From the NCBI GenBank assembly GCA_000320545.1, contig ADNK01000104.1, positions 14,698-78,697 on the forward strand: 64,000 nucleotides of DNA, written 5' to 3'. The notes beneath the pieces were generated by a model. That model was not told where the DNA came from, did not search any database, and was given only the letters and a program-made list of their open reading frames with translations. The position numbers and the translations under genes are program-made. This DNA is from Bigelowiella natans CCMP2755. Lineage: Eukaryota > Protista > Cercozoa. Position 1 is the stretch's first letter; each line of letters begins with the position of its first letter. Of this stretch, positions 1 to 64,000 are shown one piece after another.

Positions 1-701
1 AGGGGGGCGGTGGATTCTTGGCGGCGGGGATTGGTGAGGGTAGCAGACACTACAGTATGTAGTCCCTACCGAGGGATGGGGTCCCTGGCAAGGGTAGGTT
101 GTGAGAGTGTCTGTGTGATTTGATGTTGCACGACGGTCATGGCAAGTTATGGATTGATACGGGTCGGATTCCCGATTGGACTGGATAAGGACATTTTTCG
201 GTTAAGACAGCTTATTTTGGTTGTCGCAGGCACCAGATCGGACAGAGAAGGAACGCTCCTTGAGCGCTCTCGGAAGCACGTCGGGATGGCGCTCAATGCT
301 GCAGGTGGAGGCCAACCTAACCCACCACCTGCCCCCCATCTACGCCTTTATGTTTTGATGTATTGGTGTGGATACGAGCAGGCGAATGGTCACATCCCTT
401 AGTGTTGTTCCCGGCAGTGCTCGGTGGTGCCAGTTCAATGTTTTGGATGCCAGATAACGTCTGATTTGAAACGATTTTGTCTTTGGCAATAAGTTGCGAT
501 GGACGTGGCGGGAGTGGTCTGGGTTGAATCTGTCCACGCTGCGGAAAATTATGATTCTGGAGTTGGTGAGATCATCGCCATGAGTCGCTTGTAGACCTCA
601 TTAACTGACAAGTATGTTTTTTCGGGTTGAGAAGTCCTCACGCTAGGATGGGCTCTTCTGGCCATCGGTGAGTAGTGTAGAGTTTCTTCTCCATTCCTAC
701 A

Positions 702-1492
702 GACTTATACGTTCCTCACTAAATGTTTAAAGGTGTAGTCTTCTCGGTCGCCTTTACAATTTTCCTATCCAGCCTGTACATATTCGGTGAGAAACCAAAC
801 CGTTCTCCACGACAAATCATTGAGCCTTTGCCATGAATAATGGCCTGACGTTTAAGGTTTGATTCATCTATCTGTCTCCCCAAACAAAAGGCTCCCCTTG
901 TGTAAGAGAAGAGGGACCTCTTGGTCCTGCAAAGCAGTACGGGGAAGATAACAAACATAGAGGCCAAACGAGAGCCTTAGCCAATGGAAAATCCAAATAC
1001 ATACTTAACGAACCATTCAAGGCTGACGTTCTTAGGTTTTACCTTAACCTCTTCTAAGACAACAATCCTTTCAAAAATAGCTTCTTTTCTTCCACGATCA
1101 GACTAAATTCCGTCGATAAAAAAGAGGGGGGGCCACCCTTAGGTCGCTATTGCTTTAGATAAACCCTGAATCTCTGTTGATCGTACACGTCCTCATGATT
1201 TATGGATATCTGTTGCTCTATTTAGGATCAATAGCGATGGCTATTGCTCCGGGGAGAAAAAGAGGAAGACATCAAAGGGTATTTGTACTGTCTTAGTGCA
1301 GCCCGCATGCGAAATCACTGAGACAGGCATTCTCATTTTACGTTCTGGCAGTTCAATGAAAGAGGCTACTCCAAATATTTCATATCCCCCTCTCTCCGCC
1401 CCCCACCAATTCTTTCTGTTTGCAAATGTTTTGTACCAGGATCTACAGGAGGATCTGAAGCGAATAAAGAGCTCACTTAATATTGACATGGT

Positions 1493-1530
<38 letters not shown>

Positions 1531-3151
1531 GCCACGCATGCTGCTCCAGATGCGTCGTTCAGTCTCTTTCTCCTGACATGGGGGGATTTCGTCACAGTTA
1601 TATATATTTTCTAAAATAAACTTCCAGGTGGTGACCTTGCTCACGCACCATGAAATGCAAGTCATGGAGTGTGCAGGTCGTTGAATCTAATGGTGGACGC
1701 TCGCGATGATTATGATGATGATGATGATGATGAACACAAGCAATTTCCAAGATATGCAACAACGATGCTTTTACTCAGATATGGGGGTCCGGTTGGAACG
1801 CTTAGGGATGCGATGGATACACTTCCCCGTGAGAATAACCCCGAAAATGCTTACCAAACTTCAAATTTTCTTTTTTAAAAGTTGAGGCCTGTGGTGCTCG
1901 GCCTTTTCTGTCTCGCAGTATACCTCTCTCGCTGGGCATATCTTTTTAGTACTGATGACGCTCTTGCGGTTCAAATTATCTAAACGCAAATGCTGTCTGT
2001 GTTACATAAGATTCGTGATAAATGGGTGCCTCTACCAGGACAGACGAAGGCATTCCTCAACGACCTGGTGAAACCAGAATTCTTTAAATTATATTTGCCA
2101 GTAAACTAAATAGAGCCCCGTATAATATATATTCTAAGAGTGCTCATTATCATCATCTTGCTCGTTTCCTCTTTTCTTCGGCTTGCATTGCTCTAAGATC
2201 GTGCCTATAGCCGAATCTCTGTGCGAAGGCAAACGGGTATTAGCTCCAGCACTAAATGCAGGCATGCACAGAGCAGAGTAGCAGTAGTAACAGCAGAAAA
2301 TACACACTAATTTGACCAGGATCAAAGCTGACTTGTATGGTTGTATGATAAAGTCACGGATATCATTGACGCAGTTTCGTAATCTTTACTACACAACGCT
2401 TATACCCATAGATTCTCGTGCATTGTAATGGTGGAAAGGGGCGCACAGGAACGGTGGTGGCTGCAACACTAGGTGTGTTTAGTGGTGAAGCTAAAGGGGA
2501 TTTTGAGTGTCTTTCATTCATGCCATAAAACCCGTTTCCATGTGGACTTTGTTGGCCAATCCAATGATATGTTTAATCTGCGTTCTGTACCTTTCTTTAC
2601 GTATTATCGAAGCATCAAATATTGTCCGAGCGCATACGAAATGGCCCGATGAAGAGCATGGAGGCACAGTAGCAGCAGGTTCGGTCAGGATTGCTCAGTA
2701 CCTCTCTCCCTCTCGATTGGATTTTTGCCCGGATAGAGACCGTGGCTATTACTAATGTGGTTTTCAACTTTTCAGAGTCTTTAGGATGTCTGTCCGGGAC
2801 TTTTCTTAAAGACGCTATTGCGCGAATGAGAAAGGCGAGACCAGGAATGGTAGATGAGTCTTCTGGAAGATTCAGAAATGATAGAGAATAGAAAGGAATA
2901 CTAGCAGCAAAATTAGACACGGTTTTTGCCATGAATTAAATTTCTTGTAGCAGCGCAAGTAGATTTCGGTATTATTATATAGAATCATACTACATTGCCA
3001 AGGTATCACTGATACATTCATTTGTTTTTCAGTTGAAGAATCCCCTGCAGCAGCTCTATCTTCTCACACACATTTATAGACAAAGGTTCTAGTAAGGGCA
3101 GTCGATATGCCACCTGATCTCATCATCAATCTCACTGTGAGACTGTTATAG
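702..3151 (+). CDS. CDKN3/KAP-like dual-specificity protein phosphatase, multi-exon; 5' end unresolved and may extend left
   Basis: Spliced exons read GSIAMAIAPGRKRGRHQR|DLQEDLKRIKSSLNIDM|VVTLLTHHEMQVMECA|DMGVRLERLGMRWIHFP|IRDKWVPLPGQTKAFLNDL|IVPIAESLCEGKR|ILVHCNGGKGRTGTVVAATL...AIARMRKARPGM|LKNPLQQLYL. The PTP loop HCxxGxGRTG is at ~2412-2471. Confidence 0.85.
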
Positions 3152-3805
3152 CATCGCACGCACATGCACCGCTTCGAGTTTATAGTTCTAGACCAATGAA
3201 ACGATTAATTGTGGGCCTTTAATTAACATTTTCATCACGATCTAAGTTTAATTGTATTTACTGCCTGTAAGAGAACACGTGCAGCCGTGATTAACATAAT
3301 TTGTCACCATGAATATTGCTCGATCGCGCTGTAGACTGCATGCTGTATAGCGGTCAAGTTTGAAAACATAAATTGATGCACGAGCAATGGCACTGCGGAT
3401 ACTTTGTTGTCATGTACATCACAATCTATATATCCATTATACCATAGCGGTAGCAGATCTTGAGGTACATGTGTTTCTTGCAACCGTATCGTAGGCGCAC
3501 AGTTGTGAAGCATTACACGCATAGCGTCTCGGCATCCATTTCTGCTCACTCACCGATCGTATATGGATAACGCTCTATTTAGCGCTTAATTTAATTGTGC
3601 ATATCTAGTAGACACATTAAAGTGGCACAAATACCACGCTCCTTCCACTACGATACGATGAGCACCGCAAGCCTGTCTCACTTTCATGCAATATGTTAAA
3701 GTTTATGTCGCTTTCATATCACCACCGGCGTGTTGCACAAACGCACATGCACTAGTGCACAGGAGCTGCAAAGGAGCGAGGCATTAGTTCTCATTCCGCC
3801 AGCTA

Positions 3806-5619
<1,814 letters not shown>

Positions 5620-5846
5620 GAGGAGGGGGGGCGGGGGCCGAGACGAAGCGCGGAGCAGGTTTCCTCCGACGATTCCGGTTCCAAATATTGCCGCAAAAAC
5701 GTTCGTGGATATGTTTCCATTTTATTGCTGCGACAATGAAAATTGTTGTCGCAACTCCAAAATCCCTCTGGATCCCCCACGCTAACCCTGCCCCCAGAGC
5801 TTGCGGACGGGTGTCACCACCACCACCACCCACCACCACCACCACC

Positions 5847-6946
5847 ATGCAGCAGACCATGACGGGGTTTGAGAAGATGCTGCTCCGCAAGGGCATGCGC
5901 ATCAACAAGAGGCTACCGATAAAGATCCACGATTGGAAGATCTTCCGGGGCGACCGGGTGCTAGTCCGCACAGGGCCGAGCAAGGGAGAGGTAGTAGCAT
6001 TTATTACGAAGGGAGAGGGTGGAAAAGAGTTTCATTCTAATCACGCCTTTCTTCGGGACCAATGAGAGGCAATTCTCACATGCTCCCTCTTCGTTTTTGG
6101 CCTTACCCCCCCCCCCCCCCCAAACATCCATGCTAAATCCACGAGTAGTAGCTTCCCCACAGGGGAACTGAAATCATCGTTTTCCTCTTGATGATGCTTC
6201 GATTCCCTACACATTAAGAATCGTATGTATAAATATTATACACACACATGGATTGTTCACATAGACCGGTCGGGTCGTAGCGTGCGACAAGTACAAGAAT
6301 CGTGTCGTCGTGGAGGGCGTCAACCTAAGGAGAAGGCTGCGGAATGGGAAGTTCGTGATGGCGGAGGACACAATACACTATTCAAACGTCAACCTACTGG
6401 ACCCTGAGACGGGAAAACCGACGCGAGTGAAGTGGAGGTTCCTCGAGGATGGCGAAAAGGTGAGGATAGCTGTCAAGTCGGGGGCCATGATACCGATCCC
6501 TGACCAGAAAGAATTCGACCCGCCCAAAAAACCTTTCAACGAGCAGAAGGATACTGGATTGGACCTCGCAATGAAAGACGTAAGATAATTTATGCCGATG
6601 GTGAATGTGCTTGTAGTGGTGGTGATAATGGGAAGGAAGAGGGTTAGAAAGTGACGCAGAGTAGCCAGGGAGAAGTCTCACAACATGACTTGAAGCGACA
6701 GCACAGCAGTAGTAGTTTGTGATTTTCCCCTGCCCGTCCCTCTTCACTCTTTTCCGAGGATGCTTGTATACGGCATCATGTTATCTGGGTCCTTCCCACA
6801 GCTACTTCATTATTACAACAGAGAGAAAATGATAACTATTTCCGCTATGTTGTTTGCAGACGTACACCGCTGCCAAGGAAGCAGCAGCAGCTGCCCAGGA
6901 AGAGGATGAAGTTGTCGTTGCGGAAGAGATAACGCCCAAGTCGTAG
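5847..6946 (+). CDS. MRPL24: Mitochondrial ribosomal protein uL24m, 3 exons
   Basis: KOW motif WKIFRGDRVLVRTGPSKGE|TGRVVACDKYKNRVVVEGVN, then IHYSNVNLLDPETGKPTRVKWRFLEDGEKVRIAVKSGAMIPIP; last exon TYTAAKE...PKS*. Confidence 0.9.
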
Positions 6947-7094
6947 ATCTAGCTCCCTAGATTCGCATAGAGCATTGTAGCAGCCCACTCTACACCGTTG
7001 CGACCGCGGATACTGACTTATCCAACATGTTTATATAATACAATGTGCTTGAATTTGCATACTGATTTGCAATACGATGCTGCATGCCTGCATA

Positions 7095-7149
<55 letters not shown>

Positions 7150-7223
7150 GCGCCATGCACAAATATATCCAAACTATTGCTTATAGCTGACTTCAGTAAA
7201 TAAAACATTTAAGAAAACTTAGA

Positions 7224-7445
7224 GGCAGAGCCCTTTAGGCCATGCCGCGTACGCACGTACGAACACATGTAGTTTCACACACATGTTCTTAACATCATAT
7301 GTCGTTTTATACATATGTTCTTACCCAAAACACACATGTACCAAAAGCACATATGTTCTAAAGCACACATGGTCTATGTCACATATGTTCTGAAGTACAC
7401 ATGTGCTGTTAAAGGCGGTACGCGGCAGAGCCCTTTAGGTATGCC
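7224..7445. mobile_element. Small MITE-like element: 9-bp terminal inverted repeats, long flanking direct repeat, internal ~16-bp periodic ACA(C/T)ATGT array
   Basis: GGCAGAGCCCTTTAGG at 7224-7239 and 7424-7439; GCCGCGTAC (7244-7252) and GTACGCGGC (7418-7426) are inverted; nine ACAYATGT-like motifs lie between them. Confidence 0.55.
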
Positions 7446-7847
7446 TAAAATAAATGCGCGTGGCCTTTGTCAAGCGTAGACATATTTTCAGGCTCAACCA
7501 CATATACGCATACTTGTTTTACTTATTAATCAAATAACAGTTAATGTCGAGCGCTGATGTATCAGCAAGACTCATGCAATATGATGTGAGTTAGCGTGTT
7601 GGTGTGCTATGGACAACCTATGCTGCATCATTATCATCATCATCATCGCTAATATGGATATGTATTGCAAACATGAGAAGGATGTAATGATATGATAAAA
7701 AAAAATCCAATACATTGTGCCACCCTAATGTAGCTATGCAAAGCGGCGGCTACAACGCTTAAGTTGTATGTGTTGGTTAAGACATGACTAACGTTTAACA
7801 ATAGGTGCCATCATGAAAACATACAAGTGCCGTCATCATGCTATGCT

Positions 7848-8995
7848 CTACTGGCTGTTGCAGTGCGAGGGATTTATATGCCTAAAGCCGAAGATGACAT
7901 GCATAGACTCCCCAATTTCCAAGGGCTTCCGGAAATGGACGTGCTCAGGACCTCGGTACATCAATGCGTCGTTTGGCTGAAGCTCCTGCAACACATAACA
8001 ACGCCCTTAAATACATAATATATATATATATATATATATATATAAGTCACACGTGCGGATGATAATATCATACGCAAGAGCGAAGCCTCGCTTCCTCTTC
8101 ACCACCGCTCTAATTAAATCACCACTGGACGCATGACATCCTTGCTGCGACTGTTCGCATTGATGCTTCGCTTTCGCTGTGACTATTGCCTCACCACTGG
8201 GATTGCGTCTTCTTCGCCTCTTCCCTTTGGTGAAATGTACAGCGGCCACGCAGCAGCAGCAGCAGCAGCAGCAGAAGAAGAAGAAGAAGAAGAAGAAGAA
8301 GAAGAAGAGTCGCCACGAATTCCACTGGAGACAATCCGCCCAAGATTCAGCGAAAGCGACAACTGCAAAGAATCAATCCAATAGAAACAGATATACGAAC
8401 GACCAGGCATGTGGTAAGCACACGTTGCACTCTGCAGCAGCAGTATTATTCCATAACCAAACCTCCCTCCTCCCCCCTCTCCGAAACACTTGGGGGAGAA
8501 TGTGGAATGACGTACCTCATTCTGATGTCGGTCTGTGTGCGGGAGAATCAGCCCCCCCTCATGGTAGATGATGGAGAACGCGTAAGTGGCTACTGACCCC
8601 ACTCTGAATGGGCATAGGAGGAGGAGGAGGAGGAGGAGGGGCAGCAAGGGGGGGAGGGGAAAGTGGGGACGAAGAAGAAAATAAGGTATACTCGCTTTAA
8701 AAACTCTTCCACACACACACGCACGCACGCACGCACACACATGCACACAAACCCATTTCATAACCAACACGATATATGATAAAATATGGTCAGATTTGCA
8801 GTCTCTGCATCATCATTTTCATCATCATCAGGCCATTGCCACTCTGGGTTCTTCTCTTGCATGATTCGCGGGAAGATACATGCATACAGGGGCCCACCCT
8901 GCGATCTTAGACACCAGAGGCGCGAGGTTCATATTGACGAACACGCTCAGCTCCTCATTCGTGATTGTTGTGCGTCTGGACGGATATCATTATAT

Positions 8996-9049
<54 letters not shown>

Positions 9050-9123
9050 AGAAAGAGACGGGAATAAGGAGAGAGGCTTTGGCGGAGTAACATAGACAAA
9101 GAGATAGATACAAGAGAAGGAGA

Positions 9124-9167
<44 letters not shown>

Positions 9168-9433
9168 TGTGGGCAGGAGATCTTCCTCGCAGCATAATGA
9201 GTGCCAACAAAAGGGCGAAATCACGGTCACCGTTGATTTGGGACGTAGGAAAGCAACTCTGATGCGGCATTCTCATGAGAGAAGAGAGATCGATGCCGCT
9301 TCAGTAAGGCCAAGAAGTACCTAAAGATGACAACGATTTAACACAATTACTCTCCCCCCCCCTTTCCCCTGTAGTAGCCTCATGCATGCCAACAAATCGA
9401 TTTTGCATCTCTCAAAAGCACACACACACACAT

Positions 9434-9483
<50 letters not shown>

Positions 9484-10263
9484 CTAGTAGCACCATTCCC
9501 TAGTCCTGCTACAGCGTGCTGCTGCTGCTGCTACTACTACTAGTACTATTGGTACTACTCGTCTGTGAGGAGCCCCCTCAAGACTGTATAGCCTTTGGAT
9601 CGAAAGCCGTTCTCCACCACTGGAAATGACTGAGGAGGCGTCCAGACGCTGCTGCTGCTACTTGGAAGCTGTTGTCCAGTCCACGGGGGGACACACGAGG
9701 CTTCTGGTGCCGAAGAAGAAGATGAGCACAAGGGGGGGGGGGAGGGTTGGCCTTGCTTTACATTCTGGCGCGACCCCCCCTCCTCTTCCACCCCCCCACC
9801 TTCCCCCCTCAAGAGCGAATGGACGTTGCTGAAGACATCGCGCGTGCATGCACGAATCGGGTCTTGGGGGGGGGGCTTCTGATGGACCGAGTTGAAGAGT
9901 GAGAGGACGTGCGAGCATACCCTCCTCCGGATCTCTCCATGCTTGTGGTAGTAGCGGCGGCGATAGCCCGAAGGCGAAGAAGGATGAGAGGGGGAAGGTG
10001 ACGACGATAGCGGGCAATGAGGAAGGAGAAGAGGAGACCTTGTTTCCCCATTATTAGCATCCTCGTAACCATCGCTACTGCTGCCACCGCTGCTACTGCT
10101 ACCGCTGCTACTTATGCAAATAGGGGCTTCCCCGAGCTAAGAAAGAAGAGAATGGATGGGGAAGAAGAAGAAGGAGGAGAAGAAGGAGAGAGGAATAAGC
10201 TTGTGAGGGAATAGCATTGAGAATCGCTCGAATAGATAACAAACAAACAATGATATACATGTC

Positions 10264-10318
<55 letters not shown>

Positions 10319-10892
10319 ACATCCTCCGATTTTTTAAACTAAAAAATTGGATACGTGATGATCTGCTGCTGCTGCTGCTATTCTGCTGTGCTACTGAAGG
10401 GTGGGAAGGAACACGATGACTCACCGCTGGACACCACTGTGTATAGGCTAGTGATTGTTATGCTCACTTCGACTATAACACCAGTTGCGGTAGTAGCAGT
10501 AGTAGTAGTAGTAGTAGTAGTAGCTTGTAGAAGAAGAGCGGTGTTGGTTTTTAGAAGCACGCTAATTCTACTGATGACGGGGTTACGACAGGCCAACCTG
10601 TGCGGCTACGAAGTGGAGAGTGAAGAGGAGGTTGGACCTGAATCATAGCACTCGTCGTCGTCGTCATCATCATCATCATCATCATCGTCACAGAAGCGCA
10701 TCCAGGTTCTGTTTGGAATCAATCTCCATACTACCTCAAATCCGGCGCGTACATCCTCGCTGTTCTTCTACCCCCCATCGTCTCACCATAGTTATCGAGA
10801 AGAGAGTGCTGAGCCTCGCTCATTGCCTGGATACAGGCGCACGTAATCACTCTTCTCAGCCATCAATTCTTCGCCGCTGTTATCGCTCGACA

Positions 10893-10923
<31 letters not shown>

Positions 10924-11744
10924 TTACACAATCACACAATCACACAATCACACGCATACGCATACGCACATGAACATGCGACACATATGCACACATATTT
11001 CTTCATACATGATAAATATCGCGTAGCAACATACTACCAGGATTTCCATGGCCTCGATCAAAGCCTGAAATGCAAGATGATGGCGGCCCTGGCCCATATA
11101 GATGCGTCCGAGCAGCAGGAGCGCGTCCATGTTGCGGTTTACCCTGATAATTAAGTTTTGTAAGAACAACAAGTGCTTTGCTAGATGTAAAAATACTTGT
11201 GTATATATGCGTAATTCTATATAAATTTGATTAGAATCGCGCAACAATGCTGGAAATCGCTTAGCGGCTTGGATTTTTCCTACAATTTTTTTTCCTTTTC
11301 AGCATTTATTTTAGAGTTGTGTTTATTTGTTTGTGCGTCTGCGCGGGCGTGTGCAGTGTACGCTTGTTTGTGTGCGATCGTGTCTGTCTACTGCATAGAG
11401 AAACCGGATGGATTGCAGGAAGGACCCTATCGCTTTCTCTGCTTCATCCTTCTGCGGAAATTCGTTGAACATTGTCATTCAAAATCTCGACATACTCAAA
11501 AACAGTTTCGGATGATGATTATGATGATGATGACGATGATGACGATTGCAATTGGCGAAGGATGATGCAACACTGGACGCATCTCGTTTCTCGTGACATA
11601 GGAAAACACCTCAATTTTTATCGCTGTACCGTCCTCAAAGTATGAATTGTTGCTCGAAATGGATCACTACTATTGCTGCTATTACCTGGCAGATGAGTTG
11701 ACCATGGAGCAGATAAACATCGTACGGTGTCCGCAAACTATAGT

Positions 11745-11775
<31 letters not shown>

Positions 11776-12361
11776 GAGGAGGAGGAGAAGGCTTAGAGTT
11801 CTCTGTTAGGTTACAAGCGAATACCACGCTGCTGCTACAACGGTCGCTGCTAACTTTGAGCGCCGTATTACTCCTACTATTGCTACTACTACTATTATTA
11901 CTGTTACTACCGTGCCATCTCTGCCGGTGTGGTGATGTTGTATGCTTTCATCATGTCGACCAGCTCGTCTAGACAGCACAACCAATCATCGTCACATACG
12001 TATACAACGAACGGGTTGAAGGAAATGGGAAGTAGAGCAAAATCTACACTTGTCATCACAAATCGTTTCTATCGTCTCCATGACCACGGCCATATTTATC
12101 AGTGTCATCACCATCATCACCATCATCACCATCATCACCATCATCATCATATTTACCCCAGGTTCGAGCGATAAGGTCCGCTTGCTCGTCAGCCTCGGAG
12201 ATAGACGTTGCGTATGGTGGCACACCTGTTGTGATCACAGGGCATGGTAGTTGCTGTAGCAGTCACAACCAGTGAGCGGCTAGGTGCTATATACTCGTTG
12301 AGAGCTTCCTAGCTCTCTATTCCCCGCATCTTCTACTGATTATTGATAGCTTCTGCTGCTA

Positions 12362-12402
<41 letters not shown>

Positions 12403-12945
12403 TGATTGTTACTAATGAGGATGATGACGATGATAAGGTTAAACTCATATTACTCGCTGCGTCTCTTAAAAGGTCGCCTTTAAGGCTCCGAAAGTTTGCG
12501 AGGGCGGTATCAATAGAATATTCACTTCCTGGGAGTCCCAATGCCACGGCAAAACATAGCAAAGCCTGAGACAGTTTCCTAACAAGGGAATCGTCACAAA
12601 TTCACGTCCTCAGATAGATAACACCAGGAGGAGACGTGCAGGTCCTAGCCCGCTTCGCAAAGAGATGCAGCGTGATCTGAGAATGTTTACGTAGGCGTAG
12701 ACTGACCCTTTCTCGAAAAGATCGACGCCTTTATCGTTCGCAATCGCTGCGGTCGCATCCTTCACGCCCACGAAGCATCCCTGATCAAGAATTCGGGGTA
12801 TATATTATCATCTATACCCGTCTCCCCTCGTCCCTTCCCCCCAAATACAAGTGACCTGGCGCGAGGCACCAGATGCCATTAAAAGGTGGAGAACGAAAAC
12901 TAAAATCGAGGAAGTCCCTCCTCTCTCTCCCCCCGTTGTCCACAT
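7848..12945 (-). CDS. TPR-containing 2OG-Fe(II) dioxygenase with hydrophobic N-terminus, many exons
   Basis: C-terminal exons FRSKGYTVLRGLL, TYAFSIIYHEGGLILPHTDRHQNE|LSLSLNLG...WPLYI...|ELQPNDALMYRGPEHVHFRKPL...MHVIFGF give HxD, the distal H and the 2OG-binding R. TPR-like exons include MDALLLLGRIYMGQGRHHLAFQALIEAMEIL and KDEAEKAIGSFLQSIRF. Start and middle exons are approximate. Confidence 0.75.
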
Positions 12946-13289
12946 TCCCGCAGCGAATCGCTCCGGCCGGGACGGGACGCGGAAGGGTGGCCGACGGTAG
13001 TGAAAACGGCCCTGATTTTGGTCCAGTAGCATTGACATGGAATGTCGCAGGGTCAATATCATCGACGACGAGCTTCCGATACCGAGAAATATCTGGAAAA
13101 GTTGATCCCAAGAACGGTCTTGACACAACATAAATTATAACACGCCGCGTTGATCTTTTTTTTTTCCATTTTCCCATGTATTAATGTTGTCGTCGGTGAT
13201 CTGTCGCAGGGCAGAATTCTTAGGTGTTTTCCTCGATCATCCCTCGTCCCGACGGTCCACCCGGGAATGGGCCCCGGTGTCATGCGTCC

Positions 13290-14413
13290 ATGAATGGGAT
13301 AGGGACCCGGCTAGCTCTCGTGGCCACGACGCTCTCGGTCACCGCACAAAACCAATAGAACGATTATGTCAGAAAGCATGCACAGAAGGGGAAGAAATCT
13401 TACAATTTTTGTGAACAATCATGCGTAGGTCTGCAACCTCGCCATTGCAGCATCAGCTGGTGGGGAGTCCTGTAGGCTTCAGCGAGCCTCCTTTGAGAAG
13501 ATGGGCTCAACGCTGGCCTTCACGCTGGATCTAAGGGGCGGAGCAGGCCAAACGCGAGTACTGCGTCGTCGGAAGAAGGGATGGCGGAGACGCGGCATCC
13601 TCCAGAAGAAACACAAAGTAGTTCGCAAAGGACATACGCAACACACACACACACACACATTGCATCAAGCACGCACATAACATATATAATGCTGCCAAAA
13701 AATCAAAAAAACCAAAATTCGTCACTTAGCATGAATAAATATGACGAATAATGTTTCATTCGATCAACCCATTTTTATATTCTTCCACTAGGGAGCGAGT
13801 AAACTCACAAGGTCACAGAGAGATCGACGCGAAATGCTAAAAGCAAGGTTTGCACTTTCGATACCTATCCTTGAATTGCTGACAACCGAATCATACAATA
13901 GGGCAAAACTAGCACAGAATAAAGCGAGTAGGAAAGGTATTCCAGAGGATGGTGACTCTTTTGACCAAGACTCTAGCGATAGTGAGAATTCAGATCCTTT
14001 TGGAAGACACCATGATGATTCGCAGAAGCAAACGGACCAAGACCAGCGAAATGAGAAAGAAAACGATCTTGAAGAAGAAGAAAAAGAAGAAGAAGGAAAA
14101 GAAGAAGAAGAAAAAAGGAATGCAGCGACGCCTATAAATAGTAAAACGGTACTTAAAAGGAGCAAGGAGATGATAAGAGCTAAACGCGTTGGAATCCGGC
14201 CCGCACTTAGCCTTACTACTCGGTACAATTTTGATGTGTATGTATGTGTGAGCAGACGCGTGTTGCATGTGTGTGCGTATTGAGTATAAGTGTTTTGAAA
14301 GTGGGTGTTCGTAGTGATAGTAGTGGTAATAGTTGTAGTCTCCTGAGACTTTTATCTGGTACAGGAGTGTGAAGCGTTCCCGAATCAAGACTGATAGGAT
14401 AACAAAATTATGA
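13290..14413 (+). CDS. Hypothetical protein with signal-peptide-like N-terminus, LRGG motif and acidic/basic low-complexity tail
   Basis: MNGIGTRLALVATTLS|VCNLAIAASAGG...LDLRGGAGQTR|GASKLTRSQRDRREMLKARF...LTTR|SVKRSRIKTDRITKL*; the GT-AG junctions are in frame. Confidence 0.5.
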
Positions 14414-15033
14414 AACAAGGATAATTTACATGGGAGCACAATTAATTCGATATTTGTACATCTCCAAGCACAAGTGACGTCATTCATTCATTAAATGATG
14501 CGTGGTACACGGATAATGTACACATGCTTCATAAAATACAAACCCACGAATTTGGTTGCGCCATCTACCAATTACCTTACATTATTTAGTCACATGCATG
14601 GCCCCGATTTACTATGGCAACGACAATATCTTTATGATTTTCCCCACATTTTTTTAATATGTAGTTACACATATATACAATATCTATATGAATTTAAACG
14701 TATAGTCTCTCTACTCAACCTGCAAAACATGCTAGGAAGTAAGAACAAGGAGGGTAGCATAACTGAAGGCTCTGCACCGCTGCAATTGAATGTGAAGGTG
14801 TTGGCAGCATGTTATGCATGCCGGAGCATTGTAGTCATAGCAATGAATGACTGCCGAAGCGTCTGCATTGTGAATGTACGAGCAAGATTTGCTGCGCAAG
14901 CTTCTGCAGCGTTGATGATTATTTTATTGTTTTATACGTGCTTCTAAATCACTCTGCATGCTGACTACCAATACTTTCATTGCAATACGATATTATCACA
15001 TAGACGTAAAAGTTTCTCTTCTCCCTCCCCTCC

Positions 15034-15150
<117 letters not shown>

Positions 15151-16101
15151 CACACACACACAGACACCTATTACTTTCTCTTTCCCTCTCCTCTCCCTCC
15201 CCCTCTTCCCGATATTGTTCATGCTCAGATCTACATGTTTATGCTTAGATGTATATATTTACGATGATTTGGCTTACTTACAGTATCCAAAATGTAAATA
15301 GTGTGAAGAATTATTGGTCACACGATCGAGGGCTACATATTTTCATCACATCTTCGCTAAAAAATTGAAATACCCGTAAATTGCAAAGATCAACTTAAAT
15401 TGCGAAATCGCTAAACGGGTGCTGTCGCGATTTCTTTGTGGAAGAGTTAGCAGGAGGGGGGACAGGAAGGAATGTGCTTGACAATCATGGATAAAGGGGT
15501 AACATGGGCAGCTGGAGTAAAGAAGCAAAAGGTTTCACAGAACCTAATCGATGGTGACGGGCGAGTTCTCTCTCCGAGCAGACTCTCAATCGGCACTGAA
15601 AATTGGGTGAGAAAGAACCAGCCATCGAAACAAGCATTTACAAATAATGCGACATCACTCTGAGCTTGTCGTAGAATTCAAAAAAAGGGATTATGATCTC
15701 ATACCCACTGACAATTTTTCCGAAAACAAAAGTTCGGGCGTTCGAAGCAGACACGTTCGCGGGAATGTGTTATGGAAAGAATTTCGAAATTTCAGTGTGA
15801 AAGAATCCCTGAAAAATCAAAAGTGTTTTGATTTCATTTGGAGCGACTTGTATGAATCCTTGCCGCAAGTAAAATATGTATGAAGAAGATCCTGATACTT
15901 CACTAGATGTTGCGAGTGTGATTCTGGCATTTTTCGCGGGAATTGGATCATAGTCTAGCGCCGCGGATTTTCCTCCTGCGACATAGATGAATGCTTTAAA
16001 TCGATGCACAACTACAGGCGAACCTCTGTCGCACGTGAAAGAGCATCACCGCGCCTCATCGCCGTCTCTTCTCTGGGAGCGCGTAAGGGGAACGATTCCA
16101 A

Positions 16102-19100
16102 ATGGATATCCGCAATTTTTTCTCCCTGTCGGGTGGCTCGAAGAAGAAGAAGAAGAAGACAAAGACTGTGAAAAAGTCTTCTGGTGATGATGTGACGGAG
16201 AACGAGTCCCCAAAGAATGCTACCCCTAAGTCGGCGAGGAAAGCTTCCTCGCAGAAGAAAAAGAAGTAACTTTCTGAATTTTGCGCTTGACACCTTTCAT
16301 TGATCACCTAATGTTCAAATAGGCGTAAATCTGAAGGAAGTAGTACTCAAACCAGCCGTAAGAAGCGCAAATCAAAAATAGTAGTCTCCGACAGTGACAG
16401 CGAAGACGACATCGATGACGACATCGATGATCCTATTGATGACACTGTCGATGATGATGAGGACTTTGTGACACCAGTATCAAAGAAAAAAGTAGTCAAA
16501 TCTCCAGGGAAGAAAAGAACTGCAAAGAAGAAAGCATCGAAGAAGACTCCGCAAAAGTCGCCTAAGAAGACACCCAAAAAGGCAAAAAAGACCAAAAAGC
16601 CAAAAGGTGCTCCTCTATTTTCCTTAAACGAGTGAAACTAACATACCGTATTATCTATTCTTTTGTTCAGAGGAGATAAAAGAGATCTCGCCAGAAGACT
16701 TTTTCAACAGTGGTAGCAGCAGTAGCAAGAAAAAGGTCAAGAAATCTGAAGATACTAGTTCGAACGACGAGGATATTAATCTGGCCAAGGCTTTGTCTCT
16801 TTCCGAGTCAGAATCTCGGGAAGAAGCTTCGAAACCAAGTACATCACATTACTTTGAACAGACAGAAGGCAACACTGGTAAGAAGGAGAAGAAAAAAAAG
16901 GCGAAACGACGAGATACCACCAAAAAATTTAACTGGCAGTGGAAGTCCGATTTGAATGCGAAAAGCACGAAAGGCTGGACAGATTACTCTGAGGACGATA
17001 ACAAATTCCTGCAAGAAAATTGGGAGAGTGGAGAAGAAGTCGTTGAGCTTCCCAATGGCTACTCTGTGAATTTGGAGCAGATGATACAGTTCAAGACTAA
17101 AGACCCTCACAGACAAAGACCTATCCAGAAAGTAGTGAAGCCTCCATCATCGCGAAAGGGGGCAAAGACAACGAAGAGCGATGACAACGGTGATAACAAG
17201 GAGAAAAGAGATCTAAAACTGGAGAAACAAGCTAGTGTAAAGAAAGAGGATGAGAAGAAACAGAAAGTCAAAGTTGAGAAGGCTGATATGCCCAAGAAAG
17301 CGACTCCCCCACCCCCCTTGACTAAGCAGGCTTCTGAGCCTCTTCTGGTACGTTGTAAGAAAACGTTTTAAACAATGAACATATGCGTTTTGCTCTATGT
17401 TTGGGGAATATTTGCATTGTAGCTCAACAAGTGTACATCATCACGTCCCTATCTTTCAGACAACTGGCACCGCATCGTCGAACTCCGCGGCTGGGACGAA
17501 GAGAAAGTGGTCAGATTCATTACGTATTTCCTTACCCGAGAGTGTAGCAATCGAATATGGATTGCTTTGTCTCAATCGAGTCCTTACAATCACATTACCA
17601 TGCAGGTATCCCGGGATGCAGAGGGGAGCGCCTCCAAAGGCTGGACAGAAGGAGATTCCCGAAGGAAAACCAAACTGCCTCCAAGGCCTCACCTTTGTAA
17701 GCCCCCTTTTCGACTTTTGCAGTGACTCTTAAGCAATATACTTAATCAAGTAATGTTGCAGCCATTATGGTTGAGGAGATACCTACACTAACATTTTTTC
17801 ATTTGACCATAAGCGTTGGCCTTTCGACCGAAATGAATCTTTGTCATGTATATTTTTCTGGATCGTAGGGTGAACTTCCAAATGTTTTTTAGGTAATCAC
17901 TGGAACTTTAGATTCGCTAGAGAGGGACGAGGCCGGCGATTTGATCAAACAATATGGAGGGTATGTGAGCCTATTCGCCTTCATTTTTTGATTCCCCTTT
18001 TAAAAAATGGGTACATTTCAATTGAGGCAGCAACCTGTAGTTACGATTTTCCTCCCCCCCCCTTCCATGGCGAAGGCGTGTGACAGGGGGTGTGAGTGGA
18101 AAGACTTCGTATCTCATCGCCGGAGCGGAAGCAGGAGCAACTAAGATGAAGAAGGCTGAGCAAAAAGGTCGGAGAATGAGTAACCTCGCGACTACCTATT
18201 TGCTTTATACGGCCTCTTGCAAAGTAAAAGCATCGGCGATGCTTCTTCAGCGCTGATATCTTTGTTGCAAGAGCAAAAAATGTCGCTGTTTTCGGCACTG
18301 TTATGAAAACATTGGTACTGTTGACTTGTTTTGATTTCCTGTGTTCCTTTCTTTGCTTTGTGGTCATCTTGTCTCTGCTGTCTGAACACTGGCTAGGCGT
18401 GAAAGTCGTAGACGAAGACTTTCTTCTGAACTTGATCAGATCCAGGGAATCCCAGGCGGCACCAACTCCCAAGCCCAACAAGAAGCGCAAAACATCCAGT
18501 GAGCGCCATTTTCAATCAACTATCCCCGAACAAAATATTGTGCGATGATCGTGTTGAGGCAGTGAAGGAAAACACAAAGGGCCCATCTCTAAATCCACCC
18601 CCTTCCCCATCTGATAGGTTCCGTTAAGTCAGGAAAGCAGGAGGCGACGTCCGCATCGACTGCTTCCACGGGTGAAAGCGGAGCGATGCTCTGGGTTGAT
18701 AAGCATAAACCTAAGGGCCCGAGGGACCTCATTGGAAACAACTCCAACATCAAGAAACTCACCACATTCCTCAACGACTGGAGGACGGCAATGCAGAGAA
18801 AGAACACGAGCGGTATCAAGAAGAAGGCCGTCCTCCTCGCTGGGAATGCGGGCCTGGGCAAGTCTTCCGCCGCCGAGGTTGTCTGCCGGTCGCTAGGGTT
18901 CAACAAGATAGAGTCTAACGCCAGCGACGTGCGCAACAAGGCCCACCTCGAGCAAAAGATCGTCGCAATCGCGCGCAACCGCGGAATCATGGAGTTCATG
19001 GGGGGCGCGAAGAAGAAAGGGGCTGGCGGGCCCACCTGCCTTGTGATGGACGAGGTGGACGGCATGTCCGGTAATTCAGACCGGGGAGGAATGCAGCTCC

Positions 19101-19475
19101 TCATCAAGATCATTAAGAGTACGCAGGTTCCGATCATCTGCATCTGCAACGACTCCAACTCGCAGAAGATGCGCAGCCTCAAGAACTACTGCGAGGTACT
19201 CAAATTCCGACGGCCCACCGCCGCCCAGATCGCGCCGCGCATCATGAGGGTTCTGGAAGCGGAAGGTATGAGGGTGGAGAGGAATGCGCTGGAGCAAGTG
19301 GTCGATGCTACGAGGGGTGACATCCGCCAGATACTCAACCTCATGCAGATGTGGAAGAAGAAGAAGGACAACCTAAAGTACACTTGACAGCATCCTCCTA
19401 TTTTTTTTTAATTGATTTCCCTGAATGCTGAGAGTCGGGCAGTTGCCGTTTAGTGGACATAGAAACACACGAACA

Positions 19476-19528
<53 letters not shown>

Positions 19529-20577
19529 CCTTCGCCCTAACCCTTGATGTGGATCAATACTGAACTCTTCTATGCTATCCACCCTGCCCTGCTCATCTAC
19601 CTTGCAGCTACTCCGACGCCAAATTCAAGATGGGAAAGAACAGTGGCAAGGACTTCGACCTAGGACCCTTTGATGTTATCGGGAAGGTCTTCACCCCCGA
19701 CTTCAAGAAGGGCTTCGTGATTCGAAAGTCCGAGCCCTACTTCGTGGATTTCTCGCTGATGCCGCTCATGGTGGAGGAGAACTACCTCGGGGTGCGGCGG
19801 TTCGCAAACTCCCCTCTCGCCGACAAATCAAAGCGCGCGGACGTGCAGGAGCTTGAGGCGTTAGCGATGGCTGCGACCTCGTTCAGCGATGCCGACTTGT
19901 GCGACACGCAGCTACGCCGCAACCAGGACTACTCCCTCATGCCGTACCACGCGGCCTTCACGTGCGTCATCCCCGGGTCCTACCTCGCGGGGGGGCTCGG
20001 CCGGCCAGCCTTCCCGTCCTGGCTAGGAAAATTCAGCAGCCGGAACAAGAACAAGCGGTTCTTCGACCTGCTCAAGGCCAACATGAGCGTGGACTCGACC
20101 TCCAGCGCCACCGACCTCGCCCTCTACCAAATACCGCATCTCCGCCGCCAGATGCTGAAGCCGATGATAGACGAGGGGCTCGATGGTGTGGACACCGTGA
20201 TCAAGACCTTGGACGAATATAGCCTCGACCGAAACGACTGGGAGATGATCTCCGAGCTCGGCACACGATTCGGGAACCCGCTGAGTCTGAAGCAGATCCC
20301 TGGGAAGATCAAGGCTGCTTTCACCCGCACTTACAACCAGAAATCCCACATGCTCAAGGTCGCGAGGCAGGATCTGAAGGCCGTCCGTCGCAAGGCCAAG
20401 GCAGAAGCCAAGCGTGAGGCGGTTGGAGGAGACGGGGAGGATGACGTTGACGACGAGGACGAGATGCCCAGCAGCAGCAGTAGTAGTAAAGGGAAAACCA
20501 AGGGGAAAGCCAAGAAGAGGACGGCGCCGAAGAAGAAGGGAGGCGCGAAGAAGAAGGGGGGAAAGAAGAAAAAGTAA
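16102..20577 (+). CDS. RFC1: Replication factor C large subunit with added UIM and WWE domains
   Basis: N-terminus MDIRNFF; BRCT (GKPNCLQGLTF|VITGTLDSLERDEAGDLIKQYGG|RVTGGVSGKTSYLIAG); RFC box LWVDKHKPK; Walker A GNAGLGKS; Walker B LVMDEVDGMSGNSDRGG; PIICICND; RFC1 C-domain FPSWLGKFS and KIKAAFTRTYN. Confidence 0.96.
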
Positions 20578-20967
20578 TTTAGTGATGATTGAGGCAATTA
20601 GGACCGCAACCTATAGATTGAATGCGCGCGCTGGAATTGTATGCATTGCGGGATCATAGTTATTAAATTGAAGACAAGAACTATTCGAGAAATGATGATG
20701 CTTATCGCCGACTATGCATTAGCTAGTTAGCAGCAAATACAAAAAACAATGTAGCTAGGTAGCTGCATGCGCAATGCCGCCTAGCTAGCTAGCATGATCG
20801 TAACATCGAACTCTGCCCGCCACGTTTTTCAAGCAATGTGTGCCATGCGCTCATGCTACACATGCTAGCATGTGCACGGCATCAACATGCGGGCATGCTG
20901 GCATGCGGCATGCGGTCACAGCAGACGTCATGACCCCATGCACATCCATTGCAGCAGACCACCACAC

Positions 20968-21240
20968 CATACCCCACATTTCATTTCCCATCTGCCGTCA
21001 GTAGGGGAACGACACAAAATTTTCATTTCAAAAATTCACCTGCTACTGACGACCTACTGCTGAACTAAATTGCTAGAATGACATGGCAAAATCGCACGAG
21101 CATGACATGTCAAGTGCCCCACATTTGATTTCCCATCAGCAATCAGTAGCAAAATGTGCAAAAATGCGCAACATGAAAGCTTTGCCTACCATGTGTTTTG
21201 TGATAACAATCTTTGTTAAAAATGACATAGCAAAATCCAC
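20968..21240 (+). repeat. Two tandem ~146-bp copies of a dispersed repeat; an inverted copy is at 24931-25052
   Basis: CCCCACATTT(C/G)ATTTCCCATC starts near 20971 and near 21117; both units end AATGACAT(G/A)GCAAAATC; internal inverted pair CGTCAGTAG / CTACTGACG. Confidence 0.75.
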
Positions 21241-21369
21241 AGCAGAGCATCACGCCATCGCTACATCTAAATTCTAGCCACAGTAGTGTGCGCCTCACTC
21301 ATCGCTATGATCGCTTCAACCTTCCGGATTTCTCTAGATTCATTTTCTAAGTGCTTCCTGTAATTTACC

Positions 21370-23500
21370 CTAAAATCTTACTGGATCGAGTTTTACGACT
21401 ACGAACCTCAAGTGCTTGTGCCAGGTTTTCTTCCACGCTTCCTGGTCAGATTTTGACACGTCTTTGTAAACGAAATTCACACGGAATGTATGATAATGCT
21501 TCTCCAAAGTGTAGTAGTAAATCGTGACAACTTTCGTATCCACAAGAACCTCGTCTTTGTGTTTGACTTTAAAGTCGTGAACATTTCCTTTAGCCATCTG
21601 ATGCAGCACCTCAGCACTTGAAGCACCATCTATGTTTGTGTAGTTCGGAGGGCAAATGACCAGCGTGCTCGAATCCTTCAATTCGCGGATTTCCTCCAAG
21701 CACTTATTCTTTTCTTCCTTACTATTTTCGCGATGGTGAATCACTCGTTTGTGTCGACTAAATGAGACAGTGGTAGTCTTGCCTTTCAATTCTTCTGGTA
21801 AATGTGAGCCGACATGTCGGCCTTCAAAATTTCCCCCATTCTTTATGAGGTGAAACCACCTTCTTTCTGCCTCTAAACCAGACATACTTTCACTCTGCTT
21901 AGACTGTTCCTCGGCAAGCGCCCCTACCACTCTGGATTCTACATAAGGGCTCAGGAAATCCAGGACAAAATCCGAACTAGTGTGCGAACCGTCTTCAAGA
22001 ATGGGGCGGATGCAGAACACGGAACTTGGTAAAGCGACATCCCTAGGTTGTATCATCTCCACGTTTTCGCCAATCTTGCCCTGAAACATTCGCAACATGT
22101 GGTCTTGGGAGTCTTGAAACTTCTTGAACTTTTGCTCGTCCACAATGTGCCGCAACATCCCCCCGGCTATCTCGGATCGGCTTTTTAAGTCCTCGACAGT
22201 ACAGTTTCCATCCGCCCCGCCACTCTCATTGTTTCCCGCAGAAATATCGTTGAATTCATCTTCTTGGATGACATCCGCATACAAGGTGAGATCCCGCTTC
22301 TTCGTTCCGGCCTTAAGGAGTTTCTCGACTTGCTTCCACTCCTTATTGGGCGAGCTTGCCACTACCACAAAGGCTTTTGTGATGTTGACATTTAGGTGCC
22401 CGAATCCGTTCTCGGGATCGACGACAAGGTGTGTCGAAGTAGAGTCAAAGCTTTTCCATTCTTCACTGTGGAATGTTAAGGGGGTAACTACAGATGTTGA
22501 ACACTTGACTGTACCGTTCTCGACGTAGATGCAGTAAAGGATACCCTCTGGCACGGAATAGAACGCAACCTTCTCGTCATTTTTAAGCGCCACCTTGATG
22601 TACATTAGCAAAAAGGCCACATTCTTGGCTATACCACTTTGCCCAGAGAGTATACAGCAATCAATGCTCGACTTTCCCTCACGGTGAAGTTGATAACATT
22701 CTCGAAATCTGCGTACTGCTTCTGAAAATGCCTTGCGGTAGAAAAGAGTAACAGGGTGCTTGGACCCCCGAATCCAACTAGCACGATGCCCAGGTACGAG
22801 GATGTTCTTCGTTATGCGCACCAGCTGCATTGCAGTCCCTTTTGTGAACGGAGTGTCTCTCAAAGCTTGGAAAAATTCTTCGGCATCCGTGTCAATCTTG
22901 AATCGTTTGCCTGTGTATCCACGTAAAGCGGGACTATCAAACGATACTTAGAGAGGATGAGTCTAGTCACCTTTTGTTTTGCTTCCTCGTTCGTAATCCG
23001 ATATGCTTTTGCGCTTCTCCCCTGAAATCAAATCACAATAAAATTAGAACAATAGATTATTTGCACAGAGACATTGGGCATCACCCCCCCCTCCGCTTTC
23101 CTCAATTTCCATGGCTGAACACACACGCAAAAATATCTCAGCACAACGATTGTTCCTCAGATGTTGACAAAATTCATAACCTTGGGTTGCCTTCTCATAT
23201 TTCTTTGTTATTTCCTCCAGCTTTGCCTTCTCCGCCTGGATTTCCTCGTCCAATTTGTCAATAGCACCCTTGAGCGCCTCTTCTTTCTCCTTATTCTTCT
23301 CCTTTGCCCAAGCGATGCTCAAAGCTTTTCTTTCTTCCCTCAGTTCCAAGATTTCCTTCTTTGTAAGTTGGATCTGAATTCCCCATACCTCAGAACGCTG
23401 AGAACACATCAAAGCTGCTTAAGCTCCCGAACGCAAGCCTCGTAGGATAAGTACCTGTACTTTCGAACTTCTCCCTTCATTTTCATCATCGTATTGCTTC
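21370..23500 (-). CDS. Crinkler/RHS-type (CR) protein: N-terminal coiled coil + P-loop NTPase + PD-(D/E)xK-like REase; 5' end uncertain
   Basis: The 497-aa exon has LFYR, degenerate Walker A ILSGQSGIAKN, HLVVDP, VVVASSPN, RSEIAGGMLRHIV, FLSPYV, GLEAE and PPNYTNIDG...HQMAKGNVH. Upstream spliced exons encode a coiled coil (KKEILELREERK...KKYEKATQ) and join in frame via short GT-AG introns at ~22910-22970 and ~23025-23180. Confidence 0.7.
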
Positions 23501-23732
23501 AATTGTAGATTAACTTGTGTGGATTGCAATCTTATTCGAAATAATCAACAGACCTACCCAGCATTTGGTGAATACACTCCTCAGGACATTGAATTTGAAG
23601 ATGCTTTGAGGATCAATGGGTGAAACCTGGGTACGAAAACACCATCACTGGACTGGAGCTTTGAGGCATCGTGTGTCTGGGAAAATGATAAATGATATTA
23701 ATGTCTTTGCCATATCGGCCACACGTGTCAGT

Positions 23733-23913
23733 TCTTCACCGGAGACTCTCCATGCGGGCATTCCGGGATATATAAATGGGAGTCCCTAATATCTTCGGAC
23801 ACTAACCGACACTAAGGGGCACTAATGGACAATAATGCTCTCTCCGGGGATTCGCAGCTGGGAGAGTCTCCGTGAAGATCTTCACAGACGAGACTCATTA
23901 GAGTCGATGAAGA
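23733..23913. repeat. Hairpin/MITE-like element: 18-bp inverted repeat enclosing four 10-bp direct repeats, followed by a second collapsed hairpin
   Basis: TCTTCACCGGAGACTCTCC (23733-23751) pairs with GGAGAGTCTCCGTGAAGA (23861-23878). The interior has GGACACTAA, CGACACTAA, GGGCACTAA and GGACAATAA. It is followed by TCTTCACAGACGAGACTC...GAGTCGATGAAGA. Confidence 0.7.
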
Positions 23914-23929
23914 AGCGGGAGGACCTTCC

Positions 23930-24800
23930 TCGGATGGGGTAGATTATTATCAATTCTATCCACAGAAACATTATCAGCAGTAAACTTACATTTACACAGG
24001 GGACAAAAAGGATATTTACCAGCAATTCTACTTACCCATTTATCATCAATATATTCTTCATCTTTCCAAGTTCTACCAGCTCTTTTATCTTGGGATTTAT
24101 ATGAAGATACTTTCATTCGTAGTTTTTGAGTAATCATAGCATTCTTTATAGCTGTGCTGATATATTTGTATCTGTGAAAGGTCAGTTGAACGAGTTATAG
24201 CAGTCCAGAGCCACTTGCGATTAATTCTACAGGTGTTAGCATCGAATACGGTGATAGGGCCATCTACTGATAATCCTTGAAAACTATGACAGGTAGAGGC
24301 ATATGATAATCTAAAATGCTTACTAATTAATTCTATAGGAATTCTTATTTCTTCCATATCACATACATCTTGTATTACAAAATCTTTTTTGTTTACTTTG
24401 ATAATTTCATAAGTGTAGTTCACATATAGTTTTGGTTTCTTCTTATACTTTTTACATACAATCTCCATACCAGCATAGTAGCAAATACCATCTACACAAA
24501 CTTTTTTTCTCGGTTACTTTTGTAGGCCGTGTATATGCTTACCTACTGAACGGGATCTAAAGTTGTAGAAGGTAATATTGTTAAGTGTCTTTACTTTATC
24601 CATACTTTTCACAACTTTAAAATATTTTTTTAATACATCAAATGGTTTAGTTTTTACATCAAACATTTCTTGTTTTAATTGTGCGAGAGCATTTCTTTCC
24701 TCATCTGTTTTTACTCTTTCACATATTTTAAGAGTGATTTGGTTAGGAAACACAGCATTCATCGCTTCAGTTGTTCTGACATCAAGGTCTTTGATGTGTT
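23930..24800 (-). pseudogene. AT-rich, intronless fragment of an SF1B (RecD/Pif1-like) helicase C-terminus fused to a Zn/HNH-like nuclease; probably from an endogenous DNA virus or Polinton-like element
   Basis: Helicase motifs FRLSYASTCHSFQGLSV and KWLWTAITRS; then YKSQDKRAGR...CPLCKCKF...VSVDRIDNNLPH. There is a premature TAA at 24514-24516, a frameshift near 24140, and both ends are truncated. Confidence 0.7.
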
Positions 24801-24930
24801 ATTAAACAGATATTTGTTTTTGTTTTCAAATGAGGGCTAAGTGTGGATGGACCTGTGACTGCTGTTTGACACAAACAGGTTGTTTTCATAAAAGACATGT
24901 GATGTGCCCATCTAGCTAGCTGTGTTTTCA

Positions 24931-25052
24931 CCATGTCGTCATTCTGGCAATTTGGTTCAGCAGCAGGTCGTCAGTAGGCAAATTTTCATGTTGCGCATTT
25001 TCGCATTTTTGGCGCGTGCCGATGGCAGGGAAATGAAATGTGCGGGGCATGG
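24931..25052 (-). repeat. Inverted copy of the 20968-21240 repeat
   Basis: The reverse complement reads CCCCGCACATTTCATTTCCC...AAAATGCGCAACATGAAAATTTGCCTACTGACGACCTGCTGCTGAACCAAATTGCCAGAATGAC, matching both left-hand units. Confidence 0.8.
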
Positions 25053-25963
25053 TCCATGCACACATGCACGGTAGCGCACCATGTCGTCATTGTTGTCATC
25101 CGACGAAGCCCTTCATCTCTCTTGAGCTTGGCGCATGCAAAAACAATCATCCTGGACCACGTGTTGTGTTGCACGTGATGTCATGCACACATTGCACAAC
25201 AAGTGATTCAACCCCAACGGAGTTGGAAAAAAATGTGATTGGTTCATTTTGAATGGCGGAATCAAGGCTTTCGATTGCGCGCGCCCAATAACTTCAGCTC
25301 CAACCGACCTCTGGCGGCTGCGAGAAAACTCATTTTTTGATGATGGACACAGCAATGCATGTCTGTCATTTTGTGAAGGTGCGTTTGAACTAGATGTGGC
25401 GTTGGGGTGAGGTTGCAGGTCTTGAGATGGAATTTTGTGGCATTGCGCGTGCAGAACGAAGCGCACCATCAAAATTGACGCACGCGCCTTGTTCAAGCGT
25501 GGGTCATGCTGTCGCATCCAGCAAGCCAGCCATGCAGCCAGCAAGCACTACGACCATTGTCTAGATTGTAGCTGCAGCTAGATGTTGCGTTGCTTGCATC
25601 ATTGTGATCACCGTGCCATGGCTAACAATCATCATTGCTACGTGCATTGCGCCATGGCGTCAGAACGTTGGACTGTGACAGGTGCTAGCATGTGCTGATC
25701 TGAAACGCTCACTAAAAAGTTCGATCTACAGGAATTCTTGTTTCTTCCATTTCGCACACATCAATGACAAAAAATTCTTTTTTACTCACTTTTGTGATTC
25801 GTAGGTGTAGTTTACACATAATTTTGGTATTATGCAAAATGCCATGCGCGCGGTTTGAACTGGTTGTGGCAGGGCGAGAAGTCCAGACAAGCTCTTAGTC
25901 ATCGATGTCATTTTTGAAGCGCGCGCAGCAGAGAGAATATAGTTTTATTCATCTTGTACAAAT

Positions 25964-26797
25964 TCAAAGGTCAGTCGAGTGCCTCGCAACAGCAAATCCT
26001 ATGCTATTCGTATCCCGGTCAAAGCTCGTGAAGAATTTCCGGAAGAAGACATCTCCCAGAATCCATAGTGGGCCACGGGGACTAGGTACGTCAAGCGCCA
26101 TGAAGCCCGGTTTACACTGCTGCCCTCGTGTTTGTGAAGCAATCATGTAGTACTTCGACTCTAGCCTGAAGCTATATTCCCCCCTGAGGAAGAGATGAGT
26201 TTTCAGCATCACAACCTCCTCGCCTTTCAGTTTGTGTTTTTGTTTTTTTGGTAATGTGTTAGCTGTTGTCCACCATGCACCTTTGGTCCTGTAGCACGTA
26301 GCTGATGTCGGGAAGGTCTTCGGTCTCGTCGCAAGAGGTTGTTGATATTCTATTCAAGATCACCGAAACCACCTGGAGATTTATTTTTGGTTACATAAAC
26401 ATCGTTAATGTTTATAACGCAACACGTTGAATATGGTTCTTCTGCGGGTGCTGCTTCGAATGCCTCTGTTACTACAACAGCTTGTGATAAATGCGATTTC
26501 GTCACCTGGCTGGGCCCTGTGAGTAGAGAAGTGCCCGTGTCCGCGACGACTTTACATGTCTCACTTCCTGAAAAAGAAAGCTTCGGTTACGCTTCGGTTA
26601 CGCTTCGAAACCAACGTCTATGGCTTTCCAATCTTACAACCATCATCATCGTTTTTATCATCGACAACTTCATGGAACAATTGGGAGGCGTACCTGGGCA
26701 GAGAGGCATCGTATCGGCCAGCGACACATCCTGACACATCGTAGAGCGGTGGATTATGCACGTGTGTGGAGTGTGGAGGAGATAATGACGACGACGA

Positions 26798-26836
<39 letters not shown>

Positions 26837-27024
26837 CCCATAGTGATGCCTATGGTGATGATGATGGACATTTTCATTATCATCGCTAGTATCATCGCTA
26901 GTTTATATCAGTATTACCCCAATTTTGATGTCCTTCAGAACTAGCTCCCAGTAGAACTTCTTTGAGACTTCGACGAATACCATCGGGGGCTTGAAGAGCT
27001 CCGGGCTTGGCTGCGATGTAAATA

Positions 27025-27061
<37 letters not shown>

Positions 27062-29255
27062 GTATAGAGGAGAGAAGAGCAAGGAAGGATAGGGAGGGGG
27101 CAAGACTACGGGGGATGCAAGAGAGACGCACACGCCTATCGAATCTCTCAGGACAACCGCCTCTTCTTCTTCTTCTTCTTCTTCTTCTTCTTCTTCTTCT
27201 CTTCCCACATTACTACCTCTCCAAGCACGACTCCTGCATCTTTTTCATCATAGTAAAAGCTAATCACGTTCCGCGAGAGCAGGTTCTGCTGAATAATGTT
27301 GTCGAAGGCTGGTGTATAGCCTGCGGCTGAGAGGGAGGGGAAGGAAAGCCCCAGGATCCCATCGAATCGACCCGTCAGGAATACTTGCCCGACCTATAGA
27401 GGGAGAAGAGCGGCGGAGATAAGGAGTAAGGAAGGAGAGGGCAAGATCAGGGGAGGAAGACAAACAATAGCGCGCACGCGCGTGTGTGTGTGTTTGCGTT
27501 CACATGCATGCGAAAGCACCTCATTTGTGATTTCCCCAAACGTCTGCATAGGCACGTCTAGAGGACCGAGCTTGAAGTTGTCCTGTGCCAGATACCTACG
27601 AGAAAGATTTAGGTATTAGCGCATGACCCCATGTATTTGTGATACGGGATGCATGCATCTCGACACAGCGAACGATATGAGGATAGGTTGACAGCAATAT
27701 ATACATGAGAATAAATAGTATGATTGCGATATGCTGGAGCGTCCCTACCCTTCAATGCTGCCGGTTCCAAACTTAACGTTCATGTCCACGCCCACCACTG
27801 AAAACGTCGAAGACCGTTTCCTGGTTTCGTATGGTGTGGTGTGATTGAGAGCCGTACATGCATGTATCCCCTCTAGCTGCAACAAGCTTTCCCGTCTCCC
27901 ACACAAGTATTCATATACAATAAGCGCAACCATATGCGAGTGTAATGGGCCTTTTAATGGGGTTTTGCGATCATCATCAATCACGCAAGCCCCAAATCTC
28001 ACCCCGGGCGGCCACAACAGCTACAGACAGAGCAACAGCAGCAGCAATCACCTATCGAAACGATGATGGGCCATGCACGGCGCTGATGTACATTCGGTAG
28101 AGGTGATCCAAAGATTGGAGGAGCCCGTATCAAATATCACATTGAATTTCTGTGGAGGAGTGCCGACGTGAATCTGGCCTACATACTGATACCGACAGGA
28201 AGAAACAGAGGGGGGTGGAGGAAGACAGAACGATGCGAGAGTGAGAGTCAGAAAAGCGGCAGCTGTGGAAATGGTGTGTGTGCACCTGAGAGTTGTTGAT
28301 ATCGTCGAGATGGATTTTGTAGTTGGTCGTTCTGGCCTTGAACCGTGACTGGCGACTCTGGTTGTCTGCAGCCTGGATCTCCCTTTCGTCATTAGATTTC
28401 CCCATTTCCATCCTACCAGCTCCTACAAATTCGTGGACGACGGAAATATTACATGATAACGACGAATCGGAGTTGTGAAATCAGCCATAGCGAATACACA
28501 GTTTTTGTTTCTTTCCGCGGCATAGCAGTTCAACTTCGTTTTGGTTGACTCCGATGCCGTCTTTGTAATCACGTACGTTTGAGTTGTTTTAATTCAACAA
28601 AGTGCGTGCATGATTCATACCTTGCTGTCCTCTTTCTTCCCGTTCAAATTTTCCATCTGCGCCCATATCTCGGTCTCCTCCCCTCCCCTCAGAGGACGAG
28701 TAGAAGGAAGTTAGAAAATCTTCATTGTCCTGCCGATCGTCATTCTCGTAGTAGGCGCTCTGGATTTGGTCGTGGTGAGCTCCAAGTCTCTGGAAAAACT
28801 CCTGCTCCTCCTCGTCGGAGTACTCGAGCCGCTGCAAGGGAACATGCAATGTCGAAGCCAGTCTAGAGCCTGAGGAAGTATGCACCTGTGCCGGCGAAAT
28901 TGCCAATCATCACGGCAAGAGCAAGAGCAACAACAATTAGCACAAGCTTAGTCCGAACGCTCGCGAGAGTTAGAGTAAGTTAAGGTATGTGTCCATGTTG
29001 TTAATGTTTGTTTGAAACGGACTCCTCTCCTCTTCGATAACTCTGTAAACTCGCAACCTGCACAAAGCTGGAGTCGAAAGAAGCAGAGGAAATTATGGAA
29101 GAGGAAGAGTTGTTCCCACGCTTGTTAATAGACTCCCCGCCTGCCCTGTGGATGTGAACGCCCTGGACCAGAAGCCGTCCGCCATCACGTGAGTCGACGT
29201 TGAGGACAAGAACGATAAGAAGAGAACTGATCAAGTCCATCGCCGCCCACACCAT
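25964..29255 (-). CDS. Pepsin-family (A1) aspartic protease, cathepsin D/plasmepsin-like, with long prosegment
   Basis: [28 protein letters not shown]; KFGTGSIEG; second catalytic motif [12 protein letters not shown]; [42 protein letters not shown]; hydrophobic N-terminus. Confidence 0.93.
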
Positions 29256-29634
29256 TTTTTCCTCTTTCTCTCTCCACTCTCTCTCCCCCCGGCTGCGTCT
29301 GCACGCTGCTGGAGTCCTAATGAGGAAATTTAAAACTTCAAAAATTGAGTGGGCGAGAAAGCCGAAAAAATCCTGCACAAAAGTATCCCGACCTTTTTTA
29401 TTTTGTTAAATTTTTCCCCTGCAGAAACTTCCTGGAAACTTTCGGAACGAATCTTGTTTGCGACAGGGCCTCCGAGATGTCGTCACAGGCTGGAGGGGGG
29501 GAGAGAGATGCAGGTTGGCATTATTATGCGACAATGGGATTTCTATGTCGTAGGGCGGAATGGAATTGAGTTTCTATCGATTTACACTACGAGTATCTTG
29601 GCAGAAACCAAACCGAGATTTGTGATTACGCAAA

Positions 29635-30447
29635 ATGGAAGAAGCTATCAAGGCCCTGGAGTTCGAGGATGAGAATACGGGGGAGGTTGTGCAGAAAGGG
29701 GAGGGATGGAGGAGGGAGAAGAAATATTTATTCCATACCAGACTGACTTTCTTTTTTTGTTATGGTGTACAGCCCCTTAAAATAATCAGCTTCAAGAAGC
29801 TCGACGAGGAGCGAGCGAAGTTGTTTCGGGGCTCGTTCGAGGAGGTCATTCGGAAGGAAAGGGGCAAAGAGGGGTGGAGCGACTTGTTACATTTTGGGCT
29901 AGATCCCCGATTTTATTCCTTATTTATCTTGTGTATTCTCTATTCACAGTGCAAGAATGGTGACATCATCTCGGTCGACTGTGGATCGGTCCTATCCCTT
30001 TCGCATTTTCCTAAATATTCTGAGAAGCAAAAGCAGCAGCAGCGCTCTCCCCTTTCCCAACGTGAATGATGTTTGATCTTCCATACTCAAGACGCATTGT
30101 TACCTTTGTTTTGCTTACTATTGGCGTGCGCGAACCTACCAGGTTGAGCATATTGTGGTCTACGATGCTGGGAAGGCCAAGCCTGTTGTCGTCGAGTGCG
30201 GTATCACCCTCGCGGAGCTCTCGCCTACGCAGCTTGTAATAGCTAATATTGTAGAGAAAGTTGTGTATGATAATGGTGCTGCCACGTTATCAACAGTAAA
30301 CATCTGTTTCTGATGGCATAGGTCGAGTACTGCTTCGAGGAGAAAGGGCCTTGGATGGTAAGCCGCTGTTCGCTGCCAGCCCTTGAAGCATATCGAAAGA
30401 TGAAGTTCTCGCAGTGGAAGAAGGCAGTCACCCATCCTGATTGCATG

Positions 30448-30490
<43 letters not shown>

Positions 30491-30815
30491 TCGCGAGGAG
30501 AAGATGTGGGATCTCTAAATGCCGTTTTCTCCCATTAAGGCCTCGTTCCGTCGCGTGCTGAAGATGGGGCTTGTAACCTCCATCTTTGACCATCTTGCAT
30601 TTCCTGAGCCTTCGGAGGTAGTCACAATAACAAGCGGAACGTAGAGTGAGTGAATGCGCAGTAGGGCGGGAGGGGGGTTGCGTCGTTGTGTGACACTGTA
30701 CCGTAGCCGTGCACAGATAGAGCAGTAAAGTGATTTTGTTGGATTTCGGACGCAAGAACATCGATTACTTTCATTATTTGTTTAGCACATACTCTCTCTC
30801 TTTCTCTCTTTCACA

Positions 30816-30857
<42 letters not shown>

Positions 30858-32080
30858 AATTGAGAAAAGGGATTAACAGATCGTAAGATTGTAATCTTCC
30901 CTGACCACCTTCAGCATGAATCTATAGAGAAACGTTTGTGTTCACGATTGGGACGATGCTTAGTAGCTATCATCACCCCCTCTTCTCTCTTTTCAATCAT
31001 CCTAGGAGGAGCAAAAGAAGTGGCAGGTCAAGAACGAGGCGGGAAAGATAATCCACATCCCACACCCGGTCCATAACTAGAGAGGAGTCACTCATTATTG
31101 CACTGTTTCGAATTTTCATTATGTCTTCGTCGTAAGCGTTTTTCTGTGTAACCACAACGACAATGATGATGATAATGATGATAATGGTGATGACGATGAC
31201 GATGACGACGACGGCATGGTATTCGGATTGGAGAACAAAATACGACAAGTGAAGTTTGACAGCAGCAAGGTTTTCATGGTTACTAAACACTTTGCTGTCG
31301 ATCGGTCACCATTAGGTGAAAGCCCTGCGTATCTGGAACAAGTCGAAGGTTTCTTGCATCCTTCATTTTTATCATCATGCTCTCTGTGCTCGTTCACTCG
31401 TTGCTTGAACAACAAGTTGCAGCACCGCCCCTCCGCCCCCACCCCTCCCCTTTCCCGTTCCCCACTTTGCCAGCAAACATCGATGATGTCTACATTATAT
31501 ACCGAGTCTCTGCCATTCAATTCGCACGTTCGGATTCCCGGCTGCACCCCCTTCTCTGCTTGCTCTCTTTCTTTCTGTCGCATCTTCTTTCTGCTGCTGC
31601 TATACGACGAACCACCTAATCATGAATGCTCTTTTACATAAATTATCGTCACCAGGGTGAATACGAGGCTGTGCGGGCCCATATGGAAGGCGCGCCCGAG
31701 CCCAAGGTCGGCAGCCTGATTCCTTAGCTTATTACCACGACTACAGGCATGAAAATTATGGATTGTGGGAAAACGATGATGTACATCGTGCACTGACTAA
31801 CAAACGCGAGTGGTTACTACTTACGTAGGACGCTGAAAAGTACTGGCAAGATATGCTCAATGACTTGCGGGAGACAAGGTATTGCTACTGCTTTGGAGAT
31901 TGGCAAGATGCACGCACGCACGACATTACGAATTTTTTTTTCCTAAAGCTTTGATCACAACACCCCGACCAATTATTACCCTCTCTCCCCGGAGGCATCG
32001 TAGTCTGAACAATAATTTGTATATGCAGAGGGACGAAGCTAATTGACGACGTTCTCGCTACCAACTTATCGGAAACGTAG
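29635..32080 (+). CDS. Hypothetical protein, ~10 exons, function not recognised
   Basis: The spliced frame is continuous: MEEAIKALEFEDENTGE|PLKIISFKK...|VEYCFEEKGLGWVSRCSLPALEAYRKMKFSQWKK...|ASFRRVLKMGLVTSIFDHLAFPEPSE|...HIPHP|VKALRIWNKSK|GEYEAVRAHMEGAPEPK|DAEKYWQDML...LSET*. Confidence 0.75.
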
Positions 32081-32779
32081 GAGGTTGTCGATTGAGTAAC
32101 GAACATGTTTTATCATCACACCAGCCAGCAGCGGCAGTAACAGCATCGCTGTGGTGCATACCAACAGATGTGGATTCAATTCACCTCTTTTCGACTCGGG
32201 AACATCTTACCGCTCTTGTTTGTCATCATGATCAGCATTTTTGAAGCATGGGATCGATGGATTTTGACACATTTTATAGCATCAAAATGAACAGTATGTT
32301 GACATCTATGATCTCCTTGCCTATCACATGCGGTTAATTGGAATGTGACAAATCTTGTAGATGTAGTTGTGCGCATACTAGTATAGCTATATAGCTTCAA
32401 TCACACAAAACATACGCCATGCGCATGCTAACATGCATGTGCCTGCGCTGCAGAATACACTTATATTGACGAAGCTGCTTGTGCTGCACTTGTGCAATGT
32501 ATGAAGTCATGCGTGTCTATTATGCGCTTATCATGATGACGTGACAATAATCTAGCAATGGCGGGGTACGCGGCTGCCCGTCATGACTGTAAGCTTCAGT
32601 ACGCCATGCTAGCATGCATATGCCCATCCTGTGTGGCGTACAGCAATTAGACAATTACAACGTTTACAGTTGCGTCGATATGACACAAAAATATTTGCGA
32701 ATTGCTAAAATCGCACAATGCGTGGCAATATTGGACGATGACGACGCTGATAAGCGATGCCGAAATTGGCCGGAAACGG

Positions 32780-34123
32780 CTATCGCCTTCCAGTCTGGAA
32801 TTTCCACAGAACAAAAGCAAATAGTAGCTGGAAAAACACCTGTTAAAGAGGGAGGGGGGGGGGGGGGGGGAAGTAGTGGGATAGTGATGTTATTAGTAGT
32901 TGAGGTCAAATATGGCACTCTATAGTTGGCAACAGCTGTCGGAGGAGAAGTAGTAGTCCTAGAAACAGCTTCATCATTTTAATTAGTGTTGGATCCAAGA
33001 TGGTCTAACGAGCGCGATATCGTGCTCATACGGTGATATATATATTGACACTGTTTATTGCTGATTTGTTTATCGTCCTCTGCCTTGCGGCAGCGACGTT
33101 CGCTACTACCACGTATGCAAACAAGATCCCGAACTCGGTAGGAACATCCACATCGTTCATTGAGTAGAATTTCAGCACCTGAGCAGACCAAACAGCAGCA
33201 AAATCGGTGGTGATGCTGGCGGCGGTTCATGGCTACGCAATTGACCTTAAACAAAATGTTATAATGCGACATCATCGTTACAATCATCATCAGCATCATC
33301 AGCATCATTATTGTCCTTATCCTCATCTCATCATAATGGTTCCAGCTATCGTCATGACTGTGATTGTGGTTTGCCGAAATGCTTTCTCCCCCCCCCCCCC
33401 CCCCCCTTCTCCATTGCGCTTGCCCATTCTACCGCCTCTCCAGATTGGAAGAAAGAGTCGCTGTCGAAACTATCAATCGAATCGAATCTGCAGTCGAGGA
33501 TTATACATCACAAAAAGAAAGGGAGAAGACGAATACGAATCATATGGGGAGGAGGAAGAGGAAAAGGAAGAGGAGGAGGAGGAGGAGGGCACACGACAGG
33601 CTCCGCATTTTAAATAATCTACAAATGAAGGGAGGAGTAGTTTTTGGCCCGCTTCATCACCAATTATCCCCTCCTCACCCTCCCCCCCCCTCCTCTCCAA
33701 CCCCATCCCCCGCCCCCTTTCTGCAAGAAGCGAAGCGTTGTAATAAGACGAACTCGTTGTGCATGAATATGCGGAAGCTATAGGTAGAGAAGCCAAGATG
33801 GTAGCCCCAAATGAACCACGGAGGGATTTGGCTCTTCACTATGAAAAAGCCTTGGCAGAGCATGAAAAAGCCGTAAAACCTATAGCAGGCCAAGTCGCAA
33901 CGCAATGGCGGCAACACACAAGTGACAGCATCAGGAGCGAGCAAGCAGAGGGTTGGATGCTACAGATCTATTCTTTCAATTTTTCCTTCCGCAAAGGATG
34001 TTGTAGACGGTCACTGCCTGCATGCAATATTATTACCCGGCGGCGAGGGCAATGCCGATGATGTAGTGCGGCACCAGCACGGCCATCACAGACATGAATC
34101 CTGCATTGTGTGTATATGTGTAT

Positions 34124-34165
<42 letters not shown>

Positions 34166-35682
34166 GTGTGTGTAGGTGGAGGGGGAGGGGTGGGAGCAGG
34201 GATGAAGAGAGTTAAAAGCGTTCATTAACAACGGTATCAAGTCCGGTGGTGATAGTTATAGTGCTTAGTGGAGGAATCGATGTCATATAAATCCTAAGCT
34301 GCGCTCGGTGCGTTAATTTGCTTGTTTGACTTCGTTGCGACATCGGCACGGTTTTAAGGTGAGCAACCTGGCACCCGCAGAGGGAGATACTACCCAATAT
34401 ATCAATGCAAGAAGCGCATAGCCACCACCATGCACGGCACTATTCTTTGCTGCTGCTGCTGCTGCTACCTTCTGCGATTAAGAGCGAGACGAATAGTGTC
34501 AGTAGGTAAATGGCGAACCCTGGATGAAAGCAGCACCACGGAAAGACGATTATTCGATTTGATTGTATTGACAGGAGCATCGTATTATTAGTGTAGCTGG
34601 TGTGTGTTATTAGTAGTCTTTCGAGTGCTAGCAGGCCACAGGAGGAGACTGTAGTGGTGGTGGGGGGAGGAGGGGGGGGGGGGGTCTAATCGCGAGACAA
34701 ATATCATGGATTGTGTTTCTTGCAGGGCACGATAAGTATATGTATAAAATATTTATTTATACATGCTCCTCCTCCTCCTCCTCCTCCTCCTCCTCCTCCT
34801 TATCGTCATCACCACCACCACCATCATCATCATAATTTCGAATAACTGCGGATATAAAATTTATGCTAGATGCTTTAGGTTGCGCTAGATTGCAGCGATT
34901 GTTGTCGTTAAGGAGGCGGAGCGCTCCCACCGTTGAGTTTGGCCTGAAGAACTACAAGAGTCGTCGTCAGGAGCGCCAAGAGAAACACGCCCGGTAGAGA
35001 CGTTAGGAACTGAGTATTGCATGTGTTATTGTCCATCACTATCGGTCTTTCTTACTCCCTATCGAGACAAGCTGCTGTTGTCGCTGATTCTACTTGCATC
35101 AGCAGTCATAAAAGCGAGCTCTTGTAGCCAATAGCAAGTGACGATGACGATGTTGATGGATGATAATGAGGAGGTGCGTGATGATGATTCATTAGGCACT
35201 GCTTTATTGCTGTTGCTTTTGCTGCTGCGTGGGTGAGATTGTGTATGAGCTTATTCTTTGCAGGTTTTGCAACCCCCCTCTTCCTCACCCTCTTCCGCCT
35301 CCTTAGGTCCCAGATGACTGATAGTAGTATTGACTACTGTCTGATTGCTTACCATAATTACCTTCGATATTGCGTACTCTGGCACGTTGTATGCGCGATT
35401 GAGCCGCTCCTAAAGGAGAAACAGGATAGCACGCATAAGCAACTGCATCAAGCTTTCCCCTCCCGATCCGGCAAGAAGTATGCGATTATAATGCGATTAT
35501 TATGTTGCGATTATAATGATGAAAGCGACGACATGGTGACAGGAAAGGCAAAACGAGGAGGAGGAGGAGGAGGAGGAGGAGGAGGAGGAGATATATCGTA
35601 TCGGCTGATACCCTACAACGGAACTTTACAAAAGTTGAAAAGGATGGACTCTTCAGGAGCCCATAATTTTTGGAGAAGATAA

Positions 35683-35727
<45 letters not shown>

Positions 35728-36077
35728 TTTCACGACTGACGCAAAGTCTGAATCACCCCAAGCCCCTTCCCCCCCCCCTCCCCCTTCCACTACTTTATTT
35801 CTCCTTCCTCCTAACGTGTGCGTTGTCTAATGATGCGGCCGCAAGACGTAGTAGTAGTAGTAGCAGTAGTGGTAGGACTAGTAGTACCTTGAGAAACACA
35901 TCCCTCTGGATGATAAAGAAGGGCAGCACAGCCACGCTCATAAACACCATAAAAGCAGCAATGTAGAATAGCACAGATATCCGAGAATTCACGCCTGTCC
36001 GTTGCGGAGCAGCGCATTATGAGATTGCGATGACGATTACAATATGATTACACACACACACACACACACACACATAA

Positions 36078-36120
<43 letters not shown>

Positions 36121-36389
36121 CATTTGTGAGTCGCCTCTCTCAGGATGTCAACTATGGATGTTTGTTGATGTGATTTCGACTTATCTCCAAAACTGCGCTT
36201 TCCTACTACTACTACTACTACTACTACTACTGCTGCTGCTACTACTACTACTACAGTTGTAATATGATCTCTGTAGCAGCATATGTAGCTCTGCATTCAA
36301 AGCTGCCAACAGCTGAGGAACTAAGTAATAAAAGTATCGTGGCGTCTTTGCCCGCCCTAGCTGCTTTATGCTCATACATCTGTACTGCT

Positions 36390-36430
<41 letters not shown>

Positions 36431-37943
36431 TCAAAGTCCTTTTTATTGCCAAGATTCAGATACATCAATCCAACCATCAGTGCAAGCATTGAGTACCTAC
36501 GACCGCCACACAAAGTCACGGGGATGGTGAGGATGATGGGGAGGAGGAGACTTACTTCAACAACCATTCCCATTAACGATGATGACGATTCGGTGTAAGT
36601 GTGTTGATATGATGGCCTCTCTCTCTCTCTTCCTCTCTCCCCCCCCTCTACTACTACTACTACTACTACATGGCGAGTCTAACGCCGATGATGCCGGGAT
36701 CTCGAATGAGCTCCAGAAAGTCTCGGTGCACTAGCGTTGTGAGTCGCTCGCAGAACCCAGGACTACGTGCGTTATCATAATGACTCAATGGGGGGAGGGG
36801 GGTGCATGTTTTATCAGTACATGCATATGTAAAGAAAACATAGCATTTTAGCCAAGATCATATTGTTGAAGGACGAATTTAACTTGCCCTTGTGCAGATC
36901 TTACGACAACGATCGAAGGCGAAGAAATGAGTCACGGTCACCGCGAGGATTATCACCACCACGACCTCCAACATCAACACCACCATTATCATTATCTTCT
37001 TCTTATTACTATGACTATCACCATTCTCACCGCTGTAGATGCTTGTGTTCGTATGGCTCGTCTGTCTTCCTCTCTGGCTGCTGAGAATTAACGGGTAAAC
37101 ATCCCGGTTTACGCACGCTAGTGAAGCAGTAGTGGCAACAATGATGATCGGGATTGATATTGCTAATTTGTTCTTGTGTTGTGTATTTCTAGGAGGCTGC
37201 GAAGAACAGGAGCACAACATCACCACCATCGTCAACTCCGCAACCATTTCATCATTAATATGATCTAGCCTGCCTCGAGTAGTACCGCTGTTCTCCTATC
37301 AGTCTCCTTCTTAGCTTCATACTGTGCGTAGGCCTCGATGAGTACCTTCACGTCATCTCTCTAATGGATGGATACGAACGAGGACAGAGACCGTGGCAAC
37401 GACGAAGAGAGGAGGACGGGCAGATTGCTTCAATGCATCAAATCACAATTGGTTTTCTTGCGACGACTCGTACAGAGCGAACAATCGCGTGATACGAATT
37501 ATCGCTCCCGATGCTGTTTCTGTCACATGAATTGATGGTGACACTACGTGATTTTCACGAGGTGTGTCTAGGCTGTGGAGATGATGTTCTCAAGCTGCAT
37601 GAGCGCAAAGAAAACGATATAAAAGCTCATCATCATCATCATCATTCATTACTGTTCGTCCGGGAAAATCGGCGTTAATAAGCGATATGATGAAATCTGC
37701 ATAGAGAAGGAAGAGGAGGGGGATGAGAATGAAACACGAGAGGGGCAGGGAGGTGATAGCGACTGTGCTTAATTTCAAGGGAGAAAAAGAGAGGTGGACG
37801 ATAACAAACCAGACACCGTACGTACTACCTGCCGGATTTGAGTAAGATGGGCATGCTTTGCCGATCGATTTGAAGTAATTGAGACACTTTTCCCCTGCGG
37901 GGCCTATCCAATTACGGTGTCGAGTTTATATCCTCCTCCCCCC

Positions 37944-38021
<78 letters not shown>

Positions 38022-38296
38022 ATCCGTCTCTCCCCAGCTCCCCATCCTTTTCCCCGAAGAAACAACCGAAATAGACCGACTGGCCCGCTGACATGAATCC
38101 GACCTGGAGTTAAAAGAAGAAGAAGAAGAAGAAAAAGAACGTTGAGAGAACATCAGCACAAACACCTACATCGTCTCTCACTTGTTATGTGCCGTGCATA
38201 CACACATGTGCACTAAAGAAACTTCAACCCATCCTTTTCCACGCGTATCAAAACGCATCGAAACTCAGCCACCACAATCATCATGGAAACCTTCCT

Positions 38297-38355
<59 letters not shown>

Positions 38356-40131
38356 GCACTTTGTCGAACAGGCCCCAGATCTCAGAGGAGGGCTGGTGAA
38401 TGGAAAGAATGATTGTATGTCCTGGTAAAAATGATAACAAGAGGGGGAGATGATGATGACGATGATGGTGATGGATGACGATGATGATAATGGCAATGAT
38501 GATGACATGCTAAACCGGAGAAAACAAATTGACAAATAATGCGCGTCCCTTGAGTCACTGTCTTCTTCAAATACCATTTTTTCCAAGCCCTTTCAGATGG
38601 TCAATCTAACGCAAATGTGCACGGGAAGATACCAGCACGTAAGCAAGAGAATACCAGTACTTATTTAGCATAATGTACATTCATCGTGTGTGTGCGGTAT
38701 GTGTTTCAAATGAGAGATATATTCTTATCGGATTGTAGTCAAGGTTCAGTTGTGCAGGTTTTCATGAGAAAATACCAGAGCGAACGCTGAGGCAGAGTCG
38801 AGTCCGCTTGTCGGCTCATCTAAAACCTGTGAGGAGGGGGTGGTAGTAGTGGTAGAAGAAGAAGAAGAAGAAGAAGAAGAAGAAGAAGAAGAAGATGATG
38901 ATGATGATGAAGAAGAAGAAGAAGATGATGATGATGAAGAGGATTTGTGGCCCTACAGGAGCACCTACCAACACCCTGACGCTTTTTATTTTACAGGCTG
39001 TTTCGGCCAATATGCAAACGACATCTGCTACTCAAAGGGACAGAAAACGCCGCTTGATGACATCGTACTACTGTAATTTATAAACACGGACATTCAAATT
39101 GACAACATCTTTCACCAGGAGCGAGGGACTTCGGATGAGCTCTACCGCGACACTGAGGCGGCGCTTTTGGCCACCGGAAAGGCCCTTCCGAAACACTGTT
39201 CCTACGACCGTATCCGCACAGACACGCAACCCCATCTGGTGGTCGAAATTATTACAAGAATGAATTATTATGGGGGAGGAGAGCAGTGGTGAAATAACAC
39301 GGGCACGGATACTCCTCTCCTAACAACCGAAGCATTAAGAACCTCGTTTATAGTTTCCTCAACGATGTCGTCAATCCTGGTGCGTAGATTTCCCCCGACC
39401 GTGAGCCTGGCTGCGAAACGAAGGGTCTCGCTTGCCGTCAATGTCCCTAGGATTCGAAATGGTACCAATTTCAAACAAAGCACTAACTAAATGCACCAGA
39501 AGAAGAACAACGGCAAAATTGCTGCAGCGAATGCGTCTTCAAGTAAAAATTCATCTTGATCTCGAAATAAGGTTCGCAGGATAGGGCGGTGCAGCGTATC
39601 GTGCGGTAAACAAATACCTACAAGCGCCTCTTCTTGAGGAACATAAGCTCCAAAATTGGCAAACGTATTGGGATCCCTGACCGCGGTATGGTTCAGCAGT
39701 ACATCTCCGGAGAGTATACGCTCTGCAGGAGAAGGGTCGATTCGCGAGGCGACAAAATCCATCAATGTTGTTTTTCCAGACCCAGATGGGCCCATGACAG
39801 CGCAAACCTGAACGACGTACGTGCGAAGCTACACTAAGGAGAATGTTCGAAGCGTAGCAAAGAAAAGGAAATGTGGACGGTGCAACAAAGTTTTACTTCA
39901 ACGGTGATGGACCCCCCCCCCCCCCCAACTTAGCGCATCACACTATTGTACCTCTCCTGGCTGGACGTCTCCGTTGAGATTCTGCAGGATCTTTCTCTCG
40001 CCAACCTGGAAGTTGACCCTCGTCCATTGCAGATGCACGGGCTGAGCAGCTGATCTGAGTCTTTCTTGTGAGCTAACCTTCGCACCCACCATGATGATCG
40101 ATTCTCGCTTCGCATCAGGACCCCTCATCAT
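32780..40131 (-). CDS. ABCG (White-family) half-transporter, many exons
   Basis: Walker A VMGPSGSGKTTL; Q-loop AYVPQEE; signature KGLSGGQKRRLSVAVEL; Walker B LDEPTSGLDSASA; C-terminal TMD GFFIVKSQIPPWFIWGYHLGFSTYSFRIFMHNEF; ends LWKFQTGRR*. Confidence 0.93.
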
Positions 40132-41599
40132 CTCCTCGATAACGATGTAAAATGTTGTAAAAAGAAGATTGTTATGGGTGTTGGTTCTATGCTCTACAGC
40201 GGCATGGACTCTTCTGGAGGGTGAATGAGGAGCAAGGGGCGCCTAAGGTTTCCCTCTAGGGTTGTTACGATCAAAACGAAATGCATCCATTTTTTGTCCT
40301 GCGACAATGCTATAACCGTTGCAGCAAACACCTTTCGCTGCATTTCCGTGGGAATTTGAACATCCAGACGCTTGCAAGTCGTCATGACTTACGATTTAAG
40401 TTCCTAGAGTTCGTAGCATCATCCGGATTTGTCGTTCATAGCGAACGCCTTTAAAAAATTTCCTAGACCATTCCAATTTCCAACTGACCCAAAAAAATAA
40501 ATGCGATGTAAATGAGTGAAATCCTTGGAAATTCCATTGTTTTTTAACATGACGACAATGATCGAATGAAATCTTAAATGAGAAACGAAAACTTTCTGCT
40601 CGGCTCCCAGAAGAGAGAAAGAAAGTTGTTCGATGTTCGGCTCCAGCCAGGGAAGGAAAGGTCGTGTGACGTTCGTCATCGACCTGGAAGAACAAGGTGC
40701 CACAAATGACAGGATGGTAGATCCATGATATGATTATTGATGTTCCTAGGTTGAGTAAGAACTCGCACAGCAATGCAAATACAACCGAAAGAACATGTTG
40801 TCCAAGGTCAGTCTTGTGCGCATGCACACGTAGGTGCGTCCACGCGGCGTGCATGTGGGTGACGGATGACTTTCACAACTTCGAAATGAGGCAATGACGA
40901 CTCTTGCCTTGTCAATTAGGATGGTGAGGGAAGAGCTTGGATCAGAAAAGCCTAGATTGGGAGCCTAGCTGCCTCATCCTTGCGGGCCCACACCATCATT
41001 CGCGCTCAAATGCGAGTCGCAAAACGAGTTCTGTTTTTGGTTCCTGGTGCCAGAGTGGTCTGTCATGACCCACAGTGAGAAACGAGTTTCATGCATGGTT
41101 CATGCCGAATGATGCATGCAGAGTTTCTTGTTCAAAGTGGACACGTGGATTGATGGGAAAAAAAGGCGAATCAAAACACGTTTTCTCGAACATTGAAGTG
41201 TGCAATGTTGCAACGCTAGAACGTGCTAGCGTACATAGTTCCAATCACATCCGAGCGAGCGTCCTGATTGAAGATCGAAGATCTGAGTTCTGCTTCTGGT
41301 GTGCACGGATGTACTTGTTGGAGGGGCGCGTGTGACCGTCGCACGTTCACTCGATCAGGCGTGCACGTGAACGACTGCATCGTGGATGCAGCAATGATGT
41401 CGTTTCGGCTGTGCGTGCATGAGCCGGTAAATGTGTTCATGGCATTGACCGATAGTTACCGTCAATGACAAGTTTCCTTCCCGAATGAATTCATCGTGGA
41501 CGAATGTCCGTGTGTTTTTCTCTTGCGACAACGCCTCTTGGTCAACTGCTCTCATGCTTTTCAAAAGCCATCGGTCCCAAAAGAGCACGTGTAGCTGCT

Positions 41600-41860
41600 C
41601 GCAAGGAACGAAAAAAGAAACTGACCCTTGAAGGACACACAAATCACATGTTTGGCTGTGCGTTGTCTGCAGACGCGGGAAACTTGCGATGTCTGAAATC
41701 AGGGACCAAAAATGCACAACTTGGAGAAATTTTAGACGGTGCACAAAACTGCACACCCTCGAAGGACACACAGAAAAGGCGACTACTTGCCATGCGTTGT
41801 CCGCGAACGGGAAGCTGGCGATTTCGTGCCTGATGGCAAAAACTCATCACCTGGAAAACT
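41600..41860 (+). pseudogene. Degenerate WD40-repeat fragment inside a TpA-depleted island
   Basis: LTLEGHTNHMFGCALSAD and KLHTLEGHTEKATTCHALSANGKLAISC lie in different frames, so the fragment is frameshifted. Confidence 0.65.
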
Positions 41861-42334
41861 TCAGGTGGGGCTCAAGTGCACCCCACATCCTGAGCACGTG
41901 CATGTGCATCCCGAGGCGTGCAACGATACGCATGCCAGCATGTGCATGTGAGACGGCGATGAACTTTTGCACTCGCTTCAATGGTGTAGTCATCCCACTA
42001 GCGCAGCCATGCAAAGCTGCGGCCACCGCTTGGCCGCTAGACCGCGCTAGCTCATCTAGTCATGCATGTGACTCCAAGCTAGATGTCCAGATGTCTAGAC
42101 AGAGTCAGCGTGCTGGCAGTATTTCGCAAATTTGGACACACAAATAGACAATAAAGAACATTATTGCATGCCTACTGTTGTCTACTGTTCCGTTGAACGA
42201 CAGACATTTGCACGTGCTGCAAAAAGTCAACATGCTGCTGTGCAAGTTCATTATCAGAAGGCCAGGAAGTGACAAAAGGCTAAGTTGGCAGGTGTGGTGC
42301 AGTGGACGAGCAGTGTTATCCATTGAATATCCCA

Positions 42335-45300
42335 TCATTTAAACCAGGAATCGCCCGTAAGCCTCTCGAGGTCTTGGAGGCTCGGATTATCAATGGACAT
42401 CATACCTGTTAGTTTTCCGCATTTATACACAGCATCACCTTAGGGACGTACATATAAAGGTCAATGTGCTAGCACTACTACTACTCCTACGCGAAAGCAA
42501 TAGGGTTGCTGCTCACCATCATTGTAGAACCCCCACCATGAACTTCTCAGCCCCTTCAGCCACCCATTCTTCATCTGTAAAAGGCTGCGTGCGTCCACAG
42601 CATGCATTTCAATAATGATGTATCACTGTGTTGTGTTGTTCGGAACTACTGCAAGCGCAACCGCATATTGACATATATGATCAGGTACGAGCAGTGGAGA
42701 ATATGTAGAAGAGTGTCTGTCTGTCTTTGAATGTGTGTATACACGCGCGCGCGTTTCGTAACAATATCACGAAAAAATGATGATAGCGGAGAAGCATTAT
42801 ATCGGAGAGGTGGTAGACACCTTTGCTGGAGAGCTGTGGAGCACTTCCATACATCGGGTTCATACAAGTGGTCGCATAACGCGAGAGCCAACTTCATTTT
42901 CTGCAGATATCGCAACGTGGGAGTGGCGAAAGGTTGATATTATTTTTGATGACAGGATTCTAGCAACCACCGCAGAGACTTTTGGCTACTATTCTTTGTT
43001 TGCTGTCGCTGTCCCTTCCCCCACCCCAACCCCACTTTCCAACGCCATCCATGACAACACACGCGACAAGGACGAAAATGATACCACCACCACCACCACC
43101 ACCACTACCACTATACATCAAAGGGATAATCGCTCACACCGCCATCGGCATCATAGAAGCACTGGTTATTTTCATCATCATTATTATAATCACTATTTTC
43201 AGCACCTCCGTCACTGCCCATGGCGGAAGGCCGGAGAAGGATACCGCTCTTTCAAACCCCACGTAGTGGCCTCGCCTCCTATGCGCCATCCGTGTGCCCC
43301 CTCCATTACCACCAGCACCACCACCACCACCACTATTTGCGCTATCAGCGGTAGCAGTATCACCACCATCTTCTTCCGTCTTCCAAACGATCGCTGGGTC
43401 CGGGATCCCCGTGATTTCAGGGTGGTACCTTATAGATGTGAGTGGGGGGGGGAGGAGGTGGGTGATACAGCAAAGGTAAGATGTACGCCGAAGGCATCTA
43501 CGTGCGCATTTTTGTATTTTGCGAATGTATAATGTTGTAATGTTTTGACAGAGAATGGGGGGGGGGGCGGCGGCTAGGTAAGTTGGTCGAGTGTGTACGC
43601 ACAAGCGCATCCAGTTTTCGGAACTATACTCGCACGGAAGTGAAGCCCATTGATATCTAAGAAAGACGATCATGATGATGAGGAAGAACCGTCCTCCTAT
43701 TTTTAATTGTGCGAGGGCGTCGAAGCATCACATCGCCCCCTCCCCCCATACTACCCTAGCCACCTTGTGTTCAGTCACTCTACTCTTTAGAGGAAGATCT
43801 TATTCATACCAATGGATTATTTGAATCGGCAGCGAGGCAACCACATGAAATAGAGTAACGCGCACACACATCAGAGAAGCGGCGACTCACTTGAAGTAAT
43901 CGTTAAGGAAAGCTTCTGCATTAACATGCAACTGCTGAGACGCTCGGAGCGACGCGAACACTGTCATGATTTCCTTGGGAGTAAGAATAGCGCGGCGGAA
44001 AACGAGGAAAAGACAGAAGATTGAGTAAGACAGCCGGCAAGTAACATCAAATTGAGATATTTGAGGCGGGTGTGTATACATGCATGCATGTGTGTGCGTG
44101 CGTGTGTGTGTGCGTAGTGGGTGTGAAAGCGTCAACGAATCTTGACCCCACTTCGTTTCGCTAGTTTACGTTGTTGTTGTTATTATTGACGTTCTTCTTC
44201 TTCTTCTTCTTCTTCTTCTTCTTCTCAATCCTTAGCCTACCTTATATGTAGGGCCATGTGGCCGAAAGAGCAGCAGCCTCCCACCAAATAGCGGCTCCAT
44301 CCTCTCTCCCCTTACCCCCCCCCCCGGCTTCCGAGGCGGGCAGTACGGGCATAGCCAAGCCTGGCGATTTCCCTGCCCACATGTGCACAGAGGCACCGCA
44401 GCAACCCTGGCGGGGGGGCGATCCGGATGAGGAGCAGTATGGTCTTCTGTGCCTCCAAGCATCCTCCTCCTCCTCCTCCCCTTCCTCCCCCCCCTGCCGC
44501 TGCTAAATGATGATGATGGTGATGGTGATGATAATGCGGAAGATGTGAGAAAGGTGGATAGCGGAGGGAGCAGTGGCGAAGAGGAGGAGGAGGGGGAGGA
44601 GGGGGGGGAGCAGGAAGCAGCAGCAGCAGCAGCAGCAGCATTGGTGTCGCCTCTATCAGCAAGTTGGAAGAGGAGAAGATCGTCCATGTTGCGGAACACC
44701 AATGTTTTGGGGGAGAGGACGCATACTGCCGAGTACTACAAATGGGAAAAGCACAAGGAGAGTAGTATCAGAGAGGAGATTTATAGGGGAGGAAGAAGGG
44801 GGGGGGAAGGGGTTAAGAAAGGCCACAAGTAGGATGAATGCCATGCAAAGCGCAAATGAATTCTTCCTCTAACCTAGAGGCTACTACCAACCACTTGTGG
44901 CTGTTCTGTGTGTTTGTCGGCCCATATCACTATTATTGACGTGTGAGGGTAAAGAAGAAGCCACTACCTGTGTCAATCCAAATGCATGGAGAAGACCCCA
45001 GTTCTCATTGTCCGTTGCGGGCGAAAGGTCTTCCATCTCTATCACGTGGCCAACCTGACGCATTATGTCATTATGAGTCGTTGTGAGTCGCACGCACATG
45101 AACACGTTCTCACAACGATGGAGCCAAATCAGCGACACACGCGCACCTACTACATTGTGGCACACCGCCACAATAATCCACTTCACGCAAACATGGTATA
45201 TCATAACTATAACATTCTTCAGAGAAGCAATATTGAGCCGAGCGATATTCAGGAGTGGCAGTAGAAGCAGCAGCAGCAGCAGCAGCAGCTAGACGAGCCA

Positions 45301-45882
45301 CCGCACAATCTCTCAAATAGAAATGCCCAACCCTACCCCTGGATGACGATATAACTGGTTTCTGAGGGTCGCGTTGATTCTCTGTGATACTAACACTGTG
45401 AGAGGAAATATGGAGCCCGTCCTTACAAGGCTTTCACTCAGGGCCACCACCTACAAATGACGATTCGGGCAAACAAACAAAGGAGACATCAGGACGTGCA
45501 CGGACACTCTACAATTCTTACGCATGGCGGTGTTGTTTCTATTGTATATGCAATAAATTTGTGGCTTTTCCCTTCAATGAATGCCAATGAGCATTCGTGC
45601 ATAGTTGATTATATGACCCCTGGCATGTCGTTTTCTTCCGTCAGGATCGTCACCCATACCCTTGAGAAACGCATGGCCTGCTTCCTCATCGCAATCCAAT
45701 CAGCAAGCGACTGCCTCGCCCTGACAAGAAGACGGATACATGTAACCAATTAGCAATCAACGGCAGGGGCACACCTGCCATTTCCACACCAATGAATACG
45801 ACTGGTTGCTAGACAAAAATGGTCGGTGGTCTCGTCGATAATAATTCACAAGTTTACAAACTCGCAATGCTGCTTCGCTGCC

Positions 45883-45920
<38 letters not shown>

Positions 45921-46355
45921 TCCTAGCATGCATATTAGGGTTTTGATCGTTGTATGCGTGGCCGACGCGCGCCATAGAACCTCCTCATAATACTCGATGG
46001 GTGGTAGTATCGAGCGAGCCGAGGCACATTCTCTCTCAACTGCTGGAAGTAATTGATGGGGGAGAAGGACGCAGAGTGTACTATTGTTCCCCCTTGAGCG
46101 GTATTCTGTCGAATAGGATGACATGTTTTCACGAATCGGTTATTGGAGAGTGGTGCGACAATAGAGCTATGTTAGAACAAGAGCGGCGAAGTCTCCTTTA
46201 GATCTCACCAGTCCCACATCGCTTTTCCCTGCTACCCCAGCAGCAGAAGCGTCAGCAGTAACCCAGTGTGGCGAGTGTGGAGAGGCGCACTGCACGAACA
46301 GCAACAAGAGAAGGGACACAGGTAATGGGAAAATGGTGACCACCTCTCCCGCCAT
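42335..46355 (-). CDS. GT8 (glycogenin/galactinol-synthase-like) glycosyltransferase-fold protein with signal peptide; DxD apparently lost
   Basis: VVALSESLVRTGSIFPLTVLVS; WGLLHAFGLTQ|YSAVCVLSPKTLVFRNMDDLL (canonical Y..hhYLDADTLV..NIDELF); AAVPLCTC...CPYC; FGGRLLLFRP; EAFLNDYFK|YQWASLPCEY; ends GDSWFK*. Confidence 0.65.
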
Positions 46356-46804
46356 ACACGTATTCGCGGTTCGCAGGCAGATCTGCCCCCCTTCCCCCTC
46401 AGTAGGCTTGGCTGCTCGCTTCTGGCTGCCCTTTCCGAGCGAGTTATTAGGCTCCCCTTTTCACTTAAGAAGCAGTTCTTAAGAGCGCGCGCTTTAAGAA
46501 CATAAATCCGATGGGGACAGGTTTCACGCGGCAGGTGTGTTCTCAGAGTGTTGTCTTTGTTGCTTTCACCTTTTTGCTGCTGCTGCTGAAAATATTTCCA
46601 AAAAAATCACTAAACGAATGGTCCTAATTTTGGATCTGTGTTTAGATAGTTATTTTGCGATATATTATCGGTTTAGTGATCACATGCATGTTCATCAACC
46701 GTGATTCACAGTAATCTACAGTTGCTTCGGGTAGGGGCATTTCGATTTGTTCTTGGTAAGTGTCCCATTGATTTTCTGTTACATTTGCAAGGCATTGAGC
46801 ATGT

Positions 46805-46935
46805 TGATCTGACCTACCGCTGTTGTGTTTGCACACACCGCTGTTGCACTCACGGTGATCCAACCCACCGCCATTGTGTTTGCGGTGATCTGAACCACCG
46901 TCATTGTGTTCACAGTGATCCAACCCACCGCCATC
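46805..46935. repeat. Decayed 30-bp tandem repeat, ~4.5 units
   Basis: Consensus TGATC[..]ACC[..]CCGC[..]TTG[..]TT[..]CRG, where the bracketed columns alternate between TG, CA and TA. Confidence 0.8.
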
Positions 46936-48532
46936 AAACACGTCCACGTGAAAAGTGTTCACGGTTGCACTTCATTCTTTTGGACACAGTCTCGAAAGAA
47001 AGAAAGAAAGAAAAGCTGTCATCATTGTTGAACGACCTGAACACACCTCCAAAGTGAGTTGCTCAAATTTCAACACAATCCATTTGGCCAAAACGAAGCA
47101 AGACATCCAACACACACACCCTGCTCACTCTCATTCCTCGCACGTGATTTGCGTTTGATTGGTGTTGCACACATTGACGTGTTCATTGCGTCCGTCTCAG
47201 TGCGTGCAGGGATGATGACAAGAAACGCATTCACAGTCGACGAAAGAGCAAAGATGTGTCTTGTACACACGCTGATCATGACGGACACAGCAATGGGATG
47301 TGCAATGTGTGCTGCGTGCATCACATTGTTGCGTGTCCATTTGTCAAAGACAGACACAGTGCATGGTGAGGTGTGCCAGCTGGCCAGTGTGTGATCCAGT
47401 GATGCAATGCATCGTGTTGAAGGCATGCTAGCATGTCCATCATGCTGCACTGGTGCGTGCGCACAGATGGCAACAATCGCCTCAAACAAGTGTGCATGTG
47501 CAAGAGCCAGACTTGGCACGTGCAGGCCGACGGAGGTTTGCACGCGATGCACGTGCCATCGTCGCATCGCGATTGCGCTAGCGCAGCACCGACCATCGAT
47601 CGTGCATGTTGCAAGTGCACCGGGTTGCAGCATCACAGGTCTAGCAGATGTCTTGCTTTGCGCACACCATTAGGAAGTGCAGATGGACCACGCTCGTGCG
47701 ACCGGCGCACGTGGAGAGTTGAATGATGGCCAGCCTGATCATTTTGCTAGCTTGGCTGTCAGCCAAAAGTGAAAGATCTAAATCAACTTCTGTGGTCATT
47801 TCGAGTAAAAATGTGCGAAAAACAACATTGGGAAGTGAAGCGTCGTCGAAAACGAAAAGGGATTCTTGTTATTTCACATCAATGTAGTTCGTACAAATGT
47901 GTTTGTTGCACTTGCGGTGCGGATGTTCATTTTGTCAGCAGAGCGAGGCTCTCGCGAGCGCGAGGTTCCACATTGCATTGTAAGAGTTTTTGTGAATAGT
48001 TTGCATGCAAGCATGTGTGTGCTCTAAACGCGCACGCTACAAATGTCAGAGCCAGCGAACTTGAAACGCTACATACCTCGCTTAGCTACATCACAAGCAA
48101 ACACGGACACATGCTATTTTTCATTCACGCAAAGTAAAAACATATGCGATTATAAGGGATAAAAATTTTAAAACTTCATCAGAGAGCTTACTTTCCCACG
48201 GATTAAGCTGCGCGCTTTATTTAGAACAAGTAGCCGACCAGCGGCTACTTTTAGTAGTGGATGTATCCCTCATCATGAGCGGTCGGGTACTTGAGTGCAT
48301 GCTACCAGTCTTAAGAAGAAGACGGATCATACTGGCCACTTCTTGCTGCTATTTCATTGCTGCTATCTCATTCCTGCTTGCTTCGACTCCGTTCCTTCGA
48401 TTAACCACGCGTGCCGCCGCTGATAAAGGAAAATGGTGGGCAACACATTAGGGAGTAATCATGCCACTCAGTACATGTGCGGATCTATGTGTGACAGTTG
48501 TAAGAGCATTTTCTTCGTCACTAACGCGTCAC

Positions 48533-49653
48533 TTACATAACGTTGCCCCCCGAGATGTTAAGATCGACACCAGTCATATAGGAGGCTTCGTCGGAGAGGA
48601 GGAAGAGCGCTGCGTTTATCACTTCCTCGACATCTCCAGCCCGGCGCATGAGCACGGAGCCTGACGACCAGAACACAGAATCATTGTTTGTGACTGCAAT
48701 GCTTATGTGATGACGATAAAAGGGTGAAGGACGCTTGCTCTTCCTTTCTTTCTTCTTTCTTTCTTTGTGCCGTAACCCAAATGGGGAAAAAATGAGAGAG
48801 GTCTTCGACAGCAGCACAGTTTTTCGTTTCGACACAAACGAGATCTTCTAACGTTGCCAAAGATGACGGACGATGCACTCTCCCACGCCCTACCCCCACT
48901 ACTCCCCACCGACCTAACATCTGCTTCTCGACGACATCGATGTCGTTGGAGAAGTAGAATTCTGGGTGCCCGGTCGGATTTCCATCAGCTTGGAGCTGAA
49001 CCTGGAAGGTGGGGTGGAGCAAGACATCCAACGACGACAGAAGTTAGATTTGATATACGGAAGAAGCCGGTCCCCGCCACCATCTCTCATTGGAAATATT
49101 GCATCCTCGCCTCAATTTATTTACATTATTATATTATATGATGTGCAGGAAATACTGGATTATTTCCAACAATCATCAGCGATTCTACTCCCCAAAACGT
49201 CGTGCGGTGTGAAATTCAACGACGATTCTGATTCTCTACACAACCACTATGATCGTGTTGCCATCTTGGGAAGTCAACGTATTATAATTTTCGCGAATAA
49301 CCTTCACTTTTTTAAGCCTGAAAATTTTGTCATGCTTAGACCCTCACTCCTCCTCTCCGCCCCCCCCCTTCCTTCTGCGTTGTTTCGCCATACCTGTCGG
49401 CGCCACATCATGCCATCCTCGGGACCGATGTAAGCAGGGGAGATAGAGTTGACTCGGATCTTGTGCGGTGCGAGGTCGACAGCTGCAATCTTAGAAAGAT
49501 GGTTCACTGCCGCCTTCGAGGATCCGTAGGCGCACATCAGAGTAGGGCAGCCGAGCCCCGCGCACGATGCGGTGTTAACGATCGATCCTGGGAAGAGAAG
49601 GGGGGGGAGAGCACACGTATAAGTGTATAGGTGTACGGACGAGGACATCCCTT

Positions 49654-49697
<44 letters not shown>

Positions 49698-50653
49698 TCT
49701 GTCCAGCAATCAATATATACATATTGTATGTGTGTGTGTGTGCGTGGTGTATGAAGTTCATTTCTCACCGAGTGAGACCTGCGTACTCCTACACTCTGGA
49801 CAATAAATTCTATTTCTTTACCTGCTGTCTTCCCTTCGATCATTGCAGCCGAGGCGTACTTGAGAACAGAAAAGAGCCCAACAACGTTAATGTCAAAGAC
49901 ACGCTTGAAATCGTCCACTGGATACTTATCTACTGGCTCGAAAGCGCCCTGATGGAGAAAGGAAAACGTGATGAGGATTAGGTGTGCATGTGGGAAAGAG
50001 AGGAGAGAGAGTGAGAAAGAGAGAGAGGGAGGGAGGGAGAGAGAGAGAGAGAGGAAAAAATTAAACCCCCGCCATCTTATCACTCTCGCACAAAAACACA
50101 AACGCAAAACAAAGGATTTAAATAAATAAGCACATGTGTGTGTGTGTGTACAAATATTAACACCTGGTAGCCCGCGTTGTTAAAAACGCCGTCGATGGAG
50201 CCAAACTCTGCGACAACCTCGTCAACCATGTTCTTTACTTTCGCCTCATCCGTCAGGTCCATACCGAATGGCGCTGCTTTTACACCGTAGCTCTTGACCT
50301 CCTCCGTTACCTTCAAAAATTTGATTTGTACGCAACGGTGGAAGTTAGATCGCTCGCTCACTAGCAATAAGGCAGGCCCACTGTACGAAGGCAGATGGAA
50401 TCGTCCTCATGTTATACGGAATAAGTATGGAATATAAGTATTGTTACCGATGGAAGATTGTCCACTGCGAGGTCAACCAGCGCTACGTTCGCACCCTCTG
50501 CAGCGAGCATCTTAGCAGCAACACCGCCGAAGTTCCCAGCTGCACCAGTAACGATCACATTCTTCCCCTCGAAGCGGTTGCCACGAGCAGGGTACTTGGT
50601 GGCAGTGCTGAAAAACCTGATGACATGTTGAAAGGGAGGGGGAGTGAGTGAGT

Positions 50654-50702
<49 letters not shown>

Positions 50703-50944
50703 GGGCCAATAAGTAACCCAATTCTGATGTACAGTCTACGTGATACGTGACACGTGACACGTGACATGTAATGACGGACGAGAATAAATGCGGATCTCAT
50801 GGCGATTTACGCTCATGATCACGAAAACAGATATGGATTCTGCAGCCCATGCAACATTGTCTGTATGATGAACATGGGAAGAGGAGGAGGGACGGAATGG
50901 GCATACCTGGAAGGGGATACGAGACGGCGAAGGGAGCGGTTCAT
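48533..50944 (-). CDS. Short-chain dehydrogenase/reductase, NAD-dependent xylitol/polyol dehydrogenase-like, with mitochondrial-type presequence
   Basis: MNRSLRRLVSPSRFFSTAT; TGAAGNFG; NNAGYQ|GAFEPVDKYPVDDFKRVFDINV; catalytic YGSSK; IRVNSISPAYIGP..MMWRRQ|VQLQA..YFS; GSVLMRRAG..SYMTGVDLNISGG. Confidence 0.9.
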
Positions 50945-52409
50945 GGTCCTAGTGGAATATAAGATAAATTTGAGAGTCTGGAGAATCGTTTTTGCATCAA
51001 AACATACACGAATTCAACCCTAATATTCTTTCAATATGTTGTCGCTAGGCTAGAAAAAGCCCAGCTGCCAACTTTTGCTGAAAAACTATGAGACTCAGCC
51101 GACGCAGGAAGGAGTTTCTAGTTTTTGGAAAGATTTTGCATGTGATACAGCCACTGAATTCCACCTGTTTCGACACATAGGGTGTTGACGCATGTAAAGA
51201 ATATAACATATTTTAGGAAATTATTGGCATTCCTGGCTTGATCATGCTTCTGAACGGGAAAGGGAGTAGACGTAGACACGCATCCGTTTTCAGACCGAGG
51301 CATCCAACTGACGAACCTCTGCTAAATGAATGCGATTTTTTTGGTAAAGTTGGCCATTTTCCGCAACTCATCTGCAAATTGACGGCACTTTCCCTTTTGT
51401 GCTGCAGAGATGCGCCATGCTCACGGCCAGAATGAAAAATCGTCTGGGCACTGATCCGTGCGACAGACAACAGCAGTCGCAAGGATCTAATGGACGTTTA
51501 ACACCGAGGAAGGCCGACGAGCTGGTTGAGGAAGGCCACAAGCAAGCGTGTAAATTGTGCCCCGTCCTACGAGTTTCAAAATGCGAACTCAACTATCCTA
51601 GAGACACGCTTCACATCCAAACGCCCAGCTTTGAATGAGAGAAAAAGTTGCATGGCGATCAATCTTTGCCGGAATGAACGATGCTAGAATGGACACAGCA
51701 ACATGAGCATTGTGCAGGTGTCCAGGATGAATTTCGCTAGTACTAGGATAGACGGCAACATCGAACATTTATGAGTTTCTCATTTCGACATCAAATAGTG
51801 GCCACGCTTGTGCAAGTGCCATGCTTACGGATTACATGTGGCGGGAATGATGCATGCATGTTCTCCACTCCTAGCTCTAGAGCTAGCTAGACTCCGATCA
51901 TGCGCACGTCGCACCCACGGGTCATGGACATGACACATATTGCATGCATAGTGTACATTGTGTCTATGATTATATGTGCATTCATGGCTGTGTCTCTAAG
52001 CTGCATGGCACATGCAAATGCGTGATTTCATGGGTTGCGAAAATCTGCATGCACATCTAGACATGGCGTTCTGTAGATGCTAATCGAACGTTTGGTTACT
52101 AAAAATAACAATCAAACATATTGAGTACTATTTATCGCAGCAGCTTCAGCAGATGAGATCCATCAGAGAATAACGAAGCTTTTGTGATCGTAGGAGTCAC
52201 CACTACCACCATGATGGTGACGTGGATGTACATAGGCGAGGCCTTAACGTAAACTAGAAGCACCAATACGGCCTTCTCTACACTATTATTATTTACATAT
52301 CTCCGTGTCCGTTTCTACATATGAATGTAAAAGCAAAGAACTAGCATCAAGGGCTTCTCCAAAAGGGTAACTTCGCTTGCTGTATCCATCGATGTTTATG
52401 CAGCCGTCA

Positions 52410-52538
52410 TCAGTGTCGGCTGCCAAACACGGCTTTCAAGGCGTTTTTATTGAGATGGTTTAAGCGATCCCACTCGGGAACGGCTTGGATGTACCTGTGG
52501 TGAATGAAGTATATTAAAGTTATCACGATGATGTTGAT

Positions 52539-52572
<34 letters not shown>

Positions 52573-52781
52573 GGTCTGTGTATGAGTCTGTGGAGATGTG
52601 AAAGGAAGCACTTACATCCAAAGTGCAATCGACATTTGAAATGACACTGTCGCGACTATGGGCATTGCTTTGGCCAATCGTCCGTTACGGCGACTGAATA
52701 ATTAAAAAATTGGGATAGGTAATAAATAAGAGGGGGAGCTGGTGCAGTGTCAAAATTGCGATCAAGTGCACGTAGGTGTGA

Positions 52782-52813
<32 letters not shown>

Positions 52814-53709
52814 CTCTGCGTAGGTCTGCGTGTGAATGCTTTATTCTTTGAAGAAATGGACAGCAGCAGTAGCAGCAGCAGTGGCACCTGTGAAACTTTC
52901 TGATGTAATTGAAGGACGTTTCCAACGCACGTGGCAGCACATACAGCGTCAGCTCGGAGCGCCTTCTTGGGTGCTCTACTAGGAGGCTGAGGCCTGATTC
53001 CACATATTCCACCGACGCAAGGAAAACCCGTATGTGATGACGATGACGATGACGACGACAACGACAGCGAAAACATTGATAATGATGATGATGAGGCCTC
53101 AAACGATCATGTGAGGAACAACAACGAGAACGACGACGGAGTGGATCAGAGTGAAAAATAAAGATACAAATCAGCACGTTATTTAACGAATACGGCACTG
53201 ATGGATGCCACCCACAGCTAGACTTCATTCGTTAGTCGTGTAGCATCATTGCCAACGTCATTCATTATTCGGGTATTTCTTATCACGATGATATCCAAGT
53301 TTATTCAACGGTCATTTCGACGAAAGCTCGTCGGCAGTTGTGCCACCTGAAACAAGTCCTGCCACAATGGATGTGAGGCTTGGATCGTCCTTGATGACGC
53401 TGCGTATCGTACAATGCATCGCCTTCACTGTCGTCTGGTACGACGTAAGGAAGAGAGCTGAACGGATAATGTTTTTAATTCTCGTTTTGGCAAAATTGCC
53501 CGGATCCTGACACACCGCCAAAATTACGTTATTACGCCCGCAGAGGATGAAGGCAGAGGGACAACGCACAGACAGGCGGTCATTATTAAGTTGTCGGTGG
53601 CTTGGGCTTTTTGGATTGGTTGCCGATCTGATCGTATGATGGCCACGACGTTCTGCGATATATGGCACGCCTAGCTAGCAAAGGGTACTACTCTCTTTAT
53701 GCACGCGCG

Positions 53710-53748
<39 letters not shown>

Positions 53749-55143
53749 CTGCAAACATATATTTAGTGTGAATTTGTCTTGTGTATACGTGCTATACTGT
53801 GCTGCGCCCCACCTGGAGTATCTTATGCGGACTGAACATCAGCGTCGGAAGCACATGCACGGGAAGATAGATCCGTGCGGCGCGCCCTAGGCCCAGAACC
53901 TGACAACAGCAGCCAGTCGTGCACATAGAAATGTGGGTGGGAAGGGGAAAGCGAGGGCTGTGTGGGAAGTGGACAAGAGATTTCGTGCCAAAGTCGTCAC
54001 TTAAAATGATTTTTGATGATGAAGAATGGTAGGCATACTTCTCGCTTGCCTCCCCTCTCATTTTTCTCTCTTCCCTGTATGTGTCTGTGTATGATTCGTG
54101 AAGTTCATTCTCCTTTTCTTGCTACATACCGTGGCATGAACACATGTAGTCATTGCTGCTACTACTACTACTACTGCCGCTACTACTACTACTGCCACTA
54201 CTCCTACTGCTCACTGCTGCGAGTTACGTACCCAGTCCTCGGCATTATATTTCATGCAGCTAATGTGGTGCTTATGGTATTGGCATGGCTCCCATGCCTC
54301 CTCAGGTAATCGGTGCCTGCGACCGAATACATGGTAATCACGCGCTGATGCTGATGGTGTTATTCTTGATGATGTTGATGGTGATAATGATAGTGGCATG
54401 AGAGATCGCCGTCGCTACCATCATCACCATCATCATCATGATCCTCGTCACCAGGGGGCAACAACACCATTTGGTGCAGGAAAACGAATGGAAAACGCAC
54501 ATCCGCAACATAGAAGTGAGAAAAAAAGGGCCCTGTCGTCATAGTATATGTTATATGGGCTTCTCGTGTATTGCTGCGCCATGCAGTACATGTTATCAGA
54601 GATGCGGCTCCGGACTGTCGCACGAAGGTCTTCCGCGGTAATGTTGCCTAAGGAGTCAAATTAGTCAGCAAGTAAACCTAACAGCAGCGCATAGTCAACA
54701 CACGCACATGCACGCTAGCAATCTCACGTTCATTCCCCCACTCGCTCGCCCCTTTCCCCCATAATCATCATTAAACCAAGCTTCCCACTTTTTTACCCAG
54801 CCCCTTTACGTGTATGATCTAAAAGAAAGTTGGGCAGCCCCAAGATGGTGAAGGAAAAACATCAAAGGGCAACAAACAGCCACCCATTTTCATGATCCAG
54901 CGATGATAGCCCTTCTCCAGCAGCTCTGGACATTTTGTGAAGGAGTATATGATCGGCACCTGGGCTAGCGAGAATGCTATGATATTTCCCTGCGCCGATT
55001 TGTCATGCAAGCAAACACAACAGTAAGCATCATCGCAGCACCATGCACGACGGCAAAGACCGCAAGGAACTTGTCCGACAACGCGATTGCCGTTCAACAT
55101 TACAAACAACACCCAACATCAAATATCGCCACCCGGGAGGATG

Positions 55144-55184
<41 letters not shown>

Positions 55185-56714
55185 GGAGTGAGGAATAGTA
55201 ATAGGAGGGCTGAGGGAGCAGCAGCGGCAACAGCAGTAGAAAGTCATTCGCTGATTCGTTACACTAAACAACTATATATTACGTGTGGGATGGAGCGGAT
55301 CTGGTTGCAGGCCTTAAGATTCATATATAGGTCTGACAAGGCGCGTATAATGCAGTACCTAGAAGAGAAGGGAAAAACACAGGGATGTATTGATGCTCTT
55401 GCGGCTCCCGCTTAGCATCCCCCCCCCCCCCCCTTCTCGCTGTCTTCATTCTCATTACAAGGCAATATTTCCCCTGCGACTTGGGTTATCAAGCAGAACT
55501 GCAATCCCTAAAAACAAGGAGAAAACAGAGAGAAATCAGTGGGAACAACGAAAAAATGGCGAAAGAGTTAGCCCCCCCCGTCACAAATAGCGATCTTCCG
55601 AGGTTGGGGTAAGGAAAAGGGCGCATGGATATAAATGGTATTGGCACCCGACACGAATCCTGCGATGGCGTGAAATTTGGGGTCGTTTCGCTTGGTGAGA
55701 CGTCGCAATGTGCACAGAACCGCCTTAAACAGAAACGACATCACGCCGATGAACTGGCCAAAACGAAGCGAGTCCTGATAACGATTATTGAACGTAGCAG
55801 CAGCACCAAGTTTACAAACCACACCGATTCGGATTGATTTATTAAGCTTTATTTGTTTGGTCATCCCACATGTTCTTTTCATCACTACCTGGCTCCAAAA
55901 TATATCTGCAAGAGTCCTTCCTTTCCGCCCCAGCTTTCCTGACAGCGCGGCCTACAGATTGGAATGCAATAACGTGCACCAGGGAGTAAACATGCCGAGC
56001 GATTCGGAACAAGATGAACATCCCTCATTAAACTCAAATGAAGTGAGGATAGGGGGAAGGGAAGGGGGTGGTGGAAACTGCTTCGATCCTTTGAAGTAAG
56101 ATTTACCGATAAAAAGTTCAGCATGGCTTTGAAGATGAACCCTGCAGCGAAGCTGCGAAATAGCCTGAACATAGCGATATTCGTATTTTCAGAGCTTGTA
56201 TGTAGGAAGAGGGCGGAGGAGAAATGTCGCTAACCCTTTGTAGAAAGCGTTCTGAGCACAGCTGTACTTGTGCGGGCAGACTTTGCACGTGTTCGGCACA
56301 ATGTTAAGGGTTACCTGTTGTTTTGGTCACACATATGTGAAAATTATATCAACAAGCACAAAGTAGGCGCTCAAGTGTGGGTATGTGACACAGGCGCCAC
56401 GGAAGCCGACAGTTTCGGCAGGTCTTTCCCAGCCATCACATCCCCAATGAAGTATTATTCCCTTCACTTGCATGGCATAAGGAAGGGGCGTTTTTCTTCT
56501 CTACCAGGCTCCGAGCGGAGTCTCTGAACTGTTTGAGCTGTCGACCCAAATCGTTCTTCCAATTATCCTTCATCTCGGCTCGTAGCCTGTTCAGTGCCAT
56601 GGGGAACGTTCTATTTCGGTGAATTTTTCCGCTCCTCTGGGAGCTGGACCCTGTGCCAGCATCCTTGCCTTTGCCCTCACCCATCACAAGTCCGGCCTGT
56701 TCTCGTGAGACCAT
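52410..56714 (-). CDS. TMEM135: TMEM135/PMP52-family membrane protein
   Basis: CPHKYSCAQNAFYKGLFRSFAAG; DSLRFGQFIGVMSFLFKAVLCTLRRL; AIAGFVSG|IAVLLDNPSRRGNIALY; RIYLPVHVLPTL; RSALFLTSY; LSLLVEHPRRRSELTLYVLPRALE. The start codon is uncertain (56684 or 56714). Confidence 0.85.
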
Positions 56715-57304
56715 CACTGCAACTCTTTTCTTGGGCTACCCGGGAACAATTATTCCTAGCTTTGACAATCAATCAAATACCCTTGCCAGGTGGGGGGAGC
56801 AGTGCATCGTTTGGCGAGTTCATTGTGTTGCCATTGGGTTTTATCCAACGACATCAATTCATTGGGTAAAACGGGGAAAATACCCTTCGAATTTTGAATT
56901 TTCCGGTATTCAGCCCATACATGCAAGAGAAGAGGCAACTCTACATCTGAAATCCACAGCACCTGGAGCTTTCTTCCGACCGTACCTGGGAAATTACCCT
57001 ATGTGCACCCAAAGGACGGGAAAAACCCTGTATTCGGCAGCATTCCTAGAGAACGACAACCACGCTTCGCGCCATTTTCAAGAGTGCATTTCCCGAGTCC
57101 CCGCGAAAGGGTATCGTTCGAGAAAGTCAGAATATAAGTATTATTTATCTCTCCTGGCAAAGGAGAAGATTCTCGAAATACGCCCATCCTCTTTCTGTCG
57201 CACAAAGGTAAGTGAGGATATCTTCCAAATTATATTCATGTGCATGCGCAAATGTAGATTGATTGAATCTCTTGCAGAAGCCAATGCAAAAAGTTGCAGA
57301 ATTT

Positions 57305-59773
57305 ATGTCGAGGGAGGTCTGGAGGGACACGAAGAGCGCCGCTCATGGAGCACCGTGGACTCCTAAGGTAATTCACTACAACCTACGTGCAGAATTTGCA
57401 GTAAATTTGTGATTGTGCGAGCGTGAACAATGATAGATATGTATGTGGCGCTGATCAGGCAACGAGAGGGGTGAGCAGGGCCCAGAGCAGCACACAGAAG
57501 TCTGCTGCTCCTTGCCAATTTGTATCATGGGGGAAAAGAAAACGAAAAAAGAGGAAGTTGCTCCGACCCAAAGCCTTCAGATCCGCTTCTCATTCCCAGT
57601 CACCAGAATTTCTTTTGGAAACCATGAAGAAGGACAACATTCCCGCCTGCCTCCTCGTCTATCGCTACCCATTTCTGAGGCACAAAAACTTGCGCAAAAG
57701 GGGAATTGTGGATGGAGAGATTGAAAACAGGACTTCTGAAATAGGATCCAGTAGCACAGAGCTGAACGGAAGGGCAGCGGATGGTGACAAGGGTCGGAAC
57801 GTCAAGTTCGCGGCGTTCGAACGCCACAGCAAAAAATTTGGCTCCAAAATGCTTGCGAAATGGGGTTTTAAAGGAAAGCTAGGCATCAATGGGAGAGGCC
57901 TTATGAATCCAATCGAGCTTCAATCAAAAGGAGCTCTTCTTAAGCAAAGAGGCCCGAACGTTAGAGGTACACATAAGAGGAAACGACATGATCCCGAAAT
58001 GATGAAGCGCCAGCGACAGCAGGAGCAAGCCCGTCAACTCCAAAAGGAGAACGTCCCGGAATTCTCTGAGCTTTTTCCAACCAAGGTATTTAGTTTTCTA
58101 CTTGTAATGCCTTTTGTTTTTATGATGTTGGATGATTTATTGCCAAATGAACGAAAAAAAAATGCACGCAACTTTCAGCATGACCCTGGTTTACTCATGG
58201 TTACCCAAAAATATCGTGAAATAGAAATATTCGCTGAACCGCTACCGGGCCTTGATCTTCCATGTGAGCGCTCTTGATGAGAGTATACACGATCTCAACT
58301 ACGACGCTTGGCTCTTGGCTCTGCAGGAATATCTGGGGATTACCGATATTCGTCAGAAACTGCCGAACTCTCCCCCATCACCATTTCTCACGGATCAAAC
58401 TATTTTCTCATACCTTATCAAGGTACGGAAAGTTTTCGTATGCGCAAACTTTTGTGAGGAAACGGGGATATTCTGATGCATGGCTATTTTCTGGGAAACA
58501 CGACTCTTTCAGTGCCTTCATATTACCACCAAAAATCTGGTGGTAGCAGTGGTGGTGATATTGATGATTTCGGTGAAAGAAACGACGATGGTGGTGATGA
58601 TGATGGTGATGGTATGGCAGGAGTTGCGTGACAGTGGAGTGGAGGTGAGTCGCGCATTGGCCTCGAAGAACCTCCTGGCCAAGAATAAAGACAACATATA
58701 TCTCTCGTTGCAGCGACGAAAGAGGGCTGGCAATAGTGCCGGCAAAGGCGAAAGCATCGATCGCAAGCTGCACGATCTAATAGTCAAACTCCGTTGGAAG
58801 ATGGGGTAATAATAATAACGTAGGAAAGTGAGAGTATACCGTCAGGGGAGTTGAGACAACTTATCACAGAATTGGTTTTGGTACATCATCTACTTGTTCA
58901 AGTCAGCTCTCTCTCACTCTCTCTCTCTCTCCCCCTCTCTCACACACACACACACACACACGCACACAGATATAAGGTGGGAGTGATGCATCCCGGCTCT
59001 CAAAGCCAAGCCCGCAATGACTTAGAAAGTAAGGCGAAGAAGGGGCAGTGGTGGTGGGCAGACAGGCGAAAACAGACAGACGATGATCACGATGATCACT
59101 TATGAAGATCTTCGTTTTATTGTGTCAACGTTTCGGGGGGGGGGGTGGGGGGGGATTGGGTTAGCCGAGAGAATAACAATTGTAGCTATGATATGCAATC
59201 GTAGTGTCTGTGCCATCCTGATCCGCTGCTGTCGTTGTCCTTCTCCAGGGCTAGGATTAACGACCCTAGTGAACAACTACGTCAATGCTTCGTCGGCACT
59301 AGGTTTGATTCATGCTGTCCGACTGTTGTTGCCCCCTGCCGTCCACTCATCCTTGCGACCCAATCCCTGATTGATTCTTGAGAATCGACTACTTCCTGAG
59401 CAAGCATCGATGAAGAGCTCTTCATGCTCTTGACTTAACCATTGCCGTGCCGAAAAAATGAGATAAAACGAGAGGGAGAGAGGGAGAGAGAGAGAGAAGA
59501 TTGTTAACAATCCACGTCTTTTGTCCGCCTATCGGTCGCCTTACGCCGCTACTACTTTTTATTTTGACGCAAATGTGTGTGCTCACAAACGATTCTATAC
59601 TCTGTCTTTCAGCATCAACGCCGCCGTACCGCAGCATGTACGACGAGATTCTTGCTCGTATGCAAGTTTCCTCCCGACATGCGCTCGCCATTGGTAGTGA
59701 GTACACTGATAATATTTCTACACGAAACGGCATACAACGGAAATATTAGACCCAACATGAGGAGTGTGCACGC

Positions 59774-59843
<70 letters not shown>

Positions 59844-60508
59844 GAAGTTGTACGCCCATACACATTTTGAGACATATTTGTGTATGTGTGTGTGTGTATG
59901 TGTGTGTATGTATGTGTGTGTGTGTGTGTGTGTGTGCTATATTCTTTCTTCCACTCGCAGCTTCCGATCCGCATGAAGTAATTGGCTCTCACGCTGCGAA
60001 GATCGCCTGTATTTCTCTCGAGAATTCCGACGCCCCGCTTCTTCCCGGCTTGAAAGATGCACAGAAAATCAAATATCTGGCTGCGCCGTTTGCTTCCTTC
60101 CACGGCTCCCCGAAAGATGGGCAACGTTTCATGAGTTATTTGGAACGTTACCAAAGCCGCGCTTTGCCGCATGACGAGAAAGGTTTCGAGCGACTGCAAA
60201 GACGACTCTCGGGCAGGGTAGGTGATCCTACGTAAAAATATGTTCATATTATACATATGCTTTACATGTAAGCATATCGCAGGAGTCTATTCGTGTGTTG
60301 AAGGTTGCTGATTATGGTCACTCGTTAGGGAAAGGCTGGGGCCCTGCCATGTTTAGCTATGGATTCGCGAGATGGAAGGCTTTATGATGCTCAAGCATTA
60401 AAGCTGGAAGGAGGTGATGAAGGGGACCAGTGTCGAGTCACATGTAATCGATATGGAAACACAGAGATTCTCCCCCTGGCGCGTGTGCTATTCTTAGACA
60501 CAACGTAA
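57305..60508 (+). CDS. G-patch protein with C-terminal Tudor-like domain, probably RNA processing
   Basis: G-patch FAAFERHSKKFGSKMLAKWGFKGKLGINGRGLMNPIE. The last exon CLAMDSRDGRLYDAQ...CRVTCNRYGNTEILPLARV resembles the SMN/SPF30 Tudor domain. Internal exons were joined by eye. Confidence 0.7.
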
Positions 60509-61006
60509 ACTAACCAGACGAGTGGCATAGCATTATGTATCAGGAATGTATGGTGCACGCAGTCAAATATTTTCACTATTAAACCGTGGCGAATATAAAA
60601 GCATAGCAAATGATTAATGAACGCAGATCGGTAACGTGTACGAGATGCCACACGTATATATCATCATCACAAAGTCACTACAAACGCAACATTCACGAAG
60701 TACGTACATATGTGTGTTGTTGTCAAGCAATGTTGTCTCGCTGCATCATTGACACCATGTAACGTGTGTTTTGCTAAACGGTAGGTGTGTTAGTGCAGCG
60801 CGACACGAATGCGTGCATGTGATGCTATGTAAGAAGATGAGTTGTAATTTATGTGTAACTTGTTTATGCATGCGCACTACTTGCGGTTCATCCGCGTACT
60901 TCTTCTTCTAAAGGCGAGCTGCATGGCTATGTATCGTTGCACAAACTTGTATGCCTCGTTGCATGCAGCGCGACATGCTTGTGCACTGCAAATGGAGACA
61001 CACACA

Positions 61007-61064
<58 letters not shown>

Positions 61065-61190
61065 TCGGTACATAAATGCATCCCGCTACGATGCGCGGCG
61101 ATATGCATTAGATATATGCGTGGTTTTCACTACTTCTGACCCCTTCAATGATAACACTGGTGTTTGTTGACGTTTAAAAATTCAACACAA

Positions 61191-62180
61191 TTATTGGGTG
61201 AGTATGACTACACTTGAACTGAGGATTCCCATATTGGGAGGCGCAGAATTACTCCGTCTGTGCTTGTCCCTCATTCGGGACTTGCAACATCTTTGGAAAA
61301 AAGTGGACCGCCTTCGACTCGATTTATGGTTGTTCTTTGAAGATGAGGAAGAGTAAATGCTGCCGTCTTCATGATTTCTATCACCTCGTATTTTGACACT
61401 CCCCCTCCTCAGTTTTCTTGCCATTTTCTTAGATTTCTTCGTTTCCTTCAGCTTGGCTTTGAGGATAGAACGCGTGCGGACGTTTATCTTATACCGTGCT
61501 TTCAGGTGCTGGATACCTGTAGGAACGGACTTTACCCTCCTATATGACGAACACACCATAGAAATACAGATTATATGTTGCTCTCAACATGTCTCCATCG
61601 AACGACCCGCAGTTCTCACCCCCCAGCCCCAGCCCCCCCCGAAGTAAAGAGGATGACTGAAGAAAAATTTTAATCGTTCATATTTTGCCGACAATCTGAC
61701 CTGTGGCGTTCGGTGGTTCTACTATCGGTCGAGAGCATCATTCTCTTGTGTCGCGGGGACATTGGAATATGAGGCAGGAAAACATCGCTATCATTCTCTT
61801 CTTCACACGTATCAGAATTAATTTTGATGGACAGTTTTGCATTCCCCCCCTCGAATGGCGTCGCCTTCCTTTCGCTGGAGGACCCACATATTCGAGAACC
61901 CCGCTTCGGAGGAGATTTTCTCGGATCCTTAATCTCACGAAACTCCCTCGCCGATGTGGTACTAGTTAAGACCTTCTTGGCACGAGAAGACATAAAGCTC
62001 TTCGAGTTGAGGCGAAGGGGGACACTTCGTGCGCGTGTAGAAGAGGAGGAGAAGGAGGAGTAGGAGGAGAAGGGTGAACGGATGTAATCGAGTTGCTCGC
62101 TGCTGACACCAAGTATAATGTCTGCCATTGTACCAACCTTCTCACTCTCCATGATAAACCATGCGGTGTTGTTCTCCTAT
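61191..62180 (-). CDS. Hypothetical Ser/Arg/Lys-rich protein; at least 2 exons, 5' end unresolved
   Basis: ORFs 61670-62152 and 61191-61559 join in frame across a GT-AG intron (...TERHR|RVKSVPTG...). Confidence 0.45.
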
Positions 62181-62722
62181 CCTTTTTAGTAACTGGGGGA
62201 CCCGAGATATCCTTCGGCGCGCCTGTGCCACGATGTGAATCCTTCTAGGATAAGCCGGGCGCTCAACACAGACTGATGGCTAGGAACCTTTTCACCTATT
62301 GTCAGGACATGCTTCGATGCAGAAGACTAAAATTCTCTCACGGCGGGGGGCTTTTCAGGCATGTTCCGCTTCGACTACCTCGTGCTCTGCACCACGTCAC
62401 AGTTCGTAGAAGCAGTTACTGCTTCAATTCACGAGAAGGAATAGATGAAATATCATCTCTACGACAACACCAATTTCAAGTCGCACACACGAAATGCTGA
62501 CTCCCTGTGACAGCTTGGGTCTCCTTTAAATAGATTTTTCTGACATCATTTTTATTAGCTTGAATCGGTCATGATTCCAGACCTGCGACAACCTTTTTCT
62601 TGAGTTTTCTTGTGAACGTGTGCAAGACATTTTTCAGCAGCAAGGACGCCAAACCACCCAGGTGGGACGCACGTGCGCGCATTCGTTCGGGGCTGAGCAA
62701 ACCTCTTCGCTTTGTGGGAACG

Positions 62723-62875
62723 ATGTCAATGGAGATTTTCGTCAAATTTCTAATGAACAAGACCCTCGTTCTCGATGTCGAAAGCCCCGACTTGGTCTTG
62801 CTAGCTTGACCATTGAAAGGATGATCGAGGACAGAGATTGTTCCCCTTGCCAGCTCAATCAGCAGAGGTTCACTT
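62723..62875 (+). pseudogene. Degenerate ubiquitin-like sequence
   Basis: MEIFVKFLMNKTLVLDVESPDLV, a frameshift, then IERMIEDRDCSPCQLNQQRF; compare ubiquitin [23 protein letters not shown]...IQDKEGIPPDQQRL. Confidence 0.65.
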
Positions 62876-63559
62876 GTTTTTGTTGTTCTTCTTCTGGATC
62901 TCATCTGAAGTCTCAAGTAGTTGAGGTCGTATCTTCATTCATTCATTCATCTTGTGGTGACTCCCAATCGTAGCTAGCTAGCTAGCCCTCGGTTGCACTC
63001 TGTGCATCAATTGGGCCATGACAGAGGCACACAGTGCGACTGGACGAGAGCAGACGCGTGTGACGGTGCATGAATTTTCGCAAGAAGTGAAAGGACCTGC
63101 AATGATGCGGAGTGCGCACGTTTCACTTTTTGTTCGTTTGACAGTGAACAGCAACAAGTCAATGATGCATTGGGAATTCATTGTGAACAATTTCTTCGTT
63201 CAGGTTGTTCTGGTGTGCTCAGTGCTCAGAATGTTTGCAATTGCACTGTATGCTGCTAAATGTGCGCGAAGCGCTCGGTACGTGAGCATAGGTGTAAGTA
63301 CAAGTGGTCAGGGTGTGGGGTTCACAGAGATGATGACGATTGATGCGCACAAATGTGCACTACTTCCACCTCACAAGACAAGCGACGATTGCACATGCAG
63401 TCAAGTTACCAGCATTTCTTTATTGATCGAACCTTCACATCCAAATCAGCACAGTGTCAGTTTTTTACAGTCATATGCGCATCACTTAGAAATGTGCAAC
63501 CGACGTGGCTAGGTGGCATGAGTGCATAGACGGGCGCGCCATGCAGCACATACCTATTC

Positions 63560-63960
63560 AAGTATTCTCTGCATTCATCATGTTATATTTCACAACGATC
63601 TTGGCAGTAAGGTCCATACTAGATATATCTATTGTCATTCCCCAGCATGGTTGTTACTTCGTGCTCGAAGCCACCACGCAAGAATGCGATCACTACGCTC
63701 TATCTTATCATAGAGATAAAGCATCGTCGAATTGCTGCTGCTACTACTCCTACTATTACTACTGCCTTGTTGTTTTGCCTCATACTTTGCGGCTGTTGGG
63801 CGAGGAAATACGAGCGAAACCCTAGAGAGGGGATCCTCATGGTTCCCACGTCCTGCCTGCTGGGAAATAATAGGAAATAATAGTCAATCATCGGTGTGTA
63901 CATTGAAATGCTAGAAAAAGTCGCGAAAATGCACTTCGTCGTAAGCAGCGGCGACACCAG
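63560..63960 (-). CDS. Possible 3' exons of a gene continuing beyond the window
   Basis: Exon-like segments AGRGNHEDPLSRVSLVFPRPTAA and MDLTAKIVVKYNMMNAENT* have GT-AG borders; no family recognised. Confidence 0.25.
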
Positions 63961-64000
63961 TTAGATACAAGAGATTTTGATTTCTCTCTCTCTCTCTCTC

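Follow-up and report, generated by a model that had tools for sequence, protein, structure and literature searches.

What has removed the dinucleotide TpA almost completely from about 1 kb of intergenic DNA in Bigelowiella natans, and is the process responsible a new one? The locus lies in a contiguous stretch of 64,000 nucleotides, analysed in full and referred to here as the window. The island is very probably the near-saturated end state of a TpA-specific DNA hypermutation that has already been described in B. natans, of which it is one more footprint.

The TpA-erased island and its setting

The island and related features of the window are as follows, with slow contexts being those that contain CTA or TAG:

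about 46790-47800, no strand: core TpA-erased island; intergenic, single-copy and non-coding, with one fast-context TA in about 1 kb
46703-46938, + strand: five degenerate 30-bp tandem units (at about 46703, 46796, 46847, 46877 and 46907) at the left edge of the island
47429, 47579, 47642 and 47748 (CTAG) and 47671 (TTAG): surviving TA sites in slow contexts
47264 (GTAC): surviving TA site, the sole one in a fast context
47800-48100: partly eroded shoulder toward the 3' end of the SDR gene, with slow contexts predominating at 48000-48100
48536-50735, - strand: short-chain dehydrogenase (SDR) gene (adh_short, adh_short_C2), whose last exon ends at 48536 and whose 3' end faces the island
46170-46354, - strand: putative first exon of the left gene, signal-peptide-like, predicted from translation only and with no Pfam match; its 5' end would face the island
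24901-25550: sister TA-poor island, 7 TpA versus 40 expected
40801-41950: sister TA-poor island, 16 TpA versus 70 expected, in an old family of dispersed repeats (82-85% identity)
62501-62950: weaker TA-poor patch, 8 TpA versus 32 expected

The scarcity of TpA given in the preliminary description is confirmed. Positions 46820-47760 hold six TpA compared to 55.0 expected from base composition (observed/expected, o/e, 0.11; window 0.73), and six or fewer would occur with a probability of 7e-15 at the window-wide rate, with no correction for selection of the stretch by eye but a very large margin. Four of the six are CTAG, a tetramer expected 0.2 ± 0.4 times in dinucleotide-preserving shuffles, and the longest TA-free gap of the 64-kb window (449 bp) is located inside the island. 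Eroded shoulders extend to about 46700 on the left and 48100 on the right. CpG is as abundant as had been described (o/e 0.84 versus 0.88 in the window), and the region 14521-14700, used earlier as a TpA-rich contrast, is indeed such (22 TpA, o/e 1.08). CpA and TpG are each at an o/e of 1.90 in the island and AA is at 0.95. The tetramers TGCA (21), CATG (7), CACA (19) and TGTG (12), also described as enriched, are more frequent than expected from single bases (about 3.7) without exceeding dinucleotide-preserving shuffles (14-17) and, thus, are not independent evidence. By arithmetic on the counts, 80-100 conversions starting from DNA of 41-43% GC with ordinary dinucleotides would yield the island.

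The assembly searched for relatives comprises 91,405,885 bases in 3,736 contigs, with transition-tolerant alignment applied to the retrieved loci. By DNA, degenerate-pattern and transition-tolerant alignment, the only relative of the island is the island itself, the top scores of the alignment being compositional noise. We infer that the island is a relic of a silenced repeat or insertion past the 3' end of a gene; as it has no detectable relative elsewhere in the genome, an origin from a repeat is unproven. Seven island frames have no match in Pfam. The open frames are rich in Cys and His, as expected where TAA, TAG and Tyr codons are erased. The other copies of the repeat family at 40801-41950 are likewise TA-poor.

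Hypermutation reported for B. natans

Hypermutation of TpA to TpG or CpA is measured in B. natans mutation-accumulation lines, where two viral inserts gained 231 de novo mutations, about 1000 times the background rate and nearly all of this type (Mettrop et al., bioRxiv 10.64898/2026.01.13.699255). The same preprint reports 124 clusters of windows that are poor in TpA and rich in CpA plus TpG, finds TpA-poor genes enriched in transposon domains, draws the comparison with repeat-induced point mutation (RIP), proposes an ADAT2-like deaminase, and considers only five annotated adenosine deaminases. A TA-directed mutation of repeats, put forward earlier as undescribed, is thus not novel, as both the process and an ADAT2 candidate are in the preprint. 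The species, the change and the TpA-low, CpA+TpG-high signature are shared, and the island lies beyond both 5% cut-offs of the preprint (TpA 0.11, cut-off <=0.43; CpA+TpG 1.90, cut-off >=1.52). The earlier observations concern viral inserts and clusters of at least three 1-kb windows, whereas the island is non-coding and about 1 kb in length. The main text of the preprint is also without a flanking-base rule or a copy-by-copy polarisation of transposons; the flanking-base rule, the giant-virus-like deaminase candidate and the tyrosine-free reverse transcriptases described below are not in that text.

Our hand count of Table S2 of the preprint (bioRxiv 10.64898/2026.01.13.699255) assigns 206 of the 211 de novo mutations of the giant-virus insert to TpA to TpG/CpA. 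The preprint numbers correspond to a rate of about 1.1e-5 per TpA per generation, at which 95% erasure takes about 270,000 generations and background divergence is then 0.01%, which is consistent with the presence of both intact and saturated siblings of similar age. The de novo small insertions of Table S2 are mostly CA/TG-rich, and many have ACA at their end. This unexplained footprint of repair or of a transposon contributes to the CA/TG patchwork seen in spacers.

Direction of change

Within the island, the aligned columns of the tandem units include TA/TG/CA in one, TA/CA in another and TG/CA in others. While an alternation of TG and CA alone could stem from CG, the retained state in the tandem columns is TA, and these few columns appear to polarise the change. 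A 40-nt core of the 24901-25550 island matches 21043-21082 in inverted orientation with three differences, all of TA versus TG/CA; the erased copy is the one in 24901-25550.

Retroelements provide the larger sample. Reverse-transcriptase searches of the genome returned 60 loci, and the spectra of LINE copies were obtained by pairwise comparison of real copies to an intact real copy, L052. Relative to L052, the copy L068 has 140 of 146 TA sites converted (70 to TG, 69 to CA and 1 to CG), and L060, L061, L066 and L070 are similarly converted. Overall, about 95% of the TA sites of these copies are converted, equally on both strands, versus 0.4-1.6% for other NA to NG changes (AA to AG 1.6%, CA 1.0% and GA 0.36%), and TA to CG double changes number only six in the LINE comparison. 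The polarised repeat spectra proposed in the preliminary description, thus, have TA to TG/CA as the dominant direction rather than CG to TG/CA (137 versus 10 in L068) or TG/CA to TA (merely 1-5 events per copy). Together, the tandem units, the LINE copies and the inverted pair at 21/25 kb bear out the earlier proposal that TA is converted to TG/CA on either strand in repeats.

The conversion is visible at the protein level. The catalytic YCDD motif of the LINE reverse transcriptase is replaced by CCDD in two copies and by HCDD in another, while the copia copy L015 has no Tyr in 985 residues and has CVDD in place of YVDD. Open frames of 430-985 residues without any tyrosine are found in L015, L041, L042, L067 and L069, and the TpA o/e is 0.00-0.01 across 3.5 kb in L015, L041, L067 and L069. 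Wild marine sequences related to the LINE at 52-73% identity retain Tyr and have a TA o/e of 0.6-0.8. Tyrosine-free retroelement frames may be of use as a protein-level marker in screening other species for the mutator. A 26-kb sample of Amorphochlora amoebiformis, consisting of intron DNA, has no TA-poor patch; the introns of this sample (L091) are extremely rich in AT and TA (TpA o/e 1.8), the opposite of the B. natans islands.

Element edges and spared copies

The 3' flanks of three saturated LINE copies, L068, L066 and L060, are TA-rich (o/e 1.8, 1.75 and 1.2, respectively), indicating that editing ends with the element. In L062 the conversion is graded, from 9 of 9 TA converted near the 3' end to 0 of 49 beyond 1.5 kb. 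One LINE family has about 13 copies that are intact and >99% identical alongside six that are edited, and two young copia families (L011-14 and L016-40) are untouched at a TpA o/e of 0.9-1.3. The sparing of these copia families and of many LINE copies indicates that the process is not a blanket defence against repeats. The choice between TG and CA agrees among LINE copies only slightly above chance, and editing is thus largely independent and post-insertion. As read from DNA sequence, the comparisons demonstrate the direction of change, its TpA specificity, its action on both strands of integrated DNA and its restriction to elements or tracts.

The last 700 bases of the intact LINE of the L052 family are themselves TA-poor (o/e 0.1-0.3) with TA in slow contexts only, and a wild marine relative is also TA-poor there (0.25). 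This 3' part may reflect either a past round of editing that became fixed in an active lineage or an avoidance of TA.

Flanking-base context

The context statistics are based on the window and about 33 loci, a biased sample chosen around transposon and gene matches, in which TA-poor windows total 44.7 kb. In these TA-poor windows, 84% of the surviving TA are in a CTA or TAG context; CTAG alone makes up 34% of the survivors there and 5% of TA elsewhere (odds 9.5, p 1e-17). Similarly, CTA/TAG sites of LINE copies are retained with odds of 8 to 9 (p 1.5e-4 and 3e-3). The CTA/TAG sites that were converted in LINE copies divide 68:67 between strands, without the skew expected if a 3' G alone mattered, and the site is thus slowed as a duplex. 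Retained and converted sites indicate slowing on both strands wherever CTA or TAG occurs, most of all at CTAG, with the 3'-G and the 5'-C both of influence. The earlier view that CTAG is protected is therefore correct in that CTAG is the slowest site, but not in that it is the only one.

The de novo mutations of Table S2, counted by hand and centred on A, comprise 67 TAA, 67 TAT, 52 TAC and 20 TAG. The TAG share is 9.7% compared to a background of 22% (p 6e-6), the latter estimated on the window together with 3.5 kb surrounding the capsid gene. These TAG events divide 3 to 17 between strands.

Mechanism and alternative explanations

The chemistry that we favor, at about an even chance, is that of a zinc-dependent deaminase of the TadA/ADAT fold, which would convert A to hypoxanthine at duplex TpA, with G fixed at replication because hypoxanthine repair is proposed to be weak. 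Each of the roughly 80-100 former TA sites of the island would have become either TG or CA through a change on a single strand; as the first conversion destroys the target, TA to CG is rare. Targeting would occur via heterochromatin or small RNAs, copy by copy. B. natans has a single heterochromatin state, marked by H3K9me3 and H3K27me3, on transposons and repressed genes (bioRxiv 2025.03.17.643675), and this state is a plausible guide for editing.

The main rival, which we regard as rather unlikely, is oxidation of the thymine in TpA of silenced DNA by a TET/JBP-like dioxygenase (to 5-hydroxymethyluracil, 5hmU, and then 5-formyl-U), a chemistry outside those of the preliminary description; the product would pair with G and give T to C as a by-product of a silencing mark. 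T to C at TpA is indistinguishable from A to G on the opposite strand; modification of T and deamination of A, therefore, produce the same spectrum and are not separable from sequence. The duplex-symmetric context effect (68:67) suits an enzyme of double-stranded DNA. By contrast, 5hmU itself pairs with A. In dinoflagellates, 5hmU is found preferentially at TA and TC and is concentrated on repeats (PMC11572971), yet no excess of TC to CC is reported in the mutation-accumulation lines. The Tet_JBP search of B. natans, an exon-split search for a divergent family, returned only one sub-threshold match with stops over a microsatellite (E 0.0014).

An improbable route is one in which silenced regions first acquire N6-methyladenine (6mA) at TpA, with G arising from it by deamination or miscopying. 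A methyltransferase would account for strict dinucleotide specificity at a palindromic duplex site and for the flanking effects. The known eukaryotic 6mA of AMT1 is instead at ApT and in active chromatin. One study of 6mA (PMC12695648) does not cover B. natans.

Still less probable is an origin of the island without conversion of TA, by CA/TG-rich micro-insertions, CpG deamination or a compositional bias of 3' spacers. Such an origin would be in keeping with the CA/TG-rich de novo insertions of Table S2, the CA-rich patchwork of an island with no detected relative, and some CG to TG/CA change in old LINE copies. However, micro-insertions often contain or create TA and so cannot yield an o/e of 0.11, CpG is undepleted (0.84 versus 0.88), the tandem columns keep TA rather than CG, and the survivors are in the same slow contexts as those of proven edited LINEs. 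CpG decay is likewise rejected as the source of TG and CA by the island CpG and the L068 spectrum (10 CG to TG/CA versus 137 TA to TG/CA). RIP is rejected as TpA is lost instead of made, with TG/CA to TA at 1-5 events per copy; thus, both had rightly been called misfits. A duplication-triggered RIP that hits all repeats above a homology threshold is rejected by the about 13 LINE and 25 copia copies that are intact at 95-100% identity.

Targeted error-prone synthesis of the pol-eta type (WA to WG), one of the mechanisms considered earlier, is very improbable: AA to AG is the commonest non-TA change, yet the AA rate should be near that of TA and is about 60-fold lower (1.6% versus about 95%), with AA at an o/e of 0.95 in the island. 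An ADAR-like editing of retroelement RNA prior to reverse transcription is hardly credible, even with a preference for a 5' U (discussed in bioRxiv 10.64898/2026.01.13.699255), since strands are equally affected within single copies (70 TG to 69 CA) and mutations build up in a silent DNA-virus insert of the mutation-accumulation lines. ADAR favors UAG, whereas TAG is spared here.

Candidate enzymes and repair genes

Intact genes for HxE...PCxxC deaminases are present in the genome and include ADAT2 (L084), an ADAT3-like (L077), a TadA-like (L074) and a giant-virus-like (L078) homolog. Exons that match Bn78255 (preprint File S1) are found on contig C1631, identifying the genome as that of B. 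natans, and a relative of the LINE clusters with a Bigna1 protein. The L078 gene (contig C2412, about 84000-84700) is intron-bearing, encodes HAE, LYVVR and SxPCxxC motifs, and is absent from the five candidates of the preprint. In a database search with one exon as query and full-length database proteins used for comparison, the deaminase is conserved among chlorarachniophytes, at about 70% identity in Amorphochlora, Lotharella and Partenskyella, with the next relatives in giant-virus-like contigs; the Atlas look-alikes are viral CMP/dCMP-type deaminases. L078 may be a simple nucleotide deaminase, and as an additional mutator candidate it is a lead only. Were L078 the mutator, it would be a natural adenine deaminase of double-stranded DNA.

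Since TadA-type enzymes need single-stranded DNA, an enzyme that reads the duplex is a better match to the symmetry with which C at -2 and G at +1 slow conversion. A tentative extension is that the mutator is not the housekeeping ADAT2 and is instead a dedicated reader of duplex TpA, either the L078 deaminase or a thymine-modifying enzyme, aimed at single copies by a silencing pathway. Of the repair genes, AAG/MPG had no match and EndoV one weak match of 19 residues in an exon-by-exon search of the genome, a type of search that does not show absence.

Relation to known systems

The process shares with fungal RIP (RID/DIM-2) the dinucleotide-specific, saturating transitions of repeats on both strands, which end near element edges and destroy coding capacity. 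The polarity is opposite, as RIP turns CpA into TpA, and the B. natans process further differs in affecting single-copy viral inserts in asexual lines while sparing many near-identical repeat copies. TadA/ADAT2, engineered adenine base editors and ADAR are also close systems, in that TadA and ADAR catalyze A to G with a 5' T preference; natural ADAT and ADAR instead act on RNA, and ADAR favors the 3' G that is disfavored in B. natans. APOBEC also mediates localized defensive hypermutation but edits C in single-stranded DNA and is usually strand-biased, in contrast to the equal strands of B. natans. The 5hmU that dinoflagellate TET/JBP enzymes place on transposons (PMC11572971) is also a TA-preferring, repeat-enriched modification of the A:T pair; by contrast, it is described as a silencing mark and not as a mutator, and the B. 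natans search found no convincing TET/JBP gene.

A natural, targeted mutator of A:T to G:C in DNA mirrors RIP and APOBEC, and identification of the enzyme behind it would bear on the evolution of genome defense and on adenine base editing. The present analysis adds to the reported process a profile against which candidate enzymes can be tested: a strict TpA target on both strands, slower conversion with C at -2 or G at +1, and few double changes. It also adds evidence that single transposon copies are edited as far as the element boundary, with sibling copies spared. Questions of enzyme and targeting become more testable with the duplex-symmetric context rule and with siblings that differ in being edited or intact. 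Loss of TAA/TAG stops and of Tyr codons also calls for caution in annotation, as it yields long Cys/His-rich pseudo-ORFs such as those of the island.

Other features of the window

An open frame of 497 residues (21370-22863, - strand) has Crinkler/RHS-like look-alikes (Atlas score 0.98) and has inverted relatives on either side, at about 20930-21145 and 24856-25145; it may be a mobile unit. An AT-rich and TA-rich fragment (23898-24762, - strand) with a UvrD-like helicase C-terminal domain is foreign-looking and unedited and adjoins the erased island at 25 kb. Within the island at 41 kb, 41689-42147 (+ strand) has a weak WD40 match (E 0.04) and may be an erased copy of a host gene. In the RFC1 gene region (16793-20577, + strand), an exon for a WWE domain is located upstream of the AAA+ domain.
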